The notes beneath the pieces were generated by a model, which was not told where the DNA came from, ran no database searches, and saw only the letters and a program-made list of their open reading frames with translations. The translations under genes and the position numbers were made by a program. DNA of 63,008 nt, counting the filler, from Octopus bimaculoides (taxonomy: Eukaryota): NCBI RefSeq assembly GCF_001194135.2. It is 5 parts of 4 records of this genome, joined end to end, with 100 filler letters (N's around TTAATTAATTAA, not from the genome) between each part and the next. Parts side by side here need not be neighbours in the genome. Positions count along the whole stretch, not along the records: positions 27,816 to 46,075 come from NC_069007.1; 4 more parts are not named here. One strand, written 5' to 3'. Below are positions 1 to 63,008 of the stretch, piece after piece; within the stretch, counting starts at the first letter, position 1, and every line of letters starts with the position of its first letter.

Positions 1-318
1 TCTACTATAGCCTCGGGCCGACCAAAGCCTTGTGAGTGGATTTGGTAGACGGAAACTGAAAGAAGCCCGTCGTATATATGTATATATATATGTATGTGTG
101 TGTGTATGTTTGTATGTGTGTGTTTGTCCCCCCAACATCGCTTGACAACCGATGCTGGTGTGTTTATGTCCCCGTAACTTAGCGGTTCGGCAAAAGGGAT
201 CGATAGAATAAGTACTAGGCTTCTAAAGAATAAGTCCTGGGGTCGATTTGCTCGACTAAAAGGCGGTGCTCCAGCATGGCCACAGTCAAAAGACTGAAAC
301 AAGTAAAAGAGTAAAAGA
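1..318 (+). mobile_element. Composite SINE-like retroposon, family A (5'-truncated at window start)
   Basis: Near-identical blocks recur at 8120-8503, 33454-34182 and 41796-42049 (minus) and 31826-32020, 35770-35893, 46920-47120 (plus, 3' part). Internal (TA/TG)n tract and a GTAAAAGA tail. Confidence 0.85.
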
Positions 319-2099
319 GATATAGATATATACTATATATATATATATATGTATGTATGTATGTATGTAGTTATGTACGAAACAGAAATTCACACTCTGA
401 GACATCGTTTCTTTTATTCGGTTTTCTATTTTGACTTTCTTGCTTATGTTGTTGCTTATGGTTGCTCTTGTTGTTGCTGTTAACTTTTAGGAAATATTCT
501 TGAGCTGGTAATAAACGTGAAGTTATGGTTACAGTATTATGTTATTGGTTCATGTACATCTGCTCTATGTAGTTTAGTGTCTGTCCCATTGCAAGGCACT
601 TTGTAAAAGTAACTTCTGACGCCTTGAATCGATCAAAGCCTTGTGAATTCAACCAGAGTTAACATCACCAATATAACTCTAGGTGCAGTGGACATTCTGT
701 TCCAATCATAGGGACCAAATCTCCGATCGGATTATATTTGCCTTCATTTGTTTCTCTGGTTTCAGGTGTTCTGAAAACAAGGCCACGAATATTACCTTTT
801 GTTCTCCGAGAAACTGTTAAAATATTCAATGCAACCGAATAGTCACATAATCACATTTTGTTCTCTATAAATTTATGTCTTTACGCCTATGAACCAAATA
901 AAACTAATAAGTATTTCAAACGTCTGTGGCATACAACGTAAGGATGATTTTCGGGACGAATCAGTCAAAGACTCAGCAATTCAGTTTCCCCAACTATCAG
1001 TCAATAATTTCGCCATGGCGTTAATAACTTTGAAGAACCTTTCTGAATAACATAAAGCTTTTTTGCAAATTTTGTTATTGCACTTAGTTAAGAATTTTGT
1101 TCTTCGTAATCCCTAATACTCACAACAGTGAGTCAAAACCATGAATTAACCCAAATTACGTGGCGTATAAATCACTGATATTGCAACACACAGACCAGGA
1201 CGCCGGTCCATTGCAGGATTAACTTTGCAGCTATATTACTGGAATTCATTTACAGCTGAATGAACTAGAACAAAGTGAAATGAAGTACCTTGTTCAATAA
1301 CACAACATGCCACCCGGTCCGGGATTCGAAACCATGATCTTCCAACAATGTGTACAGTAACCTAAGTAACCTAAGAAGTAATTTACGTAATATTACATAT
1401 GTAATTGATAACGTTCAATGTACAACTGTTAAACTTCAGGAAAGTCGAAACTACAACAAAACTTCCATTTCCATTCAATGACAAGTTCATTTATGCTGTT
1501 AAATTACTTGAGAAAAGAGTGACTTTGTCTCCTTGAATTATTGACCTTGAATATAGAGTCTCTTATGGCTAATTAAGTGGATACTCATATTCTATATACT
1601 CTAACAATTGACGAGCTGGTAGAAATGAAACGCGCGGAACTAAACGACCTATGTTATTTAATCTTGTCTTAGAACGAACTTAGCTTAAATTTTGTCAGAG
1701 CTGCTTATTGCCTCTAGCTGTCATCCGTCCGATTTCAATAAATTATCGTGAATAAAATGATATCAACTTCAGTGTCTCAAGGACTTCATCTACTTCCAGA
1801 TAATAATTAGTATTTTAAGCGATGAAAATAAATTTTATGTATTCTAAACTGATCTCCCATTTTCAAGGCGCAGTAATAAATCTACGTCGAACCGAGAAAG
1901 CAAATCGATTTCCGTTCTTTGTTGAAACTACTTGATGACAGTTATCAGTATCCTTCGTCGTATCTTTTCTTCTATTATAGATTACTGCTTTTATAGTGTT
2001 ACAGGAAGGCAGTTCATTTTCAGTATTAAACTCTGTCAAGCAGATTATGTAATTATTCTCATGGAGTATTTGGGTGAGGCAATTACTTTCATTATAGTT

Positions 2100-2580
2100 A
2101 AATTATTTTAATGCTCTTGCGTTACCAAAGACACTGGTTGGCATTGCATTAGAGCATTGCTCGGGCAGTTCCTTTACAATCAAAGTACTTCTCAGTTTAT
2201 ATTTCTCTGTTTCAGCTCGTGGAACTCCATTAATGACTTCCTGAGTGATATTGTTTTAACGTGGTCTTACTTTGAAACACTCGGATAGTGACGACAATTT
2301 TATATATATCATAGAGTTGGTTCATTCTGATATCCTTGTTAGAAACCAGCTGAAGACCATCTTTTCATTTTTCTGATTCCTGAAAGGAAAATAACCTTTT
2401 AGTTTTACATCTTCCTACATCACTTAGTGCATACGGTGATGTCTTTATGTCCCACTGCCGTTGCCCATCTTTCACCTGTTCGCCTCATTTCACTTACGCT
2501 CAAGATGTCCAACTTTCTAAACAGAGTTGGTGCAGAGTTCAGCGTTCTTGCATTCCATGTTCTAATTCCGTTGTGGCTTC
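2100..2580 (-). mobile_element. Decayed LINE apurinic-type endonuclease fragment (RTE-like)
   Basis: Minus translation TWNARTLNSAPTLFRKLDILSVSEMRRTG fits the LINE APE start TWNVRTL...DIxxxSExR. Stops and frameshifts downstream. Confidence 0.6.
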
Positions 2581-2999
2581 ATATAATTCTGAAGTTTATA
2601 CAATTAATGTTAATTTGCACATCCAGCGTAGCTTGGATGTGTTGTTTTCAACGCCGTAGACTTCGATAATCGTTCTGAGAAATTATCTGATATACAACAG
2701 TCCCATTTCTTAGACCCAGAGCTCAACTGATACTTATTCATATAGAATCCGAAATGATGAAAGATAAAGTCAACTTTGGTGGGATTTAAGTTCAAAGTGT
2801 AAAATACCTGAATAAATGCGGCTAAGCACTGTGTCCAACCCGCTGACTTTTGCCAGTCTACCATCCTGCTATTTCTTTATATATAATAATATTAATAATC
2901 ATTATATATTCTACTAAATCAGAGATGAGCGAAAATCGCGGTATCTATGTCTATTCACAATTACATAGCCCCTATATGTTACATATTGATTTCATATAT

Positions 3000-3150
3000 T
3001 GGCACAAGGCCAGCAATTTCATGGGTAGGGTGGGGTGGGAGGTTAGTCGATTACATCGACCCCAGTATTCAACTGGTAATCTTATCGAACCCGAAAGGAT
3101 GGAAGATAAAGTCAACCTCGGCAGAATTTGAACTCGGAACGCAAGCTCTT
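3000..3150 (-). mobile_element. SINE family D fragment
   Basis: Reverse complement of the core GAGTTCAAATTCCGCCGAGGTCGACTTTGCCTTTCATCCTTTCGGGGTCGATAA seen at 61460-61780. Further copies near 2720-2850, 18420-18550, 26750-26930, 34370-34520 and 37390-37730. Confidence 0.75.
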
Positions 3151-3968
3151 ATGAGCTGGTGAGCAACGGATGGTTTTCCTTTCTTACTAGAATTCATACA
3201 CTAAGTTGGGTTCACCTAATCACAACACTATCTCATAAACTGTTTGCAGTTTGATTTATCACAACTTTTAATGTCTTTTCGTTACATGTTGTAATGCACA
3301 ATTCCATTTACAAAATCTGTATTATTTGATTAAATAACGTGCATCTTACGTTTGCAAAATAAATTATACGTGTTACTAATTATATTAATTTTTTAATTAA
3401 AGTTAACCAATAAATAAAAAAAAACTAAATTCATCTTAATTGTAAAATTTTTCTATATTTATATCACTTTGTCAAGCTTTCTCAAGAAAATAAGCTTTGA
3501 AGATGTTTGTTTTTAGTTTTGTTTCTTTTCTAAGAATGTAAAAGTTGTATTATCATCAAAATTCTAGCTTGATACATCATTTAACATGATAAATATAAAA
3601 ATTGTATGGTGTATTTCTGAAATTTCAAAATACAAGGATCTTCATTCTTTTATCAGAAGCAGAAATTCAGTGTGTGTAAGTGTGTATGCGATCTGTGTGG
3701 CACATGTGTGCGCGCACGCGCTGAGATGATTTTGTGCAAGTGAGTGCTCATTTTTGTCATTTTCAGTTTGTTTTGGGGTTTCTTTTGTAACATACTGCCT
3801 ACTATCCTGAGTCTTTATTTGTGGTTATATGAATTATATATACATATTTGTTTTTATATATATACCTACACACACACACACACACACGAACAGACACATA
3901 TATATATTTACAGACAAATATATACATAAACATATATATATGCATATATATATATATATGCATATATG

Positions 3969-4001
<33 letters not shown>

Positions 4002-4083
4002 GTATATATATATATACATATATATATGTATATATATGTACATATATATATGTATATATATATATATGTATATATATATATAC

Positions 4084-4114
<31 letters not shown>

Positions 4115-5420
4115 NNNNNNNNNNNNNNNNNNNNNNNATATATGTATATATATATATACTTGCATATTTACATATTATATAGATAGATAGATAATAAATA
4201 CATACACACATACACACATAATACATACATATATGCATACATATACGTGTGTGTGTGTGTTTACACACACACACACCAACAAATATACAGGAATATGTAT
4301 GTTTGCGCATTCGTTTCTCTAAAAACATAAATTTTCAAGCTCCTTTCAATAATTGACAATTCCTTTCTCTATCAAATCCAGTTTTTTTTTTTTCTTCAGT
4401 ACTTTTCACTCGTGCTGTGTGTCTTTTCTGCCATTTTAAGAACATTTTCCTGTCATTTTCCCGCTCTCTTTATTTTCTTCCATTTAAGCTGTTTCAGTTC
4501 TTTACAGTAATTATCCCTATTGTCAATCATATTTATGTCTTCTTGTGTAGCTTCAATACCTTTCCTTTCTTTCAATGTCTTTTTTCATTTCTTTAAATCC
4601 CTCACGCCATATTGTTCATTTTAGTTGTTTTCCTGTTTAATATCCTTTTAAATCTCCTTCACTTGTTTTCATTCGCTTTAAAATGCTTCTCATTTAGATA
4701 TTTTCCCTCTCTTTCTGTTCATCACATTTCATTTTAGCTTCTTTCTGCAGCATTCATTTCTCTTCATTTCAAGTCATTTTGGAAGGAGTTTATTCAGTGA
4801 GCTTCATATATTTTAATTCAATTTTAATACATTTTCATGTGTATTCTTGTTTTTTTTTTTTGTTTTTGTAGTTGTTATTGTTTTGGCAGGGTTAGTCACT
4901 TAACTGTTTTTTCACTTATTTTCATTCGATTTCACTCCTCTTGAGCTCTTCTTCGTCATTTGAACTCGTTTCTTTGTTTTACTATCCTCTGAATATTGTT
5001 GATCGTTCTTGAGCTTTTTTTAAGCATCGTGCTTCTGTAACTGTTTATCAGAAAATGACTACGTTGTAGCAACGCTGATGTAAATGCCGGGCAAGATGTA
5101 TAAGCAATTTCTGTATCACTTATAGAGTCAACCCTTCCAAGTGTGTATATTATCAAACTAACAATGACATTACTGGGATTCAAAAGCACTTTGTCTCTAT
5201 AAAAATTCATGTAGGTTACACACCAAGTAGTTTCAAAATTATCTGTGATAACAGTAAAAGTTATATGAAGGGATACACCAGATCCCCTTTCCAATGTAAA
5301 AGAATCCTAATGATAGCCTGCAATTCATACTTCTTTACATGGAATTTTAGTATGAAATTTCACTTCTGAGAGACACAGCATCAACAGTGCTTTACACAAT
5401 ATATGTAGATGTTTGTTTGA

Positions 5421-5556
<136 letters not shown>

Positions 5557-6073
5557 CCATTTATGTATATACAGAAAACTCAGTGGGATTCCTTCGAGAT
5601 ATAAAAGCTTTAGGAAATATATTACACTTAAAACGATGTTTCCTTCAGTTTTACCGTCTCGAACCGTAACCACATGTCAATACTAGTCTTCGGAATTCAA
5701 TTATTATAGCACCAATGCAGCTCTCAGTACAATCATTTTTCAAATGAATGCTACTGCCGGACGATGTCCCATAGGGTTGTCAGGGAAGTTTACAGTCTAG
5801 CTTCTAATTAGGTATAGACTCATATTTGTATTGCATGATTTATTTCATATGTTCATTTCTGTAACATATATATCATGTAATCATATAGATGTTATAAATT
5901 TCCTAAGTTATTTATTCAGTTCTTTCCGTCATATAGTGAGGATATGTATCCATTACGCCATGTGTGTGTGTGTGTGTGTTTGTATGTGTGTACGTATGTA
6001 TGCATTTATAAGAGTAAATATACATATATAAAAGAATAGAAAATAAAAGAATACATGTATGTGTGTGTATATG

Positions 6074-6138
<65 letters not shown>

Positions 6139-8119
6139 GTACACACATGTATACGGATCTTTATAGAAATATATGTGTGTATGTGTGAGACAGAGAATTG
6201 AAAATATTTGATATATCTAAAGGAAATATTTCACTTAATTTTGTTTTTTTAGGTTTTCTAAAATGATTACAATTCATTTATTGCAAAGAAACCTTAACCA
6301 CTTTTTCAATATTACATATATACAAACGTCTGGGTGCGTGGTGTGTATATATAAGTAACTTTAATTTCCAAACGTGATTGATCATCCAATACTATGTTCA
6401 CATGAACTCAAATCCAATAAGGAGAATTAGCCTTTTGATTAAGAAGTTCTCTTCGTAATCCTGTGGGTCAGAGTTCTCTCTAACTGCATAACATCTTCAA
6501 CGAATGTCTGTTAACATATTTTCACGTCGACTGAAACCTAGGGAGCGAAACTGGAGAAATCGAAACTATGCGAGTCATCAGATGGACTGTACCTGTTTTG
6601 ACAATGATAGACAATACATTGCACTGTCTAGCGCCACCACTGGAAGCTTGAATGTCTTAATCGAAGCCCATTGTATTACAAGCATTAGGATTAGGTCCCC
6701 TGTCTGACGACAACTCGATATTTTCATCCGCTGCTTCCAGTTATATTTTCTTTCTTCTTTACTATCAGCTCCAGTTTTAGAAACACAGCAAATTTAATAC
6801 AGGCATCGCAATTTCTTCTGTAACTCAAATCCATAACAAATATCTCTTTGTACGTTAGAAGGTCATTGCTTGCTCCAACACAAAAAACTGAAAAAGAAAG
6901 AACTTACGGCGAGTCAATAAAACTCGAAAGAGAGATACGATGAATCAATACGTAGTCCTTCAACCCACCTTGGTTACAAATAACATTTTATAAAGCTGAA
7001 GAACAAGAGTTATTATTGCAGCTGCAGGCGGTTTTTTCTTCAAAATTAACTCTCAGATATTTTCTATTATGTATAGAGATTCTCGATTATGATGATGATG
7101 ATGAGGTGAGGTGGAGGAGGAAGTCATTGTGAATAAAAATGACGATGGTTTTGTGATAGTGGACAAGAGTAAAATAAAGGAAGTAACATTATTTATGGGT
7201 CACATTTACTATTCTTTCAATCTAATACCGGTACACCAAAACTAGTGCAAAATTGTCAAATTGGAATATAGCCAATTCATATGTGCATGTGTAAAAGCGT
7301 GTTTAAATTTATATTTTCTTGGAGAAGTTCTCCATTACTGAGATATTGATATATTTATTATTGGCTGTGAATTCCATATTTTGCGACCATGAGATCCATA
7401 AAAATAATTTTATAGTGTCTGTTGCTAAATGATACGGGATTATAGACGAATGGGTGTTTTTTAGAACTGATAGTAATAAACAGATTTAGAAGAGATCGAA
7501 GTATTTTTTCATTCATATATAGGTTTGATACCAAATTTATTTCTGTAAGTATATGAGCTCTTCTTTTGTTGTTGCTGCTACTGTCGTCGTCGTCGGAGTT
7601 GTTGTTAAGTTTTGTTTAATTCCTAATCAGCTCTCATTGAATGAATAGGTCTGTGTTCAATGGAGATCCAAGTGTAACTATTAATCTATTCATTACTATA
7701 TTGACCAATATACCCTAATCTTCGAGAAGGATATTTGACTGTTATATATAGGAATTGAGGCAGCGACAATGTAACCCTACAGAAGTGGCGAAATTGCAGA
7801 GTCGTTAGAGCGTCGAATAGAATGTCTGGTGTTATTTGCTTCGAGTCTCCAGGTTCTGAGTTTCAATCCCACCCATATCAGTTTTACCTTCCATATTGTA
7901 GGGGCACACGAAATAAGTATCAATCCAAAGCAGTGAATTAGCAGAATTATAAGAACATGGGACCAGGATCTGTTTCGATATCTGTTTCGCTTGCGTTCTG
8001 AGTTCCAATTCCGACGTAGTAGTCATTGCTTGTCTCCCTGTTTAATGATACTACTTGGCTCTTGGATTGTCTTTAGCAGAATCCACTCTGTCATAAGCAT
8101 TTCGGTAAGGGCTACGATT

Positions 8120-8503
8120 ATTGTCTTTCACTTGTTTCAGTCATCACACTTGAAGAAATTTAGTCGAACAAAACAACCCCAGTGCTTATATTTGTCAAAG
8201 CCTGATACTTCTTCAGTCAGTCACCTTTACCGAACCACTAATTCTCGAGGAAATAAACACACTAATACCGTTTGTCAAGTGGTAGTGGTGGGCAGGGTGA
8301 ATACAGACACAAAGACACACACATAAATATATACGTATACATACGACAGGCTTCTTTCAGTTTCCGTCATTTAAATCCACTCACAAGCCTTTGGTCAATC
8401 CAAAGCTATAATAGAAGACACCTCTGTCCAAGGTACCACGCTGTGAGATTGAACCCGGAACCATATGGTTGGGAAGTAAACTTCTTTCCACACAGCCACG
8501 GCT
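8120..8503 (-). mobile_element. SINE family A, older diverged copy
   Basis: Colinear with the 1-318 element on the opposite strand, including the GGCTGTGTGG...GGTTC head. Confidence 0.75.
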
Positions 8504-9029
8504 GCACTTGGCGAAGACATTTTCCTCCTTGCCTCCAGTATTAGACAAATCGTAAAAGCGGGATTAGCATTGCTTCTCTTATGACTGCAGGATACACAAT
8601 TTTGTTACAATATCGGATAAAATAAAACGACTAGATGAAGAACACAACTGGATCGTATTGATGATTGATCAGTTTCAATTCGACTAATCAGGGTTTTTCA
8701 TAACGCGTGTATTTTGACAACGGTCGGGGTTCACTCGAAATAATTCGAAACTCCAGAATCAGCATGCAGTTGCAAATTGAAAGTTTAATCAGTTCTTAGA
8801 AATGAAATGATAAATTTAAGTCTTTATGACCTGTACATTACGTATGGCGCTAGTAAAAATCTTGTTTACTATAATCGCAGTCAGTTTTCTAGTATGACAT
8901 ATTAGGGTGTGACGAAATCAGATAATTCTGTGAAAGAAATATTTTAAATCAGATCTACACCTTAACAATGACGCAAACAAAAAAATATGTACTCCGCGAA
9001 ATATATATACATATACATATACATATACG

Positions 9030-9086
<57 letters not shown>

Positions 9087-9514
9087 ATATATACATACAT
9101 ATACATATATNNNNNNNNNNNNNNNNNNNNNNNNNNNNNNNNNNNNNNNNNNNNNNNNNNNNNNNNNNNNNNNNNNNNNNNNNNNNNNNNNNNNNNNNNN
9201 NNNNNNNNNNNNNNNNNNNNNNNNNNNNNNNNNNNNNNNNNNNNNNNNNNNNNNNNNNNNNNNNNNNNNNNNNNNNNNNNNNNNNNNNNNNNNNNNNNNN
9301 NNNNNNNNNNNNNNNNNNNNNNNNNNNNNNNNNNNNNNNNNNNNNNNNNNNNNNNNNNNNNNNNNNNNNNNNNNNNNNNNNNNNNNNNNNNNNNNNNNNN
9401 NNNNNNNNNNNNNNNNNNNNNNNNNNNNNNNNNNNNNNNNNNNNNNNNNNNTATATATATAATGCTCGTACATATATATAATGCTCGTACATATATATAT
9501 AAATATACATAGTT

Positions 9515-9718
9515 AAGTTTATTTGCCTAGATAATGTGGCAGCAGTCCTATACAGAGACGATGTTACTGTTGCTTAGCCCCAGGAAAACATCTTTTCCAG
9601 TTGACTATCAGCACGCATATTATGCCCGTAGCCAACTGGAAGAGATATTTTCCTGGGGCTACATAACGGTAACATCATCTTTGCGTAGGACTGCCACATT
9701 ATGTTGGCAAATAAACTT
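9515..9718. repeat. Long imperfect inverted repeat (foldback, ~90-bp arms)
   Basis: 9515-9607 matches the reverse complement of 9629-9718 with about 13 substitutions and one 3-nt indel. Confidence 0.9.
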
Positions 9719-10276
9719 TACGATTCGGTACTGTTACTGTATGTCCCTCGCTCATAGATTTATAATAAATATATATAAATTCTCACATATATCTGAGTAA
9801 TAATCTACTGGTCGGTTCGCCCGTTATAGTCAGTTACAGAGGTGGAGATGGGGTGTGAGAGGTAGGGTAAAAATGTGGGAGATTGGGGTGGAGTTTGAGT
9901 AGGTAAAAGTAGAGAAAGGTGTATAATAAGGCTAGATGCGTCACGTGGTTATTTGAAGGGAAAGGTGAAGAACGAGAGGAAAAGATGGTGAAAGAACAGA
10001 GGGAGAGAGAAAAGAGAAGAGAGAAATTTTAACGACGTGCTGTATGGTAGGGAGGGAAAGGTAAAGAGAGATATGTTTATAATACAATATTTAGCAGAGG
10101 GTGATGTTCTGATGGTGAGGTTAAAGAAAGGCAGAAAGAGAGAGATGGACAGAAGAGACAGTTATATCAAGAGTGAGAGAGAGAGAGGCAGATAATGTTT
10201 GCATTACTCTTTACTCCTTTTTACACAGACACAAGCACACATACACACATACACACACATACATACATATACACAC

Positions 10277-10342
<66 letters not shown>

Positions 10343-10346
<4 letters not shown>

Positions 10347-10462
10347 ACGACAGGCTTTGGTCGGCTCGAGGCTATAGTCGAAGACACTTGCCCAAGATGC
10401 CACGCAGTGGGACTGAACTCGGAACCATGTGGTTGGGAAGCAAGCTTCTTACCACACAGCCA
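10343..10462 (-). mobile_element. SINE family A, 5' portion
   Basis: Matches the 5' part of the 41880-42049 copy. Confidence 0.8.
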
Positions 10463-11026
10463 CGCTTGTGCCTTTCTTTAAGATCATATAATAACATATA
10501 ATATATACTGTGACTGGAAGTGAAATAAGTTAACAAAATAAGAATAAAAATGCAGGTTACCCTTTCCTTTTATGTTTAAAATCACATGCAGATGTACTCC
10601 GGCTTGCAGTTTCACGATCCACTCACCGTTCCGGATCCAACGTAACGAAGGTTCCAGGTATGACGTAAGATAAGTAAGACTATAAATGGGTTGAGATTCA
10701 CTACAGCTCTTTCAGGTGCGTTTCAATGAATGAACAAATCAATGACATTATGGAAAATCCTGTTTTTCTTCAGGTGAATTCAAACTTAAATCTAAAATGT
10801 AACATTTGAGAGGCTTTATATATCTACTCTATGGATCACCAGCGAGATGGGGGAGTCAATATACATTCATTATCAGCCAATTTTTAAATGTTAAATCTTA
10901 GATTTGAATTTCAAGCTGAAGAAAACGGTCCTCTTAATGATGTAGTTGATGTCTTTATAAATAAAAAAAAGTCTCTCAAACAGATGTAGAGAAACTCAAA
11001 CCATCTGTGTTGTTATATCTGTCTAG

Positions 11027-11092
<66 letters not shown>

Positions 11093-11256
11093 NNNNNNNN
11101 NNNNNNNNNNNNNNNNNNNNNNNNNNNNNNNNNNNNNNNNNNNNNNNNNNNNNNNNNNNNNNNNNNNNNNNNNNNNNNNNNNNNNNNNNNNNNNNNNNNN
11201 NNNNNNNNNNNNNNNNNNNNNNNNNNNNNNNNNNNNNNNNNNNNNNNNNNNNNNNN

Positions 11257-11300
<44 letters not shown>

Positions 11301-11390
11301 AACTAGCGAGCATATATATGAGTATATCATATAACATATATATAAATATGTGTATATGTATACATATATATATAAATGCATGTATATTTT

Positions 11391-11454
<64 letters not shown>

Positions 11455-14400
11455 TGTATCATTAAATGTATAAAAGGTAACAGGACTGTGCTGATGTTTA
11501 CGGGCATGGTATTTTAGTCATCGTCTTTTTTTTTTCTTAATTAACTGTCATATTATAATAAACTGTTTACATTAAGAAATGCCTATGGGCCCAGACGTTT
11601 CATAATGGAAATAAGGTTCAGTAGTAATGATGTTATAACTAAACTTCAACATCCAAGTTAGATCACATATATATATAAATATATGTAATACATATGTAAA
11701 CAGTAACGCACATATTTGTATACTTATAATATATATTTATAAATGGATATATGTATATTAAGTTATACATACATACAAGCATACGTACATGCATACATAC
11801 ACGCACAACCACGTACACTCGTACACACTCGTATACATATATGTACTAAAACACAGCGTGCATTAGAAATGAAAGATAACTTAAGTTACGGTTTTAAAGC
11901 TTTCATTATAAAATACTAAACAGATGTAAATACATTTCGTTATTCCCTTCGTATGAAAACATGAAGAGAGTTGTCCTGAAATGTTTCAAGGCTCGTTGGC
12001 TATTTATTTACGGAGAAGAAAATGCGTGTACATGTATAGTAGTCAGCTACCCTAATCCTTCAGTTTCTATATCCAGATAAGAAATTCATATTTATATTTA
12101 TAATATTTTGTTTGCGTAGTTTTGTGAGTAAATACTTAAGTGAGCCTTTGGAAAAGTTAGTGTTTTCAGATAAAGAGAAATTTATTAAATAGGTAACACT
12201 CACGTTATGCACACAATCTGAAACGGAAGAGTAAATGTATTCATTTTTTCTGAAGGTTTAAATGTTATATTATTTTTTTCTTCNNNNNNNNNNNNNNNNN
12301 NNNNNNNNNNNNNNNNNNNNNNNNNNNNNNNNNNNNNNNNNNNNNNNNNNNNNNNNNNNNNNNNNNNNNNNNNNNNNNNNNNNNNNNNNNNNNNNNNNNN
12401 NNNNNNNNNNNNNNNNNNNNNNNNNNNNNNNNNNNNNNNNNNNNNNNNNNNNNNNNNNNNNNNNNNNNNNNNNNNNNNNNNNNNNNNNNNNNNNNNNNNN
12501 NNNNNNNNNNNNNNNNNNNNNNNNNNNNNNNNNNNNNNNNNNNNNNNNNNNNNNNNNNNNNNNNNNNNNNNNNNNNNNNNNNNNNNNNNNNNNNNNNNNN
12601 NNNNNNNNNNNNNNNNNNNNNNNNNNNNNNNNNNNNNNNNNNNNNNNNNNNNNNNNNNNNNNNNNNNNNNNNNNNNNNNNNNNNNNNNNNNNNNNNNNNN
12701 NNNNNNNNNNNNNNNNNNNNNNNNNNNNNNNNNNNNNNNNNNNNNNNNNNNNNNNNNNNNNNNNNNNNNNNNNNNNNNNNNNNNNNNNNNNNNNNNNNNN
12801 NNNNNNNNNNNNNNNNNNNNNNNNNNNNNNNNNNNNNNNNNNNNNNNNNNNNNNNNNNNNNNNNNNNNNNNNNNNNNNNNNNNNNNNNNNNNNNNNNNNN
12901 NNNNNNNNNNNNNNNNNNNNNNNNNNNNNNNNNNNNNNNNNNNNNNNNNNNNNNNNNNNNNNNNNNNNNNNNNNNNNNNNNNNNNNNNNNNNNNNNNNNN
13001 NNNNNNNNNNNNNNNNNNNNNNNNNNNNNNNNNNNNNNNNNNNNNNNNNNNNNNNNNNNNNNNNNNNNNNNNNNNNNNNNNNNNNNNNNNNNNNNNNNNN
13101 NNNNNNNNNNNNNNNNNNNNNNNNNNNNNNNNNNNNNNNNNNNNNNNNNNNNNNNNNNNNNNNNNNNNNNNNNNNNNNNNNNNNNNNNNNNNNNNNNNNN
13201 NNNNNNNNNNNNNNNNNNNNNNNTATACATACATATATGCATTCATGCATATACCTTGCTTATGTGGGGATGTGGATTGCTGTAAGATAGAGATGAGAAA
13301 ATTGAAAATTTGATGTATGAAAACTGACAAAAGAGAAATTGTAGCAGAAATGGTTACCGCATATACAGAAGTCGTTTACAACAGCAAATATATGTAATTA
13401 CAACTAGACAAAATATGGCTTCCTAAGCCCCAAAAATGTACTACAAAGAAGAGGGAGACCAATGGCAGGCAAATGCTACACTTTTGAAAGCACTTTTACT
13501 CTGCATCTCCTCCAAATACTTGCACATTGACTTGATAAATATTTAAAAGCCAACAGAAAATTCGATAATGTGTCAGACATCCACAAGAATATAAGAGGAA
13601 CAACATCGAATTTACTGGAGGGTTCAAACATTATTCCAGCTTTGACAGTTAAAATATTCATGGAACGAACCAGAAGGAGAATGAGAACCTCCGCTGCATA
13701 ATTATACACGAGCTACAAAAATAAACACATCACTTGGAAACAAAGGAAGTTTTCATTTAAATCAGTTATTTAAGTAAAATGTTGTCGTTAGTTAAAATAA
13801 GTGTAGAAAATAGTTTTATAGAAACTGACAGGATTTAAATCAGGGAAGGGTGAAATTGAATCAGAAAGTATTCAATATTAAACTGTTGAGGTGAAGATAA
13901 ATCTAGCATCAACTTGTTCCTGTTGGAAGTTCTACAACTTTGTTGGCTTAAAAATGATTTTGATCGTGCCATATACAAAAGGTTGCAGAAAGTAATGATA
14001 ATCTGTAATATTGATTTCTTACAGAAGCACAATAGTTCAAATTTAAAGGATGGGTATATTCGATTATATTCGATTATATATCGACAATAATATTGACAAT
14101 ACTCTCAATCACGTTATCTAGTTAGATTATGTCTTCCTTCACTAACGATGGTAAATCGTATTAAAAATAATCAGGCCTGCATATACTCGCTGAAACCAAA
14201 TTGGAAAAACCCAGACGAAATGAATGATATGTTTATAAACGTGTGTATGTGTATAAAGGTGTAATTGTGTGTATCCGTTCTCATACATATGGACAGCCAA
14301 TCGTACCTTGTATAAACATGAACACTGCATAATTATAAATGATGTTGATTTCTATTACATGATGAAATAAGACGCCATTTTGCTTTTACAATAGCTTATT

Positions 14401-15589
14401 CTAGTTTGGAAGACAGTGTGTCTGGAATTATTTAGAGTCATTTATCAACATGAATTTAAAATCTGTAGGGATATTGCATTTGTGTTGGTAAAAGCACAAC
14501 AGATCTGGTGCAATAGACATAAATTAGTCGTGACACATTCTGTTGTTTAGAGATTTGAGGTTTTCGACGGCTTAAGGTCACATGTTTTAATGTTTTTTGA
14601 AGTGTATATTAATATAGTCTCGAGCTTTATAATGCAAGTTTGCTACAATATGTGAAGAATAGAATATGTATTTAGTGTGTATATGTGTTCTGATATATAT
14701 ATTTCTAAATGTATATATATATATACATATAAATTAAGTTATATATTATAGATAAGTCAGATACACACACACACACACACACACACANNNNNNNNNNNNN
14801 NNNNNNNNNNNNNNNNNNNNNNNNNNNNNNNNNNNNNNNNNNNNNNNNNNNNNNNNNNNNNNNNNNNNNNNNNNNNNNNNNNNNNNNNNNNNNNNNNNNN
14901 NNNNNNNNNNNNNNNNNNNNNNNNNNNNNNNNNNNNNNNATATATATATATATAAAGAGACAGAGATAGACAGAGAGACAGAATCAGAGATAGTAGCAGA
15001 GAAAAGAGATGCTTCATTTCGACGTTGCTCCGAGTTCCTTATTTGTTGTCAATGGTCGATCGAAAAAGTCAGTTGGGACAAACTAACAACAATATTTAGC
15101 AATCTTGACCGAAGCTCTTTTATCCACAACCAGTTCACCTTATTACCTGTTCACTCATTTCCTTCTCATCTGTAGTGTTAATGCGTTGTTTCGGTGAATG
15201 AGCGTTGCTGGTCGATCTCCATAGATTGACACAGGTAATATTTAGAAACCATTTTAATTTTATATAGACTAAATAACATAGGTGAGTCTAATTTGCATAA
15301 CAGTCCATATGCTATGGTATCCTGATTCAAAAATTGTTTTAGTTGGACACTGCTTTATCAATTATTTTAATTCAAGACAAATCAAATGTTTCTACTTATG
15401 TAGCCTCATCTAAACTGATGAGTTTAATTTGCATTAGAGTGTCTATGGTATGAACGTGGATTAGTTAACTCTATGCCGTGCATTCATGAAGAATACACGA
15501 CAGAACATTTGAAAAGTAATATAAATTTTTATTGGGAGTCATTGCTGTTTATAGAAGTTCTCTTATACATGCTTATGGTCACTTAAACA

Positions 15590-16440
15590 CTATCACTAGC
15601 TACGCCGATGACACAAAATTATCACAGACAATGAAGAATCCTAAAGATGTCGCAAGCTTACAACAGGACCTAAATGCAATATTTATGAATGAGTTAAAGA
15701 AAACAACATGCCGTTTAATGCTGGAAAATGTCAAGCACTGCGCTATCATTTCACGAATGCAACACAGCCTGCATAAACAAGACCCAAAAGTACTGCAGTT
15801 TCAGAGTGACGGACAATAAGAAACTTGAGGATGTGTAATGATTCACCATTTCATGTGCACATTGCCAAGATGGCAACTGCTCGAACAATTAGCAGGATGG
15901 ATACTAAGGCCCTTCAGGACAAGAAACCAAGATGACATGTTGAGCCTATGGAAGCTCTTTGTTTCCAGCCGCCTATAATACTAATCTCGGTTGCGGCCAC
16001 CACATAGTTCCAAATTAACAGCGGAGCTTCGAATGGATCCAACGTTACTACAGTAAAAAGATTAGCAGAACAGCAAATGAACTACAGGGAGAGGTTGTAC
16101 AGCTTTATTCCCTGAAGCGAAGACGCTCGTAATATGTAACAATCTACATATGGATAAATATGGATGGGCTAATTTCAGCATCAAACATTATATAAATGTC
16201 TAAAGCAAGACGTCAATACGTTGTATCAAAAGTATTGTTTAGCCCATCTACAGTCAGAACTTGGTAGTGCAAGGTCCACAGCTCTTCAATGCCCTGCAAA
16301 AAAGAATTAAGAAACCTACTCAATGTGGATATCTTCAAATAGAAACTGGACATTTTCCTGTCCACAATGCCGGATGAAACAACGTCCGGCCATGTTGTAC
16401 AGGTGAGTGCAGCAGTGTGAATCTCCTATCAAGCCTAGTA
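15590..16440 (+). mobile_element. Decayed LINE (CR1/L2-group) reverse transcriptase C-terminus and 3' end
   Basis: YADDTKLSQTMKNPKDVASLQQDLNAIF carries the RT YADD motif. The 3' segment FK.KLD.FLS.MPDE resembles 33190-33330. Many stops. Confidence 0.8.
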
Positions 16441-16952
16441 ACAAGGTACATTCACGTGCATAAGTGGTGATATGAAGTCCCAAAAGGCAATATTTGTCCC
16501 GTACCAGTCGTTGATGTGAGAGGAGGTTCTCTCATAATAAATAACGCATGGTAAATAACACAGTATACAGTGTTCTAACTCAACATCCTCATTTAAGTAA
16601 GGACAAATATTACTTTTTAGTAGTAATACTGCTTCTGTCACAATGAATTATTTTTTAATAAGCCTACTGGCTATTTGCGACACCAGTACCTGAACAGATA
16701 TTTAGATTCTATATACTACAGACGGGGGAAATCAGCTGTTATGTCTAGCCGCGGACGTCTGTCATTCACAAGATCAAGTAAAGCCGAAATCACGTGATCT
16801 TGTACTTCCGGCGATGGTAGCGAACGATTATCTCCCACCAGAGATATAATCATGAGTCCTTGTATGCAGCACAGCTCCATATGAGAGGTTTTCTTATGGT
16901 AAACACAGTAGTGTTTTGTGTCCAAACACAATAACCACTTTTAAGTGGGGAC

Positions 16953-17026
<74 letters not shown>

Positions 17027-19399
17027 TCTTAAATATGTGTATATATATTTATTATGCATATATTTATATTTAAATATGTATAATAATTATGTATATTAAT
17101 ATATGTATTATGCGCATATCTATACATATGTGTGTGTGAGTGTGTGTATGTGTGTGTGTGTACATATTTACACTTACACATACATTGGTATAAAGATATA
17201 CATGAGTATGTGTGTCTGTTTGTTAGCGCTCATACGTGTCTCTGTGTGTGTGTATGTGCTTGATTAAGATATAAAAGCTTTGAACAAAGGAATTATTTCA
17301 TGATTTAGATGATTTATAGGCTTCCTATAATTTAGGAATCTTGTTATACAAAAAAGTATTTCATCGATCTGAAGACGTATCCTGATATCATAATAGATTT
17401 ATTATATATTCTGAGCTCGAAATGGGTCTTACATGTTTTCTATTAATGTTTAATGGAACATTTACAATATGAGTATGTATATCACTGATGTATTTGAAGT
17501 ATTTTCTTTCTTACACTCGCATTAAGTTACAGTTTTATATATAAAATTGAATAGAATATCGTGGTGTTGATGTATTTTGAAAGATAATTATGGATATCAA
17601 GCAAGAAAAAAATAATGGTAAACGGAAAAAAAAGCTAATTTGAGAGCTGAAAGAACACGTAACGTGGAAACCATTCAGATAAATGCAATACCACAGAGTT
17701 TTTATAATCAAAAGAGAACTCTCTGGTGAATAGGTTTTATGTAGGCTATGTATTATTTCGCTGCAATGTCTATTTATCTGCAGTCCGGTTTTAGAACCAA
17801 GACTCTAATTGACCAAGGCGAACATGAGCAATAGTTGCATGAGTAAAAAGCAACTGAAGTATTTATTTAATGTTTGTCTAAAGTAGTGAGGTACTAAATT
17901 ATTCTAGTCAAAGTTTTGAAATGTCTATTCTATTCCCATTGGAGGAATTAAGTAGTGTTGTGTAATCTTCACTTATCCTTGTTTTTTAATAATTCTGCCG
18001 GATTATGTATACTATCAATGTTAATGTCCATCTATTAACACGGAACAGCGATGAATTAAATCTCATCACCAGCAAGCATGATAGACATTCTAGTCCAAAT
18101 CCAGTCTGACATACGATAGACTGTTTAGTAACGCTCTCAACAACATCATCGTCCTTCTCGTCACCCAACCGACGTCATTCACGCTAGTGTACGAAACGTT
18201 CCTTCCGCACGTAAACTGGTACTTAACTATTCCATGTGTTTCGTTCCAAACGTGATAACAATGTATGCATCTATTAAATCATGATGTCTCAGATCTTTTA
18301 AATGTATTTCCTTGGAGTATGCGGGAGGGATATGATGATGAGTGTAAGAGAAAGACAGAGACAGTGAATGACGAATCGGTTTTCAAGACTGAACGATATG
18401 TATATTCCTTGAAATACAGCAAATTGGCAGAGTTGTTAGAGAGTTGCATAGAATGCCTCGCGCTATTTATTCCGATTCTTTACGCTGTGAGTTCAAAGCA
18501 TACCGAAGTCAACTTTGTCATTCATCCTTTCGGAGTCGATAAAAATCTACCAATCCAGAGGGTTAGATTGGCGGAAATGTTAGAAGGTTGAGCGAGATGG
18601 GGGTTTTTTTTATATCTCCTCTGCTTTTGTCTTCTGACAGCAACTTCTAGTCTTTCTCAAACACTCCCCTCTCCATGCCACCGATATTTGAAGACTTCTA
18701 CGCTTGCCTATAGACTGAGATAAGTAGTCATAATTGGCCATAGAATGTTCTACGTATACGTCGGAGCTCCTGCGCTTTGACTTTATGTGCATTATAGGGA
18801 GAAAGATGAAAAAAAGGGATGAAAATGTAGGGATGCATTGTGCTGTGTTTGGGCTAAGTGAAATTGGCGATAAAACGAATTGCAAGTAGTCGGCTTGTTT
18901 TGTTTTCAACAGGTGCGATATTTAAAGTCTAACTTTTGCTTTGCAAGTTCTTATAGGCTGATGCAACAAGATTACAAGTGAACCTTCTGGCACAGGACCA
19001 GAAGACCCAGCTTTAATATGAATGATAACAGAGATCCTATATCATACGAACAGGAAAATATCTTTTATTGTTTTACTTGTAAGTTTTACAGATTTTACTT
19101 TTATAAGAAGTTGTCTCGTAGTTGGTGACGGAGCGCGGATTCTGAGATTTAGAAAACGTGACATATGGGAAATATGAACAGACATATGTTGGAAGCTTGT
19201 CTTCACTTCCTTATTACCGTCAGATGTGTCATGGATACCCTCCTGCCAAGAAAAACATAAAACTGAAGGATCTCCGACCGGGATAGCTAGAGTATCAAAA
19301 ATGTATTGCGAGGATCTGAAGGTATTGTGTGGTCGAAATATCTAAGGTGAGTTACTAAACGATGTATGCATTAGGTGGTCATAAACAACTTCCACATAC

Positions 19400-19467
19400 A
19401 ATCATCGTATATCTGTAATCATCGTATATCTGTAATCATCGTATATCTGTAATCATCGTATATACGT
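19400..19467. repeat. 17-bp tandem repeat (AATCATCGTATATCTGT) x4
   Basis: Directly visible. Confidence 0.9.
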
Positions 19468-19973
19468 AAGGTTAATTAAAGACATTGCAACATAAAGGTG
19501 ACAATAAAATTCATGAGCAACATGTAATTTTTCTCTTTTGCTATTTAAGATAAGTTGATGCCGACTGTAAATGTTTAAAATAAAAGTATTGACCGTATTC
19601 TTCATTTATGTTTGGAAACCAATATAGAATATCGATTATATATTTAGAGAAACATCACTATGTCGTAAATACATTAGGATATGAAAGAGAATCAACAGTG
19701 AGTAACTGTTAAATGGGCGTTTGTATGAATGAATGAATGTATGTATGTATGTGTATGCGTGTGACAGTATGAATGTGTATATATGCATATATACATGTAG
19801 GTGTATCTACCTATCAACCTAGCGATCAATGTATCTATCTGTCTATCTATCTGTCTATCTATCTATCTCTCTATCAANNNNNNNNNNNNNNNNNNNNNNN
19901 NNNNNNNNNNNNNNNNNNNNNNNNNNNNNNNNNNNNNNNNNNNNNNNNNNNNNNNNNNNNNNNNNNNNNNNNN

Positions 19974-20007
<34 letters not shown>

Positions 20008-20543
20008 AGGGAGATAAAGAGACCAACAGCGAGAAGAGGAGAAATGAAAGTGAGAGATATGTGTATATGTGTGAGTTCCTTAACTGTACCGAGTGAATCG
20101 AATGGCGGCGACTATTCTCAGAGTCAATGAACAGGAAAGCGAAGAAGTCGGCGATCGATTGTAATGATGTCAAAATTCAACGTCGGTTCCGCTAGCTAAA
20201 TAAACCAGAGATGTGTTAAAAGAGCTGAGTGTATTGTATATGAAAGTATAATTATGGGTGCTATGACAATAATATGGACAGTATATGTATATGCGTGAGA
20301 GAGCGTAATAGAGTGGGTGATATAGATATGTAAAACCGTAATAGAGTTATAGTTATGATGATTGCCCCTTGGCCAGTTTAAAGAAATATTACAGAATAAG
20401 CAGGGCAATACATGAGACTGTTTAAATATTATATATATATGGAATAATAGTAAAATTTGTTGTTTATATGTCTACCGCAAAGATTTACAAATATATATGT
20501 GTGTGAATTTGTGTGTGCGTGTGTGTATACATTTATATATATC

Positions 20544-20645
<102 letters not shown>

Positions 20646-20799
20646 CGCATTTAATGGTGCGAAGATATATAGCAACATTACTCATAGTTATGAAATTGAA
20701 GTCATAAACATACTTGCTAGAATGGTTTTGTTATTAAATTCAAGAAGAGGTAGAAGGAAATTTTATTGTAGATCGCCTTCAATTAATTTGGGAAACTAA

Positions 20800-21960
20800 C
20801 TACGTTTTGGTCAGTAACACAGCCTGCAGATAAATATCAGGAATATTCATGGGTCTAGAGCTGTCCCAACATATTCCAATTTACTCATGGGATACTATGA
20901 AGCAGCGAAAATTTAAGAAAAATCCTCACAAACATTTAGAGATGAATTCAGCTGCAATTTGAAAGAAAAATATAAGAGATATCTACACGATTGTTTCATT
21001 CTGTTTCATTTTATGAGCGGGGAATATTGGCAGATTGAATCAGTTCTAGAAGATCAACGACATAAACATTCATATTCAATTCACTGTGGAGTTCAGTAAT
21101 GATAATCTACCCTTATTAGATATTATAGCAAAATGAAATTCAGTATTAGAAATTGGCATACGTTTTAAACCCACCGACTCGTGACAGCACCTTTTTACCG
21201 CTTATCATCTGAAACATACTCAAACAAATATTCCATTTCACTTTGAAAAACAAATTTGCACAAATGTGTCAAACCAAGGAGTAGAAGAAATGGAAAGCTC
21301 TTTATCAAAGGAAAATATCCAAGAAATCCGTTTTAGGTTTGAATTCAAAATGCAAAGCCAATTAACATCCGTAAGCTTCGTATAACAAAGTACAAAAAGG
21401 ACTAAAATGTTATCGCATCCATTTTAGCTTTCAACCCAAGTAACATCGAAATTTTTACCAATACCCGTAAAAACCTTCCAATATTCTTGCAGGTCCATTA
21501 AACGTAAAATGTCATGGAAAACATCCAATTATAAAAGGATCCAAGCGAAATCAGTAAGAACGTTATTGATCAATGCAAATTCTACATACACAAACTACGT
21601 ACTATAAAGTCAGTAAATGAAACTGACCAAACTGTAGCATGGAAAGGTTGCTGTAAACACTACATTGGACAAACAGGTATGACGCTCAGAAAAAAAAATG
21701 ACGGTACATTGTCTAAATACCAGGGAACCATAAACTAGTAAAATGCCCACTCAGTAGCATCTCTTGTGGAGGACAGTTCTGACCAAAGTATTCATATTTC
21801 ACATTTTGTCAGAGTATAGATTCAACTGGGGAACGACCAGGAAGCAATAAAGAAATATATTTTATTAACAAATACAAACCGAAATTTACAGCATGGTTGA
21901 CAGAAGGACCGTAAAATAAAATGATTTGCTGAAAGGCATAATATACTCTCTTTTACAAGA
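20800..21960 (+). mobile_element. Decayed Penelope-like element (RT plus GIY-YIG)
   Basis: Fragments YSNLLMGYYE, KYKRYLHDCFILF, QFTVEFSNDNLPLLDI, FKPTDS and YIGQTGMTLR parallel the better-preserved copy at 59040-60516. Confidence 0.75.
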
Positions 21961-22836
21961 AATTAAACCGCAGCGTTATGACCAGTCTAAACATTTACGC
22001 ACATTCTTTCACACTGCTAATGATAATAGCTTGTGATTTAGACCCAAGACCGACCAGCAATAAGAGGATATTGATCGGTGAAGAGATTAGAAGATGAAAG
22101 ATATGTGTTACTCCGGCGGGACTGGAACCTAGAAGATAATGAGTCGAAAGAAATTCCCCAAAGCATTTTATCTGAAGTTCTACTGTTTTTTTATGCTTTG
22201 CCGTCTTTTGCACGTTTCATAATATCAGGAAAAAAAAAAGATAAGGGCGCGGAATATGAGGCGAGTAGAGTTTTGATGTTTACAGGAAGCACCAACCGCT
22301 CTCGATGAAGGTTAAATTTGAAGTACTACATACAATCTGATCATACGAGAATGAATATTTCCTGATTTTGTTTTTATCTAAAATTCTATATTCAGAGTTT
22401 CAACATATTTCGAAACAGAATATAGTCTGTTACATGAAGATTTAAATTTTATTCTTCTTCTTGTCTTTTTTTAAATTTTTCATTGAAACATCTATTTCAG
22501 TTGGAATTATTTTTTCTCCATCTACGATTCTTTTCTTCTTTCAGATTAATTATATGACTTTAATCATTTCTTTTATATATCATTTAAATTAATACTTATA
22601 TATTCCATATAACTTTATTTTATTTTTATATTTTAATGCTATATATTTCTATGCTATCATTATTATTATGATTTTTTAGTTGAGAAAATATAAAATATAA
22701 TCTCATTTCATAAAATTAACCGGAGGTTGTTTTCTGATTTTTTTTACTGCCTGTCAGAAATATTCTCAATATATGGTTCCTTGTGAGCATATATATTATT
22801 TTTGTAACTGTGTATATATATTTATATTTATATATA

Positions 22837-22890
<54 letters not shown>

Positions 22891-23410
22891 NNNNNNNNNN
22901 AGAAAAACAAATGGCGAAGGCAGGTATATAAACAAAAAGCAGGTATATATATGTATGTGTGTGTGTGTGTGTGTGTGTGTTTATGTGTATCTATACCTTT
23001 GCTCAAGTCTCCATGTATGCGTGTGAGTTTTACTTCTGGGGTGCATGAAAGTTGTTGGGTTTTTTTTTGAAAAAACGTCAATAAAGACCTCTTCATTAAA
23101 CGTTGAATATACAGTATTATATATGCATTACAAAGATGGCAAAAAATATATTTACATTTAATGAATACAAGTTAATTAACCATTTGGAGTGTCAAATTAG
23201 CGTGGAGAAGATAAAAGACTTCATTATACTCGACGAATATTGTATACATTCATTAAATGTATTTCAAGACATTTACTTGTCACTACTTCATGATGACTTT
23301 CTGGAGACCTAAGGAGGAGATTGAAAATTTTCTTCAACATTCCTTCTATATATGTACATTTGCATACATTAGTGCCTATATGCATACATACATATATATG
23401 CATATGTGAA

Positions 23411-24316
23411 TCTACTACATATGTGGGAAATTCTGTCTGTGGGTGTGTTTGTAGAGTTGTTAGCTAACTGCTCCTACATCGTTTTATCGGCTTTAATGAA
23501 ACTTGACACGTGAGTACAACTCGTATCTGGAAACCTCATGGCATACACAGATTGTTGAAAAATCGATAATAGGGCCGCTAGAAGGGATCCTTATATATAT
23601 CTAATATATTTTATTTTAAAAACCAAGGTAAATAAACCATTTGTTCCTGGAAGGGATCCTTATATATATAGCCAAGGAAAATAACCCATTCATTTTCCTA
23701 AATTCTTTGGTAAAAATGAAATTGAGTATGCTTATTTCTTAGTATTTGAACTGTTAGAGTTATTTTCGCAATTTATCCAGTACAATCCTTAAACAATAAA
23801 TAGTATTTTCCTAAACAATAGATCCACTTATTTCGGTTAGTGACTTATTCACGAATATACCAACACTAGCACCCCTGAGGGTAATATATCTGGGAATGCA
23901 CAAAAGCCATTTTCAGAGTTATTTACTTTGAATTGTTGTTAACTCATATCTGTTATTACGTAACATGCTTCACAATTTTAGTATACATACCTTATTAGTA
24001 TTTCCTCCTATGTTCTATATACTCTGGGAACGCATTAAAGCCCTTTTCGGGGCTACTTCATTTGAATTCTTACTATCGGGTAACTAATATCATGTTATTA
24101 CATAACTGACTTCACAATGTGGGTATTCATAACGTATTGGGAATTCCTGAAAACAAGATCCTGTCTAAGACAGTTCGGTATTCTCTGTAAATGCACCAAA
24201 ACCGTTTTAAGGGCTACATTCTTTGTATTGTTGTTACTGGATTACTGAAACAATTACGACAACGGAACCTAGGGATAAGCCCCGCTTTTCCGAGAATTAC
24301 CGGGTATGTGAGCTAG
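23411..24316 (+). mobile_element. Non-autonomous Helitron-like element with internal degenerate repeats
   Basis: A|TC 5' end, CTAG|T 3' end preceded by a GC-rich CCG...CCGGG motif, no TSD. Three ~135-150-bp internal repeats at about 23890, 24024 and 24183. Confidence 0.55.
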
Positions 24317-25062
24317 TGTATGCATACATGCACATGTATGTATGAGGGTGTATTTATGTATATTCAAGTATACATAAGAGTAAATTTGAATGTTCATGCA
24401 TATCAGTTTGTAAATGAACATGCATAAATATGTGTATACATGTAGAGATACAGAAAGAGAGAGGGGGTAGAGAGATAGTTTGACAGAGACAAACAGACAG
24501 AGACTGCCAGACAGAGAGATCGAGAGACACAGAATTTTTAAGAGGAATAAAATGAAAATACTCAATGGATATAGCCAGGAGAAATGTTTGCTGTGATAAA
24601 GTAGTTGTACTTAACGTATTATTATGTGTTTGTGTGAGTGTGTGTATAGGTTCGTGCGTGTATGAGTGTATGTGTGCGCGCGCGTGCGTGTAACTCAGAT
24701 TGCCTATTGAGGTTTTATTTGAACAACATTATGAAATACAGAGATGTCAAATATGGAACAACATAAATTCACGATTTATCAAAATTATCTTCGATTCAAG
24801 ACTACCAAGTGACAATTAGAACCAACTCCACATGACTAGATGAGATAATTTCAAGTGTCAAGAATTTCTGGAAAGCTGACACAACGTTAAGGGAAAAAAA
24901 AGTAGGGTGCGTTTGACAGACTTGAACAAGTGCTTCTGGCTCACTACCCGTCATGTGCACGACAAGTGTCCAAGCTTAGATCCCAAAGGTATTTAGATCT
25001 ATACAAAAAGAGTAGAACATATTTATTGCTCAGGTAATTTGCCTAATTTGTACATACATATT

Positions 25063-25120
<58 letters not shown>

Positions 25121-27442
25121 NNNNNNNNNNNNNNNNNNNNNNNNNNNNNNNNNNNNNNNNNNNNNNNNNNNNNNNNNNNNNNNNNNNNNNNNNNNNNNNN
25201 NNNNNNNNNNNNNNNNNNNNNNNNNNNNNNNNNNNNNNNNNNNNNNNNNNNNNNNNNNNNNNNNNNNNNNNNNNNNNNNNNNNNNNNNNNNNNNNNNNNN
25301 NNNNNNNNNNNNNNNNNNNNNNNNNNNNNNNNNNNNNNNNNNNNNNNNNNNNNNNNNNNNNNNNNNNNNNNNNNNNNNNNNNNNNNNNNNNNNNNNNNNN
25401 NNNNNNNNNNNNNNNNNNNNNNNNNNNNNNNNNNNNNNNNNNNNNNNNNNNNNNNNNNNNNNNNNNNNNNNNNNNNNNNNNNNNNNNNNNNNNNNNNNNN
25501 NNNNNNNNNNNNNNNNNNNNNNNNNNNNNNNNNNNNNNNNNNNNNNNNNNNNNNNNNNNNNNNNNNNNNNNNNNNNNNNNNNNNNNNNNNNNNNNNNNNN
25601 NNNNNNNNNNNNNNNNNNNNNNNNNNNNNNNNNNNNNNNNNNNNNNNNNNNNNNNNNNNNNNNNNNNNNNNNNNNNNNNNNNNNNNNNNNNNNNNNNNNN
25701 NNNNNNNNNNNNNNNNNNNNNNNNNNNNNNNNNNNNNNNNNNNNNNNNNNNNNNNNNNNNNNNNNNNNNNNNNNNNNNNNNNNNNNNNNNNNNNNNNNNN
25801 NNNNNNNNNNNNNNNNNNNNNNNNNNNNNNNNNNNNNNNNNNNNNNNNNNNNNNNNNNNNNNNNNNNNNNNNNNNNNNNNNNNNNNNNNNNNNNNNNNNN
25901 NNNNNNNNNNNNNNNNNNNNNNNNNNNNNNNNNNNNNNNNNNNNNNNNNNNNNNNNNNNNNNNNNNNNNNNNNNNNNNNNNNNNNNNNNNNNNNNNNNNN
26001 NNNNNNNNNNNNNNNNNNNNNNNNNNNNNNNNNNNNNNNNNNNNNNNNNNNNNNNNNNNNNNNNNNNNNNNNNNNNNNNNNNNNNNNNNNNNNTTCTTAA
26101 TCTCTCCTTTGACAACTTTTTATCAGCAGAAGGACTCTGTTGGAAATATTGAATGTTTTTCACTCCTCACGACAAGTTCACTGTACTATTTTTTTGTGCA
26201 TTTTACTATATACGTATATACATAAACACACACACACTATATATATATTATTTAAAAGCTTCATTCGGTTCCGTGCTACTTCAGGTTTCGCACACCCCTA
26301 ACGGGAGCCCGATGCCTTCAAGCTACTGGTATACGTGAGCTGAGTGCCCTTTTCATTTGCCCGCTTACTTGTATATATATATATATATATATATGCGTGA
26401 GTGTGTGTGTTCGTGTGCATATGCACATATGGGCGCGCGTGTGTGTGGTGTGTTCGAGCTACATTTGATGATCTTTATGTCTCCTTTTTACAGCATTATA
26501 ATCTCTAATATAACACTGAAATACTTGCAAGCTGAATAACTAACATTAAACCATTTCCTATTCAATATTTTGTTGTACTTATGCCGCCCTAGAGGTATGA
26601 ACAGCCACGTACACGCCCATTAACTTTAAAAACATATATTTTAAGTATTATTTGAAAGCACTATTTTGTAACATTGCTTCAATACCAACACAGTTTTATG
26701 ACTTCGTTTGTAATAGTGTTTATGACGCTTATAATAATATTCTTCTCGAAATTTTGGGGAGGGTGCAAGTCGATTATATCGACCCCAGTACGCAACTGGT
26801 ACTTAATTTCTCGATCCCGAAAGGATGAAAGGTAAAGTCAACCTCTGCAGAATTTGAACTCAGAATGTAAAGACAGACGAAATACCACTAAGCATTTCGC
26901 CCGGCGTGCTATCGTTTCTGCCACCTCAATGCCTTGCTTATAAAAATATTAACACGAAAATCAGAAAAGAAAATCAAAAGCGTAAACTTATGAAGTCGTT
27001 TTCGCNNNNNNNNNNATGTATATATATGTATATATACATATATATACATACATACTTACTAACGCATATATATAAAGACACACATATATATAAATACACT
27101 CATGTGTGTGTGTGTGAAGCAAGATTACAAACATATTCCTAAATCTTTTGCGCTATCAGCCATGTTTAACTGACTTTGCTTAGCAACGGATTCAAAGCAA
27201 TGCGGCTGAAGGGTGGAAAGGTTCGAATATTTGTGTACGTTAGCATAATCCTGTTTACATAGATTCTATGTTATAATAAAGTAACCTAGAGTAGATTCTG
27301 CATGACCGCCTCTAATTCAAGACCATTTTATCGCTTCTGTTTTTATTCAATATAACAAAATTTATAAGCGTATATATTTGTGCGTGTGTGTTCTGAGAAA
27401 CAAGTATCGACAAAACTTCGAAGCAAACAGCCACTATCTATG

Positions 27443-27488
<46 letters not shown>

Positions 27489-27715
27489 CACATACATACA
27501 CACAGTTGAACAAATTCCAATCAGAATGGTTTGGCAAAAATAGTATAGTAAACTTGCCGCGGGGGATTGAAAAATATAATGTTTCCAATAGAGTACTTCT
27601 GGCAGATAAGGTTGACAGGATAGAAATTAAACAAAAACAGGAGAGTCCGACATCCTTTAAGTTAGAAAAAGTGGCCGCAACTGACAGAATGAAGAACTGT
27701 CTTTCCTTTCTTTTC

Positions 27716-27815
27716 NNNNNNNNNNNNNNNNNNNNNNNNNNNNNNNNNNNNNNNNNNNNTTAATTAATTAANNNNNNNNNNNNNNNNNNNNNNNNNNNNN
27801 NNNNNNNNNNNNNNN
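27716..27815. other. Synthetic scaffold-join linker (44N-TTAATTAATTAA-44N)
   Basis: The same 100-bp structure occurs four times in the window. Confidence 0.9.
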
Positions 27816-27859
27816 GCTAGCGATTAATTAAAATAATATAAGTGAGATTGCAGCTGTGG

Positions 27860-28243
27860 TCGATACCAGTGTTGCATAATCAGCCCATTTAAAAGTAAGC
27901 TTGAATCGTTGGGTGATATGCTGTGCTTGAGAAGACCTGTTGAGCTAAGTGAAATCATAGTTGTGGTCAATGCCAGTGCCGTCTGACTGGCACCCATGCT
28001 AGTGGCACGTAATAAGCATCATTCAAACGTGGGTCAATGCGTGCTGCCTGACTGGCTCCCATACTGGTGGCACATTAAAAGCACCTACTACACTCTAGGA
28101 GTGGTTTGCGTTAGGAAGGGCATCCAGCTGTAGAAACCTTGCCAGATCAGATTGGAGCCTGAGGTAGCCTACTGGCTTGCCGGTCCTCAGTCAAATCATC
28201 CAACCCATGCCAGCATGGAAAACGGGCGTTAAACGATGATGAT
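27860..28243 (+). mobile_element. RTE-type 3'-end retroposon, family E, with (GAT)n tail
   Basis: Shares ...GGAAGGGCATCCAGCTGTAGAAAC...CCCATGCYAGCATGGAAA...AAACGATGATG with 28845-28990, 32860-33190, 40578-40850, 43430-43600, 46176-46882, 51963-52312, 54770-54950 and 55995-56056. Confidence 0.85.
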
Positions 28244-29140
28244 AATTTCTGAATCCCATAATTTACTGCAGGTAAGCAAAATCTGAATCCTTTATTGATA
28301 GAAAATCAGTAAAATATTATTACCATACATTTTTACTGCTCCAAATGGAAGTAGAGCAGACTACCAAAGTGCATTATTGTCTGTGTAGTGTTCCTATGGA
28401 ATTGGTCCTTTCAATTAGTTTCCAGGCATGTTTTATACTAGAAAATGTACTGAATGTTATGAATGTGGCAAACTTATTTTATTATGGCATGTGATGAAAT
28501 AGGAAGAAAATGTGTTGTCACATGTGATTAAACCACTTGATACCAACCTGCCTGAAACCACACCTAGTTCTTGATACAAACTTCTACTTTTAACGAGATC
28601 GAAATCTAAAGATTCCATCAAGATTTCATGTTCATTTATGTTCCAAACACCAGCTTAACACTTTCAGTTATTTTACAACTAAATTCTTCATTTTTTTCAA
28701 TCTTAATTGAAACAAAGGCAGTGTTGTGTATTTCATCAGAAATAGGGCAACAAAAGTGTGAAATAAAGGAAATAGAATTTTCAAATATAGAGAATTAAAG
28801 TTCATTAACATTTCAAATGTAATCATCTCATCTTTTTTTCAGACATCATCATCGTCGTTTAACGTCCGCTTTCCATGCTAGCATGGGTTGGACGATTTGA
28901 CTGAGGACTGGTGAAACCGGATGGCAACACCAGGCTCCAATCTGATTTGGCAGAGTTTCTACAGCTGGATGCCCTTCCTAACGCCAACCACTTATCCAAT
29001 GTGGCCTTCCTTAAGACAACATTTGATGGAGATTTGACAACTATTTCAAGCAGGTCATGCAACAACAAAGAGGTTCTGTCAATGCAGAAGGCCAAACAGA
29101 TAAAACAATAACAGCTTGTATAGAAAATTATGGGACTCAC

Positions 29141-29211
29141 CTTTTTTGAATGGCTTCTGAGACAAATTTCTGCAGTATATGACTGAGAAATGTGAAATAG
29201 TTTCGCCGTAA
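29141..29211 (-). CDS. TERT: TERT exon, start of RNA-binding region: (C)YGETISHFSVIYCRNLSQKPFKK
   Basis: Strong acceptor tttctctttttcaccttgtacag, donor AAG|gtgagt, phase 2 in and phase 1 out, in frame with the linker exon. IYCRNL resembles the FLY/ILYS motif that precedes the CP motif in TERTs. Confidence 0.65.
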
Positions 29212-29752
29212 CTGTACAAGGTGAAAAAGAGAAATTAAAATGTTATACCGAGGAAGGATTTAAGATTAAATTACATAATGGTAGAGTCATGACAGTTATA
29301 AAACTACTTATGCATTGTTATATATATATATTCACTTCCACTTTGTTATTTTTATTATTGTGTATATATTATACAGTAAAGTCTTTTACTGTACATTTCC
29401 AACTTAGTATCACATGCACTTATAAAACTGTTCATTGAATTAGTATGTAAGTGGCTGAGTACTACTACTTTTAATGTTCACTTCCCAGGGAACTACTTAG
29501 CCCTACCATTTTTACCATCTTCCTTTCCTTGCACCACATGACAAGATCAGGTGTGTTGATGGCAAAAAGTGGGAAGTGATATTTACCCTCAAGGTCCTCA
29601 GAGACCTCCCAAATCCCGACCTCTTTTGGATAAATTTCTCTTCCTTACAGTAAGCTGGCTTGCAATGTTTACCTTCTCTGTAAAACTTAATGTTTCCATG
29701 CTCCACTAAATTCAACATAAAAAAAACAAACAAAAAAATTCTTGTGTGTTAC

Positions 29753-30590
29753 CAGTAAGGATTGAACTTGAGATTCAACAGCGGACAGTGGGAAATAGTG
29801 CTTGAACGGTTCCTTTTGCCCCTCCTGGTTTTCTTGGTGGTCTTTGACACTTCACCATCATGATTATCAGCAATCACACCCAACAACCTCCAACCATCAA
29901 CTGTACTACTTGGCTGATCCAATGGGTTTCCGTTGCTATTCATATTGTTCGCATCACTCTTATTACAGCTGCCATTCTTACTAATGTTGCTATTGTTGCT
30001 ATCATTACCTTTGGCTATGCTCTTACTGCAATCACTACTGATATCATTGCTGCCTGTGTTGCTGTTGCTATTTCTGTTAGAAGTGATGCAACTACTAATA
30101 ACACCAGTGTTGTCAGTGGTATTGCTGTTGCTAATGCCAGCGACACAGCTGCTAACTGTATTAATAAGGCTAGTGGCATTGGTGCTGCTATAGTTGGTAG
30201 AAGTAACATTAGTTTTTGTACCAACATTGTTGTTGCAAACAGTGCTATCAGAGACATTGTTGCAAATGATATCAGTATCACTGGTGAAGCTGAAGTTGCA
30301 ATTGTTCTCAACATTAAAATTGTTGCTCAAGATATCACTCCTGCTGTTGACACTAGGGTTACTGATAGGAGTAACGTTGTCATTAGTTTTCTTACCATTA
30401 CCATCATTGTTGCTAATGTTTCTGGCACAGCTGTTGCTAATTTTGTCATTGTTGGAGCCAGTGCCCACTTTACTAACACCAGTATTGCTATCAACATTGT
30501 TGCTGTTATTAGTACTGGTGTTTTTGCAAATATTAACTATTTTAAAGTGTGTTTGAGAATTTAGAGGAATGAGATCATATATAGCTGTCC
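29753..30590 (-). CDS. TERT: TERT large exon: end of GQ motif (GTAIYDL) plus Asn/Ser/Thr-rich linker and basic KKTRRGKR motif
   Basis: 838-bp open frame, acceptor ctcttctattcag, donor CTG|gtaaca, phase 1 in and phase 2 out, matching both neighbouring exons. Confidence 0.78.
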
Positions 30591-31003
30591 CTGAATAGAA
30601 GAGGGGGTAGAAAAATAGAGAATGGAAAAAGTTAATTAAGTGAACCAACAATTTAAAAGTATTTCAACATTTTTATGACTATATTTCTAACAAAATACTC
30701 TTCTTATGTTTTAATTACTTTCAAAAGATATCTAGATGGATTCAATAAAGTAACTAACTTTTTTCATGTTCATCTAAAGCTTGGAAAATAACAAAATGTT
30801 CTTTCATAAAATTATGATGGCAACTTATAATTTAAAATTCAAATATTTTAAAACAGATAGTTTTTGTATTAAAAAAGAGTTAATTCTAAATTAAGGAATA
30901 TATCATATTTAGTTAAACATCTTTCAAAAAAGATTTTTTTTTTTAAATAACAGAGAGCAAACAATCACCTAAACATTTTTTTTTTAAATAAATTATTTAG
31001 AAT

Positions 31004-31204
31004 TATGAGGGTGAGTCAAAAAAATAATGCCATTTTGTTTAGGACAGGTATAATTACCAACGCAGGAACATGTATCTTACATCAAAATGAAGCTGGTCCT
31101 CTGTGGATCACATCCCTACTTCTCAACATAGTCACCGTTTCTCTCAATAGCAATGTTCCACCTTCGAATGAGAGCATGTATCCCTGCCCCGTAAAATTCT
31201 ATTG
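31004..31204 (-). mobile_element. Mariner transposase C-terminus and terminal repeat
   Basis: IEFYGAGIHALIRRWNIAIERNGDYVEK* matches the mariner C-terminal GIxxLxxRWxxxIxxxGDYVE motif. Confidence 0.8.
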
Positions 31205-32150
31205 NNNNNNNNNNNNNNNNNNNNNNNNNNNNNNNNNNNNNNNNNNNNNNNNNNNNNNNNNNNNNNNNNNNNNNNNNNNNNNNNNNNNNNNNNNNNNNNN
31301 NNNNNNNNNNNNNNNNNNNNNNNNNNNNNNNNNNNNNNNNNNNNNNNNNNNNNNNNNNNNNNNNNNNNNNNNNNNNNNNNNNNNNNNNNNNNNNNNNNNN
31401 NNNNNNNNNNNNNNNNNNNNNNNNNNNNNNNNNNNNNNNNNNNNNNNNNNNNNNNNNNNNNNNNNNNNNNNNNNNNNNNNNNNNNNNNNNNNNNNNNNNN
31501 NNNNNNNNNNNNNNNNNNNNNNNNNNNNNNNNNNNNNNNTTACGTGCCACCGGCATGAAGGCCAGTCAGGCGGTACTGGCAATGGCCACTCTCAAAATGG
31601 TGTATTTCATGTGCCACCCTCACAAGAGCCAGTCCAGGGGCACTGGCAATGATCTCGCTCGAAAGTCCTTACACATGCCACAGGCACAAGTGCCAGAAAG
31701 GCGACGCTGGGCACAGGTGCCATCACGATTTCGCTTTCGCTTGCCCCAATAGGTCTTCGCAAGCTGAGTTTCGTGTCCAATGAAGGAGACGTGTACATGC
31801 ATTTTTTGTTTGTGTCTATTCCCCATCACTGCTTGGCAACCAGTGTTAGTATGTTTATGTTCCCATAACTTAGCAGTTTGGTAAAAAGACCTTAGTAGAA
31901 TAAGGACTAGGCTTTAAAAAGCAATAACTACTGGAGTTGATTCATTTGACTAAGATTCTTTAAGGTGGTGCCCCAGCATGGCCACAGTTTAATGACTGAA
32001 ACGAGTAAAAGAATAAAACAATTATATGTTCCTCTGTAAATTTCTATTTCCATTTACTTTTACCACAATCACTCGCATCCACTCTCATATGATTCTGAAG
32101 GGAATTTGTCACTCACAAATGTCTTCTTTCTCAATCAAGTAAGGACTTAC

Positions 32151-32236
32151 CAGTCAATTGAATACAAGCAGATGGTTTAATTGTCATGAACAATGCATGC
32201 TGCCCTAATAAAATCAGCATCTTTTCAACACCAATT
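32151..32236 (-). CDS. TERT: TERT TEN/GQ exon: IGVEKMLILLGQHALFMTIKPSACIQLT(G)
   Basis: Acceptor tttatattctgcag, donor CTG|gtaagt. Aligns by eye to human TERT [29 protein letters not shown]. Confidence 0.88.
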
Positions 32237-32340
32237 CTGCAGAATATAAATACACACGCATAAATATATAAGTGTACTGTTTACTTGATGGTGGAATCAG
32301 AATAAAAGTACTCAAACCAGCAAGAGATAAGTTTCATTTA

Positions 32341-32450
32341 ATGCTAACAAGCCACATCTGGAGTCTGAAGAACAACAATATACCACACACCATCAAGTGG
32401 AGCATGGTGGAGAGATCTAGACCATAAATTATGGCCTCTAGCCTGGTAAG
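32341..32450 (+). mobile_element. Small Penelope-type GIY-YIG region relic inside a TERT intron
   Basis: LTSHIWSLKNNNIPHTIKWSMVERSRP resembles the LSKxIWxLKxxNxxYxIKWxI segment of PLE endonuclease domains. Confidence 0.5.
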
Positions 32451-32631
32451 TAAAGTTTCACTCATAAACTCACAATAACTCCAAAAGAGAGTCATGAGAA
32501 AGAAAATGAGAGAGAGAGACAATGAAACAGAGAAGGAGAGTGAATGAAAGGAAGATAAAAGGATAGAGGAAGAGAGGAAATAAAAAAAAAAGAAAAAGAG
32601 TCCATTGACCATCAAAAAGTTTATTACTTAC

Positions 32632-32747
32632 AAGTACAAAAGATGAGTCCAATTGGATGACTTGAGTTGGTTGACCATGAAATTGGGGAAGGAACAATCT
32701 ACACCGGTATGAACACTTGACTGAGCATTGGTGCTGTAACAAGTCGG
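32632..32747 (-). CDS. TERT: TERT TEN exon: PTCYSTNAQSSVHTGVDCSFPNFMVNQLKSSNWTHLLY(L)
   Basis: Acceptor ctttcctgtttctttgatag (alternative at 32733), donor CTT|gtaagt, phase 2 out. FPNFMVNQLKSSNWTHLL corresponds to human LPNTVTDALRGSGAWGLLL. Confidence 0.85.
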
Positions 32748-33453
32748 CTATCAAAGAAACAGGAAAGTCATTAGTTGAAACAGACACAAGAGAGGGTTAA
32801 TTAGTATTTAACATGATGTAGATAATTACCATTGAATTTCAACGAAAATATATTTCTGTTAGTACCGCCTGACTGGCCTTCGTAGGATTTTCGAGCGAGA
32901 TCGTTGCCAGTGCCCCTGGACTGGCTCTTGTGCGGCTGGCACATAAAATACACCATTTTGAGCGTGGCCGTTGCCAGTACCGCCTGACTGGCCTTCGTGC
33001 GGGTGACACGTAAAAGCACCCACTACACTCTCTGAGTGGTTGGCGTTAGTAAGGGCATCCAGCTGTAGAAACTCCACCAAATCAGATTGGAGCCTGGTGT
33101 AGCCATCTGGTTCCACCAGTCCTCAGTCAAATCGTCCAACCCATGCTAGCATGGAAAGCGGACGTTAAACGATGATGATGATGATGATGATTCAAAGTGT
33201 ATCTGGACAAATTTTTATCTGAAATACCAGATGAACCCACATCACAGCAGGAGGCACAAAGAGGAGCAGCTTCATCCAACTTGATACTTCACCAAAAACA
33301 GTGCAGAAAGGAGGCTCAAAAACACTGAAAGGTAGTGCTCCAGCATGGTCCCAGCCTCTAGCTGAACCCAGTAATAGATAAAAGAATATGAAGATTTGTT
33401 TGTATCCATGTGAGAAGTAAATCCTGATAACTGCAGTGCAGTAGCATTAATTA

Positions 33454-34182
33454 CTCTTTTACTTGTTTCAGTCATTTGACTGTGGCCATGCTGGAGCACC
33501 GCCTTTTAGTCGAGCTAATCGACCCCAGGACTTATTCTTTGTAAGCCTAGTACTTATTCTATCGGTCTCTTTTGCCGAGCCGCTAAGTTNNNNNNNNNNN
33601 NNNNNNNNNNNNNNNNNNNNNNNNNNNNNNNNNNNNNNNNNNNNNNNNNNNNNNNNNNNNNNNNNNNNNNNNNNNNNNNNNNNNNNNNNNNNNNNNNNNN
33701 NNNNNNNNNNNNNNNNNNNNNNNNNNNNNNNNNNNNNNNNNNNNNNNNNNNNNNNNNNNNNNNNNNNNNNNNNNNNNNNNNNNNNNNNNNNNNNNNNNNN
33801 NNNNNNNNNNNNNNNNNNNNNNNNNNNNNNNNNNNNNNNNNNNNNNNNNNNNNNNNNNNNNNNNNNNNNNNNNNNNNNNNNNNNNNNNNNNNNNNNNNNN
33901 NNNNNNNNNNNNNNNNNNNNNNNNNNNNNNNNNNNNNNNNNNNNNNNNNNNNNNNNNNNNNNNNNNNNNNNNNNNNNNNNNNNNNNNNNNNNNNNNNNNN
34001 NNNNNNNNNNNNNNNNNNNNNNNNNNNNNNNNNNNNNGACACACAAACATATACACACACACATATATATACGACGGGCTTCTTTCGGTTTCCGTCTACC
34101 AAATCCACTCATAGACACGCAGTGGGACTGAACCCGGAACCATGTGGTTGGTAAGCAAGCTACTTACCACACAGGCACTCCT
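33454..34182 (-). mobile_element. SINE family A, full-length copy spanning an N gap
   Basis: The two ends flank gap 33590-34037 and are colinear with 1-318. Confidence 0.85.
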
Positions 34183-34519
34183 ACGAAAATTTTCGAAAAT
34201 TTTCTGCATTTTTTTAGGGTTTTTTTTCATAGTGTATCATTTATATAAAAGTTAACAACAATAAAATTATTGACATATATACATACCTCTCTGAATCCGA
34301 GTGTGAGAACATTTTGTAGGCAGCTAGTCTGGTTTCTGAATTTCTGAAATAAGCAAAATAACAATAACAACAACCATATCTACTATAGGCACAAGGCCTA
34401 AAATTTGGGGGGAAGGGGCTAGGTGATTACATTGACCCCAGTGCTAAACTGGCACTTATCTTATCAAACCCATAAAGACGAAAGGCTAAGTCAATCTTGA
34501 CAGAATTTGAACTCAGAAT

Positions 34520-34842
34520 GTTGTTGTTGTTGGCACTCCGTCACTTACGACGTCGAGGGTTCCAGTTGATCCGATCAACGGAACAGCCTGCTCGTGAAAT
34601 TAACGTGCAAGTGGCTGAGCACTCCACAGACACGTGTACCCTTAACGTAGTTCTCAGGGGATATTCAGCGTGACAGTGTGACAAGGTTGACCCTTTGAAT
34701 TACAGCCACAACAGAAACAGGAAGTAAGAGCGAGAGAAAGTTGTGGTGGAAGAGTACAGCAGGGTTCGCCACCATCCCCTGCCAGAGCCGCTTTAGGTGT
34801 TTTCGCTCAATAAACACTCACAACGCCCGGTCTGGGAATCGA
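34520..34842 (-). mobile_element. tRNA-derived SINE family C (cut by gap), inserted in a family D copy
   Basis: Nearly identical to 45161-45538, with an (AAC)n tail. Confidence 0.85.
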
Positions 34843-37737
34843 NNNNNNNNNNNNNNNNNNNNNNNNNNNNNNNNNNNNNNNNNNNNNNNNNNNNNNNNNN
34901 NNNNNNNNNNNNNNNNNNNNNNNNNNNNNNNNNNNNNNNNNNNNNNNNNNNNNNNNNNNNNNNNNNNNNNNNNNNNNNNNNNNNNNNNNNNNNNNNNNNN
35001 NNNNNNNNNNNNNNNNNNNNNNNNNNNNNNNNNNNNNNNNNNNNNNNNNNNNNNNNNNNNNNNNNNNNNNNNNNNNNNNNNNNNNNNNNNNNNNNNNNNN
35101 NNNNNNNNNNNNNNNNNNNNNNNNNNNNNNNNNNNNNNNNNNNNNNNNNNNNNNNNNNNNNNNNNNNNNNNNNNNNNNNNNNNNNNNNNNNNNNNNNNNN
35201 NNNNNNNNNNNNNNNNNNNNNNNNNNNNNNNNNNNNNNNNNNNNNNNNNNNNNNNNNNNNNNNNNNNNNNNNNNNNNNNNNNNNNNNNNNNNNNNNNNNN
35301 NNNNNNNNNNNNNNNNNNNNNNNNNNNNNNNNNNNNNNNNNNNNNNNNNNNNNNNNNNNNNNNNNNNNNNNNNNNNNNNNNNNNNNNNNNNNNNNNNNNN
35401 NNNNNNNNNNNNNNNNNNNNNNNNNNNNNNNNNNNNNNNNNNNNNNNNNNNNNNNNNNNNNNNNNNNNNNNNNNNNNNNNNNNNNNNNNNNNNNNNNNNN
35501 NNNNNNNNNNNNNNNNNNNNNNNNNNNNNNNNNNNNNNNNNNNNNNNNNNNNNNNNNNNNNNNNNNNNNNNNNNNNNNNNNNNNNNNNNNNNNNNNNNNN
35601 NNNNNNNNNNNNNNNNNNNNNNNNNNNNNNNNNNNNNNNNNNNNNNNNNNNNNNNNNNNNNNNNNNNNNNNNNNNNNNNNNNNNNNNNNNNNNNNNNNNN
35701 NNNNNNNNNNNNNNNNNNNNNNNNNNNNNNNNNNNNNNNNNNNNNNNNNNNNNNNNNNNNNNATATATGTCTGTGTTTGTTCCCCCCAACATCACTTGAC
35801 AACCGATGCTAGTGTGTTTACATTCCCGTAACTTAGCGGTTCGGCAAAAGAGACCGATAGAATAAGCACTAGGCTTCCAAAGAATAAGTCCTGATAGTGG
35901 TGATGGTGATGATGCTGATAGAGATGATGACGATGACGGACAATTACACTGATGATGGCAATGACAATGGTAACAACAACAACAACAATGATAACGATGA
36001 GAAATAATTAGTGAAAGTCATTACGGCTATTAGATATAGAAGGACCTCATTCTGTGTAGACGCTTGACAATCAGACTGTAGCCACATCAGCCTTGAGCGA
36101 TCATATGGTGTAGCAACAAGTGTCTCCTCTAGGAAGGTTTCAAAACTGTAATAAGTAGGAACAACAAAAACTTATGAAAGTATATATATTACATCACATC
36201 AGATCATGCTTATCATTATTATTATTATTATTATTATTATTGAATGAGAGAGCAGTGCATGCCATCAAAGTGACACTGGGGTACAAATATACAAAGCCTA
36301 ATATACCCATCATGACTACCCGTCTGATAAGGGTACACCGGGCACATGCATCACAACCATGTGTGCGCGACATGGTGATCTCATATCAAGATAAACAGCA
36401 CATGACCTCGCAGGTGGGGCCCAGTTATAATTTTCTTCAGGTCGAGTAGCCCATCCTGCTCAAAAGGTCCCTGAATAAGGTTTGTTTAAGGATGTTGAGC
36501 AAAACACCCATGTTTCCAAAGGTGAATTANNNNNNNNNNNNNNNNNNNNNNNNNNNNNNNNNNNNNNNNNNNNNNNNNNNNNNNNNNNNNNNNNNNNNNN
36601 NNNNNNNNNNNNNNNNNNNNNNNNNNNNNNNNNNNNNNNNNNNNNNNNNNNNNNNNNNNNNNNNNNNNNNNNNNNNNNNNNNNNNNNNNNNNNNNNNNNN
36701 NNNNNNNNNNNNNNNNNNNNNNNNNNNNNNNNNNNNNNNNNNNNNNNNNNNNNNNNNNNNNNNNNNNNNNNNNNNNNNNNNNNNNNNNNNNNNNNNNNNN
36801 NNNNNNNNNNNNNNNNNNNNNNNNNNNNNNNNNNNNNNNNNNNNNNNNNNNNNNNNNNNNNNNNNNNNNNNNNNNNNNNNNNNNNNNNNNNNNNNNNNNN
36901 NNNNNNNNNNNNNNNNNNNNNNNNNNNNNNNNNNNNNNNNNNNNNNNNNNNNNNNNNNNNNNNNNNNNNNNNNNNNNNNNNNNNNNNNNNNNNNNNNNNN
37001 NNNNNNNNNNNNNNNNNNNNNNNNNNNNNNNNNNNNNNNNNNNNNATTATTATTATTATTATTTTTTCATGGGTGATTTTCCATGCTTACATGAGTTGGT
37101 CAGGTCTTATTCAAGATAGCATCCAATTGACATTTGCTGTAGTTTCTTATCAATTCTGCTTTTATTATTATAATTAATAATAATAATAAAGGAGTTACGA
37201 CGCAAAAACGTATATAATTAAATGAACAAATTTATCTTCTTCAATATATATTTCAGTATAAAGAATTCATTAAGAGACTTAATAAATCAAAATTCCTTTA
37301 CACATCTTCAGGAAAAATAAATTAGCTTACCAATTATTTTTGTTGGTAGTTAATTTACAATATAATTAATAATAATAATGATGATGACTTCAAATTTTGA
37401 CACAAGGACAGTAATTTTAGGGGTGATTGTAAGTCGATTACATTGACCCCAGCGTCCAACTGGTACTTGTTTTATTGACCCCAAAAGGATGAAAGACAAA
37501 GTCAATCTCAGTGGCATTTGAACTCAGAATGTGAAGATGGACAAACTGCAAATTTTCATACAAGGCCAGCAACTGTAGGAGAGGGGTGGCTAGTCAATTA
37601 CATTGACCCTAGTACATGACTGGTACTTTATTTTATCAACCATGAAAAAGTGAAAGGCAAAATCAACCTGAACAGAATTTCAACAGAACGTTGAGATAAA
37701 ACAAAATACTTAGTTGCATGTTGTCCAGCATGCTAGC

Positions 37738-37783
37738 ACAATGTTTCGACTGATATACCCTCCTCCAGCCTTCATCAGGTGTC
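37738..37783 (-). ncRNA. Minimal type I hammerhead-ribozyme-like motif (probably inactivated), in a Penelope-type terminal fragment
   Basis: Minus strand reads GACAC CTGATGA A GGCTG [13 nt] CAGTC GAAAC AT T GTG: both core boxes, a 5-bp stem II and a 3-bp stem I. Confidence 0.5.
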
Positions 37784-39838
37784 TTGGGGAAATTTCGAAC
37801 CTGGGTTCTCATTCCTAAGGTATTTTTCAATGTCATTATTATTATTATTATCCAGGTCTCATAATTAACTATTTCAGTGAAATCAGACAATTTGTTAAAA
37901 AAATTCACTTTATTTTTGTTCTTCATGTTCAGTGTGTTAAAAGTGTATGAATTAAAGATTTTTTTATTAATTTTATTTTAATTCCTCTTGAATCCCACTC
38001 ATTTGTACACGACAGCATTTTTTCAGTTTGCCCAGGATCATTTTCTCTTCCTCCTCCCACAGGATGCAGCGATAGTTCAGCTAAACTTAAAGAATGCATT
38101 CAATTCGCAGTGCAGGGAGATAACTCCTGAAATGCTTCAAAATGTGTTNNNNNNNNNNNNNNNNNNNNNNNNNNNNNNNNNNNNNNNNNNNNNNNNNNNN
38201 NNNNNNNNNNNNNNNNNNNNNNNNNNNNNNNNNNNNNNNNNNNNNNNNCTTGTGGATTTTCCGAATGCCTCCCCCACCATTGCTCTCCGAACATTTTTGT
38301 TTTCAGATTCGTTTTGTACACCTTTTTCTTTTTACACCTGTTGCACTAGTTTTTTTTTTCAATTTCGTTTCCAGGTAACAATGTCAACATTAACTACAAA
38401 TTAGTTTCCATGTGCGTGACAGCACGTCAACTGTAAACACATGAAATCGTATTACTAATAATACAGAATTTTCGATGTCAGTCTTGTTTTCTTCATACGT
38501 TTATATAGTAGCAGACTGGGTCTAACAATATTGGTTGCCAGGAGACTAAGGTTAATACTGATTGCCAGGAGACCACGGTTAATATTGATTGCCAGTTATA
38601 TTGATATAACTTAACACCAGATAAATAGTATTATTCACCCTCACAACCTTATATTATTTTTTATGTAGGGGATAAAAAACAAAATTTAGATCTCTTCAGA
38701 TTTTTTTGAAAAGAAAAATTATCAAATTTGATATTAGTGTGGGGAAAAAATTGACATGGAATCCAACAGATAAAAGAATATTAACACCAGTACCTGTCGC
38801 CTGATTGTGTTACAAAGTTTAATAGTTTTTGGCTATCTCACTCCCATTAAAAAATTGGACTATCTCCCCCAACTAAAAAAATTGTTTAACCCTAAATAAA
38901 ACAAAGAATAATGAAAAATTAATAAAAACAAAAGTGGAAAGATTACGCATCTTATTGAATCTGATAATACTTTTATAACAAATCTCTCAGCTACATTTTG
39001 TTCTCTAAAAAGGTACGTGTCTATTTTTTCTATAAGCGTATCACAATGACTTATTCCATACTTCTGCACTTAGCTTTTATCTTCACTTTTCTTAAATTGG
39101 ATACGTTTGCTATTAAGTTGCAGAACTTTGGCAGTACAGTTACAAATCATTTCTGTTTTACTTCTTACATACAATTTCCAGTAAACTCTTACAGCTTCAT
39201 TTTTTGGTGATGATTGAAATATCAAACATTTTCTAACTGTTAAAGCAATTCTTAACATCAACTTCTTGATGCCTCTTCTATTTTTTCCTAGCCCCCATAC
39301 TTACCGTTTTCTGCGAAGATATTTTGGAAAGACTTCCCCACCACATTTTCTCCCAAATATATTTATTAAAAAATTTTTTTTTTTTTTTTGCCAAAAATCT
39401 CCGTTTTCGGATACAGAGGTTATATTTTCATAGGTCTAAAACTCAAAATGCACAGTGTCTCCACCTACCTGAAGTATGATCTTTGGATCCATACAGTGTC
39501 TCCATCTAGCTGATCAATCGATTGTACATTCCAATATTCAGGGTTTAATTGTAACCAGTCATACTGTTATAAGCAGAGTAATGTAGATAACTTAAAGAAA
39601 CAACATGCCTGTTGCCAGGTTTGTTAGTGCCAAGAAGAATATTTAGCTATAAATAATACCTTAGATAACTGAAGTTTCCAATATTTTGTTATTTTAGGTG
39701 GGTCATAAACGGGCTTGTTCAAGAATTGGCTGGAGCTACTCAGCCATGGGCTTTTGTATATAGTTGTTTACCTCATTTGATAATTTTTTAAAAACTGTTT
39801 TTGTTTTTTCATTTTCTAGTATCTTCCAGTAAAGAAAT

Positions 39839-39922
39839 ATGGCTACTGAAAAAATTACTGATGAAAATTTGAATGGTGATATTTACAGTATTGTAAAATT
39901 AATTAATGAAACTCCAGATAAA
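39839..39922 (+). CDS. Ankyrin-repeat protein, first coding exon MATEKITDENLNGDIYSIVKLINETPDK
   Basis: In-frame stop just upstream of the ATG, donor AAA|gtaagt, phase 0. GDxxxIVKLI continues into the next exon as an ankyrin repeat. Confidence 0.65.
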
Positions 39923-40199
39923 GTAAGTTGTTCCCTTTATTGGCTTCTCAAAGTCGACTGTTTATTATTTTACACACAGTATTAAATGTTCCTAAGTAAC
40001 CACATTTATTTTCTCACAATATTTCATGTCTTTTTCATTTCTTTCCTCTAATTAGCACCATTTTCATTTTTAGCAAACACTTAACCAAACCTCAAGACAT
40101 AATATTGACAGGAAATATCTAGTCCAAGTGTACGCATGCATGCACGCACGCACGCACACACACACACGTCCATTTCATATATCTTCTTTCAATTTCTGC

Positions 40200-40547
40200 T
40201 CTTTGCAAATAAAATTTTTTACGGATACAACTGCTTACAAAAATAGGGATTAAAGTATAATTTCTTTCTGTGTTCATAATTAAATCAATGTTTTAATGAT
40301 TAGAGAGAGATCCAATAGAATAGCTCTCAGAAACAGACAATGTACAAATTCGTTCTTCACAACTCCTGAAGCTGTTTTCTGACAAGGAGCGGGGAGTCAG
40401 GAAATTTTCAAACAACTGGAGGCCTCAATTGAAACAGAGGACCCAATATGATAAGGTTGAGAAACGCTGTTATAGATTATACCTAACTGAAAAAGATCAC
40501 GGCCACATCATCCAAACAGACCGGGTGAAACCGGGCTTAGCTGCTAG
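40200..40547 (+). mobile_element. Helitron-like 3' terminus
   Basis: CCGGGTGAAACCGGG hairpin followed by CTAG|T. The 5' limit is not defined. Confidence 0.45.
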
Positions 40548-40577
40548 TATAAATATATATATATGTACGTATATATA

Positions 40578-40996
40578 TCATCATCATCATCGTTTAACGT
40601 CTGTTTTCCATGCTAGCATGGGTTGGATGGTTTGACTGGGGTCTGGGAAGCCAGAAGGCTGCACCAGGCTCCAGNNNNNNNNNNGACTGGGGTCTGGGAA
40701 GCCAGAAGGCTGCACCAGGCTCCAGTCTGATCTGACAGTGTTTCTACAGCTGGATGCCCTTCCTAATGCCAACCACTCCGTGAGTGTAGCGGGTGCTTTT
40801 TACATGCCACCGGCATGGGCCAGAGGAGGCTGGCAACGGCCACGATCGGTTGGTGCTTTCTCCAGGTCCCCAAAAGCTAAGTATAGGGGTTTATCTTTAG
40901 CTAGGTATTTCTCCTGCAGTTGTCAAACCAGGAATATAGCATCAGTGGTGCTTCTACCTGGCACAAAACTGAACTGCATCTCATCTAAGCAGACTC
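40578..40996 (-). mobile_element. Internally deleted RTE LINE: RT fragment fused to the family E 3' end
   Basis: LDEMQFSFVPGRSTTDAIFLV..LQEKYLAKDKPLYLAFGDLEKA is followed directly by the 3' UTR and (GAT)n tail. Confidence 0.8.
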
Positions 40997-41795
40997 NNNN
41001 NNNNNNNNNNNNNNNNNNNNNNNNNNNNNNNNNNNNNNNNNNNNNNNNNNNNNNNNNNNNNNNNNNNNNNNNNNNNNNNNNNNNNNNNNNNNNNNNNNNN
41101 NNNNNNNNNNNNNNNNNNNNNNNNNNNNNNNNNNNNNNNNNNNNNNNNNNNNNNNNNNNNNNNNNNNNNNNNNNNNNNNNNNNNNNNNNNNNNNNNNNNN
41201 NNNNNNNNNNNNNNNNNNNNNNNNNNNNNNNNNNNNNNNNNNNNNNNNNNNNNNNNNNNNNNNNNNNNNNNNNNNNNNNNNNNNNNNNNNNNNNNNNNNN
41301 NNNNNNNNNNNNNNNNNNNNNNNNNNNNNNNNNNNNNNNNNNNNNNNNNNNNNNNNNNNNNNNNNNNNNNNNNNNNNNNNNNNNNNNNNNNNNNNNNNNN
41401 NNNNNNNNNNNNNNNNNNNNNNNNNNNNNNNNNNNNNNNNNNNNNNNNNNNNNNNNNNNNNNNNNNNNNNNNNNNNNNNNNNNNNNNNNNNNNNNNNNNN
41501 NNNNNNNNNNNNNNNNNNNNNNNNNNNNNNNNNNNNNNNNNNNNNNNNNNNNNNNNNNNNNNNNNNNNNNNNNNNNNNNNNNNNNNNNNNNNNNNNNNNN
41601 NNNNNNNNNNNNNNNNNNNNNNNNNNNNNNNNNNNNNNNNNNNNNNNNNNNNNNNNNNNNNNNNNNNNNNNNNNNNNNNNNNNNNNNNNNNNNNNNNNNN
41701 NNNNNNNNNNNNNNNNNNNNNNNNNNNNNNNNNNNNNNNNNNNNNNNNNNNNNNNNNNNNNNNNNNNNNNNNNNNNNNNNNNNNNNNNNNNNNNN

Positions 41796-42049
41796 ACGGG
41801 GACATAAACACACCAGCATCGGTTGTCAAGCAATGCTAGGGGGGACAAACACAGACACACACACACATATATATATATATATACATATATTCGATGGGCT
41901 TCTTTCAGTTTCCGTCTACCAAATCCACTCACAAGGCTTTGGTCGACCCGAGGCTATAGTAGAAGACACTTGCCCAAGGTGCCACGCAGTGGGACTGAAC
42001 CCGGGACCATGTGGTTGGTTAGCAAGCTACTTACCACACAGCCACTCCT
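41796..42049 (-). mobile_element. SINE family A copy
   Basis: Colinear with 1-318 and with the copy at 33454-34182. Confidence 0.85.
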
Positions 42050-42599
42050 GCGCCTAGATATATATATATATATATATATACTTGCACACACTCCTATACA
42101 TAAGTTCCCTGACTCATCTAGGAGGATAGTAACTCTAAATAAGTGAAAAATCAGACTGAAGCAACCCCATCAACATATGTGCATGTGTCTGTAAGTGTAT
42201 TTATATATTCATTTTTCTTCCTTATCCTTATTCTCTTTCATAAACCTCTTTTCTTACCCATGCATCTCTCCCCCTTTAATGTACTTCATATGCTTTTTTA
42301 GGAAAGTGGGTTATACATCATTAGACGTACACCTAACTTTCCTATATTAAATTAGAAGTGAACTGAACGCAGAAACTCCAAACTGATCAACAACAACAAA
42401 TATTTATTGGATGGTGGAAAATAAAACAGCTTCCAATTGTCCGGTTTTAGAGTAGCCTGAAATGTAGATGTACGGTTCCTCGAGCTGGTGTCGTTGTAGA
42501 GACAACTTGGTTCAACCACACTCAAATGGGAGAGCTTGCTTAGACATCTTGCTTGGTCGCTGTCAGGCTTGGTAAAGAGAAAGAATAATAGCGGGAACG

Positions 42600-42700
42600 C
42601 TTCGATGTTGAAACCCACGCATGCGTGGTTAAGGATTCAGCAATGGTGACTATGCCTTTTTGGCGCCAACATGACGTCACTACACCTTCATCTTCTTCAT
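42600..42700. promoter_or_regulatory. CpG-rich promoter-like cluster of palindromic sites
   Basis: CCACGCATGCGTGG (NRF1-like, 42615-42628), TTGGCGCCAA (E2F-like, 42660-42669) and TGACGTCA (CRE, 42672-42679) within 65 bp. Confidence 0.5.
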
Positions 42701-42705
42701 TTCAG

Positions 42706-42857
42706 GTTCACATGACTTCTGAGTCTGGTAAAACTTACTTGATGGCTGCGTGTGAACAGGGCAGCATGGATTTAGTAAAATTGCTGATAAAAGCTAAAGC
42801 TTTTTTGGACGTTACCGACAAGTCTGGTAAAGCTGCTTTGCATTATGCTATGGAATG
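42706..42857 (+). CDS. Ankyrin-repeat protein exon VHMTSESGKTYLMAACEQGSMDLVKLLIKAKAFLDVTDKSGKAALHYAME(C)
   Basis: Clear ankyrin consensus. Acceptor tcttcttcatttcag, donor ATG|gtaagt, phase 0 in and phase 2 out. Confidence 0.9.
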
Positions 42858-43899
42858 GTAAGTTCAAAATGAACTAAAATCTTCAGATCTGTTTTGTCTC
42901 TAAATTTCTTACAATTTCAGACAGGTTTGATATCCAAAGATGACATACTAGTGGCAGTGTGATTGAATGACTCTATGATATAGGAACCAGCAGCATCATT
43001 TTCTTATTTTCTCCATAAATCCTCTTTGTTATTGAATCAGAGAATCCTTTTTGGTGATCTGTTGTCAAATCAGATTATTTGTGTTTTGGATATATTCTTT
43101 GAGAGTCAACATTTCTTGTGATTGACCCAATGTAATTTGATGTTCTTTGTTCATATTATGGGGTAAAGATTCAATTTTTCTTGAAAGAAAATGTTATCTC
43201 AGCTCCAAAATGAGAAAGATTCTATGGTTTCTTTTGACAGTAATAATCTGTAAACTTTCTCCCAGAGATTATAAGGAACAATATCAGAAAATCTAACCTC
43301 TCTGTCATAAGGGGTCACAAGGAGGGGCCACACCCCCAGACACTACCTCTCCCACAACAACAACATACAAAACACATATTGTCTAAACCAATATCCCATC
43401 AACGCCAAACAGACAGCATCCAGCTATCATCATCATCATCATCATCGTCGTCGTTTAACGTCTGCTTTCCATGCTAGCATGGGTTGGATGATTTGACTGA
43501 GGACTGGTGAACCAGATGGCTACACCAGGCTCCAATCTGATTTGGCAGAGTTTGTACAGCTGGATACCCTTCCTAACGCCAACCACTCCGAGAGTGTAGC
43601 AAAAAGACAGACGAAATACTGGTAAACATTTCGCCCGGCGTGATACCGTTTCTGCCAACTCGCCCCAGCTATGTTTTCAAACAAATGTACATGAGATAAC
43701 CTGCACTTGTTCGGATAAATACATTGTATTGACTAAGCGATAGCTTTATGTCAGAGTAAAAGAACATCTTCACGAGGCCACAACACCCAGCGCCGTATTC
43801 TTACACTACCAAGATGGGGAATTCTTGACCCAGATACTGGCTAGGGGAATAGATGCGGTGAGCTTTCAAATAAAGAAGGCACATTTCACCATGGCTGTC

Positions 43900-44276
43900 A
43901 GACAATTTCTGTGACCACATAACCCCTAACATCTGGCCACCTAACTCCCCAGACTGTAACCTCCTTGATTATTATGTGTTTGGTTCAGTTGAGCAAGAAA
44001 CCAACAGAAATTCTTATAATGCTAAAGATGAACTAAAGGCAAGGATTATGACAGCATTCACCAACTTAAACAAGGAGACTATCCAGAAGAGTTGCAGGAG
44101 ATTCCAAAGTCGTCTGGAGGCTGTGGTTGAAGCCAATGTTGATTTTATTGAATAAATTTACTCTTTAGTATTTCAAGATATTTTTATGTAATTTTGGTAA
44201 AAATATCTTAAAATGAGATGTCAGTGTTATTTTCATTTTTGTGTACTTTAGGCGACAATTTATTCCCCACGCCCTG
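43900..44276 (+). mobile_element. Tc1/mariner (maT-like) transposase C-terminus with 3' terminal repeat
   Basis: IWPPNSPDCNLLDYYVFG...RFQSRLEAVVEANVDFIE*; ends CCCTG|TA. Confidence 0.85.
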
Positions 44277-44332
44277 TATGCATAATATATATATGCATAT
44301 ATATATGTACACATGCACACACACATGCATGC

Positions 44333-44365
<33 letters not shown>

Positions 44366-44466
44366 TATGCAGGGCAGGGAATCGTCAATTAGTAATAAAA
44401 TTAATAATTAACAATTTTGCCGGGTAGCTCAGTATGAAAAAACCTTTTCGGTAAAAAACATTTATA

Positions 44467-44698
44467 ATCATAAATATATAGGGATTGACAGTAACCTGCT
44501 TCTCCAACATACTGAGAATTCAGAAATAGCAGTCAAAGAACTACTGATTTCAAAACTACAAATTATTACTCCAGATTGAAATATCGCTATCAATCTGGAG
44601 TAATAATTTGTAGTTTTGAAATCAGTAGTTCTTTGACTGCTATTTCTGAATTCTCAGTATGTTGGAGAAGCAGGTTACTGTCAATCGCTATATATTTA

Positions 44699-44702
<4 letters not shown>
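44467..44702. repeat. Near-perfect inverted repeat with 113-bp arms and a 10-nt loop
   Basis: 44467-44579 equals the reverse complement of 44590-44702 except for one mismatch. Confidence 0.97.
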
Positions 44703-44743
<41 letters not shown>

Positions 44744-44919
44744 GACACATATGCATACACAAACATATACATACACTCACACACATACATATACATACAC
44801 GAATGCACACACACATACATATATTTTTGTATGTTCCATTCTTAAGAATTGAATATGTGTGATGTGTGTATGCTTAATATAATAATTATGTTAATGTCTC
44901 TGATGTTTATATTTTTTAG

Positions 44920-45082
44920 TCAATTCAATCAACAAGATATAGTGGCTCTCTTGATCACCAGTGGAGCCTGCATCAACATTCAAAACTTGGATGGCAACAC
45001 TCCTCTCCATGTGGCTGTGGAGAGAGGCAGTGAAGATTTGGTGAAAGTTATATTAAACAAAAAGGGAAAACATACCATACGG
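44920..45082 (+). CDS. Ankyrin-repeat protein exon QFNQQDIVALLITSGACINIQNLDGNTPLHVAVERGSEDLVKVILNKKGKHTIR
   Basis: GNTPLHVAV ankyrin motif. Acceptor tttatattttttag, donor CGG|gttagt, phase 2 in matches the previous exon. Confidence 0.9.
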
Positions 45083-45129
45083 GTTAGTGAATATATAGAC
45101 ATGTGTTGTGTGTGTATTTGTATGTGATG

Positions 45130-45160
<31 letters not shown>

Positions 45161-45170
<10 letters not shown>

Positions 45171-45538
45171 TGGCACTCCGTCGCTTACGACGTCGAAGGA
45201 TCCAGTTGATCCGATCAACGGAACAGCCTGCTCGTGAAATTAACGTGCAAGTGGCTGAGCACTCCACAGACACGTGTACCCTTAACGTAGTTCTCGGGGA
45301 TATTCAGCGTGACAAGGCTGACCCTTTGAATTACAGGCACAACAGAAACAGGAAGAAAGAGTGAGAGAAAGTTGTGGTGAAAGAATACAGCAGGGTTCGC
45401 CACCATCCCCTGCCGGAGCCTCGTGGAGCTTCTAGGTGTTTTCGCTTAATAAACACTCACAACGCCCGGTCTGGGAATCGAAACCGCGATCCTATGACCG
45501 CGAGTTCGCTGCCCTAACCACTGGGCCATTGCACCTCC
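45161..45538 (-). mobile_element. tRNA-derived SINE family C, full length
   Basis: Head with A box TGGCCCAGTGG and B box GGTTTCGATTCC, (AAC)n tail. Copies at 34520 and 60935. Confidence 0.9.
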
Positions 45539-45768
45539 ACATATAACAAGTGAAAGGAAGTTAAACCTCTTTATCAGATTTCAACATTCTTCTGCCTGGC
45601 GGCAAATTCAAATGTACATACAAAAAGAGAGGGAAATAGAAGTGATTATTTCTGTGCATGTTGAAAAATAGAAGCTTTAATGAAACATCTATAATTCACC
45701 TTAAACAAATAGAAGCTGTTATTTATATACCTGTCTTCGTCTTTTTTCTTTCTGTAAATTCCAACCAC

Positions 45769-45809
<41 letters not shown>

Positions 45810-46075
45810 AGTAAAAATAAATACAAAAAAAGGTGGATTTTTTTGTATGATTGTGTATAGAGGAATATATTATTTTGCTTAAAAGAGTTCCAACACTGTC
45901 TGTTTTTTATGTTTTATTTATATTCCTGCAGAACTAATGTGGGGTATAGAATATGGAATATACAATATATAATATAATATACAATATATAATATAAAATA
46001 AAATAAAAATGGATGGCACCATGAAATAAAGTATTGAATGTAGATGAAATATTGAGTGTTCAATATAAAGGATCA

Positions 46076-46175
46076 NNNNNNNNNNNNNNNNNNNNNNNNN
46101 NNNNNNNNNNNNNNNNNNNTTAATTAATTAANNNNNNNNNNNNNNNNNNNNNNNNNNNNNNNNNNNNNNNNNNNN
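46076..46175. other. Synthetic scaffold-join linker
   Basis: 44N-TTAATTAATTAA-44N. Confidence 0.9.
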
Positions 46176-46882
46176 TGTGGGGCCATCGTAGGATTCTCGA
46201 GCGAGTTCGTTGCCGGCGCCCTCGGACTGGCTCATGTGCGGGCGACACATGAAAAAAATTTTTCGAGCGAGATCGTTACCAGTGCCCCTGGGCTGGCTCT
46301 TGTGCGGGGCCGTCGTAGGATTCTCGAGCGAGATCGTTGCCGGTGTCCCCGGACTGGCTCATGTGCGGGTGACACATGAAATTTTTCGTGTGAGATCGTT
46401 GCCAGTGCCCCTGTACTGGTTCATGTGCGAGCGAAACATGAAATGCACCATTTTGGGCATGGCCGTTGCCAGTGCCGCCTGGCTGGCTTTCGTGGGATTT
46501 TCGATCAAGTTCGTTGCCAGTGCCCCTGGACTGGCTCTTGTGCGGGTGACACATGAAATTTTTCGTGTGAGATCGTTGCCAGTGCCCCTGTACTGGTTCA
46601 TGTGCGAGCGAAACATGAAATGCACCATTTTGNNNNNNNNNNTTGCACCATTTTGAGCATGGCCGTTTCCAGTACCGCCTGACTGGCCTTTGTGCGGGCG
46701 ACACGTAAAAGCACCCACTACACTCTCTGAGTGGTTGGTATTAGGAAGGGCATCCAGCGGTAGAAACTCTGCCAAATCAGATTGGAGCCTGGTGTAGCCA
46801 TCTGGTTTCACCAGTACTCAGTCAAATCGTCGAACCCATGCTAGCATGGAAAGCGGACGTTAAACGAAGATGATGATGATGA
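46176..46882 (+). mobile_element. Family E RTE 3' end with an expanded array of ~48-67-bp hairpin units
   Basis: At least eight units starting CGTTGCCAGTGCCNCTGGACTGGC, then the conserved 3' end and (GAT)n. Confidence 0.85.
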
Positions 46883-47199
46883 TATATATATATGTATGTA
46901 TGTATGTATGCGTTTGTTGTTTGTGGCAGTGTTTGTACCCTCACCATTGCTTGACAACCGATGTTGGTGTATTTATGTCCCCATCACATAGCAGTGCGGC
47001 AAAAAGAGACTGATAGAATAAGTACTTGGCTTACAGAGAATAATTCCTGGGGTTCATTTATTCGACTAAAGGTGGTGCTCCAGCATGGCTGCAGTTAAAT
47101 GACTGAAACAAGTAAAAGAGTATAGACCAGTCATTTAAACACTTCATACAAGATTTTCCACAGGTATGCTGGCTAGGTACAAGATTTTCCACAGGTATG

Positions 47200-48130
47200 C
47201 TGGCTAGGTACATGATGAACTATGCTGAGTGGAAGATATAGAAGCCAGATAGGCATTGACTAGCCAATACTTGGTATAGTTGATCCATTATTAATAGATA
47301 AATGTTTGACAAATATAATCAGAAACCAGCATTGAAATTTGCCTGTAATTGTTTATTACTACCAGAAAGTCAGTGATATCGTGTATTACAATTGCTTGAT
47401 AAGTGAGAGATTAGTGTATCAGAGAAAATGTTAAGAGCGATGGTACTGAAAGTTAATTAGCTGGTGGATTTCAACCATAAAGGGATTTTTACAAGAATGA
47501 GATGTCAGTAGCAATATTCTTTGAAGAGAAAAAAGAAACTGATACAGAATGACCCATGAGTTTGGGGATGTTAAGAGGATCCAATAGTTTATTGCTGATT
47601 TGAAAGTATGGGAAGAAAACCATTTTTAGCTAGACGTTATTTTGCCAGCCAAGAATGACACAAACCCATGTCATGATATTAAAACGTGTGCAAAAACTAT
47701 ATAGATAAGACGGAGAATGGAAAAAGCAGCAGGAATTTTTTGCTCTCAGAAAAAAAATTACTTGATCCAAAGATGAATGATGTCTATATATTTCTTGGCA
47801 GTGAGCAAAATGAAAATAAAGTGCAAATAGTTAGAAGGATGACCACTGAAACGAAAATCCATAGGGAAACAAACTTGGATTAATTAGAATTATTTACTGA
47901 AAATCTATTAAAAAAAGTTTAATTACCTTGGTTAGACATGTGATGAGGAGAGTTCAGTTCATCTAGGAAAATTGTGAGATATTGAATGAAATTGTTAATA
48001 GAAGGTAAATAAAAGGAAATCTAGCAGAATCTAAACAACAGAGGGAGGAAGTGACATCAAATTTTATATAGGCTATGAAAGTAGACTTCCATCATATACT
48101 GAATAGATGTAGAATAGTTGCTATAAATGA
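47200..48130 (+). mobile_element. Very decayed RTE-like LINE 3' coding region
   Basis: Traces of the WxGHVxR...LLIEGK...RGR C-terminal signature, with many stops. Confidence 0.4.
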
Positions 48131-48688
48131 CCATGTAAAATGTATAACTTGTAAAGACTCAAGAAGGATTAGTTTTGTAGAGTATAAAATTAGATGGAAG
48201 AGAAAGATCATACTGTAACATATAAAACTAAAACTGTGTTGGGCATATGTGAATCCTTTAGTGCCAGAAGGTCAGATTTAATTTTTAGAGACACCCACTA
48301 TAAATTGGTTTAGATTATTGATATGAATTGCTCCTGTAAGAAAAACAATATACAAAGACAAGTACTATCAGATAGTCTTTCAAATGTGTGATAGTAAGAG
48401 AAGGTAGGATATAAAGATTTGTAACAGTTGTAATATGTCATTTGGGTGAAGCACAACTGAGTAAATTGTTTTGTAGACCTAGAAAATTGTGTTGTTTGAA
48501 AGTGAAATTCTGTTGAGAGAGAGAGATATATATCTGATATTGCTCAGAAGCATTGAAAATTTGCCTATTTTAGCAAATTATTGCTAGCCTGAAATCTTGT
48601 GGCCTAATAATGGTCGACTATTTAAAATAATAACCTTATTAATGGTGATTTATTGTCATTAACTTTTTTTAAACCTCTTTATTCTCAG

Positions 48689-48764
48689 GAAATCGCAGTT
48701 TTTACAAATACCGTTTGTGTAATTGGACCAGCGGTTATCGTTGGAGTGTAGCTCTCTTGTTAAG
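48689..48764 (+). CDS. TM2D3: TM2 domain-containing protein 3 (almondex), penultimate exon (G)NRSFYKYRLCNWTSGYRWSVALLL(S)
   Basis: Matches human GNRTFPKMLYCNWTGGYKWSTALALS. Acceptor ctctttattctcag, donor AAG|gtaaat, phase 1 in and phase 2 out. Confidence 0.93.
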
Positions 48765-49274
48765 GTAAATCTCACTTTATTTCTTTGATTTCTGCCAGAT
48801 TAATAAAACAAGCTCTTGTTCATTGATAATCTTCAGTCCAGCTCACTTTATGTTGTATCTTCAATACATTTCTGTTTGGCTATAACCTACCATTGTTTAA
48901 CTATAAGCCAGCAGTAACTCAGCCTGCTAGTAATAGTGTCCAAATTTCCCTCAGATCAGACCATACCATCTGAAAACCTCAAACATCCACTGGATAATGT
49001 AGTCGTCATCATCATCATTGCTTTTAGTTCCATTTTTCTCTGCTGGCATGAGTATTGCAAACTATTGAGGCAGATTGGCTAGATACTTTTCTTATTCCAA
49101 ATGCTTACTTCAAGGTATGTTATTCGTTCCAGTTTTAGTATATGTACTGCCGAAGCAAGTACAGCAAAGTATGTTATTCATTGTACCAGTTCTCACATGT
49201 CTGCTCAACTATACAGTATTTGTTCAGTGGAGAAAATAAACATCGCCATCTTTTGCTTGGGTTAGTGCTAATAA

Positions 49275-49725
49275 CAGCATACCCACTTTCAAAAAGCTAA
49301 AATCTCCTAATGTTTCATGCATGTGTAAAATTGTACTGAAATAGCAGATGTAGGAAATACCAGACCACCATCGGAAAACCTGATATGCTAGAAACAACAG
49401 GTAAATGAAGTTATTTCTGAAGAAATTTCCCCTTTTTCCAAAAAGCTAAAAGTGAAAGATGTATATGTATATTTTTTATAGTTTAATTTTTCTTAAAGAA
49501 ACACTCAATACCCCTTCCCCCACCTCACCCACCCATCATCTACCAGCTTCCAAAAAGCTAAAATCTCCCAATCTTTCACTTTTGTCTGATGTTTTTTGCA
49601 TGCGTAGAATTTTACTGAAATAAAGTAGACTTAAAAAATACTAGACCACCACCAGAAAACCTGACATGCTAGAAACAACAGGTAAACAGCATTTCCCCAC
49701 TTTCCAAAAAGCTAAAAGTGAAATA
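49275..49725. repeat. Degenerate ~270-bp direct repeat pair
   Basis: CAAAAAGCTAAAATCTCC...GACCACCA...GAAAACCTGAYATGCTAGAAACAACAGGTAAA...TTTCCAAAAAGCTAAAAGTGAAA occurs twice. Confidence 0.7.
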
Positions 49726-50574
49726 TTGGGTGTGTGTAGCTTTCTGAAAGTGGTTAGGTGATGGGGTAAAATTCTTAAAGATTCATACTTTCTGTTTTTT
49801 CTTCATGGATTACCAAAAATAAAAATTTGAAAAAGCAAAAAATGAATTTGATGTGGAAAGGGAGAAAATTAAAATATCGTGAACATGTTTTATGGGTGAA
49901 ATCCTAATCTCCTGTATCGCAAACATAGGAATCGGAAGAAATTTAGGAAAAAAAATAAGTAGGGAACAGAAATATCACTTTGGATATGCTAGAAAGAAGA
50001 GATAAAGGACAGGGTTTCTGGGAAAACTTCCTTTTAAGTTTATATCAAAGATCAGGTTTTTAAATACGCTCATCACAAACACAAATTACACAAAGGATCA
50101 TTTCAATTGGATTTGAGCTGTAAATTTACATGTGCACACTGCAAGAAATAACATAATTCGCACAGAAGTTTTACATAGAGTGTGTGTATGTTTGTCAAAG
50201 GAAGTTATTTTATGGCATACTTTCATTTGAAGAAGCAAAGTTGTCAACTCGACATGTATGGGATCATACGATTGTTCGTTAATTTCCGTAAAATTGTTTT
50301 AATTTCTGTCTGCTTTGAAGAAGCAGAAATTGAAAGAGGATAAAGTGAAAAGGTGATATTTGCTTTGAAGTGAGAGGAGAAAGTGTAATATGTACGTCTA
50401 TATGAAATGGGCGTGTGTGTGTGTGTGTGAGAGAGAGAAAGAGAGTGAGTGAGTGAGTGAAGGTGTGTGTTGTGATGTATGAATTTTTTTGCATGTATGT
50501 GCAAGTGGCACTCATTCGCTCTCTCTCTCTCTCTTTCTCTCACTCTCTTTCTCTCACTCTCTTTCTCTCACACA

Positions 50575-52312
50575 TTGAATGGAGATGTGTAGATTTGTGC
50601 TGCAACCAAGAAGTAAGGTAGAGAGGAGGTTCCGCTAGGTTCTTCACAGGCAAAGAACACAGGTACAAGATTTTCTGGGTAGGGAACACTGACGGGGTCG
50701 GGGGCGTGGGTATACTTCTTGCAGAGAAATGGGTTGATAAGGTAATCGAGGTAGTCAGAGTATGTGACAGAGTACTTAAGATTGGACTAGTGCTTCACCA
50801 TAGGTTAGCTACCGTCATCTCGGCCTATGCCCCTCAACTGGGGCTACCGGATGGGCAGAAAGACCAATTCTACGACACCCTCTNNNNNNNNNNNNNNNNN
50901 NNNNNNNNNNNNNNNNNNNNNNNNNNNNNNNNNNNNNNNNNNNNNNNNNNNNNNNNNNNNNNNNNNNNNNNNNNNNNNNNNNNNNNNNNNNNNNNNNNNN
51001 NNNNNNNNNNNNNNNNNNNNNNNNNNNNNNNNNNNNNNNNNNNNNNNNNNNNNNNNNNNNNNNNNNNNNNNNNNNNNNNNNNNNNNNNNNNNNNNNNNNN
51101 NNNNNNNNNNNNNNNNNNNNNNNNNNNNNNNNNNNNNNNNNNNNNNNNNNNNNNNNNNNNNNNNNNNNNNNNNNNNNNNNNNNNNNNNNNNNNNNNNNNN
51201 NNNNNNNNNNNNNNNNNTTACCAACTTCAGGAAACCTGCCTGTCACCTAGTCACCTACCGTTCCGGCAGACACTCTAGCCAAATTGACTACATCCTCGCC
51301 AGAAAAAGGAAAAGAGAACTGCTTATAAATGCCAAAACCTTCCCAGGTGAAGAATGTACCCCTCAACACAGATTAGTAGTTAATGACTTCGGGATCAGGG
51401 CTAAATGGATACCCAGAAGAAGATCAGCTTGGAGGAGAAAGGTCTGGAAGCTTAAAGATCCTGCAAATGGACAAAGATTTAGAGACGTATTACTTGAAGC
51501 CTTTGACGAAATAGAAGGGGATATAGAATCACATTATGTGGAAGACAACTTGAGGTTTCTACGGGACAACCTGCTGAGAGCCACTGACCAGATCTGTGGA
51601 TGGTCTAAAGTCCCCTCTCGACCCAAGGTAACGTGGTAGTGGAACAATGTGGTTGACAGGGCTATTAGACAAAAGAAACAGGCTTGGAAGGACTGGAAGA
51701 ACGAAAGTAGCAGGGAATTGTATCAGACTGCCAGAAGGGAAGCTAGGAGACAGGTTTATTTAGTCAGAGGGGAAGCAGATAAGAAAAAATTTGCCAATGT
51801 TCTGCGCCGTGAGGATCAAAGACTTGAAGTATTTCATGTTGCAAGACAGTGTGTGAGNNNNNNNNNNNNNNNNNNNNNNNNNNNNNNNNNNNNNNNNNNN
51901 NNNNNNNNNNNNNNNNNNNNNNNNNNNNGAATGGGAGAAAGAGAGTCTGCTGAATGTCGACCCATGATCGTGGCCAGGGCCGCTGTGTGGCCCCCGTGTT
52001 GGTGGCATGTAAAAAGTACCATTCGAGCGTGATCGTTACCAGCGTCGCCTTACTAGCACTTGTGCCAGTGGTATGTGGAAAACACCATTTGAGCGTGGCT
52101 GTTGCCAGTACCGCCTGACTGGCCCTCGTGCCAGTGGCACGTAAAAGTACCCACTACACTCTTGGAGTGGTTAGTGTTAGGAAGGGCATCCAGCTGTAGA
52201 AACTCTGCCTGATCAGATTGGAGCCTGGTGCAGCCATCTGGCTCACTAGTCTCCAGTCAAACTGTCCAACCCATGCCAGCATGGAAAGCAGACATTAAAT
52301 GATGATGATGAT
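50575..52312 (+). mobile_element. Internally deleted RTE LINE: endonuclease and linker fused to the family E 3' end
   Basis: GVGGVGILLAEKW...VISAYAPQ...FYDTL, SQIDYILAR and PQHRLVV are APE motifs. Coding sequence stops at EWEKESLLNVDP and jumps to the 3' UTR. Confidence 0.9.
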
Positions 52313-52849
52313 ACATAGCAGAGGTAAAGAACACACACACCACCCGTTTTCGGTGTGACCCTCACCCTAAACACCGGTAGTGCGTATTCTTTACCTTTGC
52401 CCATAAATACATCTGCATACATCTTTTTTGTTTGTGTGAGAGGGAGACAGAGAGAGAGAGAGGATGTGTGTGTGACTGTATTTCCTCATAACATAGAAAA
52501 ATGGATGTCTTTTAATGCAATTTTTTTGGTTGTGGCTTATTTTAATGTTTATGTGTATATTTTCATAAATGTTTGTTTGAGTAGAATTCTATGCGTGTGT
52601 GAAATGTTGGACGAAAGTGAAATGTTGGACGAAAGTGAAACATTGGAAGTATATCGAAATATTGTCTGAATATGACCTCAAAATTGTGCTACCCAACCTA
52701 GTTACTGAGGTTATTTTAGTTGTAAAAAAGAGTTATTGAGTCAAAAACATTGTTTATTTGGTAGATAGATAATAAGCAGCTTTCTTTATTATAATACAGA
52801 TGTGACTAATTCGGTGAAACATTACTTTCATTATTCACACATCATCACT

Positions 52850-53300
52850 CTCGTAATGCAACACTAATTTTGGTTCAAACTGAAAGTGAAACTATTTTCA
52901 TTTTCTAATGAAACCTGGATTGTAGAGAAGTGTATTTGAAATAACTATAGCTGGTTGTTGAGATAACATAGAAAACATGTAAATGAAAATAAAGTTTATC
53001 TGATATGTGTAATTTATTTGAATAGAAGTCATTTGACAACACCATTTTGTTTGTAATTGGCTATCCTGTTGCAGGTTTAATCTGTGGAATATTGAAATGA
53101 TACCCATCTCATCCATTCCACAAAATAAGAGTATACTGGAGAGCATGATAAGAGGGATGAGTCTTTAAAACACGTTTACGGTTGTTATCTCGAACATCAA
53201 TGAGAATATCATGATTTTCATGGGGATCACCAACTATAAGGATGGCTATTTCATTAGATGTGGGCTCATTAAAACAGTGTAAAATGTTCACATACAAAAT
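52850..53300 (-). mobile_element. Helitron RepHel coding fragment
   Basis: FNEPTSNEIAILIVG...HDILIDVR...KTHPSYHALQYTLILWNG*DGYHF resembles the conserved region upstream of the Helitron Rep domain. Confidence 0.75.
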
Positions 53301-54425
53301 TCAAGCGAAACGAAATGTAGTCAGTATAGATGCAAAAGATACTTTCTGTAGCATAGTTATGCTATGAAAAAAATGGTAAGTCACCAATTTAGTAAAAGTT
53401 ACTATGTGTCACCAATGTAGCAAAGTACAGAAAGTCAACATTTATTTGGAACATGTATTAAAGGTTATAAAATTCACGATTGAATATCACGGTGAAGAAA
53501 GTGAAAGCCCAGGAAAATTCAGAAGGCATAAATCAATTTTTCACACAAAAATAATTTATTTTACAATTTTGAAATGAACGCTGAACCAAGTGTATAGAAT
53601 GGAAGATGCTGTTGTGAATGTCAATTTAAAGTATTTGCTGAAGGACATATGTAGCAAGATATAAATCAATTTGACATTACTATATATTTTTTAACTATGT
53701 AACATTATAGGCTGTTGAATAAATACTAATGCAGTAAAAAGGTTGTGCAATGTTGATACTCAGTGATGAAGCAGCTTAGGGGGACTGTTAAAAATTATCT
53801 TGAAACTGGTTAGAAGGAGTGGAATAACAATTCTGCAATTATATTGAAAGAGTCGCTGAGGCTTTTTATTTCGTCAAGTTTCCGAATTTGTTATAATAAC
53901 CAGAATAACATTTATTTTCAGATATTTTTGCGAGTGGTGTTAAATCAGCCAAATCTTCATGTTGGTAGTACTTGAAAGTGAACATTGTTATTCGTTTAAA
54001 GTTCAGGCCACAACTAAACTTTCAATATGGGCAGGAGAAAGTTACATACATAAACATAGTTAGAAACACACACATACATTAACGCAAACCTGAAGCCTAT
54101 CTGTGTCTCTGTGTGTGTCAGTTGTCACAAAAATGTGTATACTGACAGACACATACACTGTCATACACATATACTTGTCAGTCATATATGTAGGTAAAAA
54201 ACGTGCGAACACACTCGTATAGAAAATGTGATGTCATCAGCATTGTGGTGGTGATATAAAATATCGTTTACGATAGGTGACTAAAAGAAAAAATGACATA
54301 AGTTTTTGTAATGCAAATATGTAAATGAAAATATAGTTTAGTTGGTAGCCAAATTCCTACTGACTCTTTTGATACCTCATACATCAAAATTGGCAACTCA
54401 GTTTTGGAATGCATAAGGAACATAT

Positions 54426-54468
<43 letters not shown>

Positions 54469-54672
54469 CTTTTATAGATACAGATAACTAATCCAGGAAC
54501 CTTTTTGATACCACCTCGTATATTATTTATACTGAATTTATATCTCTCATTTTACATCAATTTCACAGTCTTCATATTTAGATTATACTGGATTTCCATT
54601 TTTATTCCTAATCTTTTGTTACTATTACTGAGATGTTAACATTTTGCTAACATTTGCTGTATATAATTTATT

Positions 54673-55628
54673 TTAACCCTTTAGTATTCCAATTATTCTG
54701 TCAAATGTAATCCTTATTTATTCACATTGTTTTGAATTAATCAAGCAGTATCTCATAGCTTTGAGATGATGATCATCATCATTTAATGTCCGCTTTCCAT
54801 ATTGGACAGTTTAACTGAAAACTGGTAAGTCAGGAGGCTGCGCCAGGTTCCAATCTGATTTAGCAAGTTTCTATGGCTGGATGCCCTTCCTAACACCAAC
54901 CACTCCAAGAATGTAGTGGGTGTATTTTACGTGCCACCAGCATGGGTGCCATTGACCTGACACCGGTATCAGTCATAACTATGGTCTCACTTGACTTAAC
55001 AGGTCTACACAAGCATGGTATATCGCCAAGGGTCTTGGACACCTGTCACTGCTTCCATGAGCCGGCTCAATGCTTGAACGGTGCTTTTTACGTGCCATCA
55101 GCATGGATGCCAGTCAGACGGCACTGGTATCGGCCACGACTATGATTTCACTCAGTCTGACAGTCTTTACAAGCATAGAATATCACCCACCGATTGAAGG
55201 GTGCTTTTAACAGGCCTGTTATGCAACATTGGCATTGGCCATTACTACGATTTCACTTGGCTTGACATCACTGCCTCCATGAGGCCTGATGTACAAATGG
55301 TACTTTTTACATGCCAATCAGATGGCACAGGCATCGACCACGACTTTGATTTCACTCAGTTTGATAAGTCTTCACAAGCACAGTATATCGCCCAATAATT
55401 GAAGTGTGCCTTTAATGGGCCAGTTACATGACACAAGCATCAACCACAGCTATGATCTCACTTGGCTTCATGAGTCTTCTCAAGTACGGCATATCTTCAA
55501 AAGTCTCATGATGGTTTATTCTTAGAATGACATTGTAGGGTAGGTATTCCATGCTAAATCTGGCCAGTTTGAACATAAAAGTAGAAAATTTGGGCTGGAC
55601 ATTGCTGGTTTAAATGCTAAAGGGTTAA
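54673..55628. mobile_element. piggyBac-type MITE with TTAA target duplication, interrupted by a family E insertion (54770-55500)
   Basis: TTAA|CCCTTTAGTATT ... AATGCTAAAGGG|TTAA; the termini match at 11 of 12 positions. Confidence 0.75.
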
Positions 55629-55859
55629 TGTAGATAAAATGGGGAATAACTTTTAAGTATGGAGAATTGAATGAGCATTTTTAATCCAACTAAACAACGT
55701 GCTGCTGATCTGTTAATCTAAGAAAATTTAGTCAACCACAGTAAAAGATCAGGTGCGATGGCTATGGTACCATAGAAGCAAATGACTAGATTCTAATAGA
55801 AACTGTTCTTGGAGAATGAATTCATCAAGTGTCACTGTTAGTAAGATCATTCAGCCATG

Positions 55860-55995
55860 ACACTCTCTCCTCTTCTCTAATTATTTGTGGATTCTGATCC
55901 ACCCATCACCTCTTTCTAAAAAGCAAACCACATATCCTATTATTTTCTGAAACACAGATCTCAACCTTTTTCCATTGCCACTTCTGTTGCCCTTA

Positions 55996-56028
<33 letters not shown>

Positions 56029-56650
56029 GTTTAACGTCCGCTTTCCATGCTAGCATTTATACTCTATATTCAATTTTCACTCTAAAATCTGGAGTCTTCA
56101 CATAGATACACTGTTTCTGTCAGTCACTTCTCTCTCTTGAAATACAGCAACAAAGACCCCCAATTATTCTGGCTCAAAGTCTTCCTCCAATTACATCTAT
56201 TTTTATTTTTCACCAAACTATTCTCATTCCCAATAACTTGTCCATTATGTATCTTCATACTTTCAGGATATCTACCTCACGTCAGACTTCCCCAATGTTC
56301 TTGTTCTCAGTGTCTTCAATGCAACGACTCTACTTGGCTCTTAACGGAAACCAAATCTTTTGCAATCCTCAACTCTGTACATCAAGTAGTCACATCTACA
56401 CTCATTCCCCTCAACTACAATACACAAACGCTACAAACATTTTTGATCTTTTTCTCACCTCCAAACCTAAAGTAACACTCTCTCTACATCTGTCTGGTCA
56501 TGTAACTACTACCTTGTCATTAGCACACATTTATGCAGTATGCAAGACCTCATCCCAACTGTACCCAATGTCAGCTGACAGAAACTACCAGTTCACTCTC
56601 TAGCTAATACTAAACACGATGTGTACAGAATTATCCCCCTTGGACTTATA
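55860..56650 (+). mobile_element. Decayed CR1/Jockey-type LINE endonuclease
   Basis: PHILLFSET, VLSVFNA, HQVVTST and IFDLFLTSKP are relics of APE motifs. Interrupted by a family E tail at 55995-56056. Confidence 0.55.
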
Positions 56651-57956
56651 TAATACTTGCTTACTAACAGACTTCCAGCAAAAATATGTCATTCCTGATC
56701 TTCAATGAACAAAGTTAAGATGAATTATTTTATTGGAATTTATCCTGAAGAAGTGGATATACCTAATTACACCCTCAAAATTTTTTTCCAAAATATACAA
56801 CGATCTTGTTTAAATACGTGAGGTTCCAGTGAGGTTCTCTTGTAAAATATAAGGAAATGTTTTTCAAAATGTTTTGTTTTTAGTATATTTCCATAATTTT
56901 TTTCTGAAACAAGACATGTCCTCCTATTTTCCTTTCCTAATAATTACAAGTTGCTATGACTTATCTAATTTATTCCCCCATTCTACCCTAATAATAAAAT
57001 AGTTTTAGGGCTTTTGATCTTGAAGGAATTATTTTATTCATATCTGTTCATGAACCTCTAACAGTACAAGCTTATTTGTATCACAGCGTTTGCTGTTGTG
57101 ATTGTATTCTAACTTTCAATGCATGCCTTTAGCATTCTTGCTCATTTCTGTTAATGTACAAAGTCTTGTTTGTTAAATTTCACTCCATTCTTCTGTTACT
57201 TCTCAAAAAGTCAGTGTTTACATCAAAGAAAAAGAGTGACAAAATTCCAGAGATCAGGTGATTAGAATTGTTAGATAAGGACCTTCATTCTGCATTTGAA
57301 AACTTTTTAACAAGTATTCTCTTTAAAGCTCCCAGAACTCTTTCCCTGAACAAACCATATTCATTGTACTGTTTTACCAATAATAAGCATAACCTCAATA
57401 GAAGAGGAATTTCTTGTCTCTTAAATAAAGATTAAACCATCTAATTAATCTCGGCTATGCATATTCTTTATGTTCGTTTTTGTATTTGAATACAACAAAA
57501 TTTGTAAATTTCCAAGTATGTATTTTACCAATTATCTGACATCTGTGAAACAGCTTAGAACTGAAAGAGAATATTGGAGAATTTAATAAATTAGCAAAGA
57601 TGATGCTTTTTTTTAGCCCAAGGCCAGCTTTGATTGAATAGCCATTTGATTAAAGACATTCCTATCTTCTATTATTCAATATATTATATATATTTATAAT
57701 AATAATATATTATTATTATCTAATGTGTCCTATTTCTTTAGAAGACAGATACAATATGAGGTGAATTTCACTGCTGTTTCTAGCAAGTTCAGCAACTATG
57801 TAAAAGTAGAGGCTTGTCTGTTAGCTCATAGAAAATAATTTGACTGGTTACAGTAAAATTTGATGTATATGTATGAGAATAAATGATTTGAAAATACACC
57901 TGCTGATTTAAATAAACATTTTAATATAAATTTTATTTATCTTTTTACTTTTGCAG

Positions 57957-58125
57957 CATTACTCTTGGTGGATTTGGTGTCGATCGATTTTACCTTGGTC
58001 TTTGGGAAGAAGGAATTGGCAAGTTATTCAGTTTTGGGGGTCTTGGTGTATGGACAATTATTGATGTTATTCTCATAGCTATTGGCTATATTGGTCCTGC
58101 TGATGGATCTCTCTATATATACTGA
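57957..58125 (+). CDS. TM2D3: TM2D3 last coding exon ITLGGFGVDRFYLGLWEEGIGKLFSFGGLGVWTIIDVILIAIGYIGPADGSLYIY*
   Basis: TM2 domain (GxDRFYLG) close to the human C-terminus. Acceptor ctttttacttttgcag, phase 2 in. AATAAA near 58460. Confidence 0.95.
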
Positions 58126-58683
58126 TGTTTGTTTTTAATGTATTGTTGGAAGTCAGAATGTAATAGGTGAATGTGTTGTGGATTACAGTGAAGCAGTAAA
58201 TCTTATGAAAGAACTGCTTACATTATAATGTTATAACTTTCTTGGGAAAAGTATGAATGCTGTCATTGTTCATGTGACATTTTACATGGTTAGATACATC
58301 CTAAGTCTGTTATTGTGTAAGTTTTAATGTGTGTATTGTCGTTGTACATTTTGGCACCTGCATCATTTTGAGAAAGTTTTGTACGTGTGTGTTAAATTTT
58401 GTTTAAATCAATTTTGGTGACTAACTTAATCATGAAACTTAATCATGAGTGTCCAGCCAATAAAATTATATAAATACAAATTGAATTTTTATGTTTTTTC
58501 TCTTGCCTGTGCTGTGGCGCTGCCTTCAGGGTTGTTTGTTATGTCATCCCCAGCTCTGATTTCACTCTCATACTTATTTTATCAATCTCCATTAAATAAA
58601 GAGACAAAACTTATTTTACACTTGTCTGTCTGTCTGTCTGTTGTGGCATCTTATTTCGAGTGTAAATGCTTGAATGTTTTTTG

Positions 58684-58716
<33 letters not shown>

Positions 58717-58816
58717 NNNNNNNNNNNNNNNNNNNNNNNNNNNNNNNNNNNNNNNNNNNNTTAATTAATTAANNNNNNNNNNNNNNNNNNNNNNNNNNNN
58801 NNNNNNNNNNNNNNNN
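58717..58816. other. Synthetic scaffold-join linker
   Basis: 44N-TTAATTAATTAA-44N. Confidence 0.9.
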
Positions 58817-59039
58817 ATATATATATATATATATATATAGATAGATAGATAGATAGATGGATAGATGTATATAGTTAGACAGATAGACAGATAGGTAGAG
58901 GGAGAAAGAGAGAAGTGGTATCCTCCTTCCTATTCGCCATTTATTTATTTATTTAGTCCTTTACCCTTGTAATGGAATGGGTTTAAGGATGGTAACCTCT
59001 TTCCTCAAACACATCCCACTCACTGTCGCAGAAGGTACT

Positions 59040-60516
59040 ATACTCACAAATTTTGATGTCACCAAACTCTATATTTAGATACCTCACACTTTAAGCCTAG
59101 AAGCAATCAAACACTGGGTAGAGAAACATAGAGAACGGATAAATTAACACACCAAGACTGACTTCATCACCAAGGCCACACGCCTAGTGCTAGAAGAAAA
59201 TACCTTTAGATTCGGTAATAAAACATATCGATAGTTAAGGTCACGCCTATGGGTACGCAGTTCNNNNNNNNNNNNNNNNNNNNNNNNNNNNNNNNNNNNN
59301 NNNNNNNNNNNNNNNNNNNNNNNNNNNNNNNNNNNNNNNNNNNNNNNNNNNNNNNNNNNNNNNNNNNNNNNNATATGCAAACTTAGTTATGGGAGACTTG
59401 GAAGAAAGACTTTATAAGGAAGTAGTAAAAACTTTTGATTAGGAGAACATGAAATATATCATTAAAAAGTGGAAACGCTTCCTTGATGATTGCTTCATCT
59501 TCTGGGACAAATCGAATTAAGATCTGAATATATTTAACAATATACGGAACACACTTCACTCATCCATCAAATTCACGACAGAATCCAGTTGCAATGAACT
59601 ACCATTCCTGGATATCCACATGAAAATACAGAACTCCTCAGTCACAACAGACATATTTTACAAAAGAACTGATACACACCAATATTTAAATTTCTACTCT
59701 TGCTATCCATCACACAACAAAAGAAACACCCCTTACAGCCTAGCAAGATGCATCTGTGCTATAGTGACTGACCCAAAAATACGTGAAATCCGACTCAACT
59801 AACTCAAAGGCTTCCTCACAATGCAGAAATACCCCTAAGGATTAATTACTGAGGGAATTAAAAAGGCGATGAAAGTGAGCATCACCCAACTGCGGATATC
59901 TAAGGAAAAAGTTAATGAAAACACGATTCCGTTCGTTAACACACACAGTCCTGGAATAACCAACATCTTTCACGCCATAAAATCGAACTTACCTATACTC
60001 CTACAAAGCCCCAAAAGGAAAAAATCTGATTGAAAAAAACACCTTACGGAATAGCAGGCGCCAACCAAAAAATCTTAAAATCACCTCACAAGGGCAGAAT
60101 TCAAATTAGAGAATGAATCAAAATTCTTAGTAAATGAATGTGGAGATAGGAGATATGGAACATACAACAATATCAACAACTTCAAATACTTGGAAAGTGG
60201 TTCCCACATAAAATTCAAGAGCGGATACCTTTTTAAAATAAATGCAGATATGAACTGCAAAACGCAAAACCTTATATACTGCATTACCTGCCCAAACAGC
60301 AAGAGAAATTCCTTCTGCCAACGTGATAGCATCCACAGGCAACATATCCTACAAGAAGAATTACGCAAGATTCCATTAAAGAAGCATCTGGAAATATGCA
60401 GCGACGGAAAATACAAAGTTTTCCCCTTTTACAAATGTGCACGGGACGGTCCGCAATACCGAAAAGCAATGGAACTACATTTCATTAAAAGATTCTCTCC
60501 AAAATTGAATGTTTGA
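59040..60516 (+). mobile_element. Penelope-like retroelement, RT plus GIY-YIG endonuclease, disrupted
   Basis: FDVTKLY, PMGTQF/YANLVMG, WKRFLDDCFIFW, LPFLDI, FYKRTDTHQYL, then NCKTQNLIYCITC and ELHFIKRFSPKLN. Several in-frame stops. Confidence 0.9.
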
Positions 60517-60605
60517 AAGAGAAGCAGAGACTGTACATTTTGTAAGTGTTATACTAATGTTCTCTAACGCAAAATCATGAAATTGAAAGAGGCGTNNNNN
60601 NNNNN

Positions 60606-60834
60606 AAATACGTGAAATCCGACTCAACTAACTCAAAGGCTTCCTCACAATGCAGAAATACCCCTAAGGATTAATTACTGAGGGAATTAAAAAGGCGATG
60701 AAAGTGAGCATCACCCAACTGCGGATATCTAAGGAAAAAGTTAATGAAAACACGATTCCGTTCGTTAACACACACAGTCCTGGAATAACCAACATCTTTC
60801 ACGCCATAAAATCGAACTTACCTATACTCCTACA
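60606..60834 (+). repeat. Duplicate of 59779-60004 between two gaps
   Basis: Appears identical by eye and is bounded by a 10-N gap and a scaffold linker. Confidence 0.85.
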
Positions 60835-60934
60835 NNNNNNNNNNNNNNNNNNNNNNNNNNNNNNNNNNNNNNNNNNNNTTAATTAATTAANNNNNNNNNN
60901 NNNNNNNNNNNNNNNNNNNNNNNNNNNNNNNNNN
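60835..60934. other. Synthetic scaffold-join linker
   Basis: 44N-TTAATTAATTAA-44N. Confidence 0.9.
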
Positions 60935-61135
60935 TTACTCAAGAAACAGGAAGAAAGAGTGAGAGAAAGTTGGGGCGAAAGAGTACAACAAGAGTCGCCA
61001 CCACCCCACTGCCGGAGCCTCGTGGAGCTTAGGTGTTTTCGCCCAATAAACACTCACAGCGCCCGGTCTGGGAATCGAAACCGCGATCCTCCGACCGCGA
61101 GTCCACTGCCCTAACCACTGGGCCATTGCGCCTCC
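60935..61135 (-). mobile_element. tRNA-derived SINE family C, 5' half
   Basis: Matches 45345-45538. Confidence 0.85.
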
Positions 61136-61459
61136 ACACACACACACACACACACACAGACAGACACACACACACACACACACACACATGCACACACACA
61201 CATATATATGTATGTATGTATTCCTACATGTATATATAAATATAAATAGTGTACATTTAAACACACAAGAGGCATCCATCATATGGATTCCTTGCACGCT
61301 AGAAAGAACAGTTAAATTCCATACCACTAGTGACAAAAAATCGTAACAATTCAAACCTTGAGATACAAAAAGTACTGAAGTACCTTCAAATTGTCTAGCA
61401 GAGGTGATTTTAGTGTTAGCACAACTGGGATTCAGTGTCACGTGATATCTACAATAAGT

Positions 61460-61782
61460 AGCGGTATTTCGTCTGCCGTTACGTTCTGAGTTCAAATTCC
61501 GCCGAGGTCGACTCTGCCTTTCATCCTTTCGGGGTCGATAAATTAAGTACCAGTTACGCACTGGGATCGATGTAATCGACTTAATCCCTTTGTCTATCCT
61601 TGTTTGTCCCCTCTGTGTTTAGCCCCTTGTGGGCAATAAAAAAAATAAGAAATGTTAGCACGCCGGGCGAGACGAAATGCTTAGCCGTATTTTATCTGCC
61701 ATTACGTTCTAAGTTCAAATTCCGCAGAGGTCGACTTTGCCTTTCATCCTTTCGGGGCCGATAAATTAAGTACCAGTTACGC
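61460..61782 (+). mobile_element. Two tandem SINE family D copies
   Basis: The core TTACGTTCTRAGTTCAAATTCCGC...GCCTTTCATCCTTTCGGGG...AAATTAAGTACCAGTTACGCA is repeated at about 61480 and 61700. Confidence 0.85.
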
Positions 61783-61854
61783 AAGGTGGCAAGATGGTAG
61801 AAACGGTTTTTTTTATCAATATTCATTTCCTGCGAAGGAGCAGACTCGCGGCCT

Positions 61855-61894
61855 ATGATTCCTAGCCTGCGCGTAATCGCGGGCCGCGTGCGAG
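61855..61894 (+). CDS. Candidate first coding exon MIPSLRVIAGRVR in a CpG-rich patch
   Basis: Local CpG enrichment, ATG, open Arg-rich frame and donor GAG|gtaaat. No supporting second exon found. Confidence 0.3.
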
Positions 61895-62348
61895 GTAAAT
61901 ATTTCTCAACTGTATGATGATGCAAACCGTAAATACCGGTGTTGCGAGCAGAGTGGTCTACGAGTAGGCTAAAAATGGTCGTCGGGACCGTGACAAGTCT
62001 TTCGACGTTATAAAGTGTTTTGAGTTTGTCTTTAGGAAAAGCGTGAGAAATTGCTTGTGAAAACATGAAAGTGTGAAATTGGGAGTAAAATCGCAAAACT
62101 CACGACTAAGTCCTGAGACTTGGCAAGTCTGTGAACGTCTAGGTAATGAGCTGTAGATGTTGGGGTTTCGGTTCAACACTTGTGTTTTGTTTAGGGATTT
62201 ACACATCTGGGATGTTCACTGATGTGGTCGGTATCGAACTTTTAAGATTCTATTGACGTTTCAGACGCATCATGTTTTTTTTTCAGGTCACATTGTTATA
62301 TAATTAATGAGTTAAATCATATAACTGTCCCTTTTTATACGTTAAGAT

Positions 62349-62380
<32 letters not shown>

Positions 62381-63008
62381 TGTGTGTGTGTGTGTGCGTG
62401 GTGGTTTAAGATAAATGTGGATTGTTTTCGAAGCAGGTCAAGCGACTCCGTAGAAGTTCCTCCACCGAATCGATTTTGTAAATGGTTTTAGGGAATGGTA
62501 TTCATCAAGATAAACCCCATGAACTACTCGGGTGTTACAACCTTCATGTAGAAATACAAGGTCAAGTTATCTTGGTTCGAGTTCGCAACTATGCTCTGTC
62601 TCCACGAAATACTCACAACAAGAGTTGAACTGAAGACTGCAAACAAAGAATATAATAAAAAGTTCTCTTTCTTGGAAACATCTAACAGCAATGTAGACTT
62701 TTGGTCGTTAAAAGATATGCGCGTTGGCTATAGTTAGTGTTGAAAATGACACAAATTATCAATCTTTCTGTTGGTCGCCAGCATAGTTACTCCTGTGTAA
62801 CAGTAACAGATGAAAGAAGCATTGGTTATCTTCATTTTCCCAGTCTATTAAATAACCAGAAGTAATATTTCATAAAAATTAATCAGAAAGTTAACAGACA
62901 GAATCAAACGATTCTCTAACTCTCTCTTTCTGTATGTATGTATGTATGTATGTATGTATGTATGTATGTATGTATGTATGTATGTGTGTGTGTGTGTATA
63001 TATATATA

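What the first reader, a model, noticed from the sequence alone, without database searches (positions are those of the whole stretch)
29141..32747. Cephalopod telomerase reverse transcriptase N-terminal half reconstructed from four exons
Seen: four GT-AG exons with matching phases giving ...SFPNFMVNQLKSSNWTHLLYLIGVEKMLILLGQHALFMTIKPSACIQLTGTAIYDL-linker-YGETISHFSVIYCRNLSQKPFKK, about 370 aa. Established: this follows the TERT GQ motif pattern PN...W..LL..IG...M..LL...ALF......C.Q..G..IY.L. Only the linker appears in the ORF track, where it looks like low-complexity noise. Relevant to telomere biology in short-lived, senescing octopuses.
Basis: partly seen in the sequence, partly recalled or inferred. 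Interest (0 to 1): 0.85.

Follow-up and report, generated by a model that had tools for sequence, protein, structure and literature searches.

The report
Octopus telomerase gene, N-terminal exons

Summary
The peptide is the C-terminal two thirds of the TERT TEN domain (GQ motif), the low-complexity TEN-TRBD linker, and the conserved motif that follows the linker in other TERTs. The assembly gap 31205-31539 lies inside the intron between exons B and C, so it does not touch the reading frame.

The finding is already known. The window is 100% identical to Octopus bimaculoides CM046627.1. The same joined peptide is in UniProt A0A0L8FS20, RefSeq XP_052833155.1 and GenBank QNC69519.1, all named telomerase reverse transcriptase. 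"N-terminal half" overstates it: the peptide is residues 41-410 of 1254. Two further TEN exons lie upstream, outside the finding (36145-36025, 34343-34287).

Three side results are minor:
- All public O. bimaculoides models lack about 41-46 N-terminal residues. The missing exon probably sits in the gap 36530-37045.
- The linker turns over quickly between octopus species.
- The TEN domain evolves fast (dN/dS 0.78 against O. vulgaris).

No link to octopus senescence is shown.

The parts
36025..36145 (-). Upstream TEN-domain exon (1 nt + FETFLEETLVATPYDRSRLMWLQSDCQASTQNEVLLYLIA), outside the finding's coordinates. The start codon used by the public models, ATG 36087-36085, lies inside it.
   Evidence: tblastn of P0001 and P0004 at 100% identity. 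Acceptor ttacag| and donor |gtaatg read. Aligns to hTERT from residue 47.
34287..34343 (-). Upstream TEN-domain exon (KFRNQTSCLQNVLTLGFRE; holds the invariant N51 and G56).
   Evidence: Same length and 91% nucleotide identity in O. vulgaris.
32632..32747 (-).
   Evidence: Orthologue at L001 16717-16832 with the same length.
32151..32236 (-).
30591..32150 (-). Intron between exons B and C. It contains the assembly gap 31205-31539, a mariner-like transposase C-terminal remnant (about 31120-31204, minus strand) and a SINE (31540-31790).
   Evidence: No coding match in the orthologous gap-free O. vulgaris intron.
29753..30590 (-).
   Evidence: Retained as coding in XP_052833155.1 and QNC69519.1. 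In-frame indels and dN/dS 0.53 against a third octopod.
29141..29211 (-).
   Evidence: Motif comparison with P0013, P0014, P0016, P0018 and P0025. 90% nucleotide identity to O. vulgaris.
36530..37045 (.). Assembly gap immediately upstream of the first readable TERT exon. It is the probable hiding place of the missing 5' coding exon(s), about 41-46 aa.
   Evidence: Inference. The O. vulgaris exon at L001 9914-10026 has no counterpart in readable O. bimaculoides sequence.

Best explanation
The region holds coding exons of the single-copy-looking telomerase reverse transcriptase (TERT) gene of Octopus bimaculoides, on the minus strand.
- most of the TEN domain, which in characterised telomerases anchors the DNA primer and supports repeat-addition processivity;
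- a long, Asn/Ser-rich, presumably disordered linker;
- the conserved motif that comes right after the linker in other TERTs, before the RNA-binding domain (TRBD).

The TRBD, reverse-transcriptase and C-terminal domains are encoded further downstream, beyond the low-coordinate edge of the piece.

Shown here: exon structure, identity with the annotated protein, TEN homology by sequence and by fold, and orthology with O. vulgaris. Inferred from the family: the molecular role. Not shown: transcription, splicing and activity.
For: - Exons and phases.
- The window is 100% identical to O. bimaculoides CM046627.1, including its gaps.
- The identical peptide is in A0A0L8FS20 (430 aa), XP_052833155.1 (1254 aa) and QNC69519.1 (1254 aa). 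QNC69519.1 carries 2 substitutions, one of them inside this peptide, which suggests an independent sequence.
- Pfam hits on the gene products are TEN_TERT, Telomerase_RBD, RVT_1 and TERT_C.
- PDB sequence searches return only TERT: E=0.005 for the single sequence, 8.9e-21 for the profile, 3e-109 for the full length.
- The AlphaFold2 model has pLDDT 79 and pTM 0.74. Its Foldseek hits 1-13 are all TERT TEN domains: human TMq 0.71-0.72, Tetrahymena 2B2A 0.62.
- 51 library proteins match the TEN query at E<=1e-3, and the long ones read are TERT-sized.
- The orthologous O. vulgaris gene has the same exon lengths and acceptors.
Against: - No transcript evidence could be examined directly.
- dN/dS of the TEN exons against O. 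vulgaris is high (0.78), so constraint is weak.
- The first ~41-46 residues of the TEN domain are not found in the assembly.
- The O. vulgaris gene model splices out its low-complexity linker, so the full 838-nt exon C may not always be retained in mRNA.
Confidence: 0.97

Rival explanations
1. The gene is TERT, but part of the low-complexity stretch of exon C is removed by splicing (an intron inside the ORF). The real protein would then have a much shorter linker than the 370-aa reconstruction implies.
For: - The O. vulgaris model (P0003) removes about 575 nt of its linker with a GT...AG pair, AA|GTCTGC ... AATAG|CAACGG.
- The acceptor sequence AATAG|CAACGGAAA is conserved in the window.
- The low-complexity sequence is open in other frames and on the other strand too, so openness by itself proves little.
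Against: - Both full-length O. bimaculoides records keep the linker, and one of them differs at 2 residues and so looks like an independent sequence.
- The O. vulgaris donor region is absent from O. bimaculoides.
- Indels against a third octopod are 15, 6 and 51 nt, all multiples of three, and dN/dS is 0.53.
- The O. vulgaris repeat has a 60-bp period, a multiple of three, and is open in the TERT frame.
Confidence: 0.15
2. The locus is a decaying or non-functional TERT copy (a pseudogene in the making), in keeping with fast protein evolution and the missing N-terminus.
For: - TEN dN/dS is 0.78, with only about 62% amino-acid identity between two congeneric species at dS 0.30.
- No start exon was found.
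Against: - No stop or frameshift occurs in any exon.
- Splice sites and exon lengths are conserved.
- All 12 invariant TEN positions are kept.
- The full-length product has intact TRBD, RT and CTE regions that match human TERT at 3e-109.
- The missing exon is present in O. vulgaris, and its absence here coincides with an assembly gap.
Confidence: 0.03
3. The RT-related sequence belongs to a Penelope-like or other retroelement rather than to telomerase.
For: Penelope-like elements are abundant in invertebrate genomes, and their RTs are the closest relatives of TERT (PMC8557442, listed).
Against: - Every sequence and fold match of the window-encoded part was to a TERT TEN domain, none to a retroelement protein.
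- The locus has many introns.
- It has a positional orthologue in O. vulgaris.
Confidence: 0

Closest known systems
Octopus bimaculoides telomerase reverse transcriptase (RefSeq XP_052833155.1; GenBank QNC69519.1; UniProt A0A0L8FS20 and A0A0L8FR88)
   Same: It is the same gene. The 370-aa peptide is residues 41-410 of XP_052833155.1 and is 100% identical. The window DNA is 100% identical to the record that carries the gene.
   Different: Nothing in the finding's range differs. A0A0L8FS20 extends 19 aa further upstream (FETFLEETLVATPYDRSRL) than the 1254-aa models. Those models start at an internal Met that is not conserved in O. vulgaris.
Octopus vulgaris 'telomerase reverse transcriptase-like' (P0003, on OX597840.1)
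   Same: It is the positional orthologue. Exon lengths and acceptor sites are identical for all six exons, with 74-91% nucleotide identity.
   Different: - Its model skips the two upstream TEN exons and starts at a Met inside a further 5' exon.
- Its linker holds a 60-bp minisatellite (8.7 copies) that encodes Ser/Pro/Leu/Met repeats, not Asn/Ser, and the model splices that repeat out.
- Amino-acid identity in the TEN domain is only about 62%.
Human TERT TEN domain (PDB 7QXA, 7TRD) and Tetrahymena TEN (PDB 2B2A)
   Same: Same domain by profile (E=8.9e-21 and 7e-6) and by predicted fold (TMq 0.71 and 0.62). The GQ-motif residues are conserved.
   Different: - Identity is about 26% to human and 18% to Tetrahymena.
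- The octopus sequence available starts at the equivalent of hTERT residue 47.
- The linker is about 283 aa and Asn/Ser-rich.
- Linker lengths of roughly 58-395 aa occur among the invertebrate TERTs read here, by my count, so the length is not unusual.

Membership tests
Telomerase reverse transcriptase (TERT) | TEN domain with GQ motif, recognised by sequence profile | tested here: met
   Profile A1 against the PDB: hTERT 47-179 at E=8.9e-21, 2B2A at 7e-6, and all 6 hits are TERT. Pfam PF11474 is recorded on P0001 and P0003. The invariant residues are kept.
Telomerase reverse transcriptase (TERT) | TEN fold | tested here: met
   AlphaFold2 model with pLDDT 79 and pTM 0.74. The Foldseek top 13 PDB matches are all TERT N-terminal domains. 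The model lacks the first ~46 residues of the domain.
Telomerase reverse transcriptase (TERT) | Complete TEN N-terminus (the conserved 'iL..LY..v.tL..w' segment) and a start codon | tested here: not met
   This segment is absent from the readable window and from L005. The O. vulgaris orthologue has it at L001 9914-10026 (HMM E=1.5e-5). The shortfall is best explained by the assembly gap 36530-37045 and is not evidence against membership.
Telomerase reverse transcriptase (TERT) | TRBD (Telomerase_RBD), RT motifs and C-terminal extension in the same gene | tested here: met
   These lie outside the window but in the same gene model: PF12009, PF00078 and PF21399 on P0004. P0004 residues 597-1253 match hTERT 456-1131 at E=1.6e-104. 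The O. vulgaris locus carries collinear exons for residues 411-1194.
Telomerase reverse transcriptase (TERT) | Exons actually spliced together in mRNA | not testable with these tools
   No RNA-seq was accessible. The only support is indirect: a RefSeq model and a separately deposited GenBank protein with 2 substitutions. The Logan contigs L002-L004 run on past the exon-C donor into sequence resembling this window's intron, so they are genomic or unspliced.
Telomerase reverse transcriptase (TERT) | Telomere-repeat synthesis with a telomerase RNA | not testable with these tools
   This needs a biochemical assay.

The most novel reading that the evidence does not exclude
Octopus TERT may be under unusually weak or shifting constraint.
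- The TEN domain evolves at dN/dS of about 0.8 between two Octopus species.
- The TEN-TRBD linker is replaced wholesale between species: Asn/Ser-rich in O. bimaculoides and a third octopod, and a 60-bp coding minisatellite in O. vulgaris.
- All public O. bimaculoides models are N-terminally truncated because an exon is hidden in an assembly gap.

If the fast evolution reflects relaxed or adaptive selection on telomerase in short-lived animals that breed only once, it would bear on telomere biology in cephalopods.
Probability: 0.15. Interest if true: 0.35.

Novelty: already known. Interest (0 to 1): 0.08.

Why it matters
As a finding it matters little.

The practical value lies in the corrections:
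- Anyone who uses the public O. bimaculoides TERT, for example for telomerase reconstitution or phylogeny, should know that it very probably lacks about 41-46 N-terminal residues plus 19 residues upstream of the annotated Met.
- The O. vulgaris model skips two TEN exons and its linker repeat.

Tried and rejected
1. **Search for the missing 5' exon in the window.**
   - A scan of the minus strand 36145-40200 for ATG...GT exons in the right phase gave one candidate, 39258-39173 (MLRIALTVRKCLIFQSSPKNEAVRVYWK), with no TEN-like motif. I rejected it.
   - blastn and tblastx against the O. vulgaris upstream region returned only interspersed repeats.
   - An HMM of homologue N-termini found the exon in O. 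vulgaris but nothing in the window.
   - tblastn and blastn-short of that exon against the window and L005 found nothing.
2. **Filling the gaps from the chromosome-level assembly.** I fetched it (L005), but it carries the same scaffolds and the same N runs.
3. **Transcript evidence from the Logan contigs L002-L004.** They run past the exon-C donor into intron-like sequence, so they are genomic or unspliced. Their species could not be identified.
4. **Literature.** I found no paper in the held library on cephalopod TERT. The source of QNC69519.1 was not found.
5. **Rfam scan of the piece.** No family reached its gathering score.
6. **Penelope-like or other RT origin.** Rejected on the TEN-specific hits.
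Full report
**Observation.** The piece 27816-46075 was read and translated in six frames. The exon bounds were fixed from the splice signals:
- A: 32747-32632 (116 nt)
- B: 32236-32151 (86 nt)
- C: 30590-29753 (838 nt)
- D: 29211-29141 (71 nt)

Each exon is preceded by AG and followed by GT(A/G)A. The split codons close correctly (TT+A = Leu, G+GG = Gly, TG+T = Cys). Only exon C is long enough to appear as an ORF (29749-30651, minus strand, 300 aa).

**The assembly gap.** N 31205-31539 lies inside the intron between exons B and C, so no reading frame has to cross it. Three results say that no exon is lost in the gap.
- The O. vulgaris orthologous locus (L001) has no N and shows no TERT-coding match between its exon B and exon C.
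- The alignments to human TERT and to a 13-sequence TEN profile are uninterrupted across the junction.
- The annotated O. bimaculoides proteins read straight through it.

The left flank of the gap encodes, on the minus strand, IEFYGAGIHALIRRWNIAIERNGDYVEK*. This matches only the extreme C-termini of SETMAR/Hsmar1 and Mos1 mariner transposases (E 0.04-0.4). The right flank is an octopus SINE. The gap therefore sits in nested repeats.

**What it is.**
- A search of 5.8 billion proteins returned a 430-aa protein with 100% identity over 100% of the query (P0001, Pfam PF11474 TEN_TERT). It also returned the O. vulgaris 'telomerase reverse transcriptase-like' protein.
- The cluster of P0001 contains UniProt A0A0L8FS20, RefSeq XP_052833155.1 and GenBank QNC69519.1. 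The last two are 1254 aa, and all are named telomerase reverse transcriptase [Octopus bimaculoides]. The 370 aa are residues 41-410 of the 1254-aa protein.
- The locus that encodes XP_052833155.1 (L005, CM046627.1 of GCA_001194135.2) is 100% identical to the window over all seven blocks and has the same gaps. The window is this very record.

Independent tests agree.
- The 91 non-linker residues hit only human TERT in the PDB (E=0.005, hTERT 117-178).
- An exhaustive HMMER search with the 139-aa TEN region found 51 proteins at E<=1e-3. The long ones read are TERT-sized.
- A profile of the octopus TEN region with 12 of these hits human TERT 47-179 at E=8.9e-21, Tetrahymena TEN (2B2A) at 7e-6, and nothing that is not TERT.
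- An AlphaFold2 model (pLDDT 79, pTM 0.74) has TERT TEN domains as its best 13 Foldseek matches (human TMq 0.71-0.72, 2B2A 0.62).
- The full-length product matches human TERT at 3e-109 through TRBD, RT and CTE.

Exon D (…SVIYCRNLSQKPFKK) carries the motif (I/M)(L/F)Y(S/C)(K/R)xL…P, which follows the linker in other invertebrate TERTs. From memory it resembles the human …HFLYSS… segment at the start of the TRBD; I did not test that resemblance.

**Anatomy beyond the finding.** Two more TEN exons lie upstream: 36145-36025 (FETFLEE…LLYLIA) and 34343-34287 (KFRNQ…GFRE). The remaining TERT exons lie beyond the low-coordinate edge of the piece. An ankyrin-repeat gene runs head-to-head on the plus strand from about 39839.

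**Linker.** Within exon C, 199 residues (30525-29929) are 25% Asn and 21% Ser, with no strong tandem periodicity.
- A third octopod, of unidentified species (Logan contigs L002-L004, genomic), has a homologous Asn/Ser-rich linker. Its indels are 15, 6 and 51 nt, all in frame, and dN/dS is 0.53.
- O. vulgaris has a 60-bp minisatellite at the same place (8.7 copies). It is open in the TERT frame and encodes Ser/Pro/Leu/Met repeats, and its gene model removes it as a GT…AG intron.
- Whether O. bimaculoides ever splices inside exon C cannot be decided here. Both full-length records keep it.
- By my count, linkers of roughly 58-395 aa occur among the invertebrate TERTs read here, so the length is ordinary and only the composition is notable.

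**Missing N-terminus.**
- The 1254-aa models start at Met 36087, but the frame is open and conserved up to the acceptor at 36145/36146. That Met is Thr in O. vulgaris.
- Homologues carry 35-65 more residues and hTERT carries 46 more.
- An HMM of those N-termini finds the exon in O. vulgaris at L001 9914-10026 (DIELLNQIYEEVKSLKTWLTEVFGPDSCVMKKLLENASD, E=1.5e-5). It ends in the phase that the FETF exon needs.
- It has no counterpart in readable O. bimaculoides sequence.
- The adjacent block 36229-36529 matches L001 10741-11040, which places the expected exon in or just beyond the gap 36530-37045. This placement is inference.

**Rate.** Between O. bimaculoides and O. vulgaris, the TEN exons have dS 0.30 and dN 0.23, giving dN/dS 0.78 over 143 codons. 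The linker tail plus exon D gives 0.59. This is fast for a catalytic subunit, but all invariant residues are kept.

**Verdict.** The finding is real and correctly interpreted, but it is already annotated, so its novelty is 'already known'. The senescence angle has no support in the sequence. A review in the library attributes octopus post-reproductive death to optic-gland signalling (PMC8166319), and no paper on cephalopod TERT was found.

Noticed in passing
window 36025-37045 (minus strand); L001 9914-10026: All public O. bimaculoides TERT models start at an internal Met (36087), which is Thr in O. vulgaris. About 19 aa upstream in the same exon, plus an exon of about 41 aa that is present in O. 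vulgaris (DIELLNQIYEEVKSLKTWL...LLENASD), are missing from the models. The missing exon is probably hidden in the assembly gap 36530-37045.
   Followed up: partly
window 29929-30525 (minus strand); L001 23027-23546; L002 about 280-1010: The TEN-TRBD linker turns over between octopus species. O. bimaculoides and an unidentified third octopod have an Asn/Ser-rich block (in-frame indels, dN/dS 0.53). O. vulgaris has a 60-bp coding minisatellite, which its gene model splices out. O. bimaculoides also lacks a ~70-90-aa segment (…KARLTADQSLEPDLTNTG… in O. vulgaris) that the other two species keep between IYDL and the repeat.
   Followed up: partly
window exons 36144-30540 against L001 12298-22822: The TEN domain evolves fast. 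dN/dS is 0.78 (dS 0.30) and amino-acid identity is about 62% between two Octopus species, while neighbouring introns are 80-94% identical at the nucleotide level.
   Followed up: partly
window 31120-31204 (minus strand) and 31540-31790: The assembly gap 31205-31539 is flanked on one side by the C-terminal end of a mariner-like transposase ORF (weak but exclusive matches to SETMAR and Mos1 C-termini) and on the other by an octopus SINE copy. The gap probably hides the rest of the mariner element.
   Followed up: partly
window about 39839-46075 (plus strand): An ankyrin-repeat gene lies head-to-head with TERT. Its exons are visible at 42625-42861 and 44849-45127. This leaves at most about 3.7 kb (616 nt of it N) for the TERT promoter and 5' exon(s). 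In the O. vulgaris locus the gene called upstream is different (faint IFT122 hit), which I did not look into.
   Followed up: no
window 27961-28259, 28835-28993, 32890-33191, 40548-40873, 43426-43599, and 33425-33589, 35763-35893, 41796-42072: The piece is dense with interspersed repeats. At least two SINE-like families have dozens of copies in the 62-kb O. vulgaris locus, and several of the N gaps abut them. No Rfam family reached its threshold.
   Followed up: no
L001 10001-52157 and 54821-62157: The O. vulgaris annotation splits TERT into two gene models (a 634-aa N-terminal part and a separate TERT_C part). It also skips the two TEN exons at L001 12297-12417 and 13291-13347, which are intact and conserved.
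   Followed up: partly
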